A stretch of DNA of 64,000 nucleotides from Escherichia phage JS98. Below the pieces are notes generated by a model, which did no database searches, had not been told where the DNA came from, and worked only from the letters and a program-made list of their open reading frames with translations. Shown here one piece after another: positions 1 to 64,000 of this stretch. Positions within the stretch are counted from its first letter, which is position 1. Each line of letters starts with the position of its first letter. The position numbers and the translations under genes were made by a program. The DNA lies in sequence record NC_010105.1. One strand, written 5' to 3'.

Positions 1-14
1 AATATTTCCTTAGA

Positions 15-2225
15 TTAAGCCGCTTCCACGGCTTTCATGAATTTAACGATTTGAGCTACAGAAGCCTCGGTAATGGATGTTCCACGACGATACATGTAGT
101 CCGAAACTAAATGGTAATCAGATTCAAACTGTACAGTCATTTTATCATTGTTACTTGAAGCATTATTGGTTAACGTATTGAACGTCGTGTTACAGATTTT
201 CTTGATAACAGAAAGTTTGTCATCAGTGATATATCCATGGAAATTCATATAACGGAATATATCATAGAAATTACTCAGACGAGTATATGCTTCAGACACC
301 GGCTTATCACTGAAATACTTGGTCATGAAACCCAGCTCAGGGAACTTAGCAATGATTTCAAGATAATACCTTGCACGGGTATTACTACCAATATAATCAT
401 CAATATCTACCGCATCTAATGCTTCGGCATAAGCTTCTAACGTGGTTTCCATCAAGCATTCACATTGGCCTAACTTTTTAATCTTTTTGGCAATCTGAGG
501 GCGAATGATATGGAATTCGGTAACACCAATCAAATTAGCCATACGACACATAGTAGTGGTGTTGATGTCAAAGATGCCATAAGCTTCGTCCATTCCCATG
601 ATATCAGAACGACTACCAAACAGAACATAACCGGTAATTTCTTCAGCTTCGGCAGCAGTTAAGTACATGGTCTCTTGTTGCCAGCGCCCGTCTTTAATGA
701 ACCAACGGTAAGCACTTGGTGTTTTAGGACGAGGTTCGGACGAACGAACAGTAACCGGAATCCATGGCTTAACAATTTTATTCAGTTCAGAGACTTTATA
801 AAAATGAATGGTGTCACCTTTAAAAAGTTCTTTAACCTTTTCAAGTTGTTGCATTTGCAGCATTGAATTCGGGTCGACAAAAATAAGGTCAGTTCCGTAT
901 TTAGGAATATTGTTCTCTTTAACAATTTTCTTAGCCGAAGCACTGTTGTCCATTGCTAAGGCCCAAAGTCCTCGAACTAATGGCACACGACCCTTTTCAT
1001 CATCATAAACAATATGGATTTCTTTATTATTAATGCCTAATAGGCTACTAAGTCCTGCCACCGAAGAAGTATTACCACTCGGCTTAATTCGTTTCAAACG
1101 TGGGTCTGAAACGATTTCGTAAACAACACCCAAATTAATAAGGTCGTTTTGAAGTGTATAACGTTGGTACAATTTCTCGTATGTCAATTTTTCTGTAGTA
1201 AACAGGCTAGTCCCACCTTTTTTGGTAAGATAGTCACGAGCACTGTAACCAAGGTTAGAAAGGTCGCGATAAACATGGCGTGGATTATCAGATTCAACCC
1301 ATTCTTGTGTATCGTTTTTAAAGACCACTGCATCCAGTGCTTCGATACGGGTTGCAATATTTTCCATCGTACGTTTATCAAGAGACAACACTTCACGAGA
1401 CGGAGCAATATCCAGCGAGCCCATAGGGAACTTAATATAAACTACATCATGGCGAGTACGCATCCATGTGCCTTTATTATAAGCAGAATCCAATGGATAA
1501 ACAATACCACCATAAACTGCATAAAGTCCTGAACGTTCGAAGCTGCCATAATTTGTAGTGGTTACAGGATAGTAGTCTTCAAATTCAGGGAAATAATCAA
1601 CTTCAACACCGTCAACATCGCCAAGTCCAATGAACGGACGCATGATATATCGAACTTCAGTTTCAAACTTACGGAAATCTTCTTCATCGACAGGAACCGT
1701 GATTTCGATACCTGTTTTATCACCTGGCTGCATAGGTTCTACGAAAGTAGGTTTAATCTGCGGCCCATCACCATCCATATAAGCTACATAACCGCGAACT
1801 TCGCCATTGTGCCATGAGGTAATATTAAACGTTTCGGTATAACTGAACGGAGATTTTGAACCAAGGCCAAAGCCACCGATGAAATCGTTAGAAGCGGTTT
1901 TGGATGATGCGAAATAAGAGTTATACAAACCGGTTTCGTTTTCATCGCCACGAATCTGGAAATCACTCATACCCGGACCGAAGTCACGGCACACAAAGCG
2001 AGGGTCGAGCTTACCAGGAACCTGTACTTTCCAACGTTCTTTATTACCATTCAGAATATGAGCATCAATCATGTTGGTAATTAGTTCACGAACTACGGCA
2101 CGTACCTTATTACTATAAAGGTCTGATGAAAGAATTTTAAAGACCTTAGGCGAAGCCTGGATAGTAAATCCTGTGGACTTAGAGCCGTTGCCAATGATTT
2201 GTTCTTTTTCGGTTTCAATAATCAT
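15..2225 (-). CDS. rIIA: rIIA protein (GHKL-type ATPase N-terminal domain)
   Basis: 736-aa ORF; N-terminus MIIETEKE..GNGSK and ELITNMIDAH N-box-like motif match T4 rIIA from memory; sits next to topoisomerase gene as in T4; ATG at 2225. Confidence 0.9.
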   Translation of the reverse strand: MIIETEKEQIIGNGSKSTGFTIQASPKVFKILSSDLYSNKVRAVVRELITNMIDAHILNGNKERWKVQVPGKLDPRFVCRDFGPGMSDFQIRGDENETGLYNSYFASSKTASNDFIGGFGLGSKSPFSYTETFNITSWHNGEVRGYVAYMDGDGPQIKPTFVEPMQPGDKTGIEITVPVDEEDFRKFETEVRYIMRPFIGLGDVDGVEVDYFPEFEDYYPVTTTNYGSFERSGLYAVYGGIVYPLDSAYNKGTWMRTRHDVVYIKFPMGSLDIAPSREVLSLDKRTMENIATRIEALDAVVFKNDTQEWVESDNPRHVYRDLSNLGYSARDYLTKKGGTSLFTTEKLTYEKLYQRYTLQNDLINLGVVYEIVSDPRLKRIKPSGNTSSVAGLSSLLGINNKEIHIVYDDEKGRVPLVRGLWALAMDNSASAKKIVKENNIPKYGTDLIFVDPNSMLQMQQLEKVKELFKGDTIHFYKVSELNKIVKPWIPVTVRSSEPRPKTPSAYRWFIKDGRWQQETMYLTAAEAEEITGYVLFGSRSDIMGMDEAYGIFDINTTTMCRMANLIGVTEFHIIRPQIAKKIKKLGQCECLMETTLEAYAEALDAVDIDDYIGSNTRARYYLEIIAKFPELGFMTKYFSDKPVSEAYTRLSNFYDIFRYMNFHGYITDDKLSVIKKICNTTFNTLTNNASSNNDKMTVQFESDYHLVSDYMYRRGTSITEASVAQIVKFMKAVEAA

Positions 2226-2232
2226 ATTTTTC

Positions 2233-2436
2233 TCAATTCAGGTTACGTTTAAAAATATCTGCTACTTCAAGGAGCTCTTCCTTAGTAGCGATGTCGTTGA
2301 GTATTTTATATCTGATTTCTTTAAAGCGTTCTTTAAAATCTTCAGCTGCATTGATATCAAAAAATCTCTGGATTAGCCGGAATTCTTTGTGGACAGCTTT
2401 ATCAAACAAATCAATGTTGACTTTAAAGTTTGTCAT
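2233..2436 (-). CDS. hypothetical small protein (rIIA.1 position)
   Basis: 67-aa minus-strand ORF tiled between rIIA and next gene. Confidence 0.4.
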   Translation of the reverse strand: MTNFKVNIDLFDKAVHKEFRLIQRFFDINAAEDFKERFKEIRYKILNDIATKEELLEVADIFKRNLN

Positions 2437-2746
2437 TTTTAACTACCTCATGTTGAACATATTCTCTGGTAGAACCCAGTTCAGCCAGAATTCTTCTCAT
2501 AGAACCCATTGTACTTTTGTGCTCTCTGTGGCGATACAATATCTCTAGAACCTTTTCCTGGACAACAGGAGAGAGCGCCTGGTTATCTTTAATCTTTAAG
2601 GCAATAGATTTTACAGCCTTGAGATATTCTAGTCCCTTGCCGCTTGTAATCACTACTCCTTCGTCTTTACAATTGCGAATTGCGGTCTCCATAAAAGACA
2701 AAGCCAAGTTGTCAGTGTTCACTATACTATTATCTTGCATAATCAT
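2423..2746 (-). CDS. hypothetical protein
   Basis: 107-aa minus-strand ORF, overlaps downstream ORF by 14 nt. Confidence 0.4.
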   Translation of the reverse strand: MIMQDNSIVNTDNLALSFMETAIRNCKDEGVVITSGKGLEYLKAVKSIALKIKDNQALSPVVQEKVLEILYRHREHKSTMGSMRRILAELGSTREYVQHEVVKNDKL

Positions 2747-2800
2747 ATTCTCACCTCTTAGAGAATCGTATCACACTTTTAATCTGTTGTAAACCCCGAA

Positions 2801-2818
2801 AAGGGCCTTGCGGCCCTT
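2801..2818 (-). terminator. possible weak intrinsic terminator
   Basis: hairpin aagggcc-ttgc-ggccctt; on minus strand followed by TTTCGGGG, weak U-tract. Confidence 0.3.
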
Positions 2819-3024
2819 AATTAGTTGCTTGAATCGACTCTATAAACTTGACCACGGGTTTGGTAAACTTCGCCGTCCCATGTTTCAACTGTGATAGTAA
2901 CGTACTCGGCAAAAAGAGGACGTGTATCTGTCCAGAGATAACCATATTCACCTGTGACGAGCGTAACCCAGTACTTTCTCATAAAGTCTCCTTTTATACG
3001 GTACTCATGTACCGTACGTATTTA

Positions 3025-4842
3025 TTATGACATCCAAGCCTTACGCAGCTGTGGGTCGTTTCCAAGGAGCATTTCGAACTGGTCTTTCCAATCTTCAGGT
3101 AATTGAACTACATCGAATTTAGGGTCTTGAATCATTCGACGGTATTCAGCCTTCTCAAGAGAACCGAGACCTTTAATATAACGAATAGAATGCTTAGGTA
3201 GAGAGTCCTTAGCTTTGGTATAACTAGGTACATCATAGAACCATTCCTGTTCTTTACCTACCTGAGCAATAATTACAGGAGTCTTACAGAAACGAATTCG
3301 TCCCTGTTCAAACAATTCCGGCCACTGACTAAAGAAAGCTAATAACGAAGGATAAATCGAACCAGTACCATCCACATCGGCGTCAGTCATGATAGCGATA
3401 TTACGATAGTTGGTTTTATCTGCAGGTTCACCAATAACCAGTCCGGTGATTGCACAGATATCAAACAATTCTTTGTTCTTCATGATATCGGCAGCAGTCA
3501 TACCCCAGGTATTCATAACCTTTCCGCGTAACGGATAACCACCTTGGAGGTCTTTATTACGAACTTCAATGAAAGGACCCATTGCAGAATCACCTTCCGT
3601 AAGGAATAAAGTCGTATCAGCGTCTTTGCCATACATATTGGCTTTAATATGCTTATGGACCTTGGCTTTCAAAGCTTTCTTAGCAGCTTTTGTTTCGGCG
3701 GCTTTTTCAGCAGCGAGTTTACGTGCTAAAGCTGCTTCGACAATAGGCATAATCAACCCATCGACCTTAAGAATAGCCGTTGCAATTTTCTTAGCATCAA
3801 TTTGGATATGGTTACGAATCTCACCAAACGGAGAGGTTAATCGCTCTTTAGTCTGTGAATCAAAACGCATATTGCTCATATCACGAATGAACATGACCAT
3901 CGTAAGGCATTCTTTAACACGAGCCTTAGTTACTTCGATTCCTTTATATTTCTTTTTAATACCAGGCAGAAGGTGCTCACAGATATCATCAAACACACAT
4001 TCAACGTGGTGACCACCGTTCTTAGTATGGATATTGTTTACATACGTCAGTTGACGGAACCCGTCCGGAGAAGGAGTAAAGGCCATCGAAACATTATCAG
4101 TTTCTTGGATTACAAAGTCTTCACCAAATTGCTTAGCATACTTTTTAAAGTTACCATCTACTTTTTTACCATTAAAAGTAAATTGGATATCTGGATAAAT
4201 TACGGCCAGTGTTTGAAGACGGTCTAATGTAATATCCAGATAAATTTGGGACAGGCTATTTTCTTCGAAATGGCTAAAGTCTGGGGTGAATATAACCGAA
4301 GTACCCTTACCTTTAGATTTCTTAGTAGACCAACCTTTGTTTTCCATTCCGTTGGAACAGTTAACAGTAATCTCATTCTCACCATCAGAGGTGATGCCTG
4401 TGAACAAAACAGAGAAGATATTAGTTAAACTACTACCAACACCGTTCATGCCGCCTGTCTTACGCTCGGCGTCATCTCCAAAGTTACCACCGGCCTTTGG
4501 AATAGTCCATGCAGCTACAGGACCCGGAATTTGTTCACCGTTTTGGTCGGTAACCATTGCTTGAGGAATACCACGGCCATTATCAGAAACTGAAACCTGA
4601 TTATTCTTAATTTGGACATCGATTTTATTTGCGAATTTAAAATTGGTACGAATAGCTTCATCGACAGAGTTATCAATGATTTCGTCAATTAATTTAACCA
4701 GTCCAGGAACATAATTCACCTGGGTAAAATTACCAAACAGGAATCGACCGTGAGCTTCATTAGCACTTGAGCCAATATACATCCCACTACGTTTTTTGAT
4801 ATGTTCAATGTCGGACAGTACTTTAATTTCATTCTTAATCAT
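3025..4842 (-). CDS. 39: DNA topoisomerase II large subunit, fused gp39/gp60 equivalent
   Basis: 605-aa ORF; MIKNEIKVLSDIEHIKKRSGMYIGS N-terminus as T4 gp39; GyrB-like; length equals gp39+gp60 as one continuous frame. Confidence 0.9.
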   Translation of the reverse strand: MIKNEIKVLSDIEHIKKRSGMYIGSSANEAHGRFLFGNFTQVNYVPGLVKLIDEIIDNSVDEAIRTNFKFANKIDVQIKNNQVSVSDNGRGIPQAMVTDQNGEQIPGPVAAWTIPKAGGNFGDDAERKTGGMNGVGSSLTNIFSVLFTGITSDGENEITVNCSNGMENKGWSTKKSKGKGTSVIFTPDFSHFEENSLSQIYLDITLDRLQTLAVIYPDIQFTFNGKKVDGNFKKYAKQFGEDFVIQETDNVSMAFTPSPDGFRQLTYVNNIHTKNGGHHVECVFDDICEHLLPGIKKKYKGIEVTKARVKECLTMVMFIRDMSNMRFDSQTKERLTSPFGEIRNHIQIDAKKIATAILKVDGLIMPIVEAALARKLAAEKAAETKAAKKALKAKVHKHIKANMYGKDADTTLFLTEGDSAMGPFIEVRNKDLQGGYPLRGKVMNTWGMTAADIMKNKELFDICAITGLVIGEPADKTNYRNIAIMTDADVDGTGSIYPSLLAFFSQWPELFEQGRIRFCKTPVIIAQVGKEQEWFYDVPSYTKAKDSLPKHSIRYIKGLGSLEKAEYRRMIQDPKFDVVQLPEDWKDQFEMLLGNDPQLRKAWMS

Positions 4843-4864
4843 GTTATTTCCTCATGTAGTAGGA

Positions 4865-4891
4865 GAATATTATCCCATTTCACTTAAAGCA
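4865..4891 (-). promoter_or_regulatory. middle (MotA-box) promoter upstream of gene 39
   Basis: minus strand reads TGCTTTA, 12-nt spacer, TAATAT, then SD GAGGAAA and ATG at 4842. Confidence 0.45.
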
Positions 4892-4894
4892 TAA

Positions 4895-4910
4895 AAGGGC
4901 CGAAGCCCTT
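4895..4910 (-). terminator. intrinsic terminator
   Basis: hairpin aagggc-cgaa-gccctt overlapping stop of lipoprotein gene; minus strand followed by TTTTAT. Confidence 0.55.
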
Positions 4911-5169
4911 AATCAAATCGAATGGTCGACTTTTTAAAGAATAACCCAGAACAAACTGTTCCTTCAACCCTTTTACCTGTCGGCCCTACAGCAATAAAGC
5001 CTGTACGCTGGAAATCATCTTCAGAACAACCAAATAGGTTGTATCCTGTGATTTGGATTTGTTCGTAGCCATTTGCATCCAATACACGGGTGGCATTATC
5101 AGCATCAGTACAACCAACCAACGAAACTGCTAGTACAAGAGCTGCAATAGAACGATTAACATATTTCAT
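4909..5169 (-). CDS. putative lipoprotein
   Basis: 86 aa; signal peptide MKYVNRSIAALVLAVSLVGC with lipobox-like LVGC. Confidence 0.5.
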   Translation of the reverse strand: MKYVNRSIAALVLAVSLVGCTDADNATRVLDANGYEQIQITGYNLFGCSEDDFQRTGFIAVGPTGKRVEGTVCSGLFFKKSTIRFD

Positions 5170-5175
5170 AATTTC

Positions 5176-5352
5176 TCACTTAGTTAGCAGGTCATAGAAC
5201 CCGCCGTTAACATGTTTAGGAGCCGAAACTAACCGAACAGCCAGCCGATGGCAATCAGGGCAAACATCATTATCTCTTTCAGAGATTTTCTTGATTTTTT
5301 CGTATTCTTTTGCACAGTCTTCGGATTGGCATTTGTAATCATAAAGTGGCAT
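5176..5352 (-). CDS. FmdB-like zinc-ribbon protein
   Basis: 58-aa ORF not in track; MPLYDYKCQSEDCAKEYE...CPDCH (CxxC...CxxC); SD AAGGAA before ATG at 5352. Confidence 0.5.
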   Translation of the reverse strand: MPLYDYKCQSEDCAKEYEKIKKISERDNDVCPDCHRLAVRLVSAPKHVNGGFYDLLTK

Positions 5353-5353
5353 A

Positions 5354-5791
5354 TTATTCCTTAAAGTGGGCTTTCAACATCTGGTAAACGGTCCAGGCTT
5401 CAGAGTTATTAGAAATGGTGATTTTAGTCAAAGGAAAATCACTCGGTTCGGATGGGGCTGCGTCTTCAGACTGGTCTTCGTCTTCAGAAAAACCATCTTC
5501 GGCCCATTCGTCTTCACTGTCAACTACAACCATTTCCGTAAAGAATTTACGCTCGCTTGGATATAAAACCATATCAATGTTATCACCATAAGCCAAGTCC
5601 ACGTTCATCACATAACCTGCCGCTAATCTAACAGGGCAAAAACCTTCGGCATTGACAATAATATCGGCTAAGCTAGAATTATCAGGATTCCTAATATTAT
5701 GGACATTCAGCTTACGGAATTCAGCTTCTGCCGCGTCATCTTTAAAATAGTACCATTTACCTTTTTCAAATTCGAGTTCTTGATTAAGCAT
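5354..5791 (-). CDS. hypothetical acidic protein
   Basis: start re-placed to ATG at 5791 (MLNQELEFEKG) with SD GGAAGGA; track start is upstream extension. Confidence 0.45.
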   Translation of the reverse strand: MLNQELEFEKGKWYYFKDDAAEAEFRKLNVHNIRNPDNSSLADIIVNAEGFCPVRLAAGYVMNVDLAYGDNIDMVLYPSERKFFTEMVVVDSEDEWAEDGFSEDEDQSEDAAPSEPSDFPLTKITISNNSEAWTVYQMLKAHFKE

Positions 5792-6002
5792 TGTAAGTTT
5801 CCTTCCAGAAGTCGGTGCCTTCAGCAGTGATTTCACGGAACACTGCATAGATAGGGTTTTTATCACCTTGATTTTCGTATACATAAACCGACGATAAATG
5901 AGAAAACGTATCAGAATGTTCCTTTTGAACCACGATTAAATCAGGGTTGAACAGAACATCTTCAAATTCTTCACGAGTCGAGTTCACAGTAACTTTAGCC
6001 AT
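5784..6002 (-). CDS. hypothetical protein
   Basis: 72-aa ORF directly downstream of promoter-like element at 6033-6062. Confidence 0.4.
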   Translation of the reverse strand: MAKVTVNSTREEFEDVLFNPDLIVVQKEHSDTFSHLSSVYVYENQGDKNPIYAVFREITAEGTDFWKETYNA

Positions 6003-6032
6003 TTTATTTTCCTCTCATTTGTTGATAGGGTA

Positions 6033-6062
6033 ATAGTATCACTACCCTACCGTATTGTATAC
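6033..6062 (-). promoter_or_regulatory. early-type promoter (variant -35 GTATAC)
   Basis: minus strand GTATAC-N18-TACTAT followed by conserved CCTATCAAC leader. Confidence 0.4.
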
Positions 6063-6075
6063 TGTTTTTTAAACT

Positions 6076-6627
6076 TTATGCACGGTGAATGTTAGCATAT
6101 TCAACAATAAAGCTTTCAGGAACAACCTTAAAGGTTCCAAGGAACACGATGTTATAGAGCTTAACGCCACCTTCAACCCACTGGTCTGTGATGTAACCAG
6201 ACATGCTACTGGTTTCGTAAGTACCAAAAGGTTCGTCAACATATTTGAACGGTTTAGGAGTATTAAAACACACTCCTCGACCCAATTTCCATTTGAAATC
6301 AACGCCGACATGAGATTGGTCAATAGTTTCAACGTCTTGAGCTACTATGCCACGGATATCATTGCTTTCACATACATACCCATCATGGGATTCAACTTCT
6401 TCAACTACAGGAGCGATGTATCCGGTAAATTCAGTCGATTCTAAAAATTTAGGGCGAACATAAGCAAATTCGGTTTCGGTCTGGCCATTTTTAGGAATAA
6501 TACGCACTTTAACTTCTTTAATTCCACCTACTAAATTGGTACGAATACCTGCAACTTCAACAAAACGACCTGCGGCTTTTGAGCGAGATTCTTTGGATAC
6601 ACGAACAATTTCACCGATAGTAATCAT
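6076..6627 (-). CDS. hypothetical protein, paralog A of tandem pair
   Basis: 183 aa; C-terminal TDQWVEGGVKLYNIVFLGTFKVVPES conserved with 6701-7249 product. Confidence 0.5.
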   Translation of the reverse strand: MITIGEIVRVSKESRSKAAGRFVEVAGIRTNLVGGIKEVKVRIIPKNGQTETEFAYVRPKFLESTEFTGYIAPVVEEVESHDGYVCESNDIRGIVAQDVETIDQSHVGVDFKWKLGRGVCFNTPKPFKYVDEPFGTYETSSMSGYITDQWVEGGVKLYNIVFLGTFKVVPESFIVEYANIHRA

Positions 6628-6700
6628 AATTTTTCTCTCTTGGTTAAAGGATTATAATCCATAAGAGCCATTATAACATGGCTCTCGATAAAGTAAACTA

Positions 6701-7249
6701 TTAATTCAATACATTAACCACTGCACTACGAGGTACTACGCTAAAATCACCAGCATGTACAACGTTCAGGAGTTCAACACCATCTTCAATCCACTGGTCT
6801 GTTACCCAACCACAGATAGGATTATCAAAAGGACGACGGATAGCCACAGCAGCACACAACAGGTCGGTAGGGCCTTGTTCTTCAACTTCTTGGAACAGGA
6901 TGAACTCGTCTTCATAAACCAGGTTTTTCTCTATTTTGTTATTATCTAACCGGCGACCGTGGAGGACGTAAGATTTGTCAAACCACTCACTTTTGGCGAA
7001 TTCTTCAACAATAAATTCGCCTTCGCCAAAAACATAAGTCAGAGTTTTATAACCAGAAATCAAGGCCTTAGTTTTAATTTCAGGTTCAACCAGTTTGTAG
7101 GTTTTGCCGATTTCGATAGTCTGAGTAGTCATAGTGGGTTCCTTAATTTCCAGTGGTTTAACAGGGCATACATAAGTGCTTAAAACATCAAAATCAATCA
7201 GTTTAGCTGCCGGATTCGGGGTGTATTTAGGGTTGTAATTAAATTTCAT
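6701..7249 (-). CDS. hypothetical protein, paralog B of tandem pair
   Basis: 182 aa; C-terminal TDQWIEDGVELLNVVHAGDFSVVPRS conserved with 6076-6627 product. Confidence 0.5.
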   Translation of the reverse strand: MKFNYNPKYTPNPAAKLIDFDVLSTYVCPVKPLEIKEPTMTTQTIEIGKTYKLVEPEIKTKALISGYKTLTYVFGEGEFIVEEFAKSEWFDKSYVLHGRRLDNNKIEKNLVYEDEFILFQEVEEQGPTDLLCAAVAIRRPFDNPICGWVTDQWIEDGVELLNVVHAGDFSVVPRSAVVNVLN

Positions 7250-7755
7250 ATTGTTCTCAATTCAATAAAATCTACGAGTTCGGCATAGGATTTGCGGAAC
7301 ATTACTTGGCGGCCACCGATGACAACCTCATCTTCTGGTATTTCGTAAACAGCAAGATAGAATCCTTTAGAAGATAATTCTTCGCGCTCTTCACGAGTGA
7401 ACCAGCGCATCATATCATACTCACTGGCAAAAGCAAAATGGTAGAGGTTAACAAACCAGCCTGGAATATAATCGTCGCAGCCTTCATAATCGGGTCGTTT
7501 CCACTTAGTTCTAATGGTTTTATTAGAATTTTCTACCAGCAACTTATCTTGACTTGGTAGTGGGATATTTTTATTAATGCTATGATGATGTCTAAAAATA
7601 GGTCTGTCTAAACCTACTTCCAATAACCAGCCTTCACTCCACGAGTCTGTTGTACTTCTATACGGGGTCATTTGAGTACAGAGGTCTCGTCGTATTGTGA
7701 TAGCGTTTCCATCATCTAAGATACTGAACGATGACTCAACTCGATAAATTTTCAT
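7246..7755 (-). CDS. hypothetical protein
   Basis: 169 aa; ATG 7755 preceded by SD GAGGAGA and early promoter. Confidence 0.45.
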   Translation of the reverse strand: MKIYRVESSFSILDDGNAITIRRDLCTQMTPYRSTTDSWSEGWLLEVGLDRPIFRHHHSINKNIPLPSQDKLLVENSNKTIRTKWKRPDYEGCDDYIPGWFVNLYHFAFASEYDMMRWFTREEREELSSKGFYLAVYEIPEDEVVIGGRQVMFRKSYAELVDFIELRTI

Positions 7756-7781
7756 TTTGTTCTCCTCATGTTGATAGAGTT

Positions 7782-7810
7782 ATAGTATCATGTCATGAGG
7801 AGAAGTAAAC
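7782..7810 (-). promoter_or_regulatory. early promoter (GTTTAC-N17-TACTAT)
   Basis: plus strand atagta 7782-7787 and gtaaac 7805-7810; 17-bp spacer; intergenic. Confidence 0.6.
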
Positions 7811-7814
7811 ACTT

Positions 7815-8489
7815 TTATCGATTTTTTACACTTAATGGGTCTGGATTCTCAGGAACATCTTCCAGGCTCAAGGCATACCGTTGAGCGTATTTCAGCATCA
7901 AGATATCCTTGGCGCAGTCATGGATGGAGTCGTGAGCAACAAAGCCATTCAATGTCCCGTTAGGCAGAGGACACATGCTCAATCCACGCGTCAGTGAATA
8001 GGCTTCAATGGCCGTACGGATATCGCGTTGGTTCCAGAATTTAACCGGTTCCAACTTAGTGGTATCGATTTCGTTCTCAGGAACACCTTCAGAACGATAA
8101 GCATCACGAATAAGGTCCACTAAGATTGGAAAGTCAAAGGACATTCCGCGGCACCACATCTGGGATTTCCATTGGTCCACTTCGTTTTTACGGCAGTATT
8201 CCAAGAAATTACCAATGCCAATAGAAGTAGTCACATCAATTTCAGATGGGGCCAGGTTTTTGCGTGCTTCGGGACCCTGCTCTTTCCACCATTGTAATGT
8301 GCTTTTAGAGAACAGACGTTTATCGCGTTGAGAAGCCAAATCGAATTTAATACGAAGGCCACGTTGAGTAAGCTCTTCAAAAGATTCTACTACCTCTGGA
8401 TTAGGGTCATAAGCAATTACGGCGAGGTCAATAACCGCTGCATTTTGGGTAGTGGCAAAGGTTTCGAAGTCAATAATTATATCTTTCAT
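7815..8489 (-). CDS. dexA: exonuclease A (DnaQ-like 3'-5' exonuclease)
   Basis: 224 aa; IIDFETF exonuclease motif; position upstream of dda as in T4. Confidence 0.85.
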   Translation of the reverse strand: MKDIIIDFETFATTQNAAVIDLAVIAYDPNPEVVESFEELTQRGLRIKFDLASQRDKRLFSKSTLQWWKEQGPEARKNLAPSEIDVTTSIGIGNFLEYCRKNEVDQWKSQMWCRGMSFDFPILVDLIRDAYRSEGVPENEIDTTKLEPVKFWNQRDIRTAIEAYSLTRGLSMCPLPNGTLNGFVAHDSIHDCAKDILMLKYAQRYALSLEDVPENPDPLSVKNR

Positions 8490-8725
8490 TTAACGTACCT
8501 CATAAGGTCTCGGATTTGGCCAACAGTATAGTCTTCAATATAAACCGAAGAGATATTGTCGTCCATCAGTTTTTGCACTGCAATAAAATCACTTTCAATC
8601 TCTTTAAGTGAATGCAAGACCTTATGAGCCTTGCCACGGATATTTGTATCGTCTGGGTTGACCTTAATAATATATTCCGTCTCGAATTTCAACTTATAAA
8701 ATTGGTCTTTAGTTACTTTAATCAT
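8486..8725 (-). CDS. hypothetical protein
   Basis: start re-placed to ATG 8725 (MIKVTKDQ) with SD GAGGAAA. Confidence 0.4.
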   Translation of the reverse strand: MIKVTKDQFYKLKFETEYIIKVNPDDTNIRGKAHKVLHSLKEIESDFIAVQKLMDDNISSVYIEDYTVGQIRDLMRYVK

Positions 8726-8732
8726 ATTTTCC

Positions 8733-10064
8733 TCAAACATAATAGGCATCAGTACGAGCACGGGTAATACTAACATAAGCCAGCTGTGAAGCTAAATTGG
8801 CATCTGCCATGTGCATGCACGGAGTATAGATGAAACTGTTTTGGACAGTAAGACCCTGTGATTTATGAACAGTGCTCACCGGAAGAGCTCGAACCTTAGT
8901 GAACATTCTCTTAGCTTTCCAGAAATCAGCCCACTTAGGTTTCTTACCTGTTCCACGCATAGCCTTGTACTCAGTAGCCACCTTAGCCAAGAAATAATGG
9001 AACTTTTCAACTGAAGCCTCATCAATAACTTTCAAGTGTTCTACATAGTACTCGTCATCCTCATCAACAGATTCAACCTGGAGGTCCCAGTAATTAATCA
9101 TCTGGCGAGTGCCTACATCCTTGGCAGACAAGAACAATGAGGTGTGGTTCACATCTAAAATACGAACCATCTGGCCGTTATTAAAAATGGTTTCAGAGAA
9201 TTTCTTACCGTCGTATTCAAGTTCCTTAATAAAAGGCTCTTGCATCACGAGGATTTCGCCCTTGATATAAGGCGCATCGGTTTCATAAAGCTTTTTACGA
9301 ATAATGCTATTCAGCTTTTCAACTGATTTATTTGTATAAGCAAACATCCTATTCTCAAACAAGGCATCAGCATCTTTTACGATGGAAAAATAATTCATCA
9401 TAAAATCTTTTAAAGCCGTTTGAGATTTGAAACCGTGAACGCCGTGACCTTCGAATATACAATCTCGGAACCATCCACCATTACGGATTTCAGTAGCAAC
9501 CTCAATGATAGGAGCATTACTACGCATTACTTCAGTAAGGTGTAGCTGTTTAATTTTAGGATGGGTAAAGAATGGAGACAACTGAGGACTTCCATCACTT
9601 CCTGGTTCTACAGGTTGTAACTGTGCTCGGTCGCCAATCCCAAGTACAGTGCACCATGGTGGAACTGAAGCTTCGATAATCTTAAACAACTTACCGTCAA
9701 TCATTGAGCCTTCGTCGACCACAAGAACATTACATTTGCTCAAGTCAGGAGCTTCACGTTGTTCAAAAATATCCTGGTCTTCGTATGTAGTCGGGTTAAT
9801 CTTTAAGATTCGGTGAATTGTCGATGCTTCTTGGCCTGCAAGTTTCGACAATACCTTCTTGGCCGCATGTGTAGGTGCGGTCAAAATAACTCCGAGTTCG
9901 CCGTTCTTGACTAAGTGGTCAAGGATAAATTTAGTAAGGGTCGTTTTACCTGTACCGGCAGGACCATTCAATGTAATCCATTCGCCCTTACGTCGTTTAA
10001 TAGCTTCAATGATTTCTTTAAAGGCCGTCCGTTGCCCAATATTCAAGTCTTCAAATGTAATCAT
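8733..10064 (-). CDS. dda: Dda DNA helicase (SF1)
   Basis: 443 aa; Walker A GPAGTGKTT; near-collinear with T4 Dda as recalled. Confidence 0.92.
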   Translation of the reverse strand: MITFEDLNIGQRTAFKEIIEAIKRRKGEWITLNGPAGTGKTTLTKFILDHLVKNGELGVILTAPTHAAKKVLSKLAGQEASTIHRILKINPTTYEDQDIFEQREAPDLSKCNVLVVDEGSMIDGKLFKIIEASVPPWCTVLGIGDRAQLQPVEPGSDGSPQLSPFFTHPKIKQLHLTEVMRSNAPIIEVATEIRNGGWFRDCIFEGHGVHGFKSQTALKDFMMNYFSIVKDADALFENRMFAYTNKSVEKLNSIIRKKLYETDAPYIKGEILVMQEPFIKELEYDGKKFSETIFNNGQMVRILDVNHTSLFLSAKDVGTRQMINYWDLQVESVDEDDEYYVEHLKVIDEASVEKFHYFLAKVATEYKAMRGTGKKPKWADFWKAKRMFTKVRALPVSTVHKSQGLTVQNSFIYTPCMHMADANLASQLAYVSITRARTDAYYV

Positions 10065-10360
10065 GCCAATTTTACTCGCTTAACATATAAAGTGTCTAAA
10101 ATCAATTTTAATTCTCGGGCCCGTTCTTTGGTAGGAAAAACTGTTTTAGTTTCCCACTTATCAAACCACCATTTTCTTGGCGTGCACACTGTTTCAAGGC
10201 GTCCAAGCCGAAGATATCTTTTTGTTGAGATTTCATAAGCCTCTAAAGCAGTGTCGGCTCCAATCTTTGTTGAATACAAAGTCACTTCACCGGCATCTTC
10301 TAATGGAATTTCATACCCGTCTTTGTCCTTGTGAACTAATACGTATGCATAGTACATCAC
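10061..10360 (-). CDS. hypothetical protein (dda.1 position)
   Basis: 99-aa ORF, 4-nt overlap with dda start. Confidence 0.4.
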   Translation of the reverse strand: MMYYAYVLVHKDKDGYEIPLEDAGEVTLYSTKIGADTALEAYEISTKRYLRLGRLETVCTPRKWWFDKWETKTVFPTKERARELKLILDTLYVKRVKLA

Positions 10361-10361
10361 G

Positions 10362-11111
10362 TTAACCTCTAATCAGTGAAAAAATTGAAGCATTCAGCGG
10401 AAGACCTTTTTTCAACTTCAATTTGTCAATAAAAGAAAGGTGTTCTAAACGCTCCAGACCTTGAATAATTTTATCATACATATCGTAACGCGTTTCTGCT
10501 TCAGACAATTTAAACTTAACACGCCAATCAGGTCCACCAATTAAAGATTTAAGACCTTTTTCCATAGTACCGATTGAAGCGTTAGAACCATGGATACGGG
10601 CCTTAACTGCGATAACAGAAGGTGTCTTATCAGTAGCTCCCGATTTAATAAGGTCTTTAAGACGTTTTTCACGTTTTTTAAGACCTCTTTGGGTATCTTT
10701 TATATTTTTAACGATTTTACGGATTTTATAATAGTTATCAGGAGTAACTTTAAAACTATTAGGCATTTTAGAACTACCTGAAATACGAACTGCTAAACGA
10801 GTCTGAGCACGTTTCAGTTCACCAAGGGACAAATCGGCACGTAAGCTGTTATACTTAACTTTAACTGGGATTACATTACCCTCAATATAGCCGATATCGT
10901 TGTTAAAACGTTCAAATGAAATCTTATCATTAACTGAATTTTCATCAAAGTACTCGCCTGAATAAGCGCACACTTTTTGTTCAAGAAGTCTACGAATATA
11001 CTTACTAGACAGATTGAAGTCCTTACCACGTTTATAAGCAGAAGCTTTGGTGTGTTTGCGGCGGTTGTAAACCTTTAACTCAAATTCATCGTTAGTTTTA
11101 ATAGTAGGCAT
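10362..11111 (-). CDS. hypothetical protein in srd position (possibly Srd-like)
   Basis: 249 aa, matches size and map position of T4 srd; identity not verified. Confidence 0.4.
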   Translation of the reverse strand: MPTIKTNDEFELKVYNRRKHTKASAYKRGKDFNLSSKYIRRLLEQKVCAYSGEYFDENSVNDKISFERFNNDIGYIEGNVIPVKVKYNSLRADLSLGELKRAQTRLAVRISGSSKMPNSFKVTPDNYYKIRKIVKNIKDTQRGLKKREKRLKDLIKSGATDKTPSVIAVKARIHGSNASIGTMEKGLKSLIGGPDWRVKFKLSEAETRYDMYDKIIQGLERLEHLSFIDKLKLKKGLPLNASIFSLIRG

Positions 11112-11151
11112 GATATTTTTCTCATCTTACGGACGATTAGTTGATAGGTCT

Positions 11152-11180
11152 ATAGTATCATGTTGCTTAATAAAGTAAAC
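11152..11180 (-). promoter_or_regulatory. early promoter (GTTTAC-N17-TACTAT)
   Basis: atagta 11152-11157, gtaaac 11175-11180. Confidence 0.6.
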
Positions 11181-11249
11181 ACTTTTTTGCTTTAAATTTT
11201 CAACGGTATAATGAATCAAGGACTTTGCCTTTCAATTAAACCGGGTGGT

Positions 11250-11864
11250 TCAGTAAGAAAGAACGGAAAGATTCCAAATGGTGTAATTATTCCATTTAGG
11301 ATTTCTCTCAATAGAGTCTACGCGCAGCGTAGTTCCCGCAGGGAACATCATCTCATCTTCATCATTAATTAATTGTAAGTTTGCTACACGTGTAGATTCA
11401 GGAAATGCGCCTGGGAACTCTTCAGGGGGCGCAGCACATAACATTTTAAAGATTTCTTCCTGATAATTGTACACAAATGGCGCATCATTAATACAAAAGA
11501 TATTAAATGTGCCGTAGAAGTTATAAGATGCGAAATTCCTTGCTACGTTGAAGTCTTTAGAGAAGCTCATCACACGATCGAATTCAATTACCGCACCCAC
11601 ACACATTGTGGACTCTAGATACTTCAGGGTCTTTTTAGATATACCACGATAGAGCTTATCAGGCACTACAGAAGTCAGGTTCTTACGAATAATTTTGTTC
11701 AGAGTTTCCTGGATAGAATCAGGTTTATTTTCCATACACTGCCAGAGCGTGCTCTGTTCTAAATCAGAATACACCTCATCAATTTCTATCTGGGTATTCT
11801 CACGGAAATCGTCGCATTTGGCATTGTTGATAAATTCTGCTAATTTATGGCTTGGATATAACAT
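11250..11864 (-). CDS. modA: ADP-ribosyltransferase, ModA-like
   Basis: 204 aa; R (LYRG), S-x-S (MSFSK) and E-x-E (EDE) motifs; paralog of next gene; T4 position. Confidence 0.65.
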   Translation of the reverse strand: MLYPSHKLAEFINNAKCDDFRENTQIEIDEVYSDLEQSTLWQCMENKPDSIQETLNKIIRKNLTSVVPDKLYRGISKKTLKYLESTMCVGAVIEFDRVMSFSKDFNVARNFASYNFYGTFNIFCINDAPFVYNYQEEIFKMLCAAPPEEFPGAFPESTRVANLQLINDEDEMMFPAGTTLRVDSIERNPKWNNYTIWNLSVLSY

Positions 11865-11889
11865 ATTATTCTCCTCAGTTGATAGAAAG

Positions 11890-11919
11890 ATAGTACCACA
11901 AGCTTCCTTGCCTGTAAAC
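11890..11919 (-). promoter_or_regulatory. early promoter
   Basis: GTTTAC-N18-TACTAT on minus strand, just upstream of modA-like gene. Confidence 0.5.
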
Positions 11920-12488
11920 TAAAAATCCAACATTTTTAAATGAATTATTTTGTACTCGATGTCGTATGGGTCTCTTTTGATAGTTTCGATTTCAACAATC
12001 TCAAATCGTGATAGGCTAGAGACCATGAACTCACATTCGGTTTCGACCATATCATAGAGGTCAATACGGGTTTCATCTATTTCAAGTTCGTCCGCACTCC
12101 CTGCAAGAACAAGGTCGATAGCATGATTGTAGTAGTCAAAAATGAAGGGTGCATTCCTGAGACTTAAAATGGTTTTGGTTCCATATTCCCATGACCCTGC
12201 GAACTGGCAAGCCTGAGAGTATTGTGTACTAAAAGAAGTAACCCGGCCAGGAGACCATTGACATCCTACTGAAAGGAGCTCTAATTGCCCAAGTTCTCTG
12301 GTGGTAATCCCACGATAAAGCTCTACCGGAACCACTGAAGTGACATGCTTACGAACCAGTTTGTCTAGGTCGTAATGGAAGTTAGGGTCTTTTTTGGCAT
12401 CCAGACATTTCTCTAACAACGCTTGTTCAGATTTTGAAAATTTGGAATTGATTCGGTCTTGATAAAGACATTTTTGTTCGATGTTCAT
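11919..12488 (-). CDS. modB: ADP-ribosyltransferase, ModB-like
   Basis: 189 aa; LYRG, TSFST and ECE motifs. Confidence 0.65.
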   Translation of the reverse strand: MNIEQKCLYQDRINSKFSKSEQALLEKCLDAKKDPNFHYDLDKLVRKHVTSVVPVELYRGITTRELGQLELLSVGCQWSPGRVTSFSTQYSQACQFAGSWEYGTKTILSLRNAPFIFDYYNHAIDLVLAGSADELEIDETRIDLYDMVETECEFMVSSLSRFEIVEIETIKRDPYDIEYKIIHLKMLDF

Positions 12489-12540
12489 ATGACCTCCAGT
12501 GATTTAGAGGTCATTATAACATGAAGGGAGGAGGTGTAAA

Positions 12541-12795
12541 CTACTTAAACACACCGAGTGGGACGCCAAACACCGCAATGTCAGCGGCTTGGCCTGTTAG
12601 GGATTGGGTATATGAAGTATAAGAGCTTTTTGTTTCATAAGAGCTTTTTATTTCCGGCGCCTTGGCCGTAATCTTAGGAGCTTTTGCCTGAATATTTTTT
12701 TGCTCGATTTCCTTACGGGCTTGTTTACGGTCGATATCTAATGCCGATGTAGGTATATTAGTTAGCCAATTCATTATTTTACCCAAGGTGCCCAT
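12541..12795 (-). CDS. hypothetical protein
   Basis: 84-aa ORF. Confidence 0.35.
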   Translation of the reverse strand: MGTLGKIMNWLTNIPTSALDIDRKQARKEIEQKNIQAKAPKITAKAPEIKSSYETKSSYTSYTQSLTGQAADIAVFGVPLGVFK

Positions 12796-12962
12796 GGTGG
12801 AGGGTCTTGATAGTAAGAAGCAAGGTCAGCCAGGGCATCTTTAGGCAACTTAAAACCGTGCTTCTGTATAATCATATCAAGTTCATTGACAAGGTCAATA
12901 GGCGGCTCCTGAGTTGTTTCAGGCTCAGGGTCCGGAATGACAAACATATCAAATAAGTCCAT
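12774..12962 (-). CDS. hypothetical protein
   Basis: 62-aa ORF. Confidence 0.35.
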   Translation of the reverse strand: MDLFDMFVIPDPEPETTQEPPIDLVNELDMIIQKHGFKLPKDALADLASYYQDPPPWAPWVK

Positions 12963-13453
12963 TAGTAACCACCGATAGGACCATAACCATACATACGAGC
13001 TCGTAACTTAGCATCACGAATAGCTTCTTCGGTCGGGGTAAAACGCAAACCAATATCAAAGTGTTTCCAAATCTGACATTCTACCTCCGTCAGGTCTTCG
13101 ACGGTAGAAATCAGATAAGTACGACCTTTAAGACGTTCAGTAGCCATTCTATCTCTATCTTTATAGAAAATATCCATTGTTCCTTCGGCATACGGGTCTG
13201 CCGGGTAACGATAGCCTTTGATATGCAAGGCTTGAGCCACACTAAAAGGGCATCCCTCAGCGACATCAACATTTTTGTTATGGTAAGCCTTCATCAGAAT
13301 ATTTTCTGGCAGCTTAATATCTTTTAATCGTGTTTCTAACTGGGTTATAGAATTCATACCATTGTCGACAAAGATAAGACACGCCGTAGCATCATAAGGA
13401 CGCGTTTGGCCTGATGAATCACGTACATGGAATTCGAGTTCATAGACTTTCAT
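12962..13453 (-). CDS. hypothetical protein
   Basis: 163-aa ORF. Confidence 0.45.
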
Positions 13454-13603
13454 TATGTTTTCCTCTTTTTAGTTTACCTACTAAAGGACCGTCCGGAATT
13501 TTATTTTCCTGGATGTATTTCTCGTTTTCTTCCATCATTTTACTACCAATTTTAAGAAGCAAATCCATTGCCTCTTTAGTACGTGCTTCAGCTTCTTCAA
13601 TAG

Positions 13604-13804
13604 TCATGATTTATCTCCATAGATATCACGCATAATCCTAAGGGCCTCGCGTTCTAATTTCTTTTCGCGTTCGTCACGGATGCCTTTAAGAATCCATTCC
13701 TCGGATTCACGTTTCATTTCTGCATTAGCTTGGTCTAACCAACCGTCATCAAGATAATCACCGGGGCGGTCCAGCCAATCTTTAAGCCATGATAAAGGTT
13801 TCAT
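13604..13804 (-). CDS. hypothetical protein
   Basis: 66-aa ORF. Confidence 0.35.
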
Positions 13805-14151
13805 TAATCACACGAGCTAGACGATGAGTCACAGCTTCCCGAGTCAGAATAAGACGAATCGCCGGTCCAAGAACTAACAGCAGCCGCTACTACAATAGGA
13901 GTGGTATCAATATAATTTTGCCTTTGCGCTCGCTCGTCTTTTAATTTTTCTAAACGGGCTTTTAATTCGTCGGCATTTAAGCTCGAAGCGTGAGACCCAA
14001 CATTGCCTGCTTTTTCAGGCTGACGGATAACTTCTTCCATCATACCGTCGCCCATATAAACATATTCTCTTAGCTTGACATCTGAAGGCCTAATAGGGAC
14101 CGCGCCTTCGCCCGGTCTAATTTTGAAAAAATTCTTAAGCCAACGAATCAT
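13804..14151 (-). CDS. hypothetical protein with Ser/Asp/Cys-rich C-terminal tail
   Basis: 115 aa ending SWTGDSSYSDSGSCDSSSSSCD. Confidence 0.4.
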   Translation of the reverse strand: MIRWLKNFFKIRPGEGAVPIRPSDVKLREYVYMGDGMMEEVIRQPEKAGNVGSHASSLNADELKARLEKLKDERAQRQNYIDTTPIVVAAAVSSWTGDSSYSDSGSCDSSSSSCD

Positions 14152-14381
14152 AGGAAACCTCGTTTAAATTCAACCTTATCAATATCATCAGTCTCGTGAC
14201 GGATTTCAGCATTAAATTCGATAGAACCGTCTTCATGCATCATAAATGAATGGACAATAACTTCGGTATACCAAGGAGTATAGAAGTACTTTTTCAATAC
14301 GTGATTAGCGATAATTTCATCCAAAGTTTTATTTGGTTTAATCCAACGATTTAACATAGTGTTCTCCTCTATAAGATACAT
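14148..14381 (-). CDS. hypothetical protein
   Basis: 77-aa ORF. Confidence 0.35.
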   Translation of the reverse strand: MYLIEENTMLNRWIKPNKTLDEIIANHVLKKYFYTPWYTEVIVHSFMMHEDGSIEFNAEIRHETDDIDKVEFKRGFL

Positions 14382-14427
14382 CTATCTTAACATGGCCTAC
14401 TCGTAAAGTAAACTACTAAAACGAAAA

Positions 14428-14447
14428 AAGGAACCCGAAGGTTCCTT
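14428..14447 (-). terminator. intrinsic terminator downstream of soc
   Basis: aaggaacc-cgaa-ggttcctt; minus strand followed by TTTTTTCGTTTT. Confidence 0.6.
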
Positions 14448-14451
14448 ATAA

Positions 14452-14685
14452 TTAAACAATATCGGTAGGCGTAAACATCGCCGCGTTCTTAGTTCGCCAA
14501 TCGGCTGCATCAGTCACTACAGTAGTATAGGCTGCAACGGCCGAAGGGAAAGTCTGATAATGAGCATTGGCAATACGATGCTCATTTGAATAGATTTCAA
14601 ACGGAACTGAAACCTCAGTACCTTTAACTTCTTTACCTTCACCGGCTGGATGCGTAAAGGTTTTGATATTAACGAAACCACCCAT
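14452..14685 (-). CDS. soc: small outer capsid protein Soc
   Basis: 77 aa; GFVNIKTF...AHYQTFPS matches T4 Soc as recalled; SD AAGGAG. Confidence 0.85.
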   Translation of the reverse strand: MGGFVNIKTFTHPAGEGKEVKGTEVSVPFEIYSNEHRIANAHYQTFPSAVAAYTTVVTDAADWRTKNAAMFTPTDIV

Positions 14686-14716
14686 AATTAACTCCTTTGT
14701 TGTTTAATTACAGGTG

Positions 14717-14724
14717 TATTTATA
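14717..14724 (-). promoter_or_regulatory. late promoter TATAAATA upstream of soc
   Basis: plus tatttata = minus TATAAATA, about 30 nt upstream of soc ATG. Confidence 0.5.
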
Positions 14725-14726
14725 AC

Positions 14727-15266
14727 TTAATAACCTCGGTCTTGACGAGCAAAGTTCTCGGCATTTTTCAGGTAATACAGTTTAAAGATTTCTTCAGCGG
14801 TCAGTCCAAGACCCTGGAACATATTCAGAACAAAGTGCAGAATATCAATCATTTCGAATTTAATTTCGAGCTGGTCTTCAGGAGACAAATCGTTAATCAG
14901 GGTTTCACGACGTTCAGCATGTTGAGCTTTCCAAGGCTTCCATACTGCAGATGCATCTTTTTCACCATTGCTCATACCACCAAGAGAAGTCAGAAGTTCA
15001 CGGAATTCGTCATCAATATAATCTTTCTGGTTGCGAAGCCAATCGACAACTTCACCTGCAGTGGCCAAATCATCAGGATGACGATTATATTCAGGCTTAT
15101 CTTTAGCTAAACGAACCTGCAAAGATTTCTGCATATCAAGCATAACCTGCAGAGGGTCTTTATCTTCGTGAATCAGAGCATTAAAATAAGCTTCTTCAGC
15201 TTTATCGGCACCGGCAATCAGTTGAGAACATTCATTAAAATGAGCCATTATATTTTTCCTTATCAA
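14727..15266 (-). CDS. 56: dCTPase/dUTPase gp56 (MazG-like)
   Basis: 179 aa; EIKFEMIDILHFVLN MazG-like core; position next to soc as in T4. Confidence 0.8.
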   Translation of the reverse strand: MIRKNIMAHFNECSQLIAGADKAEEAYFNALIHEDKDPLQVMLDMQKSLQVRLAKDKPEYNRHPDDLATAGEVVDWLRNQKDYIDDEFRELLTSLGGMSNGEKDASAVWKPWKAQHAERRETLINDLSPEDQLEIKFEMIDILHFVLNMFQGLGLTAEEIFKLYYLKNAENFARQDRGY

Positions 15267-15313
15267 TTCATTTGTTAGTAAGTTAGATAATTATAAACTG
15301 CTAGATTAAAGCG

Positions 15314-15321
15314 AATAAATA
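15314..15321 (+). promoter_or_regulatory. possible late-type promoter (aATAAATA) for plus-strand ORF
   Basis: 7/8 match to TATAAATA about 22 nt upstream of ATG at 15343. Confidence 0.25.
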
Positions 15322-15342
15322 TTAATTTAACAGGAGGATAAC

Positions 15343-15543
15343 ATGGGTAGTATTTTTTACCAAATCTGGAAATTGGCTGAAAAGAAAGACAAGAAAATGA
15401 TGTTAGGTTTTCTTGCGCTAGACGTATTCCTTTGGAATCTTTTAGTAGTTCCTGTAGCCGCTAGCCAAGGGGTAATTTTACCAGCGGTTACAATGGAACA
15501 CGTATTAAGCATAATTGGATTCTTTAGCGGAGTTCCTGTCTAA
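15343..15543 (+). CDS. small membrane protein (two hydrophobic segments)
   Basis: 66 aa; strong SD AGGAGG 7 nt upstream; fills the only plus-strand gap between 56 and 61. Confidence 0.5.
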   Translation: MGSIFYQIWKLAEKKDKKMMLGFLALDVFLWNLLVVPVAASQGVILPAVTMEHVLSIIGFFSGVPV

Positions 15544-16568
15544 ATTTTAGAATATTTTGAAAGCCTCATTTTTGCCATTAACCCTTGGGCTATATTAGCT
15601 TTCATATATGCCAATACATCATTTATATCAGCTTTATCTTTCATAACCATATCATTTATATCTTTAGAAGGCCATGGAGCCTTGTCCCAGAATAGAACCC
15701 TTTCGCCGGCATCAACTAATCGTTGCATACGCTTAATTGTGTCAGGATGACGGGGTTCATTGTCCATTACCCAAGCACGAGTTTCTTTACATGGAACCAT
15801 AGCCAAGTCCAACGACCCGCCAGTAATTGCTATTGCATTAGGTACGAATAATGAATCAATAGGACCTTCCATTACCCACACCAATTGACGTTCGTCAACT
15901 GTATCCATTCCATATATTTTTGTAGCTTGGTCATGAGCTTTTATTGTAATATATTTTTGTGGAGCATCTTTACGTAAGGCTCGGCCCTGAAAACTTTCAA
16001 TTTGTTTATTCTTATTGAAAATTGGAATAACCAAACGTGGTTCAGGCATTTCTTTGGAATAGGTCCCTGGATTAACAGAGTTCACCAATGCAGGCCATTC
16101 TTTAGTAAACCATAACCGATTCCATTTATTTTCAGGAATGCACCGCAGAGTTACATACTTAATAATAGGATGGTCTTTCGGCATTCTATCTAATCGTTCA
16201 CAGAAATTAAGCTTTTCAATGACAGGCATCTTAGCTTTAATTTTTTCAGATATCTCCACCTTAGGTGCAGCTTGTCTCCCGAACGATTGCTCTTTATGTT
16301 TCTCAAGAATATATTCGCGATATAAATCAGGCTCATATTCGTATAGGTACTTCTTAATTCCTGCTGAATAATCACAGTTAAAACAATGTAGCATTACAGA
16401 GCCGTCATTGGCTGGATAGGCCCAGAATCGAGCTTTGTTTTCATCTTTTTGGGAGTCACCACATACACGGCAACGACAATTTAATTTAAAATCACTACCA
16501 GTTACTTGTCTGAATTTAGGTTGGTAATTCAAGGCACGTACAGCAAATTCTCTATCGACATATGACAT
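15540..16568 (-). CDS. 61: DNA primase gp61
   Basis: 342 aa; zinc-binding CRCRVCGD...HCFNC; length and position as T4 gp61. Confidence 0.9.
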   Translation of the reverse strand: MSYVDREFAVRALNYQPKFRQVTGSDFKLNCRCRVCGDSQKDENKARFWAYPANDGSVMLHCFNCDYSAGIKKYLYEYEPDLYREYILEKHKEQSFGRQAAPKVEISEKIKAKMPVIEKLNFCERLDRMPKDHPIIKYVTLRCIPENKWNRLWFTKEWPALVNSVNPGTYSKEMPEPRLVIPIFNKNKQIESFQGRALRKDAPQKYITIKAHDQATKIYGMDTVDERQLVWVMEGPIDSLFVPNAIAITGGSLDLAMVPCKETRAWVMDNEPRHPDTIKRMQRLVDAGERVLFWDKAPWPSKDINDMVMKDKADINDVLAYMKANIAQGLMAKMRLSKYSKI

Positions 16569-16606
16569 TATTTTTCCTTGGGCTCTAAATTAATAGAGCC
16601 ATTATA

Positions 16607-16768
16607 TCATTCGTTTTCGGATTTTTCTTTACGCTTTTTAGATGGGATTTGTTCAGGCCCTTTGTTGACGACTGCGCCTGAGGTAGTTCCGGAGGCAATA
16701 TTAGATGGATTTCCACCAGCATCGCCTGCGACCATATCTTCGTTCATAACTTCTTTAAAAGATTTCAT
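16607..16768 (-). CDS. possible small Gly/Ser-rich, Lys-tailed protein
   Basis: 53-aa ORF not in track; SD AGGAG; immediately downstream of a TATAAATA element. Confidence 0.3.
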   Translation of the reverse strand: MKSFKEVMNEDMVAGDAGGNPSNIASGTTSGAVVNKGPEQIPSKKRKEKSENE

Positions 16769-16781
16769 AGGCTCCTGGCCT

Positions 16782-16789
16782 TATTTATA
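16782..16789 (-). promoter_or_regulatory. late promoter TATAAATA
   Basis: plus tatttata at 16782-16789. Confidence 0.35.
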
Positions 16790-16976
16790 TTACGAAAATA
16801 GCTTTATCACCATTTGCATCAGTGACTTCATACGTATCTTCGTGGTAAAGTGGAATAATCCAAGTTACGCCATCGCCTGCAATAATATGGATAGCTTCTT
16901 GGTCTTTTGATACGATTTCATATTCTTCGAACAGTTCGAATACAGAAATCTTAGAGCCCGTACACATTGCAGTCAT
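16785..16976 (-). CDS. hypothetical protein
   Basis: 63-aa ORF; start uncertain. Confidence 0.3.
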   Translation of the reverse strand: MTAMCTGSKISVFELFEEYEIVSKDQEAIHIIAGDGVTWIIPLYHEDTYEVTDANGDKAIFVI

Positions 16977-17172
16977 ATTGTTCCCTTCTTTTAATCAGTT
17001 GACGGTGTGCCTTTTTAAGCTTACGAATCTGTCTTTTAGTAGGTCGTGCAACGTAAGCCTGAGTAGTTACTCGTCCAAAAACGCCGTACTTGGGCGAAGG
17101 AGAATCAATAAAGACTTCCCACTGACAAGAGTAACTATACACTGCTTTAGAGAATTGAGTTAAGACAAACAT
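16951..17172 (-). CDS. small basic protein, PTKRQIR-motif family
   Basis: 73 aa; C-terminal ARPTKRQIRKLKKAHRQLIKRRE. Confidence 0.45.
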   Translation of the reverse strand: MFVLTQFSKAVYSYSCQWEVFIDSPSPKYGVFGRVTTQAYVARPTKRQIRKLKKAHRQLIKRREQYDCNVYGL

Positions 17173-17173
17173 A

Positions 17174-17608
17174 TCAACCTCGGTTCATAAAGGCATTAAA
17201 AATCTGGTCGTCAATTGAATAAACCGGAGCTTCCAGAATTTTCAACAGACTGTTTTTGATATACTTGCTAGGGATATCCATATTAACGCGGTCGTTCAAT
17301 TCGTTGCCCGGGTGGATATCTTTAAATTCGAATCCTTCAAATTCAACCTTGTCCGGAAACCCGTCAGCGAAAAAATAAACCAATTGGTGCATTGCATTGA
17401 GCGAAAATAATTTAGACTTAACAGCAATAAGTTCTTGCCAATGGTTTAATTCTCTGTTAAGAAGTTTATGAGCGAATACAATTCTATCGTCGCTATCAAC
17501 AATAAAATAACCTAGGTACTGATGGTCGTCGCTCCAAAACATCCTGTATGCTTGTGCGTTTGGATTTTTACAACGAAGCTTTTTAATAACCAAAGTTCTG
17601 TTAATCAT
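17174..17608 (-). CDS. hypothetical protein
   Basis: start re-placed to ATG 17608 (MINRTLV), 1 nt after upstream stop. Confidence 0.4.
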   Translation of the reverse strand: MINRTLVIKKLRCKNPNAQAYRMFWSDDHQYLGYFIVDSDDRIVFAHKLLNRELNHWQELIAVKSKLFSLNAMHQLVYFFADGFPDKVEFEGFEFKDIHPGNELNDRVNMDIPSKYIKNSLLKILEAPVYSIDDQIFNAFMNRG

Positions 17609-17609
17609 T

Positions 17610-17903
17610 TTACTCACCTGTAACCTCTTTAACAATGTTTTTGTTATCGAAATTAGCGTCACAATACAAAACATAGTTGTACTGCATAACACCGGTTGAA
17701 GCTAATTGGTCGGACACTTCTTTAACCATGTCAGGACGGTCACGTTTAGTGATGTTCATGATATCGGCATAAATCTGATGTTCAACTGACTCTTGGTCTG
17801 CAGTCATAGACCATTCACAAAGGTCTTTATCCAATCCGGCAGTTACCGGAGCCGTGCCACATGATGCTACTGTAAGGATTGCTGCGATTAATAACTTTTT
17901 CAT
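17610..17903 (-). CDS. putative lipoprotein
   Basis: 97 aa; MKKLLIAAILTVASC signal peptide with lipobox; SD GAGGAG; early promoter upstream. Confidence 0.5.
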   Translation of the reverse strand: MKKLLIAAILTVASCGTAPVTAGLDKDLCEWSMTADQESVEHQIYADIMNITKRDRPDMVKEVSDQLASTGVMQYNYVLYCDANFDNKNIVKEVTGE

Positions 17904-17931
17904 TTTTAACTCCTCATTAGTGGATAGGTCT

Positions 17932-17961
17932 ATAGTATCACTACCATAGACCGATGTAAAC
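17932..17961 (-). promoter_or_regulatory. early promoter
   Basis: GTTTAC-N18-TACTAT. Confidence 0.55.
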
Positions 17962-17962
17962 T

Positions 17963-18202
17963 TTATTTTAACGAATCTTCCAAATAAATTTTACGGAATT
18001 TACGTTTGGTCTGACGAATCTGACGCTTAGTAGGCTTCACAGGAAATTCGAAGAACTCTACATATTCCTGTTCATAATCGTTATGACCTACTGAAAGAAC
18101 TAGTTCCCAGCTGCTTACGGTGCGTTGGATAAACATATTATGCTTACCGAAAGATTTATTCCAAAAAGAACTAGGAGTTGGTTTCATTAGTACGATATTC
18201 AT
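17963..18202 (-). CDS. small basic protein, PTKRQIR-motif family
   Basis: 79 aa; C-terminal KPTKRQIRQTKRKFRK. Confidence 0.45.
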   Translation of the reverse strand: MNIVLMKPTPSSFWNKSFGKHNMFIQRTVSSWELVLSVGHNDYEQEYVEFFEFPVKPTKRQIRQTKRKFRKIYLEDSLK

Positions 18203-18343
18203 TTATTCCTCGTCTTCATGTTTATGAGCAATTTCTTCGAATTCGCTATCACAGTCTAAACAGGTTGCGTTGTCCCAAGCATCAAATACTGCTTGGTCTT
18301 CACAGACCGAACAACCACATACTACACATTCAAACTCTTCCAT
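18203..18343 (-). CDS. small Cys-rich zinc-ribbon-like protein
   Basis: 46-aa ORF not in track; MEEFECVVCGCSVCEDQ...CLDCD; leader identical to dmd leader. Confidence 0.4.
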   Translation of the reverse strand: MEEFECVVCGCSVCEDQAVFDAWDNATCLDCDSEFEEIAHKHEDEE

Positions 18344-18547
18344 TTAGATTTCCTCAATGCGGGCATCATATTCAAAAACTTTATTATCATTAACAAAGGC
18401 TTTCACCAGTGCATTATTCACTTCTGCATACTGCACCGTAACCCATTCAATCATTTTTTGGTCACTAACATCCAGAGCAGTTTCTTTGGTAAACATATTA
18501 CCATTTTCAAACCAACCAATAAACACTACGTTCTCTAATTTATACAT
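18344..18547 (-). CDS. dmd: Dmd-like antitoxin (inhibitor of RnlA/LsoA-type RNase toxins)
   Basis: 67 aa; VVFIGWFENGNMFTKE...QYAEVNNALVKAF matches T4 Dmd as recalled; between 61 and 41. Confidence 0.75.
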   Translation of the reverse strand: MYKLENVVFIGWFENGNMFTKETALDVSDQKMIEWVTVQYAEVNNALVKAFVNDNKVFEYDARIEEI

Positions 18548-18865
18548 TTAGATTTCCTCACAGAAGGCCCATTCAGCGTGATAAACCGTAGCGCCTTTAG
18601 TATCATTTAAACAAACCACATCTACCGGAGCAATTACACGATAAAGACGAGGTTCTCCTCCCACTGAACGAGCAGCTCGTCCAGCATAAATCTTAGCCAA
18701 ACCAATATCTTCAGTAAAGAACACACGATTCAGGTTTTTCTTACGACCAGTTTCAGACAGAACTCCTGTTTCCTCAGGAGGACAAAGCATATTACCAATA
18801 TTAGCAACACTACAACTTCCATGATAATACACTTTATATTCTGCTTTACAGTCGATGGTTTTCAT
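18548..18865 (-). CDS. hypothetical protein
   Basis: start re-placed to ATG 18865 (MKTIDC); track start 18877 is TTG. Confidence 0.45.
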   Translation of the reverse strand: MKTIDCKAEYKVYYHGSCSVANIGNMLCPPEETGVLSETGRKKNLNRVFFTEDIGLAKIYAGRAARSVGGEPRLYRVIAPVDVVCLNDTKGATVYHAEWAFCEEI

Positions 18866-18889
18866 TTTGTTCTCCAAGTTGATAGGTCT

Positions 18890-18918
18890 ATAGTATCATG
18901 CCTACAGGAGAAGTAAAC
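18890..18918 (-). promoter_or_regulatory. early promoter (GTTTAC-N17-TACTAT)
   Basis: atagta 18890-18895, gtaaac 18913-18918. Confidence 0.6.
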
Positions 18919-18931
18919 CCTTAAAACAAAA

Positions 18932-18949
18932 AAGGAGCCGAAGCTCCTT
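18932..18949 (-). terminator. intrinsic terminator after gene 41
   Basis: aaggagc-cgaa-gctcctt overlapping gp41 stop; minus strand followed by TTTTTTGTTTT. Confidence 0.6.
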
Positions 18950-20387
18950 AAAATTTGATAGATGCTGCTAAATCGTCTAAATCGCTTCTATTAACACGCG
19001 ACTGTCGATTGACCTCTGCTTGGCGGTTCATTTCACCTGTAGCCTCACGAACGGTGTTCACTGGGCCTGGGTTAGAATCGTCTTCAACTTCATACCAACG
19101 CTGGTTTCCTTTCTTAACACCAATCTTAAATTTGTTGTAGTAGCTCTTATCGCCATAACGAGATTTGAGCTGCTTAACCATCTGCATACCCATCTGAGCA
19201 AACTCTTCTGTCTCGACCACACCTAACATGAAGTCTGCAGTATGTGCAATACCAAAGGATTCAGCTATATCAGCCATATCGATTTCGGCGGCAACGTTCG
19301 CACCACGAGTAGTCTGGGCTGCAGTCCACAACAATAATTTCTTCTCTACTGCAAGTCCACGTAGTTCTTCGGCAACCATCTTAATCAATCCATAACTGTT
19401 TTCAGAGAAAACTTTCGTACGGGATGAAGCACAGATAGCCAAGTAGTCGACGATAACGACCTGTGGGACAAAGTTTTGTTTGAGCTTGTATTCGTTTAAT
19501 AATGCACGGAATGTATCGGCATTAGCACCACCAGTAGGGTACTGTTTAATCTTTAAACGACCTAAAGTAGCAGTTGAACGCCACTTATCCATCTTAGCTT
19601 TATATTCAGGCCATGAGACGTGACCATCATCGATATCATCCAATGATACATCCAGAAGGTTAGCATCGATACGCTTAGCACATACTTCCTCTGCCATCTC
19701 CATGGAGATATAAAGAACATCGTAACCGGATTGAAGGTAATCAGCAGCCAATGAACACAGACCCAGAGACTTACCTACGTTTGTTCCTGCCAACAATACG
19801 TTTTCAGTACCGAACTCTGCTCCACCCTTAGTAATCTTATTCAGAATATTAAGACGGAATGGAACCTTACGTGCTTTATCGGAATAACTTTTAAAACGTT
19901 CTTCATAGTCATCCATCCAGTCATGGCCTAATTCAGAATCGAAACAAATCGATAATGCATCGCGCATGATATCCGGAATAGCACCAATACCTGGGAGTTT
20001 TCTATTTTGTTGCTCAACCGGAAGGTCGGCATTAGTTTGAATTTCAATAATTTTTGAAGTGGCATTATACATCGCTGCCTTCTGAACATATTTCTCTGTC
20101 TCTTTAACCAACCATTCTTGGTCTTCAGGGCCAGCGTTCAGTGAACTTAAAAGCTCTTTAGCTCCTTGGTGTTCAACTTCTGAAAGGGTGCTGTTATCTA
20201 ATGCAATACTCAAAGCATTTTTAGAAGGCACCGCATTATATTCATTGACATGTTTTTTGATTTCTTTGAAAAGGGTCTTTGCCGGACCCTGGTCAAAATA
20301 AGAATCATTCATATAAGGCCAGACCTTAGTGAAATAATCACTATTGCCTAGCAGTTGAGCCAAAATAGTTTCTACCACTTCCACCAC
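18948..20387 (-). CDS. 41: replicative DNA helicase gp41 (DnaB-like)
   Basis: 479 aa; near-collinear with T4 gp41 as recalled. Confidence 0.92.
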   Translation of the reverse strand: MVEVVETILAQLLGNSDYFTKVWPYMNDSYFDQGPAKTLFKEIKKHVNEYNAVPSKNALSIALDNSTLSEVEHQGAKELLSSLNAGPEDQEWLVKETEKYVQKAAMYNATSKIIEIQTNADLPVEQQNRKLPGIGAIPDIMRDALSICFDSELGHDWMDDYEERFKSYSDKARKVPFRLNILNKITKGGAEFGTENVLLAGTNVGKSLGLCSLAADYLQSGYDVLYISMEMAEEVCAKRIDANLLDVSLDDIDDGHVSWPEYKAKMDKWRSTATLGRLKIKQYPTGGANADTFRALLNEYKLKQNFVPQVVIVDYLAICASSRTKVFSENSYGLIKMVAEELRGLAVEKKLLLWTAAQTTRGANVAAEIDMADIAESFGIAHTADFMLGVVETEEFAQMGMQMVKQLKSRYGDKSYYNKFKIGVKKGNQRWYEVEDDSNPGPVNTVREATGEMNRQAEVNRQSRVNRSDLDDLAASIKF

Positions 20388-20701
20388 CTCTTAGATTTAA
20401 TTTTATCCAGTTCTTCTTGTATTTGCATTGTAACACATTTTTCTACATGAAGCGCTAGCTCTTCTTTTCGGTCTTCGGAAGGCGTTCCGAAATCAACCGA
20501 CACTTTTCCATCTTTCTCAATAACAATATTCATCACATAAACGATGTGAGCAGTGCCATCGGGTAATGTAAGCATAATTTCCTGCTTAACAGAACCCATT
20601 GACTTACGGATTATATCTAACGATTTCTCATAATAACGAGGGTCACTAGGACCCTCTTCAGTATCTTTAACAAAATTATCTAAATCAGATAAATCAGTCA
20701 T
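20372..20701 (-). CDS. 40: gp40-like protein
   Basis: 109 aa between uvsX and 41, the T4 gene 40 position. Confidence 0.45.
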   Translation of the reverse strand: MTDLSDLDNFVKDTEEGPSDPRYYEKSLDIIRKSMGSVKQEIMLTLPDGTAHIVYVMNIVIEKDGKVSVDFGTPSEDRKEELALHVEKCVTMQIQEELDKIKSKRWWKW

Positions 20702-21866
20702 CTAAATCCATCTCTTCTAAATCGTTTTCGATATCAGCGGCACTTTGGGCATTGCCACCTAATTTAACAGCAACGTTCTTAGAGACACGAGAGTTAATAA
20801 GGTCGTTAACCGCATCGTCAACTTCTTTAATAGAATTAATTGCACCGAGCTTATACTTATTCTCGATTGCTTCACGGAACGGAGCATGTTTAAACAGCGG
20901 TCCCCAGAACTCAACACAATCGGTAGCTTTAGCACGCCATGCTTTTTCTTCTTGAACCATTTCACCCGTGGTTTCGTCAAGGAATGCACGATTATACCAA
21001 CCAGCTTTAGGTTTCACAACAAAGCCAATATCAGTAGCCATTTCGAGCAGACCACTAAATGGGTCGATACCACCTTCAAAGTTCACAGTAATTGGGAACG
21101 TTGATTTCTCTTTAACAGTACGAGATTTTTCGGCCTTCAGGGTGAAGTCATAACCAGTGAGCTCGGTACCATCTTTAACCTGACGTTTGGAGATAAAGAA
21201 CACGGTAGAAGCAGAGTACAGAATACCAGTACCGCCACCCATAATCTCTTTAGGATACATTCCACCAATTTCCATAGCCGTATGGTTAATTGCTACGCAA
21301 GGAATATCCTTGATAGTCAGATAAGGTGTTACGATACGGAACAGAGATTTCAGAGACTTAGCACGAGTCATATCACCTACAACTTTCTCGTTCAAAGCAT
21401 CTTCGGTTTCTTTCTTAGAAGCAGTGTTACCGATGGAGTCGATAAAGATAATAACCTTTTCACCACGAGTAATTTCTTCTAATTGGTTGGTCATGTCAAC
21501 CTTCAGTTGTTCGACTGACTGGATTGGCGTATGAACCACACGTTCCAGGTCAACACCCATTGAACGGAAATAAGATTCTGAAGCACCGAACTCAGAGTCA
21601 TAGAACAAGCAAATTGCGTCTGGATATTTCTTCATATATGCCGCAACCATAGTTAATCCAAACAACGTTTTAAAGTGTTTAGACGGCGCAGCAAAGATTG
21701 TCAAACCTGATTGTAAGCCTGCATTCAATGCACCACCCAATGCAATATTAAGCATAGGAATACGAGTAGGAACTTCGTCACGACCATTAAACAATTTAGA
21801 TTTGGTCAGGTCGGCAGTCATTTTAGAAGTAGAAGCTTTAATCAAACGGGATTTTAAATCAGACAT
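20694..21866 (-). CDS. uvsX: UvsX recombinase (RecA-like)
   Basis: 390 aa; RecA-like core; length as T4 UvsX. Confidence 0.92.
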   Translation of the reverse strand: MSDLKSRLIKASTSKMTADLTKSKLFNGRDEVPTRIPMLNIALGGALNAGLQSGLTIFAAPSKHFKTLFGLTMVAAYMKKYPDAICLFYDSEFGASESYFRSMGVDLERVVHTPIQSVEQLKVDMTNQLEEITRGEKVIIFIDSIGNTASKKETEDALNEKVVGDMTRAKSLKSLFRIVTPYLTIKDIPCVAINHTAMEIGGMYPKEIMGGGTGILYSASTVFFISKRQVKDGTELTGYDFTLKAEKSRTVKEKSTFPITVNFEGGIDPFSGLLEMATDIGFVVKPKAGWYNRAFLDETTGEMVQEEKAWRAKATDCVEFWGPLFKHAPFREAIENKYKLGAINSIKEVDDAVNDLINSRVSKNVAVKLGGNAQSAADIENDLEEMDLDD

Positions 21867-22068
21867 TATATTTTTCCATAGGCATCATTATATTTTTCTC
21901 ACGTTTTAAGATAGGGTAATTATATCACTTCACAGCTACAGCATTACTTAATTCCTCGGTTGATAGCCTTATCGACTATCTTCCGAACTTCTCGTTTCTC
22001 GAGCCACACTAATAATAGCAAGGCTCCGAAAGAGAATAATAACAAACCTATAAAAAGCAATAGAGGAC

Positions 22069-22962
22069 CTAGCATACTACGTCCTCATAACGTGGCATTT
22101 CGTATTCAGAATGAATATTGGCACCGAAATAAATGAATTCAGCCAGACCAGGATGGAATACTAAACCTGGGTTCTCATGATAAATGATATGTGGTCTTGA
22201 TTTCAGAATTTGATAATATTCAACCTTACTCGGTTTGAATTTAATAATCTCTACATCAGGACGATAGTCTTCGCGCTTAAATGAATCATTCGGGTCGGTG
22301 ATATAAAGACGAGCACCTTCAGCAGCAGCTTGGTCTACAACTCTTTCGAATTGATAGCACTTATCCGAAATACGGAATGGATGGAAAATACCATCAATTT
22401 TAATAGGCGCTAGACCTTCAGAGTAACGCTCAATTACTGCAGGATTAATTACCTTTTGGTCTACAAAAATCTTATCAGAGGATGCACCTCGTGACACCAG
22501 GACGTCTTTCTGGCATTGGTTCAGGACTGTAGTATAAAGTGAACGTTCAACTGAAGCCACATCAATATCAATGAACTCGTCGATATAATAACGAGGAACT
22601 TCAGGGTCCATTGTGATATTAAAGTTGAATTGTACAGTATGAGCACCATCATAACCTGTGATATCGGTTACCAGTCCTGAGCAATCGTAGTATTCGATTA
22701 GTGAATCGACTACAAACTCATTTTCAGACCAGAAATGTTTACGGGTTTCATAAGCATTTTCTTTATACCAAAGTGGTACGAAATTCAGTTCTGGGAATAA
22801 TTCAATGCATTCTTTGATATCGCTCGAATTTCTAGGATAAGCCAGATAATCACCTGGACGGGCACGATTTAAATGGAGTTGAAAATTACCGTCCTTAAGG
22901 ACGGCATATTCACCTGTTTCGTAACTACGCATACTGAAAATAGGAACGATAAACAAACTCAT
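22069..22962 (-). CDS. orphan 297-aa protein in the beta-glucosyltransferase slot (candidate DNA-modifying transferase)
   Basis: ATG 22962 overlaps stop of hydroxymethylase gene (ATGA); lies between uvsX and 42 where T4 has beta-gt; no resemblance to T4 beta-gt as recalled. Confidence 0.6.
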   Translation of the reverse strand: MSLFIVPIFSMRSYETGEYAVLKDGNFQLHLNRARPGDYLAYPRNSSDIKECIELFPELNFVPLWYKENAYETRKHFWSENEFVVDSLIEYYDCSGLVTDITGYDGAHTVQFNFNITMDPEVPRYYIDEFIDIDVASVERSLYTTVLNQCQKDVLVSRGASSDKIFVDQKVINPAVIERYSEGLAPIKIDGIFHPFRISDKCYQFERVVDQAAAEGARLYITDPNDSFKREDYRPDVEIIKFKPSKVEYYQILKSRPHIIYHENPGLVFHPGLAEFIYFGANIHSEYEMPRYEDVVC

Positions 22963-23657
22963 TTCAGGAAACCTCGGACGTAGTCAAAATCACGTTCAAA
23001 CACGTGTGCACTTACCATGGTGTGGGAATATGTACCCAAACCGACACCACACTGTTCAGCAATAAATGCCATCAGTTTACCCTGCAGATAGAAATCCAGC
23101 TGCATAACAACAGCACAGTTCTGCGAACGCATATGGGTGTGTGCATACAACCGTCCGTCACGAATATAATACGTTACCGAATCGGTACATGGATATTCTA
23201 AGGATTCATCAGAATCAAGGAGGGCTTGGTCTTGTTCTTGGAGAATCTGGAACACGACTCTTCGCGAGTTAGCCTTTTCTTTAAGCTCTTTAAGTAGGGC
23301 TGGGAGCTGGGCCACAATTCGAGGTCCATAGAAAGTGTTGAAGTTTGCAGGCAATACGTCACTTTTCGGCTTATCAATGAACTTAGCAACATTAGGATAT
23401 TCCTTAAATGCTTCGGCAGCGTCAGTACCACCAGAAATCATAAATTTCCAAAAGGATTCGGCATATTCATAACTAATACGATTGATACGTGGGTCGGTGA
23501 ATTTATAGGTGCTTGCATCCAGTACTTCTACAGAAGCAGAACCAATTTCATAACAACGTCCGATACGAGAATCAACTGCAAACTGTGGAGCTTCCAGGAT
23601 TTCTTCGTTCATTTGTTTAAATGCGTTTTCAAAACTAACAGCGGTAATGTGTTTCAT
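22959..23657 (-). CDS. 42: dNMP hydroxymethylase (thymidylate synthase superfamily), gene 42-like
   Basis: 232 aa; NSRRVVFQ...CTDSVTYYIRDGRLY...MRSQN core similar to T4 gp42. Confidence 0.75.
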   Translation of the reverse strand: MKHITAVSFENAFKQMNEEILEAPQFAVDSRIGRCYEIGSASVEVLDASTYKFTDPRINRISYEYAESFWKFMISGGTDAAEAFKEYPNVAKFIDKPKSDVLPANFNTFYGPRIVAQLPALLKELKEKANSRRVVFQILQEQDQALLDSDESLEYPCTDSVTYYIRDGRLYAHTHMRSQNCAVVMQLDFYLQGKLMAFIAEQCGVGLGTYSHTMVSAHVFERDFDYVRGFLK

Positions 23658-24190
23658 TTATTCACCTTATTTTCAATATATTCGTTCAGACGTTTTAATT
23701 CTACCATATCAACATTAAGCAAATTATTATGGCCGTCATGGTTTAAGATTTTAAACACGTTTTCAAAACATGTTTCGTATTGCCGGATAGTTAGGTTGAA
23801 CTCATCTTTGGTTAATTTAATAAGGTCGTCTTCGAAGTCTTCGTCTAATGGATTACGAGTTAAAATAACCTCGATAACGTTAAATTCGGATTTAAACCCT
23901 TTCCAATCTTCCAGTTCTACATAAGGGTCCATTTCACCACGAAGGAATCCTGAGTAAACAATATTACTTGGATAACCACGGTCAAGGATATAAACGAAAT
24001 TAGGGTCTAAAAACTTATACAGAGTTTCAACTAAAGCCTTATCGTTATCAGTTCCTAATGAAATACACTTGCCATTAATCTTTTTAGGAAAATCAATAAG
24101 GCGGTATTTCTTATTGGATAACAGATTTTTAATTAAAGTGGACTTCCCGGAATTATCCGGGCCGTCTATAACAATGATTTTTGGATTCAT
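23654..24190 (-). CDS. P-loop kinase (dNMP/nucleoside kinase-like)
   Basis: 178 aa; Walker A GPDNSGKST; DRGYPS (DRY-like) motif; ATGA coupling at both ends. Confidence 0.6.
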   Translation of the reverse strand: MNPKIIVIDGPDNSGKSTLIKNLLSNKKYRLIDFPKKINGKCISLGTDNDKALVETLYKFLDPNFVYILDRGYPSNIVYSGFLRGEMDPYVELEDWKGFKSEFNVIEVILTRNPLDEDFEDDLIKLTKDEFNLTIRQYETCFENVFKILNHDGHNNLLNVDMVELKRLNEYIENKVNK

Positions 24191-24570
24191 GGATGATAGG
24201 CCTTATAACTATCAAGAGTTCCTTCACGAACCATTTCTTTAAAGTGGTCAGGACGGATTGCTCGGTCATCGATGATAAAAGTATAACTCGGCTTGTGTGT
24301 AAGCAAATTGTGATATTTCAATCCAATTTTTTCAAGGTTCTTAACCAATGCAGGAACTACTTCAACCAAGATTCGACCTGGGCCACATGAAGTCATGCCA
24401 CGGGCGGTGAACAATGTAATCTCGTACCCTTCATCATAAAGCTTATTAATCATGGACACCATTTCGGTGTCCGGTTTAAAGTTCTCATAATCACGGTCAT
24501 GGTTCCAAATCGTGATTGTGTTATCGATATCAAAACATAAATGTGGCTTATTTTCTACTCGATGCGACAT
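24187..24570 (-). CDS. HAD-superfamily phosphatase
   Basis: HAD motif I CFDIDNTIT, motif II LFTAR; start placed at ATG 24570 (TAATG coupling); 24585 is alternative. Confidence 0.6.
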   Translation of the reverse strand: MSHRVENKPHLCFDIDNTITIWNHDRDYENFKPDTEMVSMINKLYDEGYEITLFTARGMTSCGPGRILVEVVPALVKNLEKIGLKYHNLLTHKPSYTFIIDDRAIRPDHFKEMVREGTLDSYKAYHP

Positions 24571-26243
24571 TAAATTTTCTTCCATTGTTTGTGGAGTTCA
24601 GTAGAACCTGTAGGTTTATATTTTACACCAGTTTCCTGGTCAAGCAAAACCCACTTATCAGGACAACGAGTAATAATTTGGGCCGTAATAGGGTCACGAA
24701 CTTCATCGACAAATTCACCCGTAATAAGCTTACGCTTACGAGGATGCCGCTTCAGCAGCACACTCAGTTGGTACAAACCGTTATAATAAGCACCCAGAGC
24801 TTTCAGAGGGTTATTCTTAAAGTACCCTGCCAGAGCCATCCAAATAACAGCAATCCAGAGCTTGTGCTTAAATGTGCACATAGGGATATCGTCTAAAGGC
24901 ATAACCTTTTCGATATCAACGAATACACGAGTTCCGTTACGAGTTAATCCACCCCATAGAGGGTCTGAGTTAAATTTGTCATAGCCATCGATAGAATAAA
25001 GCACCTTAGCTTCATCATAAATCGCAGGGCCTTTAGAACTATTACCGAAATAACCACGTGGGTCGATGATTTTAATATCACCTTCGTCCGACAGCATAAT
25101 ATTACTGTAGTGCGGGTCACCATGAATAAGTTGGTACGGTTCTTTATGTTCAGACAGAATTTCTAGTGCATGGCGAAGAAGTTTTTCAGGGTCGCCTACT
25201 TTGAAATCGTTAACATGGGTAATGCCTTGTGGAGCAAAGCCTTCAATCAACCCAGCAATAGAAGCATTACGAATAAGGACCTTGTCCAACACTTCTTTCT
25301 TAACATCAGAATACCATTGTTCATCGGACGGGTTATCAATAGTTCCACCAAATGAACGTAATGCACTAATGACCTTATAAACCATGAGGACTTTAGTTTC
25401 TTTGGACATAAACCGGTATGCATCTGCCATGGTACGACCAAAGATACGTTCCATTTTAATGAATTCGCCTGGAGAAAAGTCTACAATGCTAGGAACGAAT
25501 TCAGAATCAATAGAATTATACCAATTGATTTCTTTAGATTGAATTTCTTTACCTAATTCGTTAGTTGGTACTTTAATAGCCAGATTCTCGGTGAACTCTA
25601 ATTTATTAAATTCACGGTTAATTTCAGAATCTTCATGGGCTTTAGCCAGTTTCAATTTGTCACCGACATCAACTACAAAGTCCAGTTTACGTTCAGTCAA
25701 ATAGACCATTGAATCCAGGTTATCGGCAAGGTCTTCACCATAATTAGAACGGTCGAAACCTGTCCAATTGGCCACCTGATACAAACCAACTACGCCACCG
25801 CCCGTACCAATTTCACGTAAGTACGGTTCTTCAAATGTAAAACGACAGTCAGTTCCATAGGTATAACAGTAGTCATTACCCCATTCAACTTTATGACCGA
25901 TAGGAATGATGTCACACCAGTTAAACAGGACATTATGGCCAATGATATCTTCGGCAATACAATCGATAGCATGAGCTGAACCATTAGCAACATCAACGTT
26001 ACGAATAGTGAATTTAGGCTTATCACCAGTAATCATATTAATGGATTTAATATAGCCTTTAACGAGGTCGTTAAATTTGCTGTGAATAACCAGAATAATT
26101 TCATCTGATTGGTTACTATACAAATCATACAAATGCTTTAATACCGTATGTTGTTTGTAGTTAACCAATACCTTCGGGATTTCGTTAGTAATTGGATACA
26201 ACCGTGAGCCAAGACCTGCGCCTAAAATAACAACCTTTTTCAT
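24570..26243 (-). CDS. bifunctional sugar-phosphate nucleotidyltransferase / APH-ChoK-like kinase
   Basis: N-terminal MKKVVILGAGLGSRLYPIT (RmlA/MurU-type NTase); C-terminal HGDPHYSNIML...IIDPRGY (Brenner kinase motif); ATG 26243 with SD GAGGAA. Confidence 0.65.
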   Translation of the reverse strand: MKKVVILGAGLGSRLYPITNEIPKVLVNYKQHTVLKHLYDLYSNQSDEIILVIHSKFNDLVKGYIKSINMITGDKPKFTIRNVDVANGSAHAIDCIAEDIIGHNVLFNWCDIIPIGHKVEWGNDYCYTYGTDCRFTFEEPYLREIGTGGGVVGLYQVANWTGFDRSNYGEDLADNLDSMVYLTERKLDFVVDVGDKLKLAKAHEDSEINREFNKLEFTENLAIKVPTNELGKEIQSKEINWYNSIDSEFVPSIVDFSPGEFIKMERIFGRTMADAYRFMSKETKVLMVYKVISALRSFGGTIDNPSDEQWYSDVKKEVLDKVLIRNASIAGLIEGFAPQGITHVNDFKVGDPEKLLRHALEILSEHKEPYQLIHGDPHYSNIMLSDEGDIKIIDPRGYFGNSSKGPAIYDEAKVLYSIDGYDKFNSDPLWGGLTRNGTRVFVDIEKVMPLDDIPMCTFKHKLWIAVIWMALAGYFKNNPLKALGAYYNGLYQLSVLLKRHPRKRKLITGEFVDEVRDPITAQIITRCPDKWVLLDQETGVKYKPTGSTELHKQWKKI

Positions 26244-26303
26244 TATCTGTTCCTCAAGTGAATGTAGGTACATTATACACTATTTTTAATAAATTTCTAT
26301 TGC

Positions 26304-26804
26304 TTAAATCTTATCTTTACCGTATTCCATGCACTGTTCTACTGCAGCAGGCACTTTGGTCTTAAGCTTGTTGATTTGTTTCTTATAATCACGGGCCTTA
26401 TCGAAGCTCTCGGTTTCGAGCATTTCGTAATAACGAGCCTCATGGACAGAAATCTGTAAATTGATATGGTTTACACACATAGAATACAGTTTCTGCTTTT
26501 TGTACAAATCATCTTGGCGCTTCATTTCTGCCTGGTGTTTGGCTAGTACCGCTTCACGCTTAGACTCTTGTTCACGTTGGAATTCGATTTCCCTTTGAGC
26601 ATATTTTGCACAGTTATTACCACATTGATTATTAGCTCGGGTGTACACAAGTCCAGAACCGGCACGGAATTTCATTTCGCCGTCGAATTGTTTCTGTTCA
26701 GCTGCGATACGAGCTTTACCAACTTCATCAGCAGAAACTGCACCACCGTATTGGACTGCGCAACCTGATAGGAGCATACTCATTGCGATAATTAACTTTT
26801 TCAT
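26304..26804 (-). CDS. putative lipoprotein
   Basis: 166 aa; MKKLIIAMSMLLSGC lipobox. Confidence 0.5.
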   Translation of the reverse strand: MKKLIIAMSMLLSGCAVQYGGAVSADEVGKARIAAEQKQFDGEMKFRAGSGLVYTRANNQCGNNCAKYAQREIEFQREQESKREAVLAKHQAEMKRQDDLYKKQKLYSMCVNHINLQISVHEARYYEMLETESFDKARDYKKQINKLKTKVPAAVEQCMEYGKDKI

Positions 26805-26811
26805 AATATCC

Positions 26812-26949
26812 TCAATTAAAACAGTTATACTTAATTTGTGCTATAAGAATAATCCATCCCATGATTAATGTTGGAATCATTGGAGGAATTGCCACTGCCC
26901 AATAAATGGTAAAGGCAGCCATTATAAGAAATAAAATAATTATCTTCAT
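26812..26949 (-). CDS. small hydrophobic membrane peptide
   Basis: 45-aa ORF not in track; ATGA overlap with imm-like stop. Confidence 0.35.
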   Translation of the reverse strand: MKIIILFLIMAAFTIYWAVAIPPMIPTLIMGWIILIAQIKYNCFN

Positions 26950-27182
26950 TGTTTAACGATAATGATTTGTGCGTTTGATTTACGTTCAGCGACGATAGCC
27001 CAGATTAAAGCCACTACCCAACCAATCATTGTCCATCCTAACAGGAGATTAAGGAAGAAGATTCCGACATTGCTACGAGTGCCTCGCAGAAGAGCTAGAA
27101 TCCATGGTAAAAAGTAACCAATGAACATAATAACCAGAGAACCAAATCCTAAAACACCAGCACTAACGATTAAAGCTTCCAT
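26946..27182 (-). CDS. imm: Imm-like membrane protein (superinfection immunity position)
   Basis: 78 aa, two TM helices; between 42 and 43 as T4 imm. Confidence 0.5.
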   Translation of the reverse strand: MEALIVSAGVLGFGSLVIMFIGYFLPWILALLRGTRSNVGIFFLNLLLGWTMIGWVVALIWAIVAERKSNAQIIIVKQ

Positions 27183-27213
27183 TATAATTTCCTCATGTAG
27201 TTGATAGGAAGGA

Positions 27214-27243
27214 TAATACCACGTTCCATGTGGTATGTAAACA
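27214..27243 (-). promoter_or_regulatory. early-type promoter
   Basis: GTTTAC-N18-TATTAT. Confidence 0.45.
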
Positions 27244-27244
27244 C

Positions 27245-29956
27245 TTAAAAGTCGAACATGTCAAATAATGTGGCTTTTTTCTCGTAGTCGATTTTAGCAG
27301 ACTCAGTAAAACCAGTCAATGGTTTGATAAAGGTCTTTTGGAACAGTACGTTGTAGTCCATCCAACGGAGGACTTGGTCACGAATCTGAATCGGAAGTTC
27401 AATACCTGACGGCCATGCCATACAAGCTTCACCGAACGGGTTGCCTTCTTTAAGTGGCAGTACATATACCTTTTCACCATCAACGATACGAGGCATAGTC
27501 AAATCACCAGCAGAAGCACGCATGTAAGCTAAGCAACCTTTGATGTGGTACGGGCATTTAGAACCAGGGAAACCGCCTTCATTATATTTCTCAATGTTGT
27601 TAGCACTGGATACTGCAGCAATGCTTACATAGTCTAATTCGTTAAATTCTTTATTAAACTGTTTGAAATATTCTTGCAAAGAGGCCTCGCCTTCTTGAAG
27701 CATACGACGGATGCATTCTTTCAGTGCTTTCTGAACCGCTTTAGGTGTACTTGATTTCTGGGTTTCGAGACCCATGATTTTCAAGTGTGGTTCGGCATAA
27801 CGAGTACCTTCCATGTCCCAAACGTTCAGTGCATAACGTTTCTTGCCTGTCCAGAATCCACCAAGACCTTTAGAACCAAGTGGAGGACCAGCGATAGCTT
27901 CTCGGTCCATGAACATCAAGTGCTGTTTATTGTTCATGTATTCACACATCTCACGGAAGCCTGCATCAATAGCTGGTTCCATACGTTCACGTGCAAATTT
28001 ATCTAAGAAGTCAACCCAGTGGTTAGTATCACGGAATTTGTCTTCGCCTACTTTATTGATGATTGCATCAGCCTTAACATAAATGGAGTCGGTATCACCA
28101 TAGAGCACGAACTTCTGGTTTTCGGTCTTACATACGCTATTCAGATATTCGTTAACCTTACGTTCAATCCATTGGAGGGCCATTTGACCAAACAATGTGA
28201 TTGCAGTTGCGTTCCTGAGGTCATAGTAACGGAACCATACGTTACCAAGTGCACCATAAAGGGAGTTGATAAGCAACTTACGGTTAATCTGAGCAGTCAT
28301 ACCTGCGACTTCAGTACGTTCGGCTTTGAACAACATTTCTTTTAAAGAAGATGCTGACAATTTTTTAATCTGGGCTTTGATTTCGTCAGAGAAGTCGAAA
28401 CGATAATCGATATCCAGTGGACTATCAACAGATGGATTAGGATTTTCTAATGCTTCTTTAATTAACTCACCGTTACGTTGAGCTGCAAGCATATAACCTT
28501 TATGTTCTTTACGCTGTAAGAACACCTTCGTGATTTCTGTAGGAATCACACCATCACGGTCTTTATAGTACATCATGCCGTTAGGAGAGCAACTGTAGGT
28601 ATCGCTAGGACGCGGAGCAGTTCCGGCAATATATTCATGTATCGGTGCGTTGGCGAATGTCCCTGCGATGGTCTCTGGGCTTATATTCACTTGACGAATG
28701 ATACTCGGGTACAGAGATGTAAGGTCGAAACTCATTACATATTTGTACGCATTAGGAATAGGTTCCTTAACGAAAGCACCTGGATAAGGTTGAACCGCAT
28801 GCGATTTGGCCTGAGGAATAACTTTACCCTGTTCTTTAAGGCTATTAAAGATAATAGCGTCCCAAGTCTTAATTGGACTGAACACCGACTGAATCTGCAT
28901 CTTGGCATAGTAACCCATGTCCAGACTAAGAAGAATGAACTGGCGTTTCATATCAATCTGCACAACACGATATACGTCGATAATGTTATAGGAAATATAT
29001 CGTTGGTGGTTCGTCTCACGTAACTTGGAGATAGGACCATCATATTTCAACTTACCTACTTTCAATTCATATTCAGAAACATAATCCAGAGAATAAGAAG
29101 GCTGGTTGGTAAAGCTGAATTTTTTATAAAGGTCGATATAATCCAGAACAGAAATACCGAACAGTGTAATAATTTCACGAACACCGTACATATTCTCGAT
29201 AACTTTAACACGAGTCTTACGATGTGGGCTTAATCGCTTAGCAGTGTTCTCACCAAACAGATTTTTCAGACGGTTATAAACGTATGGCACGTCAAATGAT
29301 TCAACGTTCCATCCAGTCAAAATCACAGGAGTTTTCTGTTGCCAGAAATTCAGATACTCAAGCATCATTTCTTCTTCAGAATTAAACGGAAGATAAACGA
29401 TTTTGTCAATGATTTCCTGTGGAACTTCGTCACCACCTTCGTCTTGGAGTTTCTCAGCGATTTTAATCGACCACTCTTTAACTCGCCCATATGGCGAATT
29501 CAGTAAATCAAATACATAGAATTTATCGTCAATCGAGTCGTAGTGAGTAATGGCATCGATAGGATGTTTAGCCTGAGCAGGTTCAGGGAATCCATCAGGA
29601 GATGTTACCTCGATGTCGAAGTTAGCAATACGAATCTTGGAAGAATCATACTTGATTTCTTTACGATAGGTATCAGACAAATAGGCTAATTTATAGTCGT
29701 CCATACCAAGGGCTTCGAGACCCATATCGTCCATGCGCTTCATCCACTGAGAAGCATCACGCATTGAATCGAATTCTTTCTTAACACAGCCCTTACCGTA
29801 GATGTCAATATATTTTACGGCTTGCTCTGGGTTAGCATGCATAAACATTGTAGGCTTGTAAGGAACTTCACGACTACGTTCGTTACCATTTTTATCGATG
29901 TAACGTTCGAGAATATTATCACCGATTTGTTCGACTGTCAAATAGAATTCTTGCAT
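27245..29956 (-). CDS. 43: DNA polymerase gp43 (family B)
   Basis: start re-placed to ATG 29956 (MQEFYLTVEQIGDNILERYID) with SD AAGGAA; collinear with T4 gp43. Confidence 0.95.
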   Translation of the reverse strand: MQEFYLTVEQIGDNILERYIDKNGNERSREVPYKPTMFMHANPEQAVKYIDIYGKGCVKKEFDSMRDASQWMKRMDDMGLEALGMDDYKLAYLSDTYRKEIKYDSSKIRIANFDIEVTSPDGFPEPAQAKHPIDAITHYDSIDDKFYVFDLLNSPYGRVKEWSIKIAEKLQDEGGDEVPQEIIDKIVYLPFNSEEEMMLEYLNFWQQKTPVILTGWNVESFDVPYVYNRLKNLFGENTAKRLSPHRKTRVKVIENMYGVREIITLFGISVLDYIDLYKKFSFTNQPSYSLDYVSEYELKVGKLKYDGPISKLRETNHQRYISYNIIDVYRVVQIDMKRQFILLSLDMGYYAKMQIQSVFSPIKTWDAIIFNSLKEQGKVIPQAKSHAVQPYPGAFVKEPIPNAYKYVMSFDLTSLYPSIIRQVNISPETIAGTFANAPIHEYIAGTAPRPSDTYSCSPNGMMYYKDRDGVIPTEITKVFLQRKEHKGYMLAAQRNGELIKEALENPNPSVDSPLDIDYRFDFSDEIKAQIKKLSASSLKEMLFKAERTEVAGMTAQINRKLLINSLYGALGNVWFRYYDLRNATAITLFGQMALQWIERKVNEYLNSVCKTENQKFVLYGDTDSIYVKADAIINKVGEDKFRDTNHWVDFLDKFARERMEPAIDAGFREMCEYMNNKQHLMFMDREAIAGPPLGSKGLGGFWTGKKRYALNVWDMEGTRYAEPHLKIMGLETQKSSTPKAVQKALKECIRRMLQEGEASLQEYFKQFNKEFNELDYVSIAAVSSANNIEKYNEGGFPGSKCPYHIKGCLAYMRASAGDLTMPRIVDGEKVYVLPLKEGNPFGEACMAWPSGIELPIQIRDQVLRWMDYNVLFQKTFIKPLTGFTESAKIDYEKKATLFDMFDF

Positions 29957-30016
29957 TTCATTTCCTTTATAGACGAGTGATTGTCTTTTGTTTGTTGATG
30001 AATAATTATACTCCAA

Positions 30017-30036
30017 AAAGGGACCGAAGTCCCTTT
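30017..30036 (-). terminator. intrinsic terminator upstream of gene 43
   Basis: aaagggac-cgaa-gtcccttt; minus strand followed by TTTTTGG. Confidence 0.55.
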
Positions 30037-30038
30037 GC

Positions 30039-30254
30039 TTAAATTTCTATTGTCAAACGTTTAATAATCGGATTGCCATCTTCGCCTTTAGTTCTAATCA
30101 TAGCCTGGAAGACTTGCTGACCTGGATGTAGTAACTTATGGAGGTCCTTTTGAAATTCTATTTGGAGCTCTTCGGAAAGGTCAAAAACAGTTTGAGTTGG
30201 TGAAAGCCCGTACACCTCTTTAAGACGTTCACACGTTTCAATTTCAAGAATCAT
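30039..30254 (-). CDS. hypothetical protein
   Basis: start placed at internal ATG (MILEIETC); low support. Confidence 0.3.
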   Translation of the reverse strand: MILEIETCERLKEVYGLSPTQTVFDLSEELQIEFQKDLHKLLHPGQQVFQAMIRTKGEDGNPIIKRLTIEI

Positions 30255-30255
30255 A

Positions 30256-30618
30256 TTAATTACCAATCGTATATTTAGACAGCAGTTCCCAGTCATTTTT
30301 CTGTTTAAAGGAAATGACACGGAAATTATTAGTAATTTCGAACAATTCAGAATCGTCTACAATATCAATAAGTCCCCAATCCTTAAGAAGCTGGGCTATA
30401 GAATCACGGCGTTGATAGTCTTCACCATCGATATCTACCTGGCGGCCGTCCATACGCAACATCTCTTTAAAGTGGACAATATAATACCGTCCTTGCTTTT
30501 GCAAAATATGACAGGATTGATATAGTTTCTTTTCTTTATTATTAGCGATACCCATACGAGTTAGGGTCTCTTTCACTTTCAAGAAGTCTTCAGGTTGTTT
30601 CAGAGTAATTTCAATCAT
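30256..30618 (-). CDS. regA: translational repressor RegA
   Basis: 120 aa; MIEITLKQPEDFLKVKETLTRMGIANNKEK near-identical to T4 RegA as recalled. Confidence 0.9.
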   Translation of the reverse strand: MIEITLKQPEDFLKVKETLTRMGIANNKEKKLYQSCHILQKQGRYYIVHFKEMLRMDGRQVDIDGEDYQRRDSIAQLLKDWGLIDIVDDSELFEITNNFRVISFKQKNDWELLSKYTIGN

Positions 30619-30624
30619 TTTAAT

Positions 30625-31197
30625 TTACCATTCCAATGCTTTCTTTTTCAAGTCTTTTTGTTCTTTCACATTTTTAGTTACGGATTTCAGGAACTCGTCC
30701 GTAACCAACCCTTTCATCTTCTTAAGCATTGCCGGAAGATGGCCTTTAATTTTATAAGTCTCGAGATAACGATAAGCGTCATCATTATTAATTGAATGGT
30801 ATTTCATCAATAAACGAGTAATAAAAACTACACTAACTTCATCATCATGGGCCTTAGCCCATTTACCAAATCTCTTACCCTTAGGAACAGCATGTAAAAG
30901 ATAATTGAAGTGACTTTGGTCGTCAAGTTTAAGACAGTTAACCATCGCGGCTTGCATAATGCAATCTACGTGTTGGCTCAAACTATTATCTAGCCAAAAT
31001 TGATTGTAGTTTTCTGATTGAGCCAAGTTACGTTGTTTTTTACCATATGTGATATCGTTCATAATGGCAAACAATTCGTTTTCAGCCTTTTCTTTAAATG
31101 AATCGGCTAAGGCTTGAATAGCAGCGTCGTTACGTTGTTTCCAAGCAACTTCATGTTCATTCAGTTCAACGTCATCATCAAAAAGACTTATAGCCAT
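30625..31197 (-). CDS. 62: clamp loader small subunit gp62
   Basis: 190 aa; between regA and 44. Confidence 0.75.
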   Translation of the reverse strand: MAISLFDDDVELNEHEVAWKQRNDAAIQALADSFKEKAENELFAIMNDITYGKKQRNLAQSENYNQFWLDNSLSQHVDCIMQAAMVNCLKLDDQSHFNYLLHAVPKGKRFGKWAKAHDDEVSVVFITRLLMKYHSINNDDAYRYLETYKIKGHLPAMLKKMKGLVTDEFLKSVTKNVKEQKDLKKKALEW

Positions 31198-32147
31198 TGG
31201 AGCTCCAGAGCAAGTTGGATAAACAGATAAGTCAGGTGAATTTCTGGGTTGGCAGCAATACCGTGGTATTGGTTATTTTCACCGACGATTTCATACATTC
31301 TAACAATGCTTGGTCCAGGCAATTTACCATAGAGTTCGTTAGCCAATGTCATAATAAAGTTGGCATAATCATTGACATGGCGTGGAGCTAATGCACGGAG
31401 TTCTTTAAAGTTTTTATCTTTCAGTGCAGCCACTACTTCATCAATAGGCGAATTGGTATTCATTACAATACTCAAAATGCCTGTATCGATTTTACCACTT
31501 GAGGAATAACGGTCTAGTTGGTTAACTGTTTTACGGAAGTCAGGGAAGTTTTGTTTAACTAAAGCAGCAATAACTTTAAGGTCTTCGACTTCGATATTTT
31601 CGTTTTTACAAATTGCTACTGCACGATGAATCATTTCTTTCATCATGGCTGTTTGGTCAGCTGGAGTGGCTTCACCAAATTTAATTACACGACAACGGGA
31701 TTGAAGTGGACCGATGATACCATCAATATTGTTTGCTGTAATAATTACAGAACAGTTTGAGGAATAGGCCTCTAAGAATGAACGAAGGTGGCGTTGAGCT
31801 TCAGCAACACCAGCACGGTCGAATTCGTCAATAACAATTACCTTACGTTTACCTTCGATAGATTTAGAAGATGCAAAACGAGTAAGTTCGTTACGAACGA
31901 AATCAATACGACAGTCGGAACCGTTAACAAACAACATGTCTGAATTTGTATCAGCACACAATGCTTTAGCCACGGTAGTTTTACCTGTGCCTGGTGAAGC
32001 AGAGACTAGGATAATGTTAGGGATTAGGCCCTTATTAACAATAGCTTGGAGAGTTTCTTTATCATGAGCAGGCAGAATACATTCAGATAAAGTACCTGGA
32101 CGATATTTCTGTTCCCACATGAATTCATTATTATTTACTGTAAGCAT
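31188..32147 (-). CDS. 44: clamp loader large subunit gp44 (AAA+)
   Basis: 319 aa; Walker A SPGTGKTT, Walker B VIVIDEFD. Confidence 0.9.
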   Translation of the reverse strand: MLTVNNNEFMWEQKYRPGTLSECILPAHDKETLQAIVNKGLIPNIILVSASPGTGKTTVAKALCADTNSDMLFVNGSDCRIDFVRNELTRFASSKSIEGKRKVIVIDEFDRAGVAEAQRHLRSFLEAYSSNCSVIITANNIDGIIGPLQSRCRVIKFGEATPADQTAMMKEMIHRAVAICKNENIEVEDLKVIAALVKQNFPDFRKTVNQLDRYSSSGKIDTGILSIVMNTNSPIDEVVAALKDKNFKELRALAPRHVNDYANFIMTLANELYGKLPGPSIVRMYEIVGENNQYHGIAANPEIHLTYLFIQLALELQWL

Positions 32148-32208
32148 ATTAATTTCCTCAGGTTTGTTTTTACATTATACTCCAAGGGAGGAAATTCCTC
32201 CCTATGCT

Positions 32209-32907
32209 TTAGAACGAGTGGCTTGAGCCTGCTTCCATAGCTAATACATAAGAAGCTTGTGTACCTTCAAACTTAGCTGCAAATCGAGCATCCTGACCTT
32301 CACCGCGTGCCCATAACAACACATGATAATCGGCTGGCATCATTTTCATATTGGTTTTGTTAATGATGAACTTAAAGTCAGGACCATCATGGTCAGCCAC
32401 GACCAGAGAATACAATGGACGAGTTAATTCTTTATCGTCGACTTGTTTATAACCATTGATAACAATTTTACCATCGTCTACAGTGATTGCAAATGTATCA
32501 ATACTCAGACCAGAGGACACACGCATCAACTGTTGATAATCTTCGGCTTTCAAATCGAAAATAACTTCAGCCACAGGGAACGGAATAGCTTTACTTGGGA
32601 ATGCGATTGTGCTTGGGTCAGCAATAGGCCACTTAATTGTTGAACGTTGGTCTTTAATAATTAATGTGGTTTGGTCTTCACTTACCGAAACTTCAGCACT
32701 TTCTGATACCAAAGACAGAATACTTAAGAAGCCATTCAAATCATAGATTGCCGCTTCGATATCGAAGGTATCACTTACAGTGGCTTCACCATAACTTGCA
32801 CCGGTAACAGATCGGGTCAGAATGGTGTTACCTGGTTTAAGCATAATGCCTGGGTTAATACCGGAGAAGTTTTTAAGAATGTTCAGGGTTTCTTTAGAGA
32901 ATTTCAT
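32209..32907 (-). CDS. 45: sliding clamp gp45
   Basis: 232 aa; collinear with T4 gp45 as recalled. Confidence 0.9.
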   Translation of the reverse strand: MKFSKETLNILKNFSGINPGIMLKPGNTILTRSVTGASYGEATVSDTFDIEAAIYDLNGFLSILSLVSESAEVSVSEDQTTLIIKDQRSTIKWPIADPSTIAFPSKAIPFPVAEVIFDLKAEDYQQLMRVSSGLSIDTFAITVDDGKIVINGYKQVDDKELTRPLYSLVVADHDGPDFKFIINKTNMKMMPADYHVLLWARGEGQDARFAAKFEGTQASYVLAMEAGSSHSF

Positions 32908-32931
32908 AATGTTTCCTTATCAAGTCAAAAA

Positions 32932-33393
32932 TTAAGCAATAACGATCATTTGTTTACGAATGGATTCAGGCAGAGATTCAATATACTCTGGAATCTGGGA
33001 AGCAACAATAGCACCGGCTTCAAGCAACTGCTCATCAGGGTCGACGCAATAATCATCTTCTAAACGTTCAGAACCGTCGCGGTCGATAACAAGTTTAGCA
33101 CCTGCAGCCAGTGAATCATTATAATGGCGACGCATAATTTCTACCCACTTATCAGATACGTCGTTATCAATAATACCGTAGAGCATGAACTTAGTTTCTT
33201 GTGGAAGAGACTGCAATCGACGTGCGGAGTTGGTATCAATATTCAGTACCCATGATTTACGGATACGGTTCTGATTATGTGGGTTGGAATCAGTACGGAT
33301 GGTTTTAACTTGGATATCTTTAACGGTAACGCCATTAGAAGTAGCAAACATAATATTTTCTCTCATTTGGTTGGTAAATGTATTATAAATCAA
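32932..33393 (-). CDS. hypothetical protein (rpbA position)
   Basis: 153-aa ORF between 45 and 46; start uncertain. Confidence 0.4.
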   Translation of the reverse strand: MIYNTFTNQMRENIMFATSNGVTVKDIQVKTIRTDSNPHNQNRIRKSWVLNIDTNSARRLQSLPQETKFMLYGIIDNDVSDKWVEIMRRHYNDSLAAGAKLVIDRDGSERLEDDYCVDPDEQLLEAGAIVASQIPEYIESLPESIRKQMIVIA

Positions 33394-33407
33394 TATTTTA
33401 AAGCAAT

Positions 33408-33599
33408 TTAATCAAAGTACTCGTAGACAAACCATGCTGGATTTCTATTTGACATGATTGTAACATATTCTGACTTAAAAGCATTTTGGAGATAATCTTC
33501 AGTAACAAGATGTTCGTCTCCAGAGAAGTTGTTAACTAAAACATATCTCTTTATTTCCGGGGCGGCCAACAAATGCTGGCCTGTTATAAAATCACTCAT
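33408..33599 (-). CDS. hypothetical protein (45.2 position)
   Basis: 63 aa; ATGA overlap with gp46 stop. Confidence 0.4.
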   Translation of the reverse strand: MSDFITGQHLLAAPEIKRYVLVNNFSGDEHLVTEDYLQNAFKSEYVTIMSNRNPAWFVYEYFD

Positions 33600-35278
33600 T
33601 CCATCACCGTGAATCGTCCAACTTTCTTCATTTGAAGATGTTGGCCATAAGCTTGTGGGTCATGGTCTCGGTGAGAGATAATGAACACGTTCGTATCCTC
33701 AAGGCTATTCAAGATGGTTGCAATGCTCTTAACGCCTTCAGCGTCAGTTGCACTGTCAAATACCTCATCAAGAATCAGTGTGGATATATTAACACCTGAT
33801 ACCCTAGAAGCAATATCACGCCATGTAAAAAGAAGTGCGATATCAATACGTGCTTTCTCACCCTGTGAAAATGAAGCATAACTAAAGTCTTCACGTCCAC
33901 GTGATTTAATCGTCTCATTGAATTCTTCGTCTAGGGTAAAGACGTAGTCCGCTTCCATAATCTTCAAATAAGAATTAATCTGCTTATTAAAGATAGGAAT
34001 GTATTTCTTAATAATGGAACCTTTAATACCGGTATCCTTCAACATTTCTGTCAGAATTCCACGATGATATTTTTCCATTACCAAGGACGATTTGGTAGAG
34101 ACGATTTTATCAAGCTCTGCTTGAAGCGCAGCAATCTCTTCGGCATTACTTACGAACTCAGCTGCTGCCTGGTCAATTAATACCTTAACCTTTTTAGCTT
34201 TCTCTACAGCAGTAATGGCTTGCTGTTTATGAGTAGCTATCTGAGATTTAATAGCCAACGCTTTATTGCGTTGTTCTGCTACTTGGTCTTTAATGAGCTT
34301 GAGCTCTTGGTACTGCTCATTAATCTTATCCAAAGATTTTTGAAGCTCAAAGTTTTTATCCTTAATTTTAGTAAGGATATTACCATGCTCTTCTAACCCT
34401 TGCATACACGTAGGGCAGTGACCACCGGTTTCGTATAACTTAACTACCTTTGTAAAGGTTGCCATATCATTTTTGATTGCAAATCCTTTATTACTCAGGT
34501 CACTCATGGAGTCGCTAGGGTCATCATCTACGATAACATTGAGTAATTCATCAGTCAGGGATTCTATGCTCGCCTTCGCAGTCCTGGCTTCTTTAACGAG
34601 CTCATCATACATTAATTGTAGACGGGCTGCGTTCTCACCAGATAATTTACGTTGACGTTCTTCGTTGTCGTTATAAATTTTAATTTGTTGGGTAATAGAA
34701 TCTTGCTTAACGTCTATTACTTGGATTTGGCTATTAGTCTCACGAATCAAAGATTTATTCAACTTATCCATATCCGCTAATACAGAAACCTCTAAGAGGT
34801 CTTCGACGAGTTTTCTTCTTGCAGGAGTGGATAGGCCCATAAAAGGGGTATATCCAGCTGTGCCGAGTACGACAATTTGTTTGAAGCTTGCATAGGACAT
34901 TCCGATAAGCTGTTCAAATTCCGCTTGGAAGTCTTTACTGCTGGCAGATTCATCAAGACGTTCACCGTCACAAGAGATTTCAAAAACGTTGGGTTTTTGC
35001 CCGCGTTTGATATAGTATTCTTTGCCATCATATTCCATCCACAGTTCGACCAAAAGGTCTTTCTTGTTACTTGAGTTAATCAACTGCCCTTTCTTAACAT
35101 CGCGAAAAGGCTTACCAAACAGAGCAAATGTTACAGCTTCAAGGAATGTTGATTTCCCTGCACCATTTTTACCAGTGACTAAGGTCTTTTGGACCTTGTC
35201 AAGTTGGATTGTAATAGGCTGCTGCCCTACCGACATAATATTTTTATACGTTACTTTCTTAAGCTTAAACGTTTTCAT
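33596..35278 (-). CDS. 46: recombination nuclease subunit gp46 (SbcC/Rad50-like)
   Basis: 560 aa; Walker A GKNGAGKST, signature SQGEKARIDIALLF; collinear with T4 gp46. Confidence 0.92.
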   Translation of the reverse strand: MKTFKLKKVTYKNIMSVGQQPITIQLDKVQKTLVTGKNGAGKSTFLEAVTFALFGKPFRDVKKGQLINSSNKKDLLVELWMEYDGKEYYIKRGQKPNVFEISCDGERLDESASSKDFQAEFEQLIGMSYASFKQIVVLGTAGYTPFMGLSTPARRKLVEDLLEVSVLADMDKLNKSLIRETNSQIQVIDVKQDSITQQIKIYNDNEERQRKLSGENAARLQLMYDELVKEARTAKASIESLTDELLNVIVDDDPSDSMSDLSNKGFAIKNDMATFTKVVKLYETGGHCPTCMQGLEEHGNILTKIKDKNFELQKSLDKINEQYQELKLIKDQVAEQRNKALAIKSQIATHKQQAITAVEKAKKVKVLIDQAAAEFVSNAEEIAALQAELDKIVSTKSSLVMEKYHRGILTEMLKDTGIKGSIIKKYIPIFNKQINSYLKIMEADYVFTLDEEFNETIKSRGREDFSYASFSQGEKARIDIALLFTWRDIASRVSGVNISTLILDEVFDSATDAEGVKSIATILNSLEDTNVFIISHRDHDPQAYGQHLQMKKVGRFTVME

Positions 35279-35499
35279 GTATTGTTCTCACGAATTGTTT
35301 GTTCAGCATATTCTAGCATTTCTTCGGAAGAAGCAAACACGTCGTCAAGTTCCATGGCCCATGAAACACCTTCAGAATATTCAGAAGTGACATACATAGT
35401 TCCGGTATACCAAGAACCATCCACGTCCCATTCTACATTACCGAACCAGCCATCGCCAATATGAAAATCATGTTTATACATTTTCATCATTATAAGCAT
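35275..35499 (-). CDS. hypothetical protein (46.1 position)
   Basis: 74-aa ORF. Confidence 0.4.
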   Translation of the reverse strand: MLIMMKMYKHDFHIGDGWFGNVEWDVDGSWYTGTMYVTSEYSEGVSWAMELDDVFASSEEMLEYAEQTIRENNT

Positions 35500-35737
35500 C
35501 CTTGATGCATGATTCAGCCATATGAATTAATGTTTCTGGAGTATCATCTACCATTACATTAAAGCTAAATTCTACAGCCCAATCGGTAGCAACATAAACT
35601 TTAATAAGCTCGCAGGTATCACGAGTGCTCACGGCTTCAAACCAGAACTTAATTGTACTAGGTTGGCCATCATCGTCAATAACTATACAGTCGTGTTCCA
35701 GTTCAAGTCCTGATTTTTTGAATTCATCTAAAGTCAT
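35474..35737 (-). CDS. hypothetical protein (46.2 position)
   Basis: 87 aa; ATGA overlap with gp47 stop. Confidence 0.4.
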   Translation of the reverse strand: MTLDEFKKSGLELEHDCIVIDDDGQPSTIKFWFEAVSTRDTCELIKVYVATDWAVEFSFNVMVDDTPETLIHMAESCIKDAYNDENV

Positions 35738-36756
35738 CGTGTAACCTCATTATAAAGTTGTGCGGTCATAGTCTTAAGGGCTTTAACATCTTCTTCAGTG
35801 TGGCCATCAGGAAGGGCGTCGATATAATCATACATCATATCCAAGAGGGATTTAACTTCATCTTCCTCTTCAGAATCATCGATATCAACACTATTATCTA
35901 CCTTAGACACGATACGTAAAGAGTGAACAACCTTTTCAAGCTCTGATTCGAACTTAGTAAGGCCGTCATCGATTTTATCGACTATAACACGAACTGCGAT
36001 ATTTGTAAAATCTTTGTAATCGATAGTCGCATTAGGATAATGAATCTTACGATGCCAACAGGTTTCATTAATGATGAAATCCATTTTATGAGTTTCGGTA
36101 TCGAAAATCCAGAAACCACGAGGGTCGTTCTCATCACCTGCAGTCAGGGTCCATGGAGTACCAATGTACTTAACGTTTGCTGCATCAGAAATAGTGTGGA
36201 AGTGGCCTGACCAAACTTGCTTATACTTTTTAAGGAAATCAGGTTCTAAACCATGGGATTTCATTCCTTTATAGAAATAGAAACCATTTAATTCCCAATG
36301 ACCAACACAGAAATCTGCTGTAGTATTTTTGATATGGTCCATGATATCAGTCGTGTTTTCTTCACACATCCATGGAATCAAATCAATTTCGGTGCCATCA
36401 AAGTTAACCGTAGTAGGTTTTTCAATAACCTTGATATGGTCATATTTACCCAGAACTTCAGAAGCTGCGTTAGGAGTCAAGGTATTTTTGTAGTGCATAT
36501 CATGATTACCAACAATGGTATACATGGTAATGCCATTAGCTTTAAGCAAATCAGAGATTTCGCGAGCGAATTCCATACACTTATGGGTAATTGCTTTACG
36601 AACGTCAAAGATATCGCCGTATTGAATCCATACGGTAATACCATTTGCTTTAGAATAATCAATAGCGTCTTGGATACCTTGACGTTGGATATTTTGTACC
36701 CACACATCATCGGCCTTCACTCCAAGGTGCCAGTCACCTGTGTTTAATATTTTCAT
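35734..36756 (-). CDS. 47: recombination nuclease subunit gp47 (SbcD/Mre11-like)
   Basis: start re-placed to ATG 36756 (MKILNTGDWHLG); track start 36783 is TTG; ATGA overlap with upstream small ORF. Confidence 0.9.
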   Translation of the reverse strand: MKILNTGDWHLGVKADDVWVQNIQRQGIQDAIDYSKANGITVWIQYGDIFDVRKAITHKCMEFAREISDLLKANGITMYTIVGNHDMHYKNTLTPNAASEVLGKYDHIKVIEKPTTVNFDGTEIDLIPWMCEENTTDIMDHIKNTTADFCVGHWELNGFYFYKGMKSHGLEPDFLKKYKQVWSGHFHTISDAANVKYIGTPWTLTAGDENDPRGFWIFDTETHKMDFIINETCWHRKIHYPNATIDYKDFTNIAVRVIVDKIDDGLTKFESELEKVVHSLRIVSKVDNSVDIDDSEEEDEVKSLLDMMYDYIDALPDGHTEEDVKALKTMTAQLYNEVTR

Positions 36757-36896
36757 AAGCCGAGCACCGTTATCGCAATGCAAAATAAAATTATTGAGAT
36801 GAACCCATCAGGAGTAGAAAAGAATCCTATCCAACAGGCTCGTGTGAATGTGTAGAATGCCATGAATAACACGACATATCCTAAAAGTAATTCCAT
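36753..36896 (-). CDS. small membrane peptide
   Basis: 47-aa ORF not in track; SD GAGGAGA; stop overlaps gp47 ATG. Confidence 0.4.
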   Translation of the reverse strand: MELLLGYVVLFMAFYTFTRACWIGFFSTPDGFISIILFCIAITVLGL

Positions 36897-36916
36897 ATGT
36901 TCTCCTCAGTTGGTTC

Positions 36917-36940
36917 ATTTTATCATCCGAATATAAAGCA
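36917..36940 (-). promoter_or_regulatory. middle (MotA-box) promoter
   Basis: minus strand TGCTTTA-N11-TAAAAT. Confidence 0.45.
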
Positions 36941-36942
36941 AA

Positions 36943-36962
36943 AAAGGAGCCTAAGCTCCTTT
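36943..36962 (-). terminator. intrinsic terminator
   Basis: aaaggagc-ctaa-gctccttt; minus strand followed by TTTTTTGC. Confidence 0.5.
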
Positions 36963-37212
36963 ACCAATTAATACACCATACAGAGGTTCATGAGAAGACC
37001 TGAACTTGATAGGCTTATAGGTAATAGTACCTTCATTTTCCGCTTTAATACGAGCAGCTTCAAATTTAAGTATCATCTCATTTTTGTCAGATTTAATCTT
37101 ATCAAAATCCATCGAATTCGTCATTCATAAAACCTCTTAAACTTTTTCGTATTCGTCATTCATAGCTTAAAAATCCGGATGTTCGTCTTTCATTAGCCAC
37201 CTGTCCATGTTA

Positions 37213-37413
37213 TCATCGTTGCCACCACTTCTTAAGTTGATGTGAATCCACCCAAACCTTGGCTACAGGCTCAATCCGAAAAATTTCATCGGAATACTGC
37301 CCAACCATTTTATATTCGGTTTCAGTCTGCTTAATACAAATATTACCGTATGAGCGAAGTCTGAAGGCGGCTCCAATAAGAAGCCGTTTAAAGGGTTTAT
37401 TTACTAGCGCCAT
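37213..37413 (-). CDS. hypothetical protein
   Basis: start placed at internal ATG 37413; weak. Confidence 0.3.
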   Translation of the reverse strand: MALVNKPFKRLLIGAAFRLRSYGNICIKQTETEYKMVGQYSDEIFRIEPVAKVWVDSHQLKKWWQR

Positions 37414-37708
37414 TGATAATTTCCCAAATCTGTTTACGCGTAGTTTCCCACATAACTCTAACGATTTCGTCAGTAGTTGGTTGACGGTAAATACCACGTA
37501 ATTTAATTATAGCATATTTGTAAGCTTCGAAATTGTTTTCGAGAACAGCGCCCTGAGCATGTGTATTAAGACGCTTAATTTCACGGGCATTCTTTTTAAG
37601 AATTTTGGCAGCTTGAGAAGCGGCTTCTTTAGCATTATTCTCTTCTAAACGCTTCTGGGCTTCTTCAATTTGCTCTTCGGTCAATTGAGAAATGTCGGTG
37701 CTTTGCAT
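37397..37708 (-). CDS. hypothetical protein
   Basis: 103-aa ORF, coiled-coil-like. Confidence 0.4.
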   Translation of the reverse strand: MQSTDISQLTEEQIEEAQKRLEENNAKEAASQAAKILKKNAREIKRLNTHAQGAVLENNFEAYKYAIIKLRGIYRQPTTDEIVRVMWETTRKQIWEIINGASK

Positions 37709-37709
37709 A

Positions 37710-37937
37710 TTAATCCTTGTAATTCAGTTTTATATAAAAATCTTCGTCGGTAACGTGATAGTTATAAGTTAATGTTCCTTTTTCAGCTTTAATTTCTACC
37801 GAATCAGGGTGTTTTGGGTCTATTACAATAGGAAGCTTGGCAATATCCTTAAGATACATTTTAAGAACATAAGGAATTGCCGAATACTCTCCATCTACTT
37901 CTTCTAAAAGGCCTACCAGGTTAATCTTGAGTTCCAT
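37710..37937 (-). CDS. hypothetical protein
   Basis: start placed at ATG 37937 ([10 protein letters not shown]). Confidence 0.4.
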
Positions 37938-38478
37938 ATAAAAAATCCAGCTCACCAACTTTAGATTCAGCGCTCTTATCAGACCCTGGCGCTTTAACTA
38001 AAGAGGTTTCATACTGAGTCATTTTGTCGTAAATATCCTGGATAAAAGTTTCATCTGCGATACCTACCATGTCGTCGTCATTGGCGTCATAAACGTTATG
38101 GACGAAGTAGCTGTATTTCTTTGCCATTTCTTTACGTTCTTTCTTGATACGCTGAACAAAGGCATTAAAACAAGCCATAGTGATATATGCATGTGGGTTG
38201 TCGTATTTTGTTTCGTCGAAGTTATGAAGACCTTTAATAGAGGCTTCGATTCCATCAGCAATCATTTCTTGCTTCCAAGATTGGGTATATCCGGAGAAGT
38301 TGAACCGCTTAGAAAGGCCTTCAGCAATGAGCATAATAGCCAAGCCGATAACGTCGTTCTGACGAACTATTTTATTAGGGTCGGTATTTTCTCGGAGTTC
38401 CGTTTTCCACTGGGTAATGGCTTTCAGAAGCTCCTTATTATTTACATAGTTATTTTTAGTCAGTTTAATTTCGGTCAT
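37921..38478 (-). CDS. 55: late sigma factor gp55
   Basis: 185 aa; NYVNNKELL...[36 protein letters not shown] near-identical to T4 gp55 as recalled. Confidence 0.93.
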
Positions 38479-38517
38479 TGTTACCTCAGATAACTCAAAT
38501 CATAGGTCTATTATATC

Positions 38518-38544
38518 ATAGTATTTGGAGACCCGTTTAAAGCA
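38518..38544 (-). promoter_or_regulatory. middle (MotA-box) promoter upstream of gene 55
   Basis: minus strand TGCTTTA-N14-TACTAT. Confidence 0.45.
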
Positions 38545-38808
38545 TCAACGGAGTAAGCAATAAGCCTGAAATACTGTTTCAAGGATTTGTATGAACTCGG
38601 GATAAGAAATTGTATCAGTACATCCATGTTCGGACATATATCCGCAAAATTCTTTAAAAAGTTCCGGATAATCCCGATGGTTGTATTTGGAAATATGAGA
38701 CTTCCATACTAAAGAAGTCTCACCACAAACAAACTCAACATCCATACAGTTATCTATTAAGAAAAATCCGAGACCTTCATAAGCGAGGGTGGTGGATATG
38801 GGTTTCAT
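38545..38808 (-). CDS. hypothetical protein
   Basis: 87-aa ORF. Confidence 0.35.
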   Translation of the reverse strand: MKPISTTLAYEGLGFFLIDNCMDVEFVCGETSLVWKSHISKYNHRDYPELFKEFCGYMSEHGCTDTISYPEFIQILETVFQAYCLLR

Positions 38809-39071
38809 TGTAGGAATCGAGCTCCTTCTAATGCATCATCAAGATTATCAAACTCATCGACGTAATCAATACCGCCAACTTCATCTTTAGCGTATAGCCA
38901 GTACCGTTTAAATTCATATTCGATAATAAAGTGGTCACCTTCAATCTGGAGAGCCCCATCACCATTAAATTGGACTGCATAACCTGTAAAGCGGACATCA
39001 TTCAGGAGTTCTTCTTTCATAGCAATCATTTCCAAGTTTTTATCGTAATTAGAGAGTTTTATTTTAATCAT
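38805..39071 (-). CDS. hypothetical protein
   Basis: 88-aa ORF. Confidence 0.35.
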   Translation of the reverse strand: MIKIKLSNYDKNLEMIAMKEELLNDVRFTGYAVQFNGDGALQIEGDHFIIEYEFKRYWLYAKDEVGGIDYVDEFDNLDDALEGARFLQ

Positions 39072-39397
39072 TTCGCAGCCTTAACAATTTTCAGGTCAAC
39101 GAATTTTTTCTTACGCTGGTTCTTCATACGACGGATGGTTTTGTCTGTGATTTCACCTGGGTGCCAAGCTTTAGATTCAACACCGAAGGCAGCAACATCA
39201 AACTCATCAAGAATATATTGAACCAGGATTTCACGAATACCGTTCTTACCAATTTTTTGGTCTTTAGAGTGCATGATTGGTAACAGTTCAGCAACCCATT
39301 GGTCAAGAACCTGAGGAGTTACAAAGCCAGTTTTCATCAGTTCATTAACTTTATCGAAAGCGAAAGAGTTCAGTACGTTTTTAATAGCTTGTGACAT
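39068..39397 (-). CDS. hypothetical protein
   Basis: 109-aa ORF. Confidence 0.4.
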   Translation of the reverse strand: MSQAIKNVLNSFAFDKVNELMKTGFVTPQVLDQWVAELLPIMHSKDQKIGKNGIREILVQYILDEFDVAAFGVESKAWHPGEITDKTIRRMKNQRKKKFVDLKIVKAAK

Positions 39398-39465
39398 AAT
39401 AATTTCCTCAGTTTAAAATTTATAATCCGTGGGACCATTATACTCTGGTCCCAAGAGTTTGTAAA

Positions 39466-39666
39466 CTATTTTTGTGCTAGTGCGCCTTTCCAACCTTCAT
39501 ACATCGCGGCGGCTGATATTAATATTGCTCCTGCGCATTTTGAATATTTGTTATTCCAAAACCAGTTTAGAAAAACTTCGTCATCAATACCTTGAGCTAC
39601 CATATTTTCAAAGAACTGACGACGGGCTTCAGCAATTCGTTGTGATAATTTAGATTCAGGATTCAT
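39466..39666 (-). CDS. hypothetical protein
   Basis: 66-aa ORF. Confidence 0.35.
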   Translation of the reverse strand: MNPESKLSQRIAEARRQFFENMVAQGIDDEVFLNWFWNNKYSKCAGAILISAAAMYEGWKGALAQK

Positions 39667-39891
39667 TTAAATTTTCCAGTTGCCGTTTTCATCAATAAAT
39701 TCAATCCAGTCATTTACTGACCACTTAGTCGTATCGCCTTTTGGAGCAACATTTAAGGTGTATAATCCTTGTTTAAAAAGCATACGTTTGATATTCATAT
39801 TTTCCTCAGCTGTAACGATAGCACTCGTTTGATTTACGTTTTGCAACTCGATGAGAAGTATTGTAATCAGGTTCATCGTCGTTGTAAACAT
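39667..39891 (-). CDS. hypothetical protein
   Basis: 74-aa ORF. Confidence 0.35.
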   Translation of the reverse strand: MFTTTMNLITILLIELQNVNQTSAIVTAEENMNIKRMLFKQGLYTLNVAPKGDTTKWSVNDWIEFIDENGNWKI

Positions 39892-40099
39892 CTTTTTTCA
39901 GCTTTCTCACTTCTTTACGAAGTTGGCGATTCATTTCATTCTTAACTTCAGAATCAACGCCACGCATACGTTTCCACTTGTCAGAACGGAAGATATTTTC
40001 TTCAACTCGTTCCTGACTTACGCCGTCTGGTGCTTTACGACGTCCGGAATAATAAAAATCTTTTACAGACAATTCTTTACGACGGATAGTTTTACCCAT
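39806..40099 (-). CDS. hypothetical basic protein
   Basis: 97-aa ORF; start uncertain. Confidence 0.3.
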   Translation of the reverse strand: MGKTIRRKELSVKDFYYSGRRKAPDGVSQERVEENIFRSDKWKRMRGVDSEVKNEMNRQLRKEVRKLKKDVYNDDEPDYNTSHRVAKRKSNECYRYS

Positions 40100-40101
40100 A
40101 G

Positions 40102-40356
40102 TTACCTCAACAGTTTGTATCCAATAAGGTTTTTAATGTACTGGATGTCTTTGATATCCAAATCCAACTTAAGGTCTTTCAGACGGTCGGCCAGGGTCAA
40201 AAAGGTTACATGCTTCCAATTCTTCACTGGGCAGCAATAAGTCTTAGGACCATTTGCAATTTCAATATTCTTATCAGTGACGGTGAGAAAAATTAGGCGC
40301 TCATCATCCAGATTAAGGGTGACGACATTTTTCATTGAATGCAATTTCAGGCTCAT
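40102..40356 (-). CDS. hypothetical protein
   Basis: 84 aa; ATGA overlap with upstream small ORF. Confidence 0.4.
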   Translation of the reverse strand: MSLKLHSMKNVVTLNLDDERLIFLTVTDKNIEIANGPKTYCCPVKNWKHVTFLTLADRLKDLKLDLDIKDIQYIKNLIGYKLLR

Positions 40357-40529
40357 AATTTAATTTCCTTAGCTATCGAACAAAACACACCGCGGTCACA
40401 AATCATTTTAATATTAAGGTCAATTATGGTATACCACACGTCCAGGCTAGATATTTCAGTTACTAGAACAGCTTTGCCGTTGATTGAATAATACTGGTTG
40501 ACTTTAATTTCTTTATCTTGGATAGTCAT
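40353..40529 (-). CDS. hypothetical small protein
   Basis: 58-aa ORF not in track; SD GAGGAGA; downstream of early promoter. Confidence 0.4.
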   Translation of the reverse strand: MTIQDKEIKVNQYYSINGKAVLVTEISSLDVWYTIIDLNIKMICDRGVFCSIAKEIKL

Positions 40530-40558
40530 AATGTTCTCCTCATGTGTTGATAGGATAG

Positions 40559-40587
40559 ACTATAACACGTGAGGAGAGGAAGTAAAC
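40559..40587 (-). promoter_or_regulatory. early promoter (GTTTAC-N17-TATAGT)
   Basis: gtaaac 40582-40587. Confidence 0.55.
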
Positions 40588-40588
40588 A

Positions 40589-40906
40589 CTAATCTTCAAT
40601 TAAATCTCGGTCATAGCCAAGTTCAATCAAAAGGGATTTGAAGGCAGGAATATTTTCTATTTTCTTATTATCAACAAAGATTACAGGATAGCGTATAGCT
40701 AAGCTCTTGAAGCCAGCACGTTTGGCCAATGATACTATAAGAGGCTTATCATATACTGCGCCTGACGGCGTCTGGTTAATTACAGGATAGAAAGTATATT
40801 GGATAGAAAGGGAATTTAGGAGCGATAGAACTGCAATGCACCCTGGACAGCGCATGACCGTCTCAGGGATACCGTAAATCTCAATTTTAGTTAACTTTTG
40901 GTCCAC
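40589..40906 (-). CDS. glutaredoxin/NrdH-like thiol-disulfide protein
   Basis: CPGC active-site motif after beta-strand KIEIYG; proposed GTG start 40906 with SD AGGAG; ATG 40954 is alternative. Confidence 0.5.
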   Translation of the reverse strand: MDQKLTKIEIYGIPETVMRCPGCIAVLSLLNSLSIQYTFYPVINQTPSGAVYDKPLIVSLAKRAGFKSLAIRYPVIFVDNKKIENIPAFKSLLIELGYDRDLIED

Positions 40907-41183
40907 AGGAAATAACTCCTTGGTAGTCCCAAGTTTTGATAACTTCGTCTTCATTAGTTCCATACGGGATGTAAATCTGGATAAGGAACCCAGTATCATC
41001 AAAAGAGAAGTAGACGGTAGGTTTAATACCGTGAATCTCTGAAAGAGCATAGATGTCCTTGAGGTCATCTTCCTTACCGATAAAGAATTCTGGGTTCAGG
41101 TCACAGTCATGGAAGTACCATTCTTGGCCAAACTTGTCCCAAGCCGCCCAATCAGTAGCTACATACTCTTCAAAACGTTTCAT
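40887..41183 (-). CDS. hypothetical protein
   Basis: 98-aa ORF. Confidence 0.4.
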   Translation of the reverse strand: MKRFEEYVATDWAAWDKFGQEWYFHDCDLNPEFFIGKEDDLKDIYALSEIHGIKPTVYFSFDDTGFLIQIYIPYGTNEDEVIKTWDYQGVISCGPKVN

Positions 41184-41407
41184 TCTTTCACCTTCATCAT
41201 TTTAGAAATAACACTATGAACAGACTGGATTCGTTTTTCGAACTCAGACTCTTCAAGACCCTTTTCAGTACTCAGCGCACCAATCATCACAAACAGCAAT
41301 CCAAATGGGATAACCAGGATTAAAAGGCACACAATAAACAGGACAAATGTAATATTGGCCAGGATATCAGAAGCAGCATTACGAAATTTATTCATACGAT
41401 AGTCCAT
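41180..41407 (-). CDS. hypothetical membrane protein
   Basis: 75 aa with one TM segment. Confidence 0.4.
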   Translation of the reverse strand: MDYRMNKFRNAASDILANITFVLFIVCLLILVIPFGLLFVMIGALSTEKGLEESEFEKRIQSVHSVISKMMKVKE

Positions 41408-41501
41408 GTATTAGTTACAACAAATAACCATTGAGCAGGATACTCAACACCCATGCGCCGGATAATATCATTCATAGATTCGGTTAAGGCGTAAAAATTA
41501 A

Positions 41502-41975
41502 TCATTTAAGCGATTTCCTCAGTTGTTTTTTAAATGAATCAACCATTTGTTTCTTTGTGTCAGATTCATTATAAGTCATTCCATGTGAAAGCATTTCAGC
41601 AATCATTTCTTCCTTACCTAATCTACTGAACTCTTTGGTTTTATCAGGAACGAAATTAGGATGGATATTGTTTTCAGTGTAATCAGATTTCAGATAGACC
41701 AGCAAATTCTCTAACCATTCGAGGTAGTCAACGTTTTGACCTTTAAGACCAGAACGGTTGAACTTATGCTTCATTTGTCCTTCTGCAGCATTGCACAGGT
41801 TACATAGTAAACCACGAACCTTACCAGCTTTTGGCCCGCTCAATTCATGGTCGTGGTCAAGGTGGTTACTTTGAACATCAGGGTTTAATTCACGTTTACA
41901 AATCAAACACTTACCACATTGTGCATCATAAAGTTTTTGTTTTTCTTCTTTGTATAATTTGCCGGTCAACAACAT
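41502..41975 (-). CDS. 49: endonuclease VII (Holliday junction resolvase) gp49
   Basis: 157 aa; MLLTGKLYKEEKQKLYDAQCGKCLICKRELNPDVQSNHLDHDHEL near-identical to T4 gp49 as recalled. Confidence 0.93.
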   Translation of the reverse strand: MLLTGKLYKEEKQKLYDAQCGKCLICKRELNPDVQSNHLDHDHELSGPKAGKVRGLLCNLCNAAEGQMKHKFNRSGLKGQNVDYLEWLENLLVYLKSDYTENNIHPNFVPDKTKEFSRLGKEEMIAEMLSHGMTYNESDTKKQMVDSFKKQLRKSLK

Positions 41976-42010
41976 AATAAACCCTTACCATTATTAGATA
42001 AGGGTATTTA

Positions 42011-42196
42011 TTATTTTTCAAATGTGCTATAGAACGAACGGTGCAACCGTTTAAATTGACGAATCATCTTTTTGGTAGGACGAGTATACAATCCCACACA
42101 GGTGGCCATAAACTGGTCAGTAGGGCTTCCTTTGATAAGAAGTTTCCAGACCTTGTCACCGTTTAACTTTTCGGTATAGACTAATGCAGTTTTCAT
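42011..42196 (-). CDS. small basic protein, PTKRQIR-motif family
   Basis: 61 aa; RPTKKMIRQFKRLHR. Confidence 0.4.
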   Translation of the reverse strand: MKTALVYTEKLNGDKVWKLLIKGSPTDQFMATCVGLYTRPTKKMIRQFKRLHRSFYSTFEK

Positions 42197-42495
42197 GCGA
42201 CCTCAAATTCATTATCATCGTTAGTCCAAAAACACCAGAATGAAGCTTTAGTATCTTCAAACATTTCTTTAGTGTATTCGTATACCTTACCATTGAATTC
42301 GATAGCAGTTACGCCAATGATTTCAGGATTGCCCCATGGAGAAATCTCCACCTTCAAGATTTTAACTTCAGCACCTTCACAGAGCTCGCCTGACTCAAAA
42401 CCGCGATTGCCGTTTAATTCAGGCCAGTCAACATAATGGTCGACATCTTCTTCAGTAATACGAACAGTTTTACCTTCAAATTCAAATAAATTCAT
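42193..42495 (-). CDS. hypothetical protein
   Basis: 100-aa ORF. Confidence 0.4.
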   Translation of the reverse strand: MNLFEFEGKTVRITEEDVDHYVDWPELNGNRGFESGELCEGAEVKILKVEISPWGNPEIIGVTAIEFNGKVYEYTKEMFEDTKASFWCFWTNDDNEFEVA

Positions 42496-42784
42496 CAGAA
42501 GGCCTCATCAGAAAAGCGGAGTTGAGCTTCAAGCCAATGGATATAATCGGCTGCGGCTTTAATTAAATCAGACTCTAGGTCAGGTAAAGAACCCGAATCC
42601 GATAACTCGTAAAGCGAATGTTCAATCAGACGGCCTTTATGACGGCCAATTTCAATTTTGGTACTCATATCCAAACTCCATATCGATTAAATCATTGTTT
42701 GAAGGTTCATTATACTCTATTTCGGAATCGTTGTAAACCGGTTCCTCTGGCTCGGTAGTTTCCCACCGAGCGACATACCATGGC

Positions 42785-43093
42785 TTAATGGTCACGCCAC
42801 CAACTACTTACTTCAAAATCAGGCTCGCCGTCTTCCCAATACCAAGGGCCGATTGGATGCCAATCACCATGCTCATCTTCTTCAAATTCTTCGGATTCGA
42901 GCCCAACGTATTGCCATTGGACTTCATAAGCAATGTCACCGATTACAACGGTGTTCTCGCCATACGGATTAGCCACAACAAAGTCTATACCTTCTGCTTT
43001 AGCCAGCCAAACCATATATTCGTATAGTTTATATTCTAGGTCATCTTCGGTGCCATCACCTAGAAAAATGGTTTGTTCGTTTAATTCAATCAT
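42785..43093 (-). CDS. hypothetical acidic protein
   Basis: 102-aa ORF. Confidence 0.4.
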   Translation of the reverse strand: MIELNEQTIFLGDGTEDDLEYKLYEYMVWLAKAEGIDFVVANPYGENTVVIGDIAYEVQWQYVGLESEEFEEDEHGDWHPIGPWYWEDGEPDFEVSSWWRDH

Positions 43094-43347
43094 AATTCCA
43101 CCATAAATTCAAATAGCTGGTCACGTACACAAGTATCAGTCCAACCCCATTCAGTGGCTTCTTCTTTTAACCAATCCGGGAGATTTACCAATACGGTTTC
43201 TTTACTAGGCGCGGGAGTATCAAACTCACTTGCAAACTCTCTTGCGCAGGTTTTATAGGCCATATCAAATTCGGTCATTTGAAGTTCCAGAATGAAGCAC
43301 CAACCAGAAATAAAGGCCAACAAATCATAGACGTCAGCCACCAACAA
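43090..43347 (-). CDS. hypothetical protein
   Basis: 85-aa ORF. Confidence 0.4.
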   Translation of the reverse strand: MLVADVYDLLAFISGWCFILELQMTEFDMAYKTCAREFASEFDTPAPSKETVLVNLPDWLKEEATEWGWTDTCVRDQLFEFMVEL

Positions 43348-43432
43348 AAGTCACCGGAATCATCTAATTTAGCTAGGGTCTTAGCATAACCAATACCGAT
43401 GATAAGATACAAAACACCCAACGATAATTCAA

Positions 43433-43696
43433 TCATTTGAAATATGCTCGCAGTTGGTCAAAGCCACCAATAGAAGTTCCGTCTGGAGCAAATACCTGAG
43501 GCATGGTCAAACCTACTTGAGATTCACGTCCAAGAGCAGCCAGGAGTTCAGCAATCTTCTCATCATCAAATACGCCTTTTTCCGGCATCACGTTAATGAA
43601 TTCGTAAGGTTGTTTCTTAACATCAAGCAGACGTTTGGCATTATCACAGAAAACACAACGGTGAATATTTGAATCGTAACCATAAACTTTAAACAT
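43433..43696 (-). CDS. nrdC: thioredoxin (glutaredoxin-like) NrdC
   Basis: 87 aa; MFKVYGYDSNIHRCVFCDNAKRLL near-identical to T4 thioredoxin as recalled. Confidence 0.92.
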   Translation of the reverse strand: MFKVYGYDSNIHRCVFCDNAKRLLDVKKQPYEFINVMPEKGVFDDEKIAELLAALGRESQVGLTMPQVFAPDGTSIGGFDQLRAYFK

Positions 43697-43697
43697 T

Positions 43698-43940
43698 TTA
43701 AATTCCTAATACTTGTTTGAATGCTTCAGAACGGTCAAGTTCTGTTCCATATTTTTCTAGGTGTTCGTATTTTAAATCATACACATCAGATAGTATATTA
43801 TTATACGAACGAGTTAAAGCAGATTTCAATACTGAATAACTGTCCGGGAATTTACCATGCTCTTTATAATAAGCCAGAGTAAGTTCGCGGACTGCCTTAT
43901 CGGCAGCCTCTACATATTCTTTACGCTTTGCCATTTTCAT
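43698..43940 (-). CDS. hypothetical protein
   Basis: start placed at internal ATG 43940 (MKMAKRKEY). Confidence 0.35.
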
Positions 43941-44142
43941 CTCGCTCAAATCGGTGTTTACAATGACGGCATTTATACTGAAGCGGATTATGACGCCATT
44001 GAACCAACTGGACCTGTTCAGTTCCACATTCAGGACAGTTTGGAACATTCTTAGAAGCTTTTTCACGACGTTCGACAATTTTAATAACAGCATTCCAATC
44101 AGGAATAGTTTGGTCAATATCGTCAGCTAATTGGTATTTCAT
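43921..44142 (-). CDS. zinc-ribbon protein
   Basis: 73 aa; CPECG...CRHCKH. Confidence 0.45.
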
Positions 44143-45146
44143 TTCAACAGCTCCAGGGCTTGTTCCAGTTTATCCAGACGATTGGTAGACTCTTCCCAAA
44201 GTTTCTTGGCAGCAGTATATTGTCCGGTCAGTTTTTTGTTAATAGCCAAGGCATCTTTATACGCTTTTTCTAAGGCAACGATTTCCGGTAACTTGGATTT
44301 AGTAATTGGTGTATGGGCCATGATAGGGCTGTTCAAGTCGTTAATCAAGTCTTCTAATGTAGCAGGCTCTTTATCAGTGTTCACAATTTCCTCACATTTT
44401 TCTTGGTAAATTTCAGCATCGGTTTTTGGAACAGGGCATTTGATTTCGCGAACTGTTACTAAAACTTCATATCCTTTCCAGCCTAAGTGGTGGTTGATTT
44501 CTTGAATCTCATATTTCTCTACTGTATCCATCAAAGCTAAAGCTTGTTCTACAATATTCAGGGTATTGTAGGAAATATCTTGGTATTTCGAAACTTCAAC
44601 TTCTTTAGGTTTCCAACTAGGCGACCAAATAATAGAAATAAGTACCTTCCCTTTATAGTTGTTTGTTTTAATCATGCCATCAGCCATAGGGTGGATAGTA
44701 CGACAATCACCCTTTACAAAGGTTTTGGTTGCTGCTTTTAGAATTAATGCGGAGTTAGCCTTAAATTCACCGGCCCAACGTAAAGGAAATAAGCCCTTAG
44801 GGTCGGTACCTTTCATTTTGATATAGCTTTTTAAAACATCACCAAACCATTGGTAGCTAACAACGTGGCTGGAACCTGGGTGTTTCTCTCTGCCAAACTC
44901 TGAAAGGATATCCTTATTAACCAGCCGCGAAAGCAGTCGAGAACCTTTAAATGTATCTATGATATCAGGGATAAACAAACGCCCTGCAATCTTTTCGATT
45001 TCATCTTTGAAACAACCGGATAAGGCTTTATCAATTTGGTCTACCCATTTATTGATATTGGAAACTATCACCTCATATGGGGTTAATGGAGGGGTATTGT
45101 CAGTGATATACTTAGTAAAGGCATTGATGTATTCAGTACGGGTCAT
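44139..45146 (-). CDS. hypothetical protein with C-terminal coiled coil
   Basis: start re-placed to ATG 45146 (MTRTEYINAF) with SD GAGGAGA. Confidence 0.5.
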   Translation of the reverse strand: MTRTEYINAFTKYITDNTPPLTPYEVIVSNINKWVDQIDKALSGCFKDEIEKIAGRLFIPDIIDTFKGSRLLSRLVNKDILSEFGREKHPGSSHVVSYQWFGDVLKSYIKMKGTDPKGLFPLRWAGEFKANSALILKAATKTFVKGDCRTIHPMADGMIKTNNYKGKVLISIIWSPSWKPKEVEVSKYQDISYNTLNIVEQALALMDTVEKYEIQEINHHLGWKGYEVLVTVREIKCPVPKTDAEIYQEKCEEIVNTDKEPATLEDLINDLNSPIMAHTPITKSKLPEIVALEKAYKDALAINKKLTGQYTAAKKLWEESTNRLDKLEQALELLK

Positions 45147-45174
45147 GATATTCTCCTCAGTAGTTGATAAAAGG

Positions 45175-45204
45175 ATTATACTCCATCCGTCCTTGGATGT
45201 AAAC
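45175..45204 (-). promoter_or_regulatory. early promoter
   Basis: GTTTAC-N18-TATAAT. Confidence 0.5.
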
Positions 45205-45205
45205 A

Positions 45206-46099
45206 CTATTTTAGAGCTAATAGTGCCGCGCTGAGCTTGTCACGCTGGTTTTCCATATTCTTGATGCGAATCAATACGTCTTGAATGCTCTTTTTCTCAT
45301 CTTCAATCTGACCATTTAAACGGTGGATTGATTCCTGAATGCTATCTGCATAATAGGTCTCAATAGGTTTCATCGTAGGGTTAGTAACAACCAAAGAATT
45401 ATCAGGTTTAATTTTCCAATGATATGGTTTGGAATTGAATGGACTAGGCACAGCAGTGGTTTTGAATTTATCATAGGCTGCATACTGGCCTACGCTGTCA
45501 CATGATACTGCAGAGATACGACGTTCCATTTGTGGGTCCTTTTGTTGGGATTGATAAGGGGCATAAGACAAAAGATATTCACGAGTTAGTTTAACATTAA
45601 AATACACTGCATCGGCTCGCCCAGAACAATCAGCGTATTCATCGGTTGTAACTTTATATGATTCTACGGCCTTAATACGAGTCATTGCTTCTCTGAATAA
45701 GGTTTCGAATGCTTCACGAAGGGCCTTATTACCTTTTGAGGTAGGACGGAAACGAACTTGAATACCGTCAGCCAGAATATTAATGACTAGGTTACGAGCC
45801 GTAAAATTAATACTTTTGATATTAACAGGAACCGTAGAAATACGCCCTGCAGTGGCCAAGAGGTCTTTGATATTAGCCCGCAATGTTGCACCAAACAGGT
45901 GGGCTGGGCAACGGCAATAATCGTTCAAAGAACCGATATAAGTTCCTTTACGGCCTACACCATAAGTATAATTACCATTACAAATATGACCAAAGTCAGC
46001 TAGCCGATCGATAGCGATACGACGAGTCGTGTCATGGTCGTATATAGAGTATTCTTTACGTGTTTTAATGTTCATATTAAAGTCCAAATAATTTTTCAT
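45206..46099 (-). CDS. hypothetical protein with C-terminal coiled coil
   Basis: 297-aa ORF. Confidence 0.5.
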   Translation of the reverse strand: MKNYLDFNMNIKTRKEYSIYDHDTTRRIAIDRLADFGHICNGNYTYGVGRKGTYIGSLNDYCRCPAHLFGATLRANIKDLLATAGRISTVPVNIKSINFTARNLVINILADGIQVRFRPTSKGNKALREAFETLFREAMTRIKAVESYKVTTDEYADCSGRADAVYFNVKLTREYLLSYAPYQSQQKDPQMERRISAVSCDSVGQYAAYDKFKTTAVPSPFNSKPYHWKIKPDNSLVVTNPTMKPIETYYADSIQESIHRLNGQIEDEKKSIQDVLIRIKNMENQRDKLSAALLALK

Positions 46100-46292
46100 A
46101 GAATTTAGCGAAAGGCCATGCGATACACATTATAATGCCCACTATCCAAAACATAGGCCATACTAGTGTAATGAATACTGCATCATAGCTTGATTCAATT
46201 TCGATTGGATTCCAATCACCTGATTTATGAATGATAAAGGTCGTCATAAATCCTAGCACAAAGTAAAGGAGAATAAAACCTAAGATTTCCAT
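46077..46292 (-). CDS. hypothetical membrane protein
   Basis: 71 aa, two TM segments. Confidence 0.4.
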   Translation of the reverse strand: MEILGFILLYFVLGFMTTFIIHKSGDWNPIEIESSYDAVFITLVWPMFWIVGIIMCIAWPFAKFYEKLFGL

Positions 46293-46376
46293 ATTAACCT
46301 ATAATGTTTGAGAAAATTAGCCACAGAACACCCGTGGCTACGATTACATATCCAAGAACGGCGAGCCATTCCATAA

Positions 46377-47222
46377 TTAATCCTTAAGAAGATTTAGGAT
46401 ATCGATATATTTCTGGCGTTCAGCCTTAGCTTTGGCATTTAGACCAGAGAGTCGGAAAATCTCATCATCTTGTTGTTGGATTGTAACATTCAAGCAAGTA
46501 AGCAAATTGCTAAAATACTCAATTTGGGCTTGATGTTTCTCATTGCTGCGCACTGGTGCAGGTTCCATTTTAGGAGCTTGTTCTGAATGCTCTTCAGCCA
46601 GGTCTTTAATTTTATAAAGTTTAATACGCTGACCTACTCCAGTTTCAGCATCACCAAAACTAAGAACACCGTGCTGTTCTAATTCAGACAGGGCCAAGCG
46701 CAGATGGAACTTCCAGTTGTCGTATTGACACCCACTGTAATGGGAAATAGTATACTCGTTTTCATTTCTTGGATGATTAACAATATTAAAGATAATCCAA
46801 TCACCTGAACCGTTAGTCTTAAAGGTCATTTGTTTATCTTGACCTTTTGCAAGGCGAGCACCAAGGGCCAGTAGACGACGTTGATTAGTATTAAGGTCTT
46901 TAACAACTTCATCAAATGTCATCGCCGGGATTAAACGACCATAAAGGTCGTAGCCTTTGTTATAATTTTTAAGAATAATTTTGGCATTAGCACGAGACAA
47001 CATACCTGTTTTACGAAGAGTTTTCATGACTCGGTCTTCTAAGGTAAACGAACCTTTAGTCTTGTCAAAGATTTTAATGAAGTCATCTTTAACAGTACAA
47101 ACATTGAACTTGTCCCACATCATATATAGGACCTTTTCAACTACTTCTTTAGAACTAGGAATACGACCAAATTTAACAACTTTTTTAACTTCAGAACGAA
47201 TTTGATTAATTGCTTGTGACAT
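46377..47222 (-). CDS. hypothetical protein with C-terminal coiled coil
   Basis: 281-aa ORF. Confidence 0.5.
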   Translation of the reverse strand: MSQAINQIRSEVKKVVKFGRIPSSKEVVEKVLYMMWDKFNVCTVKDDFIKIFDKTKGSFTLEDRVMKTLRKTGMLSRANAKIILKNYNKGYDLYGRLIPAMTFDEVVKDLNTNQRRLLALGARLAKGQDKQMTFKTNGSGDWIIFNIVNHPRNENEYTISHYSGCQYDNWKFHLRLALSELEQHGVLSFGDAETGVGQRIKLYKIKDLAEEHSEQAPKMEPAPVRSNEKHQAQIEYFSNLLTCLNVTIQQQDDEIFRLSGLNAKAKAERQKYIDILNLLKD

Positions 47223-47285
47223 AATAATTTCCTCAGTAAGTAATTAAGAACCTAGAACCATTATACCATCCTTGGTATAAAGCGT

Positions 47286-47810
47286 TTATGCGAGAACCGT
47301 CTTTAAACGCTCTTCAAATTTCTGAAGCAGAGCTTGGCGTTCAGCTCGTTGTGATTTGTACTGCTCGATACGACCTGAAGTGAGGGCGTACTGTTCGTTT
47401 ACTGATTCCCGCATGAATTCAGGAATCTCTTTACAAGCTTTGATTTCGTCAAACTTATCAATAACCGCTTGTTGTTCAGCAATCAAGTTATCAAAATAAG
47501 CGATATCTGATTTAATGTTTGCCAGGTCAGATTCAGTAGGCATTAAACGTTTATTACGCTCAGCTTGATAAGCTTGGTTGGTTTCACGACTCCAGTGAAG
47601 AGTACGTTTTTTGTTAGTGTTTTTATAGAGCTCTACAATACCAACTGAATCGATGATAACAATCCAGTTCCAACGGCTTTTGTAAATCTCTCCTCCAGAT
47701 ATGGTAATCTCATTACCACAAGCAACGTCGTTAAAGAACTTGCTTTGTTTTTCAGATTTGAAATTACCATTGTTAAAATTAATCAGTGAAAAAATATCTT
47801 TAGCGTTCAT
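47286..47810 (-). CDS. hypothetical protein with C-terminal coiled coil
   Basis: 174-aa ORF. Confidence 0.5.
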   Translation of the reverse strand: MNAKDIFSLINFNNGNFKSEKQSKFFNDVACGNEITISGGEIYKSRWNWIVIIDSVGIVELYKNTNKKRTLHWSRETNQAYQAERNKRLMPTESDLANIKSDIAYFDNLIAEQQAVIDKFDEIKACKEIPEFMRESVNEQYALTSGRIEQYKSQRAERQALLQKFEERLKTVLA

Positions 47811-47836
47811 GATAACCTCCAGTAGTTGATAGGTCT

Positions 47837-47865
47837 ATAGTATCATGTCTAATGGAGATGTAAAC
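47837..47865 (-). promoter_or_regulatory. early promoter (GTTTAC-N17-TACTAT)
   Basis: atagta 47837-47842, gtaaac 47860-47865. Confidence 0.6.
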
Positions 47866-47867
47866 AA

Positions 47868-48209
47868 CTAATAGAAACTTTTTTCACCGGCTTGCCCACT
47901 AAACCAGGCGGATTGTGTGTTCTCTTTCCGTTGGTGTTTAATACGAATAAGGTATTCGTTCCTGATGGCGCAGAGTTCATCTCTGAAGTCGCCTGCCAAC
48001 TTAACCTGCTTACGGTCTAGATTTATTAAGGCTTGGGTCTTAGCTGCCAAGAGCAGTCTCCTGTAGTCTCCTTCTTCGCAATCCGTTTTATAAACCTTCT
48101 CAGCGAATTTGTGTTTAGATTCATTATCATAGTCTTCAATAGACTGTTTCATGGCATTAGAGTATTTCAACTCTGCTTTTACAAGGTCATAACTAAATTG
48201 TTCAAACAT
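47868..48209 (-). CDS. hypothetical protein
   Basis: 113-aa ORF. Confidence 0.4.
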   Translation of the reverse strand: MFEQFSYDLVKAELKYSNAMKQSIEDYDNESKHKFAEKVYKTDCEEGDYRRLLLAAKTQALINLDRKQVKLAGDFRDELCAIRNEYLIRIKHQRKENTQSAWFSGQAGEKSFY

Positions 48210-48219
48210 AATTTCACCT

Positions 48220-49215
48220 TTATTTCAGAAGGGTAACTTCAGCGATTTCGCTCCAGTCATTTTTATCGGTGGCAATGAAGTCCGCCAGATAAAGAGCTGT
48301 ACGTAATGATACGTTACGAAGACGAGATACATTGGCCTTCATCCATGCTAGAGCTTGATAAGTCTCAGCATCAGTCAGACCTCGGTTTTGCATCATATCG
48401 GTGGACAGGATAACGTCTTCAACACGAACCATAATCTCTTCATTCGAGTGAACTCCGAGGTCTAAGTAAACTGAACGAGATACTAAAGCTTGGAGGTGTG
48501 GAGCAAGTTTAGTTCCACGCTCTAATTCACGGTCAATATCAACGTTGGTGATGAACACGATGGTGCCTTCGTATTCGAATTCTTTATCGATATTTTTATC
48601 ATCGAGATAAGAACTTGAAGTGCTCCAGCATACCTTACGTTTCTCACCGGTATCCAATGCCGCTTTCAGAAGGTTCAGGATATCCATGTCAGAGAATACA
48701 TCAACATCATCAATAAGAAGAACACTATTAGGGCCGCGGTTATTCCAAAGTTGCTCGTAAAGACCGATTCCACTAATCTTTCCGTTGATTGATTTATATT
48801 CGATAGTTTCATTTTCGTGGGCATTTTGTAATGCTTTATCCAAAGAGTATGTTTTACCAATACCTGCGGCACCAGAGATGATAAGGGAACGAATTTTACC
48901 ATCGATGATTCCGTTAGTCATCATGTTCATTACTTTAAAACGTTTGTTGATGCGATGTTTCATTTCTTCAGCGGATTCAGTAACCGTTGCAGGTGCTTCA
49001 GCGCCTTCCATTTCAACGTCACATTTGAACACCCATACACCACGTTCAACACCATCAATCTGCACGAATACCTTGCCGTCACCGAGGTGAGCTTCAGATT
49101 CATGAATTTTATTAGGGAACCAGGTTTTACCTGAACTCATGAACGTACCAGAGATTTCATTACCGCGATAGATACCTTTGTTGATTTTGATAGTTAACAT
49201 TTTATTCTCCTTCAC
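48220..49215 (-). CDS. AAA+/P-loop ATPase
   Basis: 331 aa; Walker A SGAAGIGKT, Walker B VLLIDDVD. Confidence 0.55.
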   Translation of the reverse strand: MKENKMLTIKINKGIYRGNEISGTFMSSGKTWFPNKIHESEAHLGDGKVFVQIDGVERGVWVFKCDVEMEGAEAPATVTESAEEMKHRINKRFKVMNMMTNGIIDGKIRSLIISGAAGIGKTYSLDKALQNAHENETIEYKSINGKISGIGLYEQLWNNRGPNSVLLIDDVDVFSDMDILNLLKAALDTGEKRKVCWSTSSSYLDDKNIDKEFEYEGTIVFITNVDIDRELERGTKLAPHLQALVSRSVYLDLGVHSNEEIMVRVEDVILSTDMMQNRGLTDAETYQALAWMKANVSRLRNVSLRTALYLADFIATDKNDWSEIAEVTLLK

Positions 49216-49235
49216 TCAGTAGATTTGATAGGTCT

Positions 49236-49264
49236 ATAATAACATGTTTAAAGCAGATGTACAC
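49236..49264 (-). promoter_or_regulatory. promoter-like repeat copy 1 (GTGTAC-N17-TATTAT, overlapping TGCTTTA)
   Basis: 38-bp direct repeat shared with 49538-49575. Confidence 0.4.
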
Positions 49265-49266
49265 AC

Positions 49267-49497
49267 TTATTTTGCAATAATTTCACAGAAGCCATCTTTA
49301 TAGCGGGCCCATGTTTCACCATTTACTGTATAAAGAGCAGCTTTACGGCCATTAGGCATAACAACTTGTTTACCTTTGTTTTTAGTTACAGCTTCAATAA
49401 TTTCGTATTCTTCAGCACGATCAGCTTTAAAGGTATCTTCCAGAGCGATCAAGTTAGTAGTGTAAGAACCGTATTTGTAATTTTTGATAGCGTACAT
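49267..49497 (-). CDS. hypothetical protein
   Basis: 76-aa ORF flanked by the two promoter-like repeats. Confidence 0.4.
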   Translation of the reverse strand: MYAIKNYKYGSYTTNLIALEDTFKADRAEEYEIIEAVTKNKGKQVVMPNGRKAALYTVNGETWARYKDGFCEIIAK

Positions 49498-49547
49498 TTT
49501 TATATCTCCGTTTGGTTTAAGTTTTCAGCTCTTTAGCTGATAGGTCT

Positions 49548-49576
49548 ATAATAACATGTTTAAAGCAGATGTACAC
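49548..49576 (-). promoter_or_regulatory. promoter-like repeat copy 2
   Basis: identical 38-bp core to copy 1. Confidence 0.4.
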
Positions 49577-49598
49577 TACTTTTTTGCACTAAACCCAA

Positions 49599-49618
49599 AA
49601 AAGGCCCGAAGGCCTTTT
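49599..49618. terminator. intrinsic terminator (potentially bidirectional)
   Basis: aaaaggcc-cgaa-ggcctttt with A/T runs on both sides. Confidence 0.55.
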
Positions 49619-49619
49619 A

Positions 49620-50630
49620 TCATTTATAATACGAGTTATGGTTTTCTAGGTAAACCTGCTCAACGAACTTGTCCCAGAACTTCATGTCTACCTTATCAGG
49701 CATACCGTTCTTAGCGGCCCAGATAGCATTAGTTTCGACTTCATCAACGATAGCTTCAAGTTCGGCCTGTACATCTTTAAAAGCATGTAGCCCTTGTTTG
49801 ATTTCAAGGATAAATGGTGCTGTTCGTAAAGGATATTGAAGGTCACCGGTCATATAGATTTCCTTCAACTGATATCCAGCACGATAAGCATGGCTCAGAG
49901 CTTTCCAATCAATGCCTTCATTAGCTTCGGCCTTACGAGCACGTTCACCATATTCAGCATCAAGTTTATTCAGAGATTGCTTGAGCTCGATTAATGACAA
50001 AGTAGTTTGGTATTTACGACCTAGAACAGTATAGAACGTTTGAGGACCTGTTTTCTCGTGGTTATGGAACACCCATTCACAGAACTCGTTTTCAGGGAGT
50101 CGGTGCTTAATATCTTCTACCTTAGTACGACGTTGCTTAGTAGAACCATCTTCTTGATAATCAACCCACTGTTCAGGAATCTGGTTAACAATTGCCAGCA
50201 CACCACGTAAAGCGGCCAGTCGAGAACCCTTAACACCATATTTAGAAGCTTGCTTACGGACGTACCCTAAATAGGCTTTCATGTTAGTTGTATAGAAACG
50301 CGAACGGTTATCTTGGATAAATTTCCATACATCAGGTAAATCAGATTTAACCACCATTTCGGGTGGAGTGTGGAGCATATCTAGAGCAACGGTTTCGCCA
50401 TCAGCAGCCAGTTTAAAGAAATATTTCAGACTGTAAAGCTCATGGTCAACATCATCTTTAGTGTTTTTGGAAGCAGTGTTATTCGTGTTCAGGTTGGTAT
50501 GGTTCATAGCCGTACCTAACAGAATATCACGCGGATGCGGAACAAAGATTTCTTTAAAATCGACATCAGATTCCGGAGTACTTGTTCCATAAAGATGGCT
50601 ACCGAAGTAGCCTTTCATAACTGTTCTCAT
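49620..50630 (-). CDS. pol-beta superfamily nucleotidyltransferase-like protein
   Basis: 336 aa; N-terminal GSHLYGTSTPESDVDF (GS...DxD). Confidence 0.5.
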   Translation of the reverse strand: MRTVMKGYFGSHLYGTSTPESDVDFKEIFVPHPRDILLGTAMNHTNLNTNNTASKNTKDDVDHELYSLKYFFKLAADGETVALDMLHTPPEMVVKSDLPDVWKFIQDNRSRFYTTNMKAYLGYVRKQASKYGVKGSRLAALRGVLAIVNQIPEQWVDYQEDGSTKQRRTKVEDIKHRLPENEFCEWVFHNHEKTGPQTFYTVLGRKYQTTLSLIELKQSLNKLDAEYGERARKAEANEGIDWKALSHAYRAGYQLKEIYMTGDLQYPLRTAPFILEIKQGLHAFKDVQAELEAIVDEVETNAIWAAKNGMPDKVDMKFWDKFVEQVYLENHNSYYK

Positions 50631-51079
50631 TCTTTATTCTCGAAGTGAATTACAGGACACATCTTAGATTTACGAGCTTTAATGTATTGGACGACGATAT
50701 TTTCTTTAGTTTCTCGGCCTTCACGCTCAGCTTGAATACGTTGCCATTCCTTTTCTTCTCTACGTGCATCATACCACGCGTGTAAATTCATCGCACCTAA
50801 TGCCAAACCAATGGATAGAGCAATAATAAGAGCTATTGCAATCAACCCTAAAACAAACCCTAGACTCAACAGAACAGGAGTACTTAATACAAAGAAATGC
50901 TCTAATACACCAGCTCCTGCAACAGTTAATCCAAAAAGCGTACTACCTGCAACAACAGCACAAGCAAAACAAGCCCAAACCATTTTCCAGAAATAAGCAC
51001 ACAAAGAGTGTGGTCGAGAATGACGGTCATAAAAACGGTCGTGTAATTTAACGTGCCAAGAGTTTGAATTGATAATCAT
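50627..51079 (-). CDS. hypothetical membrane protein
   Basis: 150 aa; multiple TM segments. Confidence 0.45.
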   Translation of the reverse strand: MIINSNSWHVKLHDRFYDRHSRPHSLCAYFWKMVWACFACAVVAGSTLFGLTVAGAGVLEHFFVLSTPVLLSLGFVLGLIAIALIIALSIGLALGAMNLHAWYDARREEKEWQRIQAEREGRETKENIVVQYIKARKSKMCPVIHFENKE

Positions 51080-51089
51080 AATATTTTCC

Positions 51090-51650
51090 TTAAGGGTTCA
51101 TAGTTGGGATAACAGAGTTCAGATAAGAGACTAAAACTTTTAGCTCGTCTTTAGTAAATACCACTTCATTTTCACCATCGTGTCTTTGGGTCAAGGATAG
51201 CAAATCACGACCCTGGTGTTGATACACGGATAATTCGGTATCATAATCCAGTTCTTCTTCATCACCTTCAAATGTTTCACTAGAACGAATCACCGCATCT
51301 TGGCCTGGAACTTTCCATTCAACTTCTGGCTTGCATTCTTCCTGGAACAGTTTAAAAATACATTTAAAGAAATTACTAGAATTCCTAATGCTTAGACATT
51401 CAGTATCAGTTTCGATATTAAATCCGTCTTCATTTTTATAAATCTGGGCCCATACATCGTCGTTAATATCAAACGATGCTCTATGGCGTCCATCAAGATA
51501 CCCATCTTTATCCAAAACCTTTAAATCATAAAGTGGTTTAATATCTTGGATAGTTAGTACGATTTTATCGTCTTCTTGACAAAGCTCAATTGCATTATTA
51601 ACTACTTCAGCGGTCAGTTCGCCAAACAATTCAGTTGTTTCAATAATCAT
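51090..51650 (-). CDS. hypothetical acidic protein
   Basis: 186-aa ORF. Confidence 0.45.
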   Translation of the reverse strand: MIIETTELFGELTAEVVNNAIELCQEDDKIVLTIQDIKPLYDLKVLDKDGYLDGRHRASFDINDDVWAQIYKNEDGFNIETDTECLSIRNSSNFFKCIFKLFQEECKPEVEWKVPGQDAVIRSSETFEGDEEELDYDTELSVYQHQGRDLLSLTQRHDGENEVVFTKDELKVLVSYLNSVIPTMNP

Positions 51651-51660
51651 TTTCTGTTCC

Positions 51661-51933
51661 TCAACGGTTGTGTTTTAAAATACTGTACAGTTCTTCGACT
51701 TGGCTCGCATTCAGACAAATCATATCATTTTCTTGCTGGATTGTGATTCCGCCTTTTTCTTCCCAATCTTTAACAAAAATGTCATCGTCAGACTCTTCAA
51801 CATCTGCCAAAAGGACAATAATACCGTCTTCAGAATTACCACTTGGGTCGTATAACATTACAGTTTCCTCGCTAGCCATGAAAAGAATAAACCTATTAAA
51901 ACTGGACCAATAAGCATTGTAAGCCAAGCCCAA
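51661..51933 (-). CDS. hypothetical protein
   Basis: 90-aa ORF; start uncertain. Confidence 0.35.
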   Translation of the reverse strand: MGLAYNAYWSSFNRFILFMASEETVMLYDPSGNSEDGIIVLLADVEESDDDIFVKDWEEKGGITIQQENDMICLNASQVEELYSILKHNR

Positions 51934-51949
51934 GGTTCAAGATAGTAAA

Positions 51950-52207
51950 TCATCTCATGCTCCTGTGCCAACAGTTACGTGGCTCACGTTTAAAAATTTC
52001 ATCATGCATTGACTGACAACCTATACAATATATCACACCTTTGATAGCTTGACGTCGTGCTTCAGGAATCTCTTCATCACAATCAAAACAATATTTAGCC
52101 GATTCACGTTCAACTGCTACTTGCTTACGGGCGTGTACTATAGCGGCCTGAACGACCGCTTCCATTTCGAGCTGTTCGGCTCCGTCCTTAGCAAATCCAA
52201 CAGCCAT
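51950..52207 (-). CDS. TraR/DksA-type C4 zinc-finger protein
   Basis: 85 aa; CFDCDEEI...CIGCQ. Confidence 0.5.
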   Translation of the reverse strand: MAVGFAKDGAEQLEMEAVVQAAIVHARKQVAVERESAKYCFDCDEEIPEARRQAIKGVIYCIGCQSMHDEIFKREPRNCWHRSMR

Positions 52208-52389
52208 TATGCTTTCAACTCATTAAGATACTCAGCCAAGGCCGCTTTGGAGTTAGCCAAATCTCGTTTACACTGCTCTATTCCAGAATATGAATAACCT
52301 TCGCAATATTCAACAGCTAGGTCATTGGATGCGTTTTCAATATGCTGGGCGAGTTTAATAATTTTCTCAATCTGTTCGGTAGTTAACAT
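52207..52389 (-). CDS. hypothetical protein
   Basis: 60-aa ORF. Confidence 0.35.
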   Translation of the reverse strand: MLTTEQIEKIIKLAQHIENASNDLAVEYCEGYSYSGIEQCKRDLANSKAALAEYLNELKA

Positions 52390-52393
52390 AATA

Positions 52394-52630
52394 TCACCAG
52401 TATTTGTTGATAGTAGAAATTAATTCTTGGGCTTGAGTGGTCTTCAGCTTACACCCACAACCCTTTAATGTGTCTTTAAGGAGCCATGGTTCCTTGAGCT
52501 CGTCCTTTTCTAAGCGAATTCTGTACCCTCGGTAGTCGGCAAAGATACTTCGGTCGTCGAATATCTTAATCTCAAGGAGGCGATTATTGATTTCATATTC
52601 TAATGAAACCGTAGTACTTGTAAGTTTCAT
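52394..52630 (-). CDS. hypothetical protein
   Basis: 78 aa; SD GAGGAGA; early promoter upstream. Confidence 0.4.
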   Translation of the reverse strand: MKLTSTTVSLEYEINNRLLEIKIFDDRSIFADYRGYRIRLEKDELKEPWLLKDTLKGCGCKLKTTQAQELISTINKYW

Positions 52631-52658
52631 ACTGTTCTCCTCATTAGTTGATAGGTCT

Positions 52659-52687
52659 ATAGTATCACGTTCCTAGAGGATGTAAAT
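52659..52687 (-). promoter_or_regulatory. early promoter (ATTTAC-N17-TACTAT)
   Basis: atagta 52659-52664. Confidence 0.5.
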
Positions 52688-52702
52688 ACTAAAACGAAAA
52701 AA

Positions 52703-52722
52703 GGTCCCACCGAAGTGAGACC
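52703..52722 (-). terminator. intrinsic terminator
   Basis: ggtcccac-cgaa-gtgagacc (one mismatch); minus strand followed by TTTTTTCGTTTT. Confidence 0.5.
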
Positions 52723-52727
52723 TTTGA

Positions 52728-53114
52728 TTATTCTAACGTTAACAAATACTTAGTCTGGTAAAAGACACCAGTGATGTCGTCCAAAGTCGATTGGATGGCC
52801 TTAGGAAGATTTTTGTAGATTTTATCAGACGCTTTAATAAGTTCATCAAGAAAATCTATGGGGTCTTTAGGCAGTTCTGAAGCAGATGGTAGTGATGCTT
52901 TATATTCTTTGCCACTAAATCCTAAATACTGTTCACTGAACTGGTCTAGTGGTCCTTGAACTTCTGTATAATAGAAGTCATATGCTTTGTGTCTTGCATA
53001 GCTTTTGGTTTCCAAATGGGCTGACTTAAAATAGGCTAAAGAAACCAACAGCCAACCAATATAAGAATCTACTTCAGTCCCTCGACTAAGTACGAAATCA
53101 TTGAATTTCATCAT
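52728..53114 (-). CDS. hypothetical protein
   Basis: 128-aa ORF. Confidence 0.4.
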   Translation of the reverse strand: MMKFNDFVLSRGTEVDSYIGWLLVSLAYFKSAHLETKSYARHKAYDFYYTEVQGPLDQFSEQYLGFSGKEYKASLPSASELPKDPIDFLDELIKASDKIYKNLPKAIQSTLDDITGVFYQTKYLLTLE

Positions 53115-53391
53115 CTACCTTCATTAGTTTAGCGTATCGTTCTCCGATAGCCCGACCTTCAATCGAGCAAGACTCTATTGTATTGCAATTTGAAATTTTC
53201 CAAGAAGCAGTTACATAAGCCCAGTAGTCTTCGGAGGCCTTTACACTAGGTTTACTCATTTGCGCATAAACTGGCATCGCACTACTAGCAAAGGCGTCCA
53301 TCAATTTAGGGTCGGATTTGTTTGCTAGTGAAGATGTTGGGCTTAAACATCCAATCATAAGGATACAAGCCACTGTACGGAAAATACCCAT
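53098..53391 (-). CDS. rI: RI-like lysis-inhibition regulator (antiholin), secreted/lipoprotein-like
   Basis: 97 aa; signal peptide; CSIEGRAIGERYAKLMKV resembles T4 RI C-terminus as recalled; upstream of tk. Confidence 0.55.
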   Translation of the reverse strand: MGIFRTVACILMIGCLSPTSSLANKSDPKLMDAFASSAMPVYAQMSKPSVKASEDYWAYVTASWKISNCNTIESCSIEGRAIGERYAKLMKVDDEIQ

Positions 53392-53478
53392 ACAAAAGTC
53401 CTTTGTTATTTTATACGAATTTGCCTTTCGGCCTTAACCGATAGCGATTACCAAAAGCTCTACGGTTAGTATTACTAT

Positions 53479-53757
53479 TTATAGCTTTTTAAGCTTACGA
53501 CAATAAGAATAGAACACGTCGTTAAAATTATATTCAACCCAATTCCTCTGTATAGGCGAGGTAATGGAAAGCATATAATGTGCTTTAATTAAATCCATTC
53601 CATTTTTATTAGGGCATTCTTTATTATTAGCATTATACGTCGCTGCTACAACTTCTATCTCTCTTTTGTAAGCCGCATCATCCATGATGGGCGAAAGAAC
53701 AATATAAGAGATGGCCACAGCGAACGCTAGAATTAAAATCTTTGAATTTAGGTCCAT
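53479..53757 (-). CDS. hypothetical signal-anchor protein
   Basis: 92 aa; N-terminal TM. Confidence 0.4.
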   Translation of the reverse strand: MDLNSKILILAFAVAISYIVLSPIMDDAAYKREIEVVAATYNANNKECPNKNGMDLIKAHYMLSITSPIQRNWVEYNFNDVFYSYCRKLKKL

Positions 53758-53764
53758 AGTACCC

Positions 53765-54337
53765 TCAACTCGTTATTTCTATCCAGTGCTTCCTGCACAA
53801 TGACACGTAAGAATCGTTGCCACCTATAGAAACTTGGGCTCCGTCCTTAATTGCGACACCATCTTGGACCCTAGCAGTCATAGTAGCTTTACGGCCGCAA
53901 TGGCACACACCTTTGTACTCAACGAGTTTATCTGCCGTAGCGAGTAATTCAGCAGAACCAGGAAACAGTTTACCCTGAAAATCAGTTCTTAGCCCGTAAC
54001 ACATAACCGGAACATTATAATTGTCTACTATCTTTGCCAGTTGTTTTATCTGTGCAGGTTCTAAGAACTGTGCTTCATCCACAAACACACAGTGGATATC
54101 TTTTTGAGATTCAGCCCAACGATAGAACTCGTATAGGTCCATATCCGGAGTCACTGCATTAGCCTCTTGACTAATCCCTATACGAGACGAAATGGTATGG
54201 CTTGATTCTCTATTGTCTATCGCAGGCTTTAAAAGGAGCACGCCCATACCATGTTCTTTGTAGTTATGAGCTGCCGTTAGCAATGAAGCGGTCTTACCTG
54301 AGTTCATTGCCGCATAATGAAAATAAAGTTGAGCCAT
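53765..54337 (-). CDS. tk: thymidine kinase
   Basis: 190 aa; P-loop MNSGKT; zinc ribbon CHCGRKAT...CRKH; collinear with T4 Tk. Confidence 0.92.
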   Translation of the reverse strand: MAQLYFHYAAMNSGKTASLLTAAHNYKEHGMGVLLLKPAIDNRESSHTISSRIGISQEANAVTPDMDLYEFYRWAESQKDIHCVFVDEAQFLEPAQIKQLAKIVDNYNVPVMCYGLRTDFQGKLFPGSAELLATADKLVEYKGVCHCGRKATMTARVQDGVAIKDGAQVSIGGNDSYVSLCRKHWIEITS

Positions 54338-54346
54338 ATTACCTTC

Positions 54347-54532
54347 TTAAAGCGTATTCACATAAGCTATTAATTCGTTTTCTTTCTCATCAAACCGATC
54401 AGCAAATTCTTCTTGCTGTTCAGGAGATAGCGGACCATATTCATCGTAAAAAGCGTTTGCTTCGGTATGTTCATCCAAAAGCTCGTGAATAAGCTCAAAC
54501 AATCTACTTTTCTGACTAATACTTAAACTCAT
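54347..54532 (-). CDS. hypothetical acidic protein
   Basis: 61-aa ORF. Confidence 0.35.
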   Translation of the reverse strand: MSLSISQKSRLFELIHELLDEHTEANAFYDEYGPLSPEQQEEFADRFDEKENELIAYVNTL

Positions 54533-54756
54533 TTAGGTTCACCATATCGCACAAATTTAGGATGTTCGCAATAACCAGAATGAAAACCTTCACCCTTATG
54601 ATTGGAACATCCTTTATTAGAACAGTACCACCAGTAATCAAATTCGCATTCCATTCCATCGTTGCATAAAGCTGCGATTACTGGCCATTCGCATTTTTCA
54701 CATTTAGCCGTTTTAAGAATTCTGGCTTGGCTCATAACCATTGCACCTTTAAGCAA
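54529..54756 (-). CDS. Cys-rich small protein
   Basis: 75 aa; 10 Cys. Confidence 0.4.
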   Translation of the reverse strand: MLKGAMVMSQARILKTAKCEKCEWPVIAALCNDGMECEFDYWWYCSNKGCSNHKGEGFHSGYCEHPKFVRYGEPK

Positions 54757-54944
54757 TATTCTTCTACATGCTGTTTACGTTTATTTTTATCTATAAAAGT
54801 ATATTCAACGTATTCACCAATATACCATTTATCGGTGTTATGCTGACTTTTTATAGGGCATTTAGTTACTCGAGTTTCGGTCCAGCGCCGAATAATTTCC
54901 GCTTTGTTTTTAGGGTCAAACGGATGTGGGTAATGTGCTTTCAT
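54732..54944 (-). CDS. hypothetical protein
   Basis: 70-aa ORF. Confidence 0.35.
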   Translation of the reverse strand: MKAHYPHPFDPKNKAEIIRRWTETRVTKCPIKSQHNTDKWYIGEYVEYTFIDKNKRKQHVEEYCLKVQWL

Positions 54945-55395
54945 AATCCACCACTATTAAATCAATATCAGGGGTAAACATATCAATTAATTGAGAAACC
55001 TTGTCCCAATCACCACCAGCAATACCACAACCAATGCGAGGAATATAAATTCTTGGTTTAAACAAAAGGTCATTTGCTTGTAGATTTAATTCTATCATAC
55101 AGTTTACTAAAGCACCGTAATCAAGATTAGGGCCTGGTTCGTATTGGGTGTATAAATTATAGCACATTGCAAATCCATTAGGCTTATGTTTAAAAACAAT
55201 AGACATATCACCTAATTTATCACGAGAGCCGTATTCGGTAGTAGTCTTATCAATTTCTAAAATTTTAGGATAAGCTCTTGCTAATTGACCCGCTACACCT
55301 GAACCCATAGTGTGAAAACAATTACACCCATGTGCAATAATATTACCTTGGAGAAACAGGGCGACGATATCGCCCTTAATATAATCAATAATCAT
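54916..55395 (-). CDS. macro-domain protein (ADP-ribose binding/hydrolase fold)
   Basis: 159 aa; IKGDIVALFLQGNIIAHGCN...GSGVAGQLARAYP and CGIAGG glycine loops. Confidence 0.6.
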   Translation of the reverse strand: MIIDYIKGDIVALFLQGNIIAHGCNCFHTMGSGVAGQLARAYPKILEIDKTTTEYGSRDKLGDMSIVFKHKPNGFAMCYNLYTQYEPGPNLDYGALVNCMIELNLQANDLLFKPRIYIPRIGCGIAGGDWDKVSQLIDMFTPDIDLIVVDYESTLPTSV

Positions 55396-55748
55396 TTAGA
55401 GTTTAGCCCTCGGTTGTAAGAGTCAACGAGTCTGTCTACCATAGACGCGCACATTTCTTTGTACTTTTTATCAGATGGAACACATTCAGTAACGTTTAGA
55501 CGTTGCTCGTATCTTTTAGAAAGAGTTTTCTCTTTCATTCGGCGATGCTCGACGTCGTTCTGCCCATCTTTAAAAGCAGCTGTTATTTTTGAACTGAATT
55601 CAATAACACATTCAGTATTACTCGGATGACAATAATCTTTTGCTGTACGGGTGGCATACTCGACAATTGAATTATTTGTATCATCAACCTGTGATGCTAA
55701 TACTCCCGGAGCAATCAACATAAGCGCTATAGTCATCTGTTTAATCAT
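55392..55748 (-). CDS. secreted/periplasmic hypothetical protein
   Basis: 118 aa; signal peptide MIKQMTIALMLIAPGVLASQ. Confidence 0.45.
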   Translation of the reverse strand: MIKQMTIALMLIAPGVLASQVDDTNNSIVEYATRTAKDYCHPSNTECVIEFSSKITAAFKDGQNDVEHRRMKEKTLSKRYEQRLNVTECVPSDKKYKEMCASMVDRLVDSYNRGLNSK

Positions 55749-56288
55749 TTAATATACCGCCTCAAACATCTTTTTAGATTTTAGGTAATTGGCCTTTTCT
55801 AGAACTTCGGAAGCATATTTACTGCCTGCTTTGACATTCCAGCCCGCATTATAAGAAGCAATCGCTTTTCTCAGGTCACCTTTGTGAACATTAATCCAAT
55901 AAGACAGCTCAATGTAGGCCCAAGAGGCACTGTTCTGTCGTTTTTGGACCATACGAATTATTTCTTTGTCTGACATCTTCCAACCTACCTGTTGAACACG
56001 ACTTCTTAACGTAGGCAAGTAATTTTGGAACATGCCATAAGCATGGTGCTTATCTTTATTTAAACCTTGATTAATTCCAGCAGATGATTCCTGCCATAAT
56101 AATCCGGCCATTATATATCCTAATCCTTTTTGATTAGGGTTTTCTTTGAACTTTCCCGACTTTTGGTATTGTTCACCGAAAGCATACGCATAATGTAAAT
56201 TATCGAGTTGTTCATTACTGAAAGTAGGCTCTACGCTATAGGCAGACATACTAACTGTCAATAGTAAAGTGGCTAATACTTTTTTCAT
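55749..56288 (-). CDS. secreted lytic transglycosylase-like (SLT-domain) protein
   Basis: 179 aa; signal peptide; ESS...AYGMFQ...YNAG SLT-like motifs. Confidence 0.5.
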   Translation of the reverse strand: MKKVLATLLLTVSMSAYSVEPTFSNEQLDNLHYAYAFGEQYQKSGKFKENPNQKGLGYIMAGLLWQESSAGINQGLNKDKHHAYGMFQNYLPTLRSRVQQVGWKMSDKEIIRMVQKRQNSASWAYIELSYWINVHKGDLRKAIASYNAGWNVKAGSKYASEVLEKANYLKSKKMFEAVY

Positions 56289-56300
56289 GAGACCTCATTA

Positions 56301-56759
56301 TTAAAGATAGATTACTTTCGTGCTGGTTTTACCTTCTAAACGTTTAGAGTTAACAAATGCCATACGACATTTTAATGAATATCCTTTATCAGGATGTTTA
56401 CGATCTACGGTCATACCCAACCATAAGGTTTTATCGGTAATCTCGAGACGCAGTGGACGATACACTTTACCTGGGACAATTTCAGATTCTACGTCAGGAA
56501 GAGGCTCCTGGATTAAAAATTCATGGATTTCTTTAACATGATTGTGGAGCTTCTTGAACAAAGAGAAAACATATTTTTCGTCAATTTCACGTTGGATAGC
56601 ACGGTCCAACAAGTGATTAGAGTACTTAATAAAGAAAGCTGGGACACCGCTCTTAATGGCGGCTTTTTTGATGGACGCGTTAAGTTCACGAAATTCGGTT
56701 TCGAACTGACGACGTAATTTGTTGCGGCGGATGAATACTTCTGAATTAATTTCTGACAT
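56301..56759 (-). CDS. regB: RegB endoribonuclease
   Basis: start re-placed to ATG 56759 (MSEINSEVFIRRNKLRR) with SD AGGAG; matches T4 RegB as recalled. Confidence 0.88.
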   Translation of the reverse strand: MSEINSEVFIRRNKLRRQFETEFRELNASIKKAAIKSGVPAFFIKYSNHLLDRAIQREIDEKYVFSLFKKLHNHVKEIHEFLIQEPLPDVESEIVPGKVYRPLRLEITDKTLWLGMTVDRKHPDKGYSLKCRMAFVNSKRLEGKTSTKVIYL

Positions 56760-56787
56760 TTTGTAATCTCCTGTAGTTGATAGGTCT

Positions 56788-56816
56788 ATAGTACCATGTC
56801 TACAGGAGATGTAAAC
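56788..56816 (-). promoter_or_regulatory. early promoter (GTTTAC-N17-TACTAT)
   Basis: immediately upstream of regB. Confidence 0.6.
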
Positions 56817-56821
56817 TGCTT

Positions 56822-57100
56822 TTAGTATTTTTCTTCGGGTTGGAAAACAGAACGACAGGCCCACATGGAGGCTTCTTTCAAGCGTTCTATTGCCGTACGA
56901 ATCTGGGCGAGACGTTCATGAGTGAGGTCGAATTCTTCATCACTCATTTTATCAACACCTGAGCATGTAAAGGCTTCAACGTATTCTTCTTCTAATGCTT
57001 TAAAGATTAAGCCTAATCGAACTTCAGCATCTTTAATGGCATTCACTTTACTGATTTTATCGTCGGTATGTGGCTTGTAACCCTTGATATCTTCAATCAT
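56822..57100 (-). CDS. hypothetical protein
   Basis: 92-aa ORF. Confidence 0.4.
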   Translation of the reverse strand: MIEDIKGYKPHTDDKISKVNAIKDAEVRLGLIFKALEEEYVEAFTCSGVDKMSDEEFDLTHERLAQIRTAIERLKEASMWACRSVFQPEEKY

Positions 57101-57315
57101 TTCACTTCCTCATCAGATGCAATATCATATTCTACAAAACGAAGGCCATCGTATCCACCACTAACAGAGATATACGTAGTCGGGTAAACAATTTCTTTAC
57201 CATTCCATTGGCCACCGTCCCAACATTCCATAAAGCCTTGTTCGCCCTGTTCGTGGAACCAGTCAACAAACATCTTCAGGGCTTCATCAGAGCCTTCAAT
57301 TGTCAATTTAGACAT
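57097..57315 (-). CDS. hypothetical protein
   Basis: 72-aa ORF. Confidence 0.35.
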   Translation of the reverse strand: MSKLTIEGSDEALKMFVDWFHEQGEQGFMECWDGGQWNGKEIVYPTTYISVSGGYDGLRFVEYDIASDEEVK

Positions 57316-57604
57316 ATTTTTTCCAGTCAGAAATCATATGAATCTCTTGGTCATACGTCAAGAGACTGCGAGTTATAATACCCTTACAAGGCCCAGAGAT
57401 GAACTCGAGGGTGAAGTAAGGAACCTGTTTCATTAATCGGATACTAGGAGCGTGGCATCTAAAACGAGAGCCCTTAAAGGGCCCTGACATGAATACGTAT
57501 TCTAATGGATAGAAATAAGCATATTCGAAATTTGCAGTAAGGTCCTCTCTTCGAACCTTACGTGAGAAATAACAGAACTCAAAAAGTTCTTCATCGGTCA
57601 TCAT
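57308..57604 (-). CDS. hypothetical protein
   Basis: 98-aa ORF. Confidence 0.35.
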   Translation of the reverse strand: MMTDEELFEFCYFSRKVRREDLTANFEYAYFYPLEYVFMSGPFKGSRFRCHAPSIRLMKQVPYFTLEFISGPCKGIITRSLLTYDQEIHMISDWKKYV

Positions 57605-58146
57605 TGCATTCCTATCACAAAGAACAGAGGGCGAGTAGTTTGATTGCTTTCTTCACATGATGCACGACAGCAATGTTGCACCACCTTTATATGGGCATCA
57701 TAAATCTTATCCATATCAGGTGTTTTAACAGGCTCATCAATTATATACAGAACCCGTGAAAGTGATAATCCACGGAATTTGCATGCAGTGTTACCAATAA
57801 AACTACGAACAGAATCAGTGTACAAACGGTACTTAATACTTTCTGTATGGTTATTAAAATATTCCTTTCGGATTGCAGCAGCCGAAACATTAGCATACGC
57901 GGCGCAATTAGACAAAATAATTACAGTCCCGCCACCTGCGAGCCAATCAGACGCAAAAATGGATACTGCCCTTGTTTTACCAGATTGGCGTCCACCATCA
58001 AGTTTTAGGGTGCAGCATTCTTTAAACAGGGTTTGTGAATCAGGTACATAAAACCCACTATTACAAATGTGTTCTACTCTAGCATCAGAATGGTTTGCAA
58101 AAGCATTCATCAGGGATAGATAACTACCGGTTAAAAACGTTTTCAT
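57601..58146 (-). CDS. small P-loop NTPase-like protein
   Basis: start placed at ATG 58146 (MKTFLTGSY); GGRQSGKT Walker A-like, LYIIDEP Walker B-like. Confidence 0.4.
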   Translation of the reverse strand: MKTFLTGSYLSLMNAFANHSDARVEHICNSGFYVPDSQTLFKECCTLKLDGGRQSGKTRAVSIFASDWLAGGGTVIILSNCAAYANVSAAAIRKEYFNNHTESIKYRLYTDSVRSFIGNTACKFRGLSLSRVLYIIDEPVKTPDMDKIYDAHIKVVQHCCRASCEESNQTTRPLFFVIGMQ

Positions 58147-58309
58147 AATTGTCTCTTTTTTAAGTTGGGGCCATTCCTTGGCACATAATTCATCCATGTA
58201 TCCGTATGTAAACCCTTTACCGCACTTGGGCTCGACCTTATTACAGGTAGGGAAAGGTCCATCACTCAGAGGACGCGACGTTCATGAGGAGAGGGCCGGC
58301 TTGCCTTTA

Positions 58310-58609
58310 TTAGAAAGAACCAGAACCTTTAATTGTGTTCTGGCGACCTTTATTTTCCAATTCGGAGTGGTCGATTTCGTATGCTTGGGCTACACCAAAG
58401 GCTTTTTTAACTTTAGCTAAAGAGCCTTTAGATGTAACAATATTAAAAGTATTACCTTTAGTAAAATCAACCAAATCCACTTGTACGCCCTGTTTACCGA
58501 GGCTTGCTACAATAGCATCAACATATTCTTGGTCTAAGGTGCCTTGGACACCTATTTGGAATGCTTTAGGAGCTTTGGCTTCTGTAATAAATTCTTGATA
58601 AGTTTTCAT
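58310..58609 (-). CDS. capsid internal protein (IPII-like) with N-terminal capsid-targeting sequence
   Basis: 99 aa; MKTYQEFITEA leader. Confidence 0.7.
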   Translation of the reverse strand: MKTYQEFITEAKAPKAFQIGVQGTLDQEYVDAIVASLGKQGVQVDLVDFTKGNTFNIVTSKGSLAKVKKAFGVAQAYEIDHSELENKGRQNTIKGSGSF

Positions 58610-58651
58610 ATTATTCCTTAAGTTGATAGAAGTATTCTATCACGGATTTAA

Positions 58652-59068
58652 TTAAGCGTAAATAGCCTTGCCGTAGTGTTTGTACCAGGTAGGACGTTGT
58701 GCAATTTTTTCGTCCAAACGAGCTTGTGAAATAGCGATAGAAGCTTCGTGAGGAACATAATCACCACGGAATTCCTGAGGAATATCACTAATGTCCTGGA
58801 CCGTAGTATCCTTGATATTAAAGCCACGTTTTAAACATTCGGCTATAAGCTCGATTTGACGCTTACGTAAAAATTCAAGCTTATCATAAAAGAATGTAAC
58901 GTGGCCTGTACCAAGGATAAAAGTAGGGCTGATTTTAAAATCACGAACACGTTTACCGTTAGCAACATGCTTACGAACTGCACCGAAAACACGTGGTAAT
59001 TCACGATATTCAGCCATTAAGTGTTGGTCAGCCAATTCAGATACTAAGGTAAGGTTGATACGAGTCAT
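58652..59068 (-). CDS. denV: endonuclease V (pyrimidine-dimer DNA glycosylase) DenV
   Basis: 138 aa; [34 protein letters not shown] near-identical to T4 DenV as recalled. Confidence 0.95.
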
Positions 59069-59095
59069 TTTTAATCTCCTGTAGTTGATAGGTCT

Positions 59096-59124
59096 ATAGT
59101 ATCATGCCTACAGGAGAAGTAAAC
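59096..59124 (-). promoter_or_regulatory. early promoter (GTTTAC-N17-TACTAT)
   Basis: upstream of denV. Confidence 0.6.
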
Positions 59125-59523
59125 TTATTTGTAAGTTTTCATCCAATTCTTGAACAGAGCTGCAACGTCTTTCTCTTTAACGTTCAATTTAACGTCCAGC
59201 ATTTTGCCACCGGCGGCACGTGTCTGACGAATCTTGGCCGTACCGGTTTCGCCATTCCACTCAACATAATACTGCCCGGTGTTCATAGCGATACCATCGC
59301 CATAGTCTTCGTTCTTAGAAGTAGTGAATGCCAACTTCATGGTCTTAGAGACACGGGCCTGCATGCCTGTCTGCAGAGCGTTACGAACGCGAATAACCTG
59401 AGGAGTGGCCTGGGTTAGGTTCTCGTTCAGTTCTTCGGTGAACTCTTCTGATTCAAACATTGCCAAAAGTTCAGCGGGCGCCGGGATTACAGCTTCGGCG
59501 ATAAATTCATTATAAGTTTTCAT
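59125..59523 (-). CDS. capsid internal protein with N-terminal capsid-targeting sequence
   Basis: 132 aa; MKTYNEFIAEA leader. Confidence 0.65.
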   Translation of the reverse strand: MKTYNEFIAEAVIPAPAELLAMFESEEFTEELNENLTQATPQVIRVRNALQTGMQARVSKTMKLAFTTSKNEDYGDGIAMNTGQYYVEWNGETGTAKIRQTRAAGGKMLDVKLNVKEKDVAALFKNWMKTYK

Positions 59524-59563
59524 ATAGGTCCTTTAAAGGTAAATGTGTTTAAGTATAGGCTTA

Positions 59564-60160
59564 TTAATTACCACGGGCTGCATTAGCAACGGCGTAAGCG
59601 TACTGAATATTAGCGTCTTTAAACGTACCTTTAGAGGTATCTAGTTCTGCCTTAAAGCCGGCCTTAGTCATAACATCGGCAAATTCTTTACGGAAAGCCA
59701 TTGTATCAAGACCTTTCCATGCTGATTTATGCTTGGCAAATTCAAGACCAGCGAAGTTGACTGCTTTAGCCAATTTATTATCAATAGTCCATTTACCTGC
59801 TTTAGGTACAAATACCGGACCTTTCTGTTTAGAGAACAGTTTTAAATTCCAGCGACGAAGGTCGCCGTCGGCTTTAACAAAAGCTGCGTCCAAGTTACTA
59901 GCAACAACATCTTGAATATGGCCAAATTTAAGCCCATCAGCTTCAATATTTAGGTCGTTACGCCAGCGAAGTCCTTCCCAGGCGAAAGCTTTAAAGTCGG
60001 AAGCTTTTGTAGCTAAATACCGTTCAATAGGAGCTGTTTTAGCGTCAAAGCCGTTTCCTGGGTTGTCAACGCCGTTTCCTCGGTAGGTCCACTCATCTTT
60101 ATTAATGCCTTTGACCTTTCCTGCAGTAGCTTCGGCGATAAATTCTTTATACGTTTTCAT
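59564..60160 (-). CDS. capsid internal protein (IPIII-like)
   Basis: 198 aa; MKTYKEFIAEA leader. Confidence 0.7.
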   Translation of the reverse strand: MKTYKEFIAEATAGKVKGINKDEWTYRGNGVDNPGNGFDAKTAPIERYLATKASDFKAFAWEGLRWRNDLNIEADGLKFGHIQDVVASNLDAAFVKADGDLRRWNLKLFSKQKGPVFVPKAGKWTIDNKLAKAVNFAGLEFAKHKSAWKGLDTMAFRKEFADVMTKAGFKAELDTSKGTFKDANIQYAYAVANAARGN

Positions 60161-60212
60161 ACGGGTCCTTCAAATGTAAATATTTAATTAGTCTGTTCAA
60201 GTAACTGTAGAT

Positions 60213-60241
60213 ATACTATCACAATTCTAGGAGATGTAAAC
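60213..60241 (-). promoter_or_regulatory. early promoter (GTTTAC-N17-TAGTAT)
   Basis: upstream of IPIII-like gene. Confidence 0.5.
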
Positions 60242-60246
60242 TGCTT

Positions 60247-60735
60247 TTATCTATAAGCAGCCCAAGTACCTGTTTTAAAGGTGGCAATAACACGCTTGGC
60301 ACGATTCGGGGTTTGCTTGTACCAACGAGACTGCGCCAGGTTAACTGCGGCATCATCCCAACGTTTCTGTTGGAGCATACGCAGAGAGTTGGTAAATCCT
60401 GCTACACCAGCTTCGCCCATTTGGAAGACCATATTAATCAATGCGCAACGACGAACTTCGTCCAACACATCATAAACCGGTTTCAATTTAGGATTGCGCA
60501 TTATAGCTCTACGAGCATTTTCCACTGAACGATTAAAGAGCTGTTCAGCTTCAGCCATAGTAATACGACCATTACAAACTCGACCCATAAGCTTATCAAG
60601 TTCAGCGCGAGCAACATCTTTAGATGGGTTCTTGGTAACTAACTGGCCTATACCAATAGTCCAATAACCTTCAGTGTCTTTATAAAGATTTAAATCAAGA
60701 CCTTCGTCTTGACGTAACATATCAAAAATATCCAT
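60247..60735 (-). CDS. e: lysozyme (endolysin) e
   Basis: 162 aa; [30 protein letters not shown] and C-terminal two-thirds near-identical to T4 lysozyme as recalled. Confidence 0.95.
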
Positions 60736-60766
60736 AATTACCTCCTGATTATAGGAGGTATTTATA
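60736..60766 (-). promoter_or_regulatory. late promoter TATAAATA plus SD-sequestering hairpin upstream of e
   Basis: minus strand TATAAATA-CCTCCT-ATAATC-AGGAGG-TAATT-ATG; inverted repeat pairs with the SD. Confidence 0.6.
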
Positions 60767-61216
60767 TCAAAAGAGCGAATCTAAAACCTTAAACATCGAC
60801 GGGCCCATGACATATTCCCATTGCGGACGTTTAATCAAAGCGAAAGCGTCGAATTCCGGAATCGTACGACCATCAGGGAACGTATGGTAAGCTGTACATT
60901 TGCAATTCTTGAACTGCTCGTGTTCGACAGGCACAGTATATAAGAACAGGTGTAGATTCTTATTGCTTGAATATTTGAACTCACCTAGGTCTTTCAGGAA
61001 CGCAGGGTCGTATGCCGTGAATCCAATCTCTTCTTCGGTTTCACGCATTGCTGCTTGAATAGGCTCTTCACCTGGTTCGACATGACCTTTAGGAATGTCC
61101 CATTTATGACGCATGTTCTCTGGATTACGAGAGCCTGTTACACGACCCATAACCAATTCTTTATCGGCGGTCATGAACAAAATACCAGCAGATAGTTCTT
61201 TCACTTTCTTACTCAT
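60767..61216 (-). CDS. nudE: Nudix hydrolase NudE
   Basis: start re-placed to ATG 61216 (MSKKVKEL); Nudix box [22 protein letters not shown]. Confidence 0.85.
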
Positions 61217-61445
61217 CGTCTCGTTCCCATGATTGTTTAAAGATATCTCGTATAATAATTTCAACACATGTTTCTGTTGACGGACTTTCACTATCAGATA
61301 TTTGGACCATATAATCAGAAATAGGTCGGAACAAATCCAAGTCACTTTCTAAATCTTCTTTGATTTTCTCTTCTGATGTCCCGGTGTCATAGGAATACAG
61401 ATAAGAATCGCATGACTCGGATTTAATATAAATCGCAATACTCAT
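61209..61445 (-). CDS. hypothetical acidic protein
   Basis: 78-aa ORF. Confidence 0.35.
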   Translation of the reverse strand: MSIAIYIKSESCDSYLYSYDTGTSEEKIKEDLESDLDLFRPISDYMVQISDSESPSTETCVEIIIRDIFKQSWERDDE

Positions 61446-62029
61446 TTACGGCATTCCTCAATAAAAGAGTTTAATGTATTTTTCTTAGTGATATCGTCAT
61501 ATACCTTTTTAACTTTAGAAATACGAAAAGGTACTTCAATAACTGCAGTCCATAAAAATGATGCGATAAGTCCTAAGATAGCCGCAGACATCGCTGAAGC
61601 AAATAGCGTAATAGGCAGGTCATTATCCGTTGTCAGGAAAAACCCTAGGAGTGGGAAAAATAATATCCCCATCCAAACATAGAACCTAGAACTCACTAAT
61701 TTGTCGTATTCATCACTCCATGTACGAAAGCCGTATTTTTTGCTATAACAAATCAATGGGTCTGGTGTCTGTTCTTTATGGGGTTCCGGTTGCCAACCAT
61801 TTACGATATAGCCCATTTTATATTCCTCAATTAAAAGTTGTTTCATTTCAGCAGTACAACCCGACCAATCTATTGTACTGGCTGAAATTCCTTCATCGCC
61901 ATCATCAATATTTCGCCATGACTTTTTAATAATCATATTCTCACCACTTGGGATAATGATTCCGGCATTTTCGGGCCGACGGATGAAGTTTACATCAACA
62001 CCCATACAACCCGGTTCATAAAGGGCCAT
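61442..62029 (-). CDS. hypothetical membrane protein
   Basis: 195 aa; two C-terminal TM segments. Confidence 0.45.
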   Translation of the reverse strand: MALYEPGCMGVDVNFIRRPENAGIIIPSGENMIIKKSWRNIDDGDEGISASTIDWSGCTAEMKQLLIEEYKMGYIVNGWQPEPHKEQTPDPLICYSKKYGFRTWSDEYDKLVSSRFYVWMGILFFPLLGFFLTTDNDLPITLFASAMSAAILGLIASFLWTAVIEVPFRISKVKKVYDDITKKNTLNSFIEECRK

Positions 62030-62715
62030 TACCAGCCCTCCATAGGGAATTCCAGATATACTTGGGCATTAACGCGGATTTCATTTGTAATCTTTTTAAC
62101 ACGGTCTGTATTACGAGACACACGACCAAACCAGCGCCAGCCATTACTTACTGCACGAGAACCTGTATGCCATGTCTGCCAATCAAACTGGAGCAATGTG
62201 CGGTCAGGAGCATCCCACTTGGTTAATTCATTAGACTCAATTTTTTCCAGAACTTCTTTATGCCACTGGCGATAGATAAGTTCGCCTTCAGGAATCTGGC
62301 TAAATTGTACAGTTCCGGTTGCAAAATAAGTAGGACACACATCAGCGTTAACAAGACCAAGAATATGTTCAGAATGGTATCGAGGATTATCATAATCAGG
62401 TTGCCCTGCAGTAATAAAGTGTTGACCAACTGGAATATCCGGACGCGGTACATCATCATGGTGATAACCTGGGATAGCAGGATACCAACCAGGCATAAGC
62501 ATATGAACTCGAGAATCAAATACAACCTGGTCGGTGTTCCAATCGTCCGGCAGGTTCATGATGAAGCTGCGAGTAATAGGACCACCGTTATCAAAAGCGA
62601 AGGCCAACGAACTGTTGAAGAACATAGTTTCGTTTTTGATTTTATCGTTAGAAATTTTACCGGCAAAACTACCTACTGCACGAGCTTGAGAATTAAAAGT
62701 TTTCGGGCTGTTCAT
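62029..62715 (-). CDS. hypothetical protein (His-rich motifs)
   Basis: 228-aa ORF. Confidence 0.45.
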   Translation of the reverse strand: MNSPKTFNSQARAVGSFAGKISNDKIKNETMFFNSSLAFAFDNGGPITRSFIMNLPDDWNTDQVVFDSRVHMLMPGWYPAIPGYHHDDVPRPDIPVGQHFITAGQPDYDNPRYHSEHILGLVNADVCPTYFATGTVQFSQIPEGELIYRQWHKEVLEKIESNELTKWDAPDRTLLQFDWQTWHTGSRAVSNGWRWFGRVSRNTDRVKKITNEIRVNAQVYLEFPMEGW

Positions 62716-62729
62716 AATATTTTCCTCAA

Positions 62730-63020
62730 TTACTTTTTGTTGAAAAAGTACATTTTACCTTTAGGGGATAAGGATACACGAAGTGCGTTACCGATACCAA
62801 CTGAACATTTAACCAGGTCAGCAGATTTCAATTCACCAAATGCTTGACGAAGGTCACCGTCACGAGTGTTAACCATCAGGCATTTAGCACCAGCTGCACG
62901 AACTTCGTTTAACATGTTGATTGCTTGGTTAGAAAGTTTCATTTTATTCTCCATTTCACTCTGTTGTTTTGATAGGTCTATAGTATCACACCTATAGACC
63001 TTGTATACTGTTTTATGCAA
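62730..63020 (-). CDS. hypothetical protein
   Basis: 96-aa ORF; start uncertain. Confidence 0.35.
   Translation of the reverse strand: MHKTVYKVYRCDTIDLSKQQSEMENKMKLSNQAINMLNEVRAAGAKCLMVNTRDGDLRQAFGELKSADLVKCSVGIGNALRVSLSPKGKMYFFNKK
62981..63009 (-). promoter_or_regulatory. early-type promoter (variant -35 GTATAC)
   Basis: GTATAC-N17-TACTAT. Confidence 0.4.
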
Positions 63021-63980
63021 TTATTTTGTGAAAGGACGAATTAAATGTTGGTTATCTTGGAACCGCTTGATGTAGTCATTTTCACCTAGCGTCTTATACA
63101 TATTCACTACAGCTTGGTAGTTTTCCCAGGCATACTCGCGGAACCAGCCTGAAGTGATTGAGGTACACACTTTCTCAAGAGCCATATAGAAACTTAACGA
63201 TGGTGAAATATTGAAGTCATTAGGAACCTGTGAACGTTCTAGGGCCAACACACAAGTTTCTTCATATACGCCAGCCAGTTTAATAGCTTCAGGCAAAGCT
63301 TCAAACTTCTCGCGTGAGGTCATGACTTCAGAACCGTCTTTCATATAAAAGGTATACGCTGGGCGTCCAGCCAATGCCACAGCTTCATGGATAGAGTCAT
63401 GGTCTAATGTATAAATGGTATCATTAAAGAACGATGATTTGTTTACATCCAATTTAGGATGAGAATAGCTCAACGTTTCTTTCTGGCGTTGCAGCATGAT
63501 TTCTTGGAGCTCTTCATTCAAGGTTACACCTTTATTACGAAGATATTTGATGTGGGACATCGTCTTCAAAAAGAACGGGTTGTTCTTCAAATAACGATGG
63601 CTCATTTTGATGGCCAGACAGATATCAGGTGTGGCCCAATAGAAACCCGTAAGACGGTCCTTTTTAATATGATTTTCGGCATATTTCAGGAGACGATAAC
63701 TTGAGGTGAAATCTTCGTCCTGAAGCTCGCCGGTGATTTCTCGTACGTTAGTCAGGGCACGGACGATATAAGCTTCAAAATAGGTTTCTTTACCATTGTA
63801 CATACATTTAAAGGCCTGGACATCAGGATTATCCACAGGAACATGGGCACCGAACATCCGAGCTTTAAAGTGATTCCACGAGCCTTGGTCGGCAATAAAA
63901 TCCCAATCAGAATTTTCGATATACTTACTTTCAATCAGACCAGCGTGGTGCAGTGCACGAGAACCAATAACTAGCATCAT
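63021..63980 (-). CDS. hypothetical protein (possible minimal nucleotidyltransferase fold)
   Basis: 319 aa; N-terminal GSRALHH...SDWDF resembles GS...DxD. Confidence 0.4.
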   Translation of the reverse strand: MMLVIGSRALHHAGLIESKYIENSDWDFIADQGSWNHFKARMFGAHVPVDNPDVQAFKCMYNGKETYFEAYIVRALTNVREITGELQDEDFTSSYRLLKYAENHIKKDRLTGFYWATPDICLAIKMSHRYLKNNPFFLKTMSHIKYLRNKGVTLNEELQEIMLQRQKETLSYSHPKLDVNKSSFFNDTIYTLDHDSIHEAVALAGRPAYTFYMKDGSEVMTSREKFEALPEAIKLAGVYEETCVLALERSQVPNDFNISPSLSFYMALEKVCTSITSGWFREYAWENYQAVVNMYKTLGENDYIKRFQDNQHLIRPFTK

Positions 63981-64000
63981 AATATTTTCCTCATTAATAA

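Follow-up and report, generated by a model that had tools for sequence, protein, structure and literature searches.

Three small basic genes in a Dhakavirus-type genome

The window analyzed here, a stretch of 64,000 nucleotides from Escherichia phage JS98 (NC_010105.1), corresponds to approximately the first 64 kb (the left end) of a T4-like coliphage genome of the Dhakavirus JS98/JS10 type, and phage JS10 is collinear with it. A preliminary description of this DNA had singled out three small open reading frames (ORFs). All three are indeed present, on the minus strand, and each encodes a basic protein with a pI of ~10. We refer to them as A, B, and C:

16951-17172, minus strand: A, 73 amino acids, a TifA-family paralog
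17963-18202, minus strand: B, 79 amino acids, a TifA-family protein in the position of tifA (T4 gene 61.4)
42011-42196, minus strand: C, 61 amino acids, a minimal TifA-family paralog adjoining gene 49 (endonuclease VII) on its upstream side

Positions 16500-19000 are 98.9% identical to phage MN04, and positions 41400-42800 are 98% identical to JS10. The ORFs are short and lie in genome regions that vary among related phages.

Around B the genes run in the order gene 41, orf109, dmd, orf46, B, sp; the T4 order for comparison is gene 41, dmd, 61.4 (tifA), sp. The dmd gene of this array is clearly recognizable:

18344..18547, minus strand: dmd, matching Pfam Dmd at E=2.3e-20, in the same gene array as B

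Dmd is an inhibitor of the RnlA/LsoA toxins. The dmd/tifA/spackle region has been proposed as a possible "anti-TA island" (Srikant 2022, PMC9391042). Among the three genes, only B sits in an array with dmd and between gene 41 and spackle; A and C lie elsewhere. A is found three genes past B, between an ORF in the 61.2 position and the orf63/61.1 ORFs that precede gene 61, a slot at which T4 has no gene. Two genes from outside the family, spackle and the ORF in the 61.2 position, are also contained in the span from A to B (16951-18202). Two pin-like ORFs come before C, and C itself is the gene next upstream of gene 49; inspection of the T4 interval from pin to gene 49 revealed no gene between them.

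Existing annotation already reflects part of this arrangement. B is labeled 61.4 in the IME08 and JS10 annotations, and the VR5 GenBank record describes both the A-type and the B-type gene as "similar to phage T4 gp61.4", so GenBank already documents that A and B are paralogs. We conclude that B is the positional counterpart of tifA, that A is an extra copy in Dhakavirus-type phages, and that C is a minimal subtype.

The shared basic motif is maintained at the protein level

Each protein carries a short segment in which Pro-Thr is followed directly by a cluster of basic residues:

17002..17046, minus strand: motif in A, residues R43-R57, Pro-Thr cap and basic helix
17990..18037, minus strand: motif in B, residues K56-K71, with a predicted helix from residue 59
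42038..42082, minus strand: motif in C, residues R39-R53, with a predicted helix from residue 42

The core strings are R43-PTKRQIRKLKK in A, K56-PTKRQIRQTKR in B, and R39-PTKKMIRQFKR in C (motif sequences RPTKRQIRKLKK, KPTKRQIRQTKR, and RPTKKMIRQFKR, respectively). The preliminary description had given the pattern as [RK]PTK[RK]xIRxxKR. That form fits B and C; A closes with KK rather than KR, and the pattern common to all three proteins is [RK]PTK[RK]xIRxxK[RK]. The same description had the proteins ending in the motif, whereas 8 to 20 further residues follow it.

Is the motif a chance occurrence? Searching the six-frame translation of the window with the K[RK]-ended expression gave 3 matches, while 200 dinucleotide-preserving shuffles of the window gave 0; the analytic expectation is 6.5e-6. 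These values rule out a chance motif. When a family hidden Markov model (HMM) was run over the 1,277 stop-to-stop segments of the window, it recovered exactly A, B, and C, and the next best segment scored only E=0.6.

The preliminary description had itself raised a repeated DNA element as the alternative source of the motif. The longest exact DNA word common to any two copies is 9 nucleotides, and codons within the motif vary synonymously between copies (AGA/CGT for Arg, AAA/AAG for Lys, ACT/ACC for Thr). Moreover, dN/dS measured against orthologs is 0.02 to 0.20 for all three types, with dS of up to ~1.5. A DNA repeat or gene conversion is ruled out by these observations. Together with the 0 of 200 shuffles and the retention of orthologs in dozens to hundreds of phage records, they leave a negligible probability that the motif is a by-product of a DNA repeat or that the ORFs are chance frames. 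We conclude that A, B, and C are genuine genes under purifying selection on protein.

A, B, and C belong to the TifA family over the whole domain

All three proteins match Pfam DUF7279 (PF23945), a model of 53 positions with a cut-off of 24.5 bits. The scores are E=5.8e-20 and 71.4 bits for A, E=8.6e-20 and 70.8 bits for B (model positions 2-53 of 53), and E=2.1e-16 and 60.0 bits for C (model positions 1-53). Across the three proteins the match runs from model position 1 or 2 to position 52 or 53. T4 TifA (72.7 bits) and RB69 TifA (63.0 bits) are covered in the same way, and A, B, and C therefore have a whole-domain profile match in common with characterized TifA. PHROG assignments were B to phrog_2375 (E=2e-35), A to phrog_3272 (E=1e-25), and C to phrog_3272 (E=4e-34). 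NCBIfam and PADLOC gave no meaningful match; NCBIfam misses even T4 TifA. In direct comparison with T4 TifA, B is 47% identical over 73 amino acids and A is 37% identical over 62 residues that include the loop motif FGRV, while the similarity of C falls mostly within the helix.

The preliminary description had read the N-terminal parts as unrelated and proposed that a single nucleic-acid-binding or targeting tail had been joined to diversified effectors. The pattern of conservation lends this idea some appeal: the helix is visibly far better conserved than the remainder, and when A, B, and C are compared with one another they score only 25 to 27 bits, mostly from the helix. To set against this, we have the behavior of the N-terminal parts on their own. 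With the helix removed, they still match DUF7279 positions 1-35, at 26.6 bits for A (E=5.5e-6), 24.8 bits for B (E=2e-5), and 21.6 bits for C (E=2e-4). Conservation is weak in this part of C, whose 21.6 bits lie under the Pfam cut-off of 24.5. An HMM built from only the N-terminal parts of independent homologs detected A (E=2e-8) and B (E=1e-3); the same small HMM did not detect C. Homology of the N-terminal parts is thus evident in A and B and less strong in C.

Predicted structures bear on the same question. The AlphaFold model of B (pLDDT 72) has strands at residues 2-6, 32-40, and 44-53 and a helix at 59-78; that of C (mean pLDDT 82.5) has strands at 2-9, 15-22, and 31-36 and a helix at 42-60. 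In both models a three-stranded beta-sheet is followed by a helix that starts right after Pro-Thr, and as predictions both share the fold expected of a family member. The models match the published TifA architecture of a beta-sheet followed by a helix. Structural searches with the C model using Foldseek returned nothing significant against the PDB (best E=0.41) or against BFVD (best E=0.012, an uncharacterized small protein of phage S16), and a profile search of PDB sequences for the family found none.

Since the N-terminal parts match the domain by themselves and the B and C models have the same fold, a common tail on unrelated effectors is very improbable. The homology extends through the whole domain of ~53 residues, and the B and C models share a fold. 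Hence, A, B, and C are diverged paralogs of one small single-domain protein, the TifA family.

Distribution and age of the three types

At a threshold of at least 80% identity, the A type was found in ~68 phage records, those listed being Dhakavirus-type, and the remaining matches of the A search were regular tifA genes from other T-even phages. The B type was found in ~46 phage records at the same threshold and the C type in ~92, with ~339 C-type matches in all. In RB69 the slot between pin and gene 49 is occupied by ORF087c, an ortholog of C that is 52% identical to it and scores 58 bits on DUF7279. A C-type gene also lies between pin and gene 49 in a Tequatrovirus, at ~79% identity.

We searched the remainder of JS10 (60-171 kb) for further members and found none (best E=0.067); the family is thus limited to three copies in this phage type. 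RB69 carries the same number, namely TifA, ORF087c, and the mini-protein ORF089c. The last of these (DUF7279, 54 bits) is a truncated mini-version without a counterpart in the window. A, B, and C are each closer to proteins of other phages than to one another. Given this and the 25 to 27 bits by which they match mutually, their divergence must be old.

More widely, when 1.84 billion representative proteins were searched exhaustively with a profile, only ~50 clusters reached E<=1e-3, mostly of 60 to 100 amino acids. Long matches with multiple stretches in that search were rejected: these were tandem-repeat junk or plant copia-type polyproteins with only "KPTKKHLKAIKRVFRYL" in common. Word-indexed protein searches recovered close relatives only.

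Expression signals

A, B, and C each have a GAGG-type Shine-Dalgarno sequence, and each gene lies right against the stop codon of the preceding gene or overlaps with it, forming coupled junctions. Upstream and downstream of the gene groups we noted the following sites, of which the promoter-like ones are consensus matches only:

18890..18918, minus strand: T4-early-type promoter-like site (GTTTAC, 17 nt, TGATACTAT), after the gene 41 terminator and upstream of orf109 and dmd
17932..17960, minus strand: promoter-like site (TTTACA, 17 nt, TACTAT, with TG), upstream of sp
42709..42737, minus strand: near-consensus promoter-like site (TTTACA, 17 nt, TATAAT, 11/12), upstream of the pin-like ORFs and C
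41981..42005, minus strand: terminator-like hairpin (9-bp stem, then a T-rich tail), directly after the C stop codon

The first of these sites matches the sigma-70 consensus at 8 of 12 positions, too few for the scan to list it, and was read directly from the sequence. Its TGATACTATAGACCTATC string recurs upstream of sp. Judged by position, a single transcript spanning orf109, dmd, orf46, and B could start from this site, and the site upstream of sp could drive sp, the ORF in the 61.2 position, and A. C ends a three-gene cluster that has a promoter-like site before it and a terminator-like hairpin just after C. T4 tifA is an early gene. Its promoter has been located upstream of dmd (PMC9391042). 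Taken together, the Shine-Dalgarno sites, coupled junctions, promoter-like sites, and low dN/dS are in favor of expression of A, B, and C.

Relationship to characterized TifA proteins

The name tifA, which stands for ToxN inhibitory factor A, was given to T4 gene 61.4 by Srikant, Guegler and Laub (eLife 2022, PMC9391042). The protein interacts with the ToxN endoribonuclease as well as with RNA (Guegler et al., NAR 2024, PMC10853763). According to the latter study, the Pro-Thr-capped basic helix of T4/RB69 TifA binds RNA with a KD of 0.36 to 2.3 uM, 16S rRNA copurifies with the protein, and TifA also binds single-stranded DNA (ssDNA) and double-stranded DNA (dsDNA) in vitro; its binding to all three shows little sequence preference. 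The substitutions P53A/T54A or K55A/R56A/R59A abolish RNA copurification, interaction with ToxN, and ToxN neutralization (PMC10853763).

The residues altered in those experiments (P53, T54, K55, R56, and R59 of T4/RB69 TifA) correspond to P44, T45, K46, R47, and R50 in A; to P57, T58, K59, R60, and R63 in B; and to P40, T41, K42, K43, and R46 in C. A Pro-Thr cap followed directly by a basic cluster is thus present in all three proteins. Because the residues mutated in TifA have counterparts here, we infer that A, B, and C probably bind RNA. The suggestion of the preliminary description that the basic segment binds nucleic acid is accordingly borne out for the same helix in T4/RB69 TifA (PMC10853763) and, by analogy, is likely to hold for A, B, and C.

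Binding of RNA is one side of TifA; the other is its choice of target. T2, T4, T6, and RB69 TifA neutralize ToxN, and TifA is specific for certain ToxN homologs; the loop varies between clades, and the helix is conserved (PMC10853763). In the published view, the part comprising the beta-sheet and loop carries target specificity. Toxin mutations that escape TifA were found, and the authors argue against simple coating of RNA (PMC10853763).

Have any of the proteins described here already been assayed? In Table S2 of PMC10853763, "tifA vB_EcoM_005" equals A except for D67E, and "tifA JS98" has the same length and composition as B, save for one displaced E. We attribute the displaced E to PDF extraction, since similar errors occur in other sequences of the same table. 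The corresponding proteins of JS10 and MN04 match B at 100% identity, and MN04 is classified in the species Dhakavirus JS98; the equation of B with "tifA JS98" rests on the paper's noisy table and on this identity to the MN04 protein. Neither "tifA vB_EcoM_005" nor "tifA JS98" gave rescue from six ToxN homologs or one TenpN (PMC10853763). Immunoblots confirmed that two homologs were produced at high level, and strain ML4195 carries FLAG-tagged vB_EcoM_005 TifA (PMC10853763); the two immunoblotted homologs are presumably the two FLAG-tagged ones. The published panel covers A-type and B-type proteins and not the C type (PMC10853763). Versions nearly identical to A and B thus fail against all seven toxins. 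A and B are members of the family by sequence, and B also by predicted fold, and not demonstrated ToxN inhibitors.

A, B, and C resemble TifA of T4, RB69, T2, and T6 in DUF7279, size class, and Pro-Thr basic helix, and the B and C models share its predicted fold of a beta-sheet plus a helix. As in T4, B is found beside dmd, and A and B, or proteins nearly identical to them, are named "tifA" homologs in PMC10853763. The differences are functional, positional, and structural: the T2, T4, T6, and RB69 proteins neutralize ToxN, while the near-identical A and B versions neutralize neither E. coli ToxN nor six other type III toxins; A and C occupy other slots, which are empty in T4; and C is shorter (61 amino acids), a minimal form with short loops.

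Dmd (T4 gp61.5) offers a second comparison. Like TifA it is a small early phage protein directed against a host RNase toxin, and its gene lies in the array of B, yet its sequence (Pfam PF17587) is unrelated to A, B, and C. It also differs in mode of action: according to the literature, it inhibits RnlA/LsoA by binding the toxin protein itself and does not require RNA.

Literature searches on DUF7279, PF23945, ORF087c, and the PHROG families found nothing relevant, and searches of the 2024-2026 literature found no work on TifA paralogs. Neither PMC9391042 nor PMC10853763 discusses multiple TifA copies per genome.

A model for the function of the three paralogs

We consider it likely, with a probability of roughly three in four, that A, B, and C are TifA-family paralogs that use the helix to engage RNA and a variable surface to engage a specific host defense protein. 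The motif of the preliminary description is the start of this helix, with Pro-Thr as its cap. By analogy with TifA, the subsequent Lys/Arg residues would form the RNA-binding face. Each protein would most likely bind abundant cellular RNA in this way. The variable beta-sheet/loop surface would then hold a specific host defense protein on that RNA; the target is most plausibly an RNase-type toxin, which would be inactivated once held there. This target-trapping model draws on the specificity of TifA for particular ToxN homologs, on the location of B among counter-defense genes, and on the presence of three diverged copies under purifying selection. We likewise infer a probable anti-defense role for A, B, and C by analogy with TifA.

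The main rival is that A, B, and C are general early-infection RNA-binding proteins without a specific host target, acting for example as RNA chaperones, by protecting phage mRNA, or by modulating the ribosome or translation. In favor of this, the helix is the sole feature conserved throughout the family, TifA binds RNA, ssDNA, and dsDNA with little sequence preference and copurifies 16S rRNA, and the near-identical versions of A and B neutralize 0 of 7 toxins. However, the ToxN specificity of T4/RB69 TifA, the escape mutations in the toxin, and the authors' case against RNA coating argue the other way. Three diverged copies under purifying selection also fit different partners better than redundancy, and B adjoins dmd and other counter-defense genes. 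The negative ToxN screen is compatible both with this rival and with the target-trapping model. On balance, we think a purely general RNA-binding role unlikely.

Within the target-trapping model, a more specific proposal can be made. A, B, and C may form a set of RNA-tethering inhibitors with one kind of helix and different surfaces, each acting against a different host nuclease outside the toxins assayed so far. We put this forward tentatively and would sooner expect it to fail than to hold.

Significance

The family, its Pro-Thr-plus-basic-helix motif, and the role of that motif in RNA binding were already published in 2022-2024, and near-identical versions of A and B have already been assayed; the present finding accordingly adds little that is new on these points. 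What it brings out is that one Dhakavirus genome retains three old, diverged copies of the family under purifying selection, and that RB69 also has three. For A and B, near-identical versions failed to inhibit ToxN, whereas C is of a type outside the published panel. Hence, A, B, and C are well-defined candidates for proteins with new phage counter-defense targets, the C type above all. If the proposal of a set of RNA-tethering inhibitors is true, the C type would represent a new anti-defense specificity, and TifA would turn out to be the first of a broader, adaptable family of counter-defense proteins to have been described.

Further features of the TifA family

We found that the TifA-family (Pfam DUF7279) paralogue A ends in a tail, QYDCNVYGL (window 16951-16980), similar to those found in P0017 (WEGIHCDIIGL), P0020 (WEGIHCDVAGL) and T4 TifA (TCDYAEILK), which also belong to the family. 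The tail is a second semi-conserved element, lying beyond the Pfam model. The A-type tail is absent from both B, the paralogue at the tifA position, and C, the paralogue upstream of gene 49. Besides TifA and ORF087c, the orthologue of C, phage RB69 carries a further family member, RB69ORF089c (L006:960-1076). It is a truncated mini-member that contains ...VRPTKRQLRKAKRSHRNFYREY and scores 54 bits on DUF7279.

Gene neighborhood of A and B

The interval from gene 41 to A includes three further ORFs:

18548-18877, minus strand: orf109, which follows the gene 41 terminator and precedes dmd; phrog_2110 (unknown function)
18203-18343, minus strand: 46-aa ORF, acidic and cysteine-rich (CVVCGCSVC ... 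CLDC); phrog_13952
17174-17692, minus strand: ORF in the position of T4 61.2 (adfA, anti-DarT); phrog_8539

Searches of Pfam and PDB sequences with orf109 returned no match, and some GenBank records label it 'nucleotidyltransferase'. Its true start is likely the ATG at 18865, which has GGAGA ahead of it. The 46-aa ORF separates dmd from B in the window, whereas in T4 dmd is directly adjacent to tifA. Two minus-strand sites share one promoter-like string, GTTTAC followed by TGATACTATAGACCTATC: 17932-17960, upstream of sp, and 18890-18918, upstream of orf109 and dmd.

Does the 61.2-position ORF encode AdfA? It matched the AdfA Pfam model over the last 15 residues only, below the cut-off (E=0.008), and its PHROG, phrog_8539, differs from that of AdfA. 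From these comparisons, a true AdfA may be absent at this position in the window phage.

Pin-like ORFs upstream of C

Upstream of C, at 42193-42674 on the minus strand, two ORFs match different halves of the PinA protease-inhibitor model:

42495-42674, minus strand: first pin-like ORF, 59 aa; C-terminal half of the model, positions 88-136
42193-42495, minus strand: second pin-like ORF, 100 aa; N-terminal half of the model, positions 3-74

Since the first ORF corresponds to the C-terminal half and the second to the N-terminal half, their order is swapped relative to an intact pin gene.

Relationship to sequenced phages

From gene 41 to gene 61 (window 16500-19000), the closest relative was MN04 (98.9%). 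The gene 49 region (41400-42800), by comparison, was just 78% covered by MN04 and showed 98% identity to JS10. Among the matches listed for A, only a KIT01 protein was 100% identical. Compared with its sequenced relatives, the window is thus mosaic in composition.

Follow-up and report, generated by a model that had tools for sequence, protein, structure and literature searches.

Probable insertion of a dmd cassette into a coding cistron junction of an early operon in Escherichia phage JS98

Two neighbouring genes of Escherichia phage JS98 (NC_010105.1), one resembling the T4 antitoxin gene dmd and the other encoding a cysteine-rich protein of 46 amino acids (aa), are preceded by the same 16 nucleotides. 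How did both genes come to carry this sequence, and what does it say about the small protein (hereafter, the mini-protein)? A first-pass annotation of the 64,000-nt stretch analysed here (the window) had read the shared sequence as a translation-initiation leader, which suggested a duplicated initiation module and common regulation of the two genes. In our reading, dmd was probably spliced into an existing junction between an Arr-like gene and the mini-protein gene of an early operon, and the junction was duplicated.

The locus has close counterparts in Dhakavirus, a group of JS10-like, T4-like coliphages of the Tevenvirinae. The 1-kb stretch around dmd and the mini-protein gene is 97.7% identical to the Dhakavirus genomes MN04, dhaeg, CLB_P2 and JS10, with which it shares gene order. 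All genes of this region lie on the minus strand and, read in that direction, run from gene 41, whose helicase stop codon lies at 18948 (minus strand), through a terminator-like hairpin and an early promoter to the Arr-like, dmd, mini-protein and TifA-like genes, and then to a further early promoter and spackle. The features are as follows.

18932-18949, minus strand: intrinsic-terminator-like hairpin AAGGAGCTTCGGCTCCTT with a T-run, 7-pair stem with 4 GC pairs, directly 3′ of the gene 41 stop codon
18890-18917, minus strand: T4-type early promoter TTTACT-N16-TACTAT, fitting the T4 early consensus TTTACW..TAYWAT
18548-18862, minus strand: Arr-like gene, 105 aa, ATG start, assigned through phrog_2110 and the match of its AlphaFold2 (AF2) model to the Arr fold
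18545-18560, minus strand: junction copy 1, TGAGGAAATCTAAATG, read from the sequence as the Arr-like (C)-E-E-I-stop, GAGGA and the dmd ATG
18344-18547, minus strand: dmd homologue, 67 aa, assigned through PF17587, phrog_2102 and PDB matches
18341-18356, minus strand: junction copy 2, TGAGGAAATCTAAATG, read from the sequence as the dmd I-E-E-I-stop, putative Shine-Dalgarno sequence and mini-protein ATG
18203-18343, minus strand: gene for the 46-aa acidic mini-protein, supported by phrog_13952, selection and Cys conservation
18200-18214, minus strand: third junction, GACGAGGAATAAATG, ..D-E-E-stop then ATG, with the architecture of the 16-mer and a different sequence
17963-18202, minus strand: gp61.4/TifA-like gene, 79 aa, basic, DUF7279 (PF23945, 8.6e-20; phrog_2375)
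17932-17960, minus strand: early promoter TTTACA-N17-TACTAT before spackle, the downstream operon boundary

The hairpin at 18932-18949 marks the upstream boundary of the unit. Between these boundaries the four cistrons abut with zero-length intercistronic gaps, each stop codon directly preceding the next ATG. The Arr-like, dmd, mini-protein and TifA-like genes are a single early operon with one early promoter, and the TifA-like gene, whose homologue is annotated 61.4 in JS10, is its final cistron. Co-regulation of dmd and the mini-protein gene, as proposed earlier, therefore holds because four genes share one early transcription unit without gaps; the repeat, which had been credited with it, is not its source.

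Within the window, the repeat itself is confined to this operon. On the plus strand, catttagatttcctca (equivalent to TGAGGAAATCTAAATG on the minus strand) occurs at exactly two sites in 64 kb, 18341-18356 and 18545-18560. No additional match to the 16-mer appears in the 64 kb at up to two mismatches (0.14 expected from shuffles), and the looser pattern GAGGAANNNTAAATG returns the same two sites only within the 64 kb (0.03 expected). Its length is exactly 16 nt, as the flanks differ both upstream (..ttctgT and ..gcatT) and downstream (ATGt and ATGg). In both copies, GAG-GAA-ATC-TAA encodes Glu-Glu-Ile-stop at the end of the preceding cistron, and the next ATG follows without a spacer. The Arr-like product accordingly ends ..EWAFCEEI* and the dmd product ..YDARIEEI*. 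The 16-mer is a coding cistron junction, not an untranslated leader. Within it, GAGGA lies 7-8 nt ahead of the ATG, inside the final codons of the upstream cistron, and would act as the Shine-Dalgarno sequence of the next gene. The earlier description was thus right that an identical 16-mer stands before both genes and wrong about its nature, since it consists of the last three codons and stop of the upstream cistron. The upper copy runs 13 nt past position 18547, where that description ended, into the Arr-like gene.

The same coupled-junction architecture recurs through the operon, twice as GAGGAAATC-TAA-ATG and once as GAGGAA-TAA-ATG, and by this architecture we infer that the junctions are translationally coupled. 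The RNA at the three junctions forms no stable structure and folds no better than shuffled sequence (z +0.2 to +1.2), and an Rfam search returned no family anywhere in the 64-kb window. With z at or above 0, a regulatory hairpin at the junction is ruled out; the junctions are open sites of initiation. Nor is the junction a PeSL, the repeated early-promoter/stem-loop cassette of T4-like phages: the 16-mer has neither promoter hexamers nor a stem-loop. The wider pattern GAGG-N5-9-TAAATG has seven minus-strand sites in the 64-kb window, five of which differ in sequence from the 16-mer. In IMG/VR, single matches to the 16-mer are at chance level, and pairs 195-213 nt apart occur only in T4-like genomes of about 155-172 kb. 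A generic consensus used across the phage is ruled out by the presence of two sites in 64 kb, by the divergent look-alikes and by the chance-level IMG/VR singles.

The gene between the two copies is, on sequence grounds, a clear Dmd homologue, as had been proposed. Its product matches the Pfam Dmd family (PF17587) with 73.1 bits (cut-off 27; 2.3e-20, profile positions 3-59 of 60), phrog_2102 at 4.6e-33, and the PDB entries 5i8j_A (8.1e-22) and 5hy3_B, T4 Dmd in complex with LsoA (7.9e-17). It is about 57-58% identical to T4 Dmd, and its gene lies in the early unit, after gene 41 and before 61.4; dmd homologues are present in 796 phage records (tblastn). T4 Dmd acts by itself on RnlA/LsoA (PMC8266594, PMC9391042), and homology suggests that the JS98 protein likewise counters RnlA/LsoA-type toxins. 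Its C-terminus is distinctive: the last four residues, IEEI, form a tail absent from T4 and RB69-type Dmd.

This tail becomes informative when the locus is compared across phages. We compared 18 loci: 7 without dmd, 8 with a single dmd (including the window) and 3 with two. In all 7 dmd-less loci, namely those of the Kanagawavirus phages Q7622 and CIP9, a metagenomic sequence (L022), Pectobacterium phage PM2 (L006) and three Logan contigs (L025-L027), the Arr-like gene directly abuts the mini-protein gene. The two genes are joined by GAGGAAATCTAAATGGAAGA in 5 of the 7 (L004, L005, L022, L026 and L027), and by shortened variants of the junction in PM2 and L025. The 8 single-dmd loci each have two junction copies. 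The Dhakaviruses fDHCT2, 04086 and ABTNLsp5 carry dmd twice in tandem, as paralogues of 64 and 67 aa with about 55% mutual identity, and have three junction copies. Dmd ends ..EEI in 8/8 single-dmd loci and in both paralogues of 3/3 double-dmd loci. T4 Dmd (..DCRG) and PhAPEC2 Dmd (..ADFR) have neither an EEI tail nor a mini-protein gene next to them, and among the tblastn matches listed for Dmd, every one below 80% identity stops aligning at residue 61-63 of 67. Many T4-like phages, by comparison, conserve the C-E-E-I terminus of the Arr-like protein. The Arr-like genes of the distant T4-like phages RB16, Acj133, phiR1-RT and PhAPEC2 finish in TGTGAGGAAAT, which encodes C-E-E-I, and this end is overlapped or abutted by the gene that follows, whatever its identity. 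The junction thus appears native to the Arr-like gene, in the Arr-like/mini-protein pair.

We consider that dmd is probably an inserted cassette and that the junction was duplicated, because loci with no, one or two dmd copies have every copy bounded by the junction, and because the EEI tail of Dmd tracks the mini-protein gene. The direction of the event is read by parsimony over the 18 loci. The alternative is that a cassette comprising the mini-protein gene and its initiation region was added downstream of dmd. A duplicated initiation module, as the first-pass annotation suggested, is indeed what the comparison supports, and the mini-protein gene did not copy a dmd leader if dmd is the insert and the junction native to the Arr-like/mini-protein pair. 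Identity of the two junctions could not by itself prove recent duplication, because selection for a strong initiation region could keep the copies alike. Such selection might even have optimised both junctions independently to the same Shine-Dalgarno sequence, spacer, stop and start. GAGGA at a distance of 7-8 nt from the ATG and a TAA directly abutting the ATG are both favoured motifs, and the window has seven GAGG-N5-9-TAAATG sites. The junction is also evidently under functional constraint, since it is without substitution across Dhakaviruses whose mini-protein genes differ at 20-50% of synonymous sites. Against convergence, however, the other five sites and the third junction of the operon differ in sequence, and Dmd has the EEI tail only where the mini-protein gene comes next. 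In Yersinia phage P8, moreover, the repeat is 24-25 nt long and identity extends into the coding 5′ ends, with Dmd starting MEEF as the mini-protein does. Finally, recombination would be expected to leave 0, 1 or 2 dmd copies at precisely this position, as is observed. We therefore regard independent convergence as quite unlikely.

Insertion of dmd into the Arr-like/mini-protein junction would have proceeded from an ancestral state in which the Arr-like gene was joined straight to the mini-protein gene. Short-homology recombination would then have brought dmd cassettes into this native junction, one in JS98 and none or two in its relatives, leaving each dmd copy bounded by a copy of the junction. 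The duplication would have left Dmd with an I-E-E-I tail of foreign origin, and the initiation region of the mini-protein gene would be the original one. In the resulting operon, ribosomes ending one cistron might reinitiate at the next, or load afresh at a strong and unstructured Shine-Dalgarno sequence, and the four proteins would be made together early in infection. Dmd would bind and block RnlA/LsoA-type HEPN RNase toxins, as T4 Dmd does. The mini-protein may fold around one zinc ion and contact a host protein through its very acidic surface and tail, its most probable role being that of another counter-defence factor.

Both the locus and the proposed recombination have precedents in T4, where dmd and tifA are driven by one early promoter (PMC9391042). 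The T4 dmd-tifA (61.5-61.4) early operon also lies directly downstream of gene 41, with an early promoter, Dmd and 61.4/TifA (DUF7279) in order, and spackle and then a 61.2-like gene follow downstream in both phages. The T4 locus differs in having neither an Arr-like nor a mini-protein gene, and its Dmd lacks the EEI tail; dmd is the first of two cistrons in T4 and the second of four in the window. In T4, experiments have demonstrated short-homology recombination at this locus, which amplifies under selection (Srikant et al. 2022, PMC9391042). More broadly, T4-like phages undergo modular shuffling at PeSL cassettes (Arbiol/Comeau/Krisch; PMC2839356, PMC4122927). Shared with our case is the gain, loss and tandem duplication of accessory early genes via short border repeats. 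The repeats themselves differ, as PeSLs combine a promoter with a stem-loop, whereas the repeat in the window is a coding Shine-Dalgarno/stop/start junction without a promoter or stable hairpin. Consequently, the inserted dmd cassette would be promoter-less and would plug into an existing coupled operon.

In T4-like phages, inhibitors of host toxin-antitoxin systems, namely Dmd, TifA and AdfA, cluster downstream of gene 41, and the present case traces their gain, loss and doubling down to the base pair. Its ingredients are familiar: an established antitoxin, a mini-protein family already catalogued though uncharacterised, and short-homology cassette shuffling of a known kind, in a clean natural example. 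As such, it extends known mechanisms and represents fairly ordinary phage gene shuffling, leaving current views in place. A Dhakavirus TifA homologue neutralised none of the ToxN proteins tried (PMC10853763), so an anti-toxin role is not demonstrated for every gene of the operon.

The mini-protein, MEEFECVVCGCSVCEDQAVFDAWDNATCLDCDSEFEEIAHKHEDEE, has six cysteines, arranged as CxxC at 6-9, 11-14 and 28-31. It matches the uncharacterised PHROG family phrog_13952 over positions 1-46 of 46 (1.2e-30), and its homologues are found in 68 phage records (tblastn) from Dhakavirus, some Mosigvirus, Kanagawavirus, Mosugukvirus and a Yersinia phage; T4 has no such gene. Over codons 1-34 in ten relatives, dN/dS is 0.03-0.19 wherever dS is estimable, and against distant lineages synonymous sites are saturated (pS 0.64-0.99) with pN at 0.11-0.20. 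These values mark it as a real gene under purifying selection, in keeping with the first-pass annotation of a CxxC-rich gene behind dmd. C6, C9, C28 and C31 are invariant in 16 aligned family members, C11 and C14 vary, and the distant 46-aa members recovered by exhaustive HMMER search retain just those four invariant cysteines.

The protein is also strongly acidic, with 16 acidic residues against 1 basic residue and a net charge of about -15. Its AF2 model (pLDDT 78 overall, 85-88 over residues 1-30) has four short strands, two CxxC pairs at turns and an acidic helix over residues 29-44, and we predict a single Cys4 zinc site formed by C6, C9, C28 and C31. Searches with Pfam, NCBIfam and PADLOC gave nothing significant for the mini-protein, the nearest being a weak rubrerythrin-like match in NCBIfam (E = 0.07). 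A Foldseek search of the model against PDB and BFVD returned only its own family and zinc-binding modules, the best matches beyond the family, none of them significant (E >= 0.36). Homologues were sought among 5.8 billion proteins by word-indexed search and among 1.84 billion representatives by exhaustive HMMER search. Together these recovered only a few relatives of 41-47 aa from T4-like phages, plus a single 90-aa protein and a pair of low-complexity false positives, and they gave no bacterial gene context that could hint at a function. Nothing on the mini-protein or on Dhakavirus dmd emerged from literature searches. The mini-protein recalls zinc ribbons and knuckles of the rubredoxin-like, ClpX ZBD and RING types in its two CxxC pairs, about 18 residues apart on predicted beta-hairpins; it differs in being a stand-alone protein of 46 aa with an extremely acidic helix and tail.

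The Arr-like protein, with which the mini-protein gene was probably first paired, is far more widespread. It matches phrog_2110 (1.7e-60) and occurs in 608 phage records whose hosts range from Escherichia to Acinetobacter, Aeromonas and Vibrio. Sequence profiles leave it below threshold, with 15 bits against a cut-off of 25 for Pfam Arr-ms (E=0.029) and 13 bits against 130 for NCBIfam rifampin_ARR, and a PDB sequence search gave no match. Its AF2 model (pLDDT 85) finds the Arr structures 2hw2 (E 8e-3) and 9iaf as top Foldseek matches, with probability 1.0, TM 0.6 and 23% identity, followed by Tpt1/KptA, pertussis toxin S1 and ParT. The model thus suggests a minimal ADP-ribosyltransferase (ART) fold that is closest to Arr. 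A search of a review of viral NAD/ADP-ribose systems turned up no discussion of an Arr-like gene in T4-like phages, the sole 'Arr' match being a reference-list entry.

Small acidic decoy proteins are known from other phages, including T7 Ocr and T4 Arn. The mini-protein resembles these, as a mechanistic analogy only, in its early expression, small size, strong acidity and counter-defence neighbourhood; it is much smaller, it has a predicted dependence on cysteines and zinc, and no structural similarity to them was found. Our best guess, a tentative one, is that the mini-protein works against host defence as an acidic zinc-ribbon binder or decoy. The guess draws on its charge, size, neighbourhood and accessory distribution. 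A broader proposal is possible but rather doubtful: that the mini-protein is an unrecognised counter-defence factor, either an inhibitor or decoy of a host nucleic-acid-binding toxin or nuclease or a modulator of the Arr-like protein, and that the junction is a portable docking site. If true, the junction would let T4-like phages plug promoter-less anti-toxin cassettes, with one or two dmd paralogues, into a coupled early operon.

Other roles for the mini-protein fare less well. It might serve the Arr-like protein as an accessory subunit, regulator or inhibitor, the ancestral junction serving a co-translated complex. Consistent with this, 18/18 loci place the mini-protein gene downstream of the Arr-like gene within one operon, with direct coupling in 7, and ParT, one of the fold matches, exemplifies ART-fold toxins that have small cognate partners. 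Yet the mini-protein gene is missing from about 540 of the 608 records with an Arr-like gene, and one or two dmd genes are tolerated between the pair, making such a partnership unlikely. Still less credible is that it partners Dmd, as a co-antitoxin or chaperone in RnlA/LsoA counter-defence whose stoichiometry the junction would fix. In Dhakavirus, some Mosigvirus genomes and Yersinia phage P8 no nucleotide separates dmd from the mini-protein gene, but the two also occur independently (the mini-protein gene without dmd in 7 loci, dmd in 796 records against 68 for the mini-protein gene), and T4 Dmd needs no such partner to act on RnlA/LsoA (PMC8266594; PMC9391042). Lastly, the 46-aa reading frame could be a chance, non-functional spacer and the repeat could serve only expression of the TifA-like gene. 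The frame is very short, has no Pfam family and is unannotated in several records (JS10, IME08 and AnYang among them). Its low dN/dS, full-length PHROG match, four cysteines invariant across about 45% sequence divergence and confidently modelled residues 1-30 nevertheless make this extremely improbable.

Three kinds of gene at this locus are candidates for a counter-defence screen. These are the strongly selected, narrow-range acidic mini-protein, a predicted zinc protein; the widespread Arr-like gene; and the divergent Dmd paralogue pairs, which may widen the range of toxins that can be blocked.

The operon borders themselves carry PeSL-like elements. The upstream promoter at 18890-18917, which fits the T4 early consensus as quoted in PMC4122927 and scores under the sigma-70 threshold applied, belongs to a 42-nt cassette with an exact second copy near position 59100.

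The first cistron of the minus-strand early operon downstream of gene 41, which precedes dmd, the mini protein gene and a TifA-like gene, encodes a small Arr-like protein.

18548..18862, minus strand: Arr-like gene, 105 aa

This product is predicted to be a minimal form of the ADP-ribosyltransferase fold. Its closest fold is that of the rifampin ADP-ribosyltransferase Arr (2hw2; Foldseek probability 1.0, E 8e-3, 23% identity), and both the histidine of YHGS and the tyrosine of IYAGRA are invariant. The gene is strongly conserved, occurring at 62-100% identity in 608 T4-like phage records that include phages of Escherichia, Klebsiella, Acinetobacter and Aeromonas; T4 has no Arr-like gene. Two exact copies of a 42-nt early-promoter cassette, GTTTACTTCTCCTGTAGGCATGATACTATAGACCTATCAACT, are present in the window.

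18877..18918, minus strand: cassette, first copy
59083..59124, minus strand: cassette, second copy

The core of this cassette, TACTATAGACCTATC, comprises the -10 hexamer and downstream bases, and is found at 10 sites with at most one mismatch (0.19 expected in the window), all on the minus strand. Together, the cassette and core sites look like early-promoter repeats of the PeSL (promoter-early stem-loop) type, a mobile regulatory cassette of T4-like phages.

Some Dhakaviruses carry dmd as tandem paralogues of 64 and 67 aa, which are divergent (about 55% identical) and may target different toxins of the RnlA/LsoA family.

L002 (fDHCT2), 1204-1602: tandem dmd pair
L010 (04086), 705-1103: tandem dmd pair
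L011 (ABTNLsp5), 1228-1626: tandem dmd pair

The window has the 67-aa type only, and IME08 and vB_EcoM_005 the 64-aa type only.

The 16-nt cistron border that flanks dmd, here termed the junction, also varies among relatives.

L007 (Yersinia phage vB_YenM_P8), 979-1225: extended junction repeat, 24-25 nt
L003 (Shigella phage Shf125875, Mosigvirus), 976-1425: altered junction, GAAGGAAATCTAAAATG

In vB_YenM_P8 the repeat reads GAGGAAATCTAAATGGAAGAGkTTG, and Dmd begins with MEEF, as does the mini protein, as if a recombination breakpoint had fallen within the mini gene. The Shf125875 junction contains two single-A insertions, and the Arr-like ORF has lost its stop, extending to 149 aa and reading across the dmd start; this is due to a genuine frameshift or else to an error in sequencing.

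Kanagawavirus-type genomes encode an additional acidic CxxC...CxxC protein (MRQFTCDDCG...CQDC...GEEE) directly after the first mini protein, the two genes overlapping at ATGA.

L004 (Q7622), 1335-1478: second mini protein, 47 aa
L022, 1635-1778: second mini protein, 47 aa

Two further genes lie downstream.

17963..18202, minus strand: TifA-family gene (DUF7279)
17174..17692, minus strand: gene 3′ of spackle, PHROG 8539

The TifA-family protein is nearly identical to its vB_EcoM_005 homologue, which reportedly was well expressed and neutralised no ToxN or TenpN tested (PMC10853763). The product of the gene 3′ of spackle shares only C-terminal residues with T4 gp61.2/AdfA (..FNAFMNRG), with the Pfam AdfA match (E = 0.008) confined to residues 158-172 and the remainder belonging to a separate PHROG, 8539. 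It may represent a chimeric or replaced anti-DarT factor.

Follow-up and report, generated by a model that had tools for sequence, protein, structure and literature searches.

The repeated elements described here are probably (at a probability of about 0.6) sigma-70-type early promoters of JS98-group phages, built as PeSL ('promoter-early stem-loop') cassettes, with, in about half of the copies, a promoter-spanning hairpin that would be able to fold in read-through RNA. They were studied in a 64,000-nt stretch of Escherichia phage JS98 (NC_010105.1), here called the window, which represents a JS98-group (Dhakavirus) T4-like coliphage and shares 98.9% identity with Dhakavirus MN04 over 4 kb; most matching phage records show only 60-80% identity to it. 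The analysis established a family of cassettes, a pattern of conservation within them, hairpins with covarying arms, and recombination junctions. The functions given to the hairpins in what follows are all putative.

The cassette family and its genes

A sequence-only reading of the same DNA had claimed at least 17 copies of the element on the minus strand, and this was borne out at all 17 positions, with an 18th, weaker member found at 58663. The first bases of the -35 hexamers lie, on the minus strand, at 63008, 60241, 59124, 56816, 52687, 49576, 49264, 47865, 45204, 40587, 27242, 18918, 17961, 11919, 11180, 7810 and 6062, and in every copy (n = 17) the start codon follows 53-79 nt downstream of the first base of the -35. 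Chance can be ruled out as the source of the family, because the 18-mer TACTATAGACCTATCAAC, allowing up to three mismatches, had 12 matches against 0.07 expected, and because a weight-matrix scan gave 15; in both searches every match was on the minus strand. A generic scan for sigma-70 promoters found 39 sites where 38.5 were expected and was thus uninformative, and matches to the pattern GTTTAC-N17/18-TANNNT-N5/7-TATCAAC in the sequence collection were mostly due to chance, with a few useful ones from T4-sized contigs among the matches listed. The whole genome of MN04 contains 28 such cassettes, every one on the early-gene strand.

From 5' to 3', the cassette consists of an A/T-rich tract, a -35 (GTTTAC), a spacer of 17-18 bp ending in TGn, a -10 (TAcTAT), the discriminator AGACCT, the start region ATCAAC, a leader of 20-48 nt, GGAG with an A-rich stretch, and the start codon. 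All 17 copies have a T4-type early promoter core (a -35 with at most one mismatch, a spacer of 17-18 bp and a -10 of the form TAnnnT); T-12, A-11 and T-7 are invariant, and T-15 and G-14 of the extended -10 are each found in 94% of copies. The 25 nt upstream of the -35 are 71% A+T, compared with 61% for the window, and an A-rich run adjoins the -35. The earlier view of GTTTAC as a T4 early-promoter hexamer thus agrees with the -35, the spacer, the TG, the -10 and the A/T-rich upstream DNA. By the geometry of the cassette, transcription would start at the A of ATCAAC, 7 nt after the -10. A ribosome-binding site and start codon form the 3' end of the module in all 17 copies, with GGAG present in 13.

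All copies lie directly upstream of, and are co-oriented with, homologues of T4 immediate-early genes, and the genes served include regB, denV, ipIII, imm, sp, srd, cef and an ADP-ribosyltransferase gene. The sp, srd, regB, denV, nrdC.8 and motB.2 loci also carry motif-predicted early promoters in T4, and the cassette core upstream of T4 denV is that of the window copies. Promoter activity is predicted from these features, and host RNA polymerase would fire the cassettes immediately after infection, switching on host-takeover and other immediate-early genes. For annotation, the cassettes are markers of early transcription units in the JS98 group, from which several phages have been used or proposed for therapy.

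The copy from which the description of the family began (18865..18918, minus strand) has a GTTTAC hexamer, a -10 (TACTAT) at 18890-18895, the box AGACCTATCAAC, the leader TTGGAGAACAAA and an ATG at 18865. The gene downstream specifies a 105-aa protein of unknown function and lies upstream of dmd. Its hairpin is weak, and a canonical intrinsic terminator, AAGGAGC-TTCG-GCTCCTT followed by a T run (18932..18949, minus strand), lies immediately upstream of the cassette.

The conserved block after the -10

Orthologous copies, which are not independent of one another, diverge least in the box AGACCT/ATCAAC (1.1%), followed by the -10 (2.3%), the -35 (4.1%), the spacer (6.9%) and the 30 nt upstream (16.2%). 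The extra conservation downstream of the -10, to which the sequence-only reading had drawn attention, is therefore real, and the box is the slowest-evolving segment of the cassette. The comparison with T4 early promoters that it had proposed yielded the same start-region consensus (AgaaCTATcaacTAc) in T4, at a lower information content: 0.9-1.5 bits per position after the -10 in the window, compared with 0.1-0.9 bits in T4. On this sequence comparison the box is not peculiar to this phage, the T4 consensus being the same but weaker.

Part of the conservation of the box is explained by an inverted repeat between the spacer and the downstream sequence, which had been missed previously. In class A hairpins, described below, pairing does not account for the conservation of AGACC, because AGACC sits in the loop. 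Three causes may have contributed. The box would be the discriminator, start site and first-transcribed part of the T-even early-promoter consensus, strongly constrained in this lineage; it would also pair, as the 3' arm of an inverted repeat, with a 5' arm located in the untranscribed spacer of the promoter; and it may have been spread and homogenised through recombination between cassettes.

Promoter-spanning hairpins

In 9 of the 17 copies the spacer is complementary either to the -10 and discriminator or to the leader and ribosome-binding site. A fold z-score of -2.3 or lower was obtained for 9 of 17 copies, the other eight being without a significant hairpin, and three further copies have a terminator stem-loop directly in front (TTCG loops, T runs). 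Native 5' and 3' halves folded at -12.2 kcal/mol and chimeras at -9.0 kcal/mol, and none of 10,000 permutations, in a set that includes non-independent orthologues, reached the native mean (z = -12.5).

Class A is exemplified by the denV copy (59066..59124, minus strand, as are all copies that follow), in which the spacer TCTCCTGTAG pairs with the leader and ribosome-binding site (CTACAGGAGA), with an inner stem TGATA/TATCA (-18.1 kcal/mol, z = -4.6). The regB copy (56757..56816; -18.3 kcal/mol, z = -4.4) is of the same class, as is that of a 174-aa nrdC.8-like gene (47808..47865), with the arms TCTCCATTAG and CTACTGGAGG, one mismatch and z = -1.85; the MN04 orthologue of the latter has a matching spacer, TCTCCAGTAG. 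The copy of a 58-aa ORF (40527..40587) has a different arm sequence, TCTCCTCACGTGT and ACACATGAGGAGA (-21.1 kcal/mol, z = -6.1; inverted repeat I14), and that of a 169-aa motB.2-like gene (7753..7810) has the arms TTCTCCTCATG and CATGAGGAGAA (-19.4 kcal/mol, z = -6.5; inverted repeat I10). When class A copies were aligned, 97.7% of cells were paired and compensatory double changes were found in 5 of 11 outer-stem pairs, counts that are biased upward because members were picked for pairing; the covariation score was reached by none of 500 shuffles.

In class B the 70-aa ORF copy (62940..63008) has a spacer, AGGTCTATAG, that pairs with the -10 and discriminator, CTATAGACCT (-15.4 kcal/mol, z = -3.1). 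The sp (spackle) copy (17901..17961; -18.0 kcal/mol, z = -3.1) also belongs here, together with that of a cef-like gene (6000..6062), which has the compensated arms GGTAGGGTAGTG and TACTATTACCC (-16.2 kcal/mol, z = -4.5). Class B arms covary, as AGGTCT/AGACCT, AAGGCT/AGCCTT, TAGGGTA/TACCCTA and TTTGGTACAGGT/ACCTGTACCAAA.

In T4 the folding was specific to early promoters, whose regions reached -13.8 kcal/mol, compared with -7.9 kcal/mol for mapped middle promoters (p = 0.002) and -9.4 kcal/mol for random windows. Cassettes with a canonical terminator in front had weaker hairpins than the others (-7.9 against -14.1 kcal/mol, p = 0.03). Sense and antisense strands folded equally well (-12.20 and -12.18 kcal/mol) and G-U pairs were no commoner on the mRNA strand, so that nothing marks the hairpin as a feature of RNA rather than DNA. 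The promoter-spanning stems, examined as intrinsic terminators, have no U run, and are followed instead by sequences like TTAAAAATG or TATCAA. A listing of short-range inverted repeats was too noisy for a test of enrichment. The hairpin cannot form in RNA from its own promoter, because transcription would begin between the two arms or beyond both of them; from this layout it would be possible only in read-through RNA from upstream or in single-stranded DNA.

Possible masking of the ribosome-binding site

Across several phages, and although the arm sequences differ, hairpins of the commonest class invariably have a 3' arm that ends on the ribosome-binding site; in the largest subclass the hairpin would bury this site in read-through RNA. 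Masking of this kind (unpaired probability of 0.07 or lower) was predicted for 7 of the 17 window copies and about 12 of the 28 MN04 copies. As a property of the whole family it was ruled out by controls with foreign and shuffled spacers, since the mean unpaired probability of the ribosome-binding site was 0.26 with native, 0.33 with foreign and 0.30 with shuffled spacers, neither difference being significant.

If masking does occur, ribosomes and RegB would both have access to RNA started locally, whereas read-through RNA would be translated poorly and shielded from RegB. RegB cleavage at GGAG is sensitive to structure and is blocked by secondary structure. Like RegB target sites, the cassettes have GGAG followed by A-rich sequence in early leaders, and regB itself lies in the window behind one of them; the involvement of RegB, raised before in connection with the conserved leader, fits these features but relates to the ribosome-binding site rather than to the conserved box.

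A wider proposal is offered tentatively, and we consider it possible rather than likely: that T-even early promoters as a class sit in hairpins with the 5' arm in the spacer, so that each early message has two states, the local RNA being open, translated and cut by RegB, and the read-through RNA folded, untranslated and RegB-resistant. If true, such two-state messages would be a general cis-encoded device restricting immediate-early proteins to the opening minutes of an infection, and could help to explain why RegB spares middle transcripts and why early expression is shut off abruptly. The near-invariant 12 nt around the start, and the compensatory pairing of spacer and leader, provide concrete, mutable targets that bear on T-even early-promoter strength, on the fates of read-through and local messages, and on early-gene shut-off.

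Recombination at cassettes

When the window was aligned with MN04, the breakpoint lay inside a cassette for three of seven gaps, a small sample. One of these is in the leader of the cef-like gene copy and another in the spacer of the copy that precedes a 326-aa gene (49198..49264), where the hairpin is lost. The latter is the second of a pair of cassettes, the first of which (49495..49576, with a terminator in front) precedes a 76-aa ORF that is absent from MN04. This ORF is thus flanked by two copies, at 49576 and 49264, which are 312 bp apart and have an identical 39-nt promoter half, GTGTACATCTGCTTTAAACATGTTATTATAGACCTATCA. Cassettes mark places where genes are swapped between relatives, the examples here being the denV module and this small ORF.

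Comparison with known systems

The cassettes fit a published kind of element, the PeSL cassette, a match that the sequence-only reading had not made. PeSLs are defined by an early promoter, a stem-loop between the -35 and -10 or over the -10, a ribosome-binding site and an ATG, and are repeated and associated with indels; they are known from RB49/phi1, T4/PST and KVP40/nt-1 (Arbiol 2010, PMC2839356; Comeau 2014, PMC4122927). In these papers the JS98 group is mentioned only in passing, for 'PeSL-like sequences' near g43. The cassettes of the window share with PeSLs the A/T-rich tract, the early sigma-70 promoter, the stem-loop in or over it, the ribosome-binding site and the ATG, as well as co-orientation with early genes and small ORFs, recombination junctions of close relatives inside the modules, and small ORFs between tandem near-identical copies. 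They differ in that the hexamers are of T4 type (GTTTAC and TAcTAT rather than TTGACA and TATAAT), GGGG/CCCC stems are absent, the commonest stem joins spacer to ribosome-binding site, which is a position outside the five described subclasses, and uniformity over the 12 nt that follow the -10 is far greater than has been described in other phages. Mini-circles and terminator activity are experimental features of the described PeSLs, whereas the present cassettes are known from sequence.

With T4 early promoters (review: Hinton 2010, PMC2988021; cross-phage comparison: Nolan 2006, PMC1524935) the cassettes have in common GTTTAC, TGn, TAnnnT, an A-rich tract near -42, C-rich positions -3 to -1, and the start-region consensus CTATCAAC, which is weaker in T4, but the window cassettes are much more alike across loci. 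There is also a possible functional parallel in the T4 genes e, soc, 49 and I-TevI, whose ribosome-binding sites are masked in long transcripts (Uzan and Miller 2010, PMC3014915). In both cases a promoter lies inside the hairpin, so that local RNA without the 5' arm would be translatable and read-through RNA would hide the ribosome-binding site. The T4 genes use late promoters, which delay expression, whereas here the internal promoter is of the early sigma-70 type and not the late TATAAATA; because it is early, the predicted effect would be to confine translation to the immediate-early burst. Masking in the cassettes is, moreover, a prediction, and one for about 40% of copies, and we regard them as an analogue of the T4 examples, not a member of the same group.

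Alternative explanations

It is unlikely that the elements are simply strong promoters that have been copied around, the conserved downstream sequence and the shared spacers coming from recent duplication, gene conversion and horizontal exchange as mobile cassettes, with no function beyond sigma-70 recognition. The identical promoter halves of the 49576/49264 pair and the MN04 breakpoints within cassettes are what copying would produce, as is a T4 denV cassette core that is the same despite the 60-80% identity of most matching records, and recombination between cassettes is documented for PeSLs (PMC2839356, PMC4122927). Homogenisation should, however, also preserve the spacer, yet divergence there is six times, and in the upstream flank 15 times, that of the box; compensatory changes in the arms and the recurrence of the start-region consensus in T4 promoters with unrelated spacers also argue against it. 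Still less probable is the earlier idea that the box is a site for a phage or host factor (for example in early-promoter shut-off) or a signal for RNA 5' ends or processing. No other segment of the cassette is as conserved as the box, its location across the start site would suit a repressor, and the mechanism of T4 early-promoter shut-off has been described as not completely understood, but nothing found points to a factor-binding or processing site. It matches no known factor or motif and has no internal dyad symmetry; in the literature library searched, the exact box matched two unrelated papers only; no Rfam family reached the gathering score anywhere in the window; the corresponding positions are free to vary much more in T4; and the preference for C at -3 to -1 is general among T4-like early promoters. 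A DnaA box, which CTATCCAC/CTATCAAC recalls, and the rules for NAD-capping promoters both seem to be poor matches.

Other explanations concern the hairpins. They might act on upstream transcription, a role already suggested for PeSLs, either attenuating or terminating read-through or giving a protective, stable 3' end, in which case masking of the ribosome-binding site would be incidental. We hold this to be a real but doubtful possibility. The stem-loop of a phi1 PeSL reduced lacZ expression as much as rrnB T1, and T4 3' ends are thought to be stable RNA ends rather than termination sites; in the window the hairpins start within a few nucleotides of the upstream stop codon, are weaker if a canonical terminator is already present, and leave the ribosome-binding site untouched in classes B and C. 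None of the promoter-spanning stems has the U run that the canonical terminators of the window possess, however, an attenuator role in the JS98 group is an analogy with the phi1 PeSL only, and the constant end point of the 3' arm in the commonest class, across phages and arm sequences, also speaks against it. Alternatively, the inverted repeats may work as DNA, forming hairpins or cruciforms in single-stranded or supercoiled DNA that aid the recombination by which cassette-flanked genes are shuffled, or may have arisen and been maintained by templated quasi-palindrome repair. The almost wholly Watson-Crick stems, the absence of strand asymmetry and the recombination junctions in cassettes would suit such a role, and those who described PeSLs have speculated that a recombination protein targets the stem-loop. 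We nevertheless think it improbable: the centre of symmetry varies, being about -22, -14 or -4 relative to the start, loops of up to about 50 nt (MN04 148916) are unfavourable for cruciform extrusion, homology of 40-60 bp can by itself explain the junctions, and a DNA-level role does not predict the early-promoter specificity seen in the T4 folds.

Diverged and outlying copies

The description of the copies as near-identical held for about 12 of them. Those at 45204, 40587, 27242 and 11919 have diverged, retaining (C)TATCAAC alone with a different discriminator, and that at 60241 is without the leader box. In three of the diverged copies the hairpin is in the spacer: that of a 335-aa gene (45144..45204), with a -10 of TATAAT and the box CCTTTTATCAAC, has its hairpin inside the spacer; the imm copy (27180..27242) has the box CCTTCCTATCAAC and a spacer hairpin ACCAC/GTGGT; and the copy of the ADP-ribosyltransferase (modA/modB-like) gene (11862..11919) has the box CTTTCTATCAAC and a spacer hairpin. 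The copy of a 78-aa ORF (52628..52687) has a -35 of ATTTAC, a weak hairpin and a terminator in front, and the srd copy (11109..11180) has a full box without a significant hairpin. The ipIII copy (60158..60241) is an outlier, consisting of the promoter and a spacer resembling an anti-ribosome-binding site, without the CTATCAAC box. The weaker 18th member (58607..58663), ATTTAC-N18-TAGAAT-ACTTCTATCAAC, lies upstream of an internal-protein-like ORF and forms the right-hand junction of the denV insertion.

Cassette family and gene context

At the locus on which the sequence-only reading had centred (copy 18918; copies are named by the window position of the first -35 base), the minus strand reads GGGTTTAC-TTCTCCTGTAGGCATGA-TACTAT-AGACCTATCAAC-TTGGAGAACAAA-ATG, and regular-expression and weight-matrix scans recovered the proposed cassette architecture at all 17 positions, on the minus strand only. 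With up to three mismatches, the 18-mer TACTATAGACCTATCAAC gave 12 minus-strand matches (0.07 expected from shuffles) and none on the plus strand of the window, and the 12-nt box that follows the -10 (AGACCT/ATCAAC), searched by itself with up to two mismatches, gave 15 matches in the window against 5.1 expected. The description of the copies as near-identical was apt for about 12 that lie near the consensus, but not for copies 45204, 40587, 27242, and 11919, in which the discriminator differs and only (C)TATCAAC is kept, nor for copy 60241, 5' of ipIII, which is without the box. A weak 18th copy was found at 58663. Escherichia phage MN04 (species Dhakavirus JS98), which is 98.9% identical to the window across 4 kb, has 28 such cassettes in its complete genome, all on the early-gene strand; JS10, VR5, QL01, and related phages share 93-97% identity with the window. 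Exact copies of the 18-mer in IMG/VR came chiefly from JS98-like genomes of ~155-172 kb, together with a few shorter metagenome contigs.

The window is the counterpart of the early region of the T4 map, from rIIA to tRNA. A minus-strand ORF lies 3' of every cassette, with 53-79 nt between the first -35 base and the ATG, and PHROG matches identified these ORFs as internal protein III, endonuclease V (denV), RegB, Imm, Spackle, RNA-polymerase ADP-ribosyltransferase, Srd, and Cef, as well as several conserved proteins without known function. The named genes are classic T4 immediate-early genes, which, with the sigma-70-type promoter layout, upholds the reading of the elements as early promoters.

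Anatomy and constraint

Window copies were aligned on the -10, taking the A of ATCAAC as the presumed start (position 0, numbering after Nolan et al.). T-15 and G-14 were present in 94% of copies, T-12, A-11, and T-7 did not vary, and the block A-6 G A C C T-1 / A0 T C A A C carried 0.6-1.5 bits per position, with the exception of G-5 (0.25). The 25 nt upstream are 71% A+T (61% window-wide), with an A run adjoining the -35, and in 13 of the 17 copies the leader contains GGAG, with an A-rich stretch between it and the ATG. The leader of copy 18918 also includes TTGGAG (18872-18877, minus strand), which, cut before its last G, is the preferred terminase cleavage motif of the JS98-like phage IME08 (PMC3105952); the motif occurs eight times on the minus strand of the window and 18 times on the plus strand, and its presence in the leader may be a coincidence.

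Across 37 orthologous cassette pairs between the window and other JS98-group genomes, divergence per site was 16.2% in the 30 nt upstream, 6.9% in the spacer, 4.1% in the -35, 3.6% in the first 60 nt of the gene, 2.9% in the remainder of the leader, 2.3% in the -10, and 1.1% in the 12-nt box, the lowest of any segment. The suspicion of unusual constraint downstream of the -10 was therefore well founded, and its strength over 12 nt at the start site is modestly new for the JS98 group.

Hairpins spanning the promoter

Many of the promoter spacers are reverse-complementary to sequence farther downstream in the cassette, a feature absent from the sequence-only reading. Folding the stretch from -35 to ATG as RNA gave three arrangements. 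In class A (copies 59124, 56816, 40587, and 7810; -18 to -21 kcal/mol, z -4.4 to -6.5), the spacer TCTCCTGTAG pairs with the leader CTACAGGAGA, ribosome-binding site included, and an inner stem TGATA/TATCA pairs the extended -10 with the start region. In class B (63008, 17961, and 6062; z -3.1 to -4.5), the spacer AGGTCTATAG pairs with the -10 and discriminator CTATAGACCT, and in class C (45204, 27242, and 11919) the whole hairpin lies within the spacer. Nine of the 17 copies had z ≤ -2.3 relative to their own shuffles, and the set folded at -12.8 kcal/mol compared with -10.2 for random windows of the same strand (p = 0.024), even though the cassettes are lower in G+C. In front of regB (56304-56816, minus strand) stands a class A cassette; its ribosome-binding site, GGAG, would be buried in any read-through transcript, that is, one begun upstream of the cassette. 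T4 RegB cuts the ribosome-binding site of its own message.

The stems are not intrinsic terminators, as none of them is followed by a U run, and Rfam had no match in the whole window. Canonical terminators of the window (minus strand, 18932-18949, 14428-14447, ~49595-49615, and ~52695-52720) all have a C(TTCG)G tetraloop and a T run, e.g., AAGGAGC-TTCG-GCTCCTT-TTTTG, and the same loop occurs at five terminators of MN04. Three copies (52687, 49576, and 18918) have such a terminator directly 5'.

The arms vary in sequence among loci and phages while their complementarity is kept, as in the class A pairs TCTCCTGTAG/CTACAGGAGA, TCTCCAGTAG/CTACTGGAG, TCTCCATTAG/CTAATGGAGA, TCTCCTCATG/CATGAGGAGA, and TCTCCTCACGTGT/ACACATGAGGAGA, and the class B pairs AGGTCT/AGACCT, AAGGCT/AGCCTT, TAGGGTA/TACCCTA, ACAGGGTA/TACCCTGT, and TTTGGTACAGGT/ACCTGTACCAAA. 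When the 5' halves of 91 distinct cassettes (window, MN04, and IMG/VR relatives, including non-independent orthologous copies) were joined to their own or to foreign 3' halves, native combinations folded at -12.2 and chimeras at -9.0 kcal/mol, and none of 10,000 permutations reached the native mean (z = -12.5). In an alignment of 11 class A sequences, themselves picked for pairing, 97.7% of cells were paired and five of 11 outer-stem pairs had both partners changed; the covariation score was 0.284 compared with 0.097 when shuffled (0 of 500 shuffles as high), and the signal was gone once the partner was slid by 1-3 columns. The permutation test and the pair counts support selection on the pairing.

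Pairing accounts for part of the box constraint, through TATCA in class A and AGACC in class B, but the account is incomplete because AGACC is unpaired, in the loop, in class A. Judging from what is generally known of sigma-70 promoters, the most plausible source of the rest is promoter function at the discriminator, the start site, and the first transcribed bases.

Comparison with T4 and other phages

The sequence after the -10 recurs at T4 early promoters, but it is weaker there (consensus A-g-a-a-C-T-A-T-c-a-a-c-T-A-c, 0.1-0.9 bits). T4 early promoters have been noted to have 'additional regions of consensus' (Hinton 2010, PMC2988021), and those of RB69, RB49, and 44RR prefer C at -3 to -1 (Nolan et al. 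2006, PMC1524935). Outside the JS98 group, the matches listed include several IMG/VR contigs of T4 size with CTATCAAC at the equivalent place.

T4 denV is preceded by GTTTAC-ATCTCCTGTAGGTATGA-TACTAT-AGACCTATCAAC-TACAGGAGA, and this cassette (NC_000866, L148/L149, ~65,413, minus strand) matches the class A copies of the window over ~45 nt, although identity to the window is no more than 60-80% for most of the matching phage records. The likeness would be explained by either very strong selection or horizontal movement of the cassette. Other T4 early promoters predicted by motif have repeats spanning the -10 (TGATGAGGTA/TACCTCATCA, GACAAGACT/AGTCTTGTC, and one of 14 bp 5' of ipII) or, at regB, an arm complementary to the ribosome-binding site. 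T4 early-promoter regions (-36 to +30) folded at -13.8 kcal/mol, better than experimentally mapped middle promoters (-7.9, p = 0.002) and random windows (-9.4, p = 0.006), so the hairpin is specific to early promoters. Among the matches listed, some IMG/VR contigs outside the JS98 group have long arms running from spacer to ribosome-binding site, e.g., AGCTCCTCAGCAG/GCTGCTGAGGAGCT. At five sets of contig loci (L054, L047, L036/L128, L055, and L111) the layout is the same, with the spacer paired to the ribosome-binding site through unrelated arms of up to 14 bp, and a nested class B stem is also seen at L036/L128 and, less perfectly, at L055. These comparisons provide modestly new evidence that T-even early promoters may sit in covarying hairpins with the promoter spacer as 5' arm, the commonest form apparently being that in which this arm pairs with the ribosome-binding site.

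The JS98 elements are T-even early promoters organised as PeSL (promoter-early stem-loop) cassettes, a kind already described. A PeSL is a repeated cassette of A/T-rich tract, early promoter, stem-loop, ribosome-binding site, and start codon, with the stem-loop mostly overlapping the -10 or sitting between -35 and -10; PeSLs are overrepresented in plastic regions, they mediate the shuffling of modules and the formation of mini-circles, and one of their stem-loops gave strong termination when assayed with a reporter (PMC2839356; PMC4122927). For JS98, these papers mention solely 'PeSL-like sequences' near g43. As a family, the JS98 cassettes show the sequence-level features of a PeSL, but the stem from spacer to ribosome-binding site falls outside the five stem positions described. 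Promoters within hairpins that hide the ribosome-binding site in longer transcripts are known from T4 e, soc, 49, and I-TevI (PMC3014915), where, however, the internal promoter is always late and not early as in JS98.

Possible roles of the hairpin

The function of the hairpin is inferred. In the 28 MN04 cassettes, the ribosome-binding site was on average 0.27 unpaired in read-through RNA compared with 0.65 in locally started RNA, but the native value did not differ significantly from that with foreign (0.33) or shuffled (0.30) spacers. These controls rule out masking as a family-wide property, and it is therefore predicted for a subclass only (~12 of the 28). Alternatively, the hairpin possibly acts at the DNA level, in keeping with sense and antisense strands of the cassettes folding equally, with no RNA signature, and with the mRNA strand showing no enrichment of G-U pairs. 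The hairpins are weaker behind true terminators (-7.9 compared with -14.1 kcal/mol for the others; p = 0.03, small numbers), a hint that they act on read-through RNA, whether by attenuation and stabilisation or by masking. RegB cleaves early ribosome-binding sites at GGAG, secondary structure blocks it, T4 middle and late transcripts are RegB-resistant, and the shut-off of T4 early promoters is 'not completely understood'.

Recombination at cassettes

The alignment of the window with MN04 has seven gaps, three of which have a breakpoint within a cassette. An insertion of ~900 bp (58652-59551, minus strand) ends in the spacer of the 58663 promoter. Besides denV, which MN04 lacks there, it contains a class A cassette and a 132-aa ORF (MKTYNEFIAEA...) that is internal-protein-like, and it has the look of a gene module, flanked by cassettes, that has been gained or lost. 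Copies 49576 and 49264 (49198-49576, minus strand) lie 312 bp apart and have the same 39-nt promoter half. Between them is a 76-aa ORF missing from MN04, which instead has a 756-bp reverse-oriented gene, with the junction in the spacer. Two cassettes around a small ORF is the arrangement proposed to yield PeSL mini-circles. The recombinant 49264 has lost the complementarity of spacer and leader that its MN04 orthologue keeps. The third case is an indel, with its junction in the leader of 6062. In MN04 itself, tandem near-identical cassettes at 115439 and 115783 (L034) surround a small ORF just 5' of motA, and they share the leader as well (AGACCTATCAAATAAATGAACTGAAAC).
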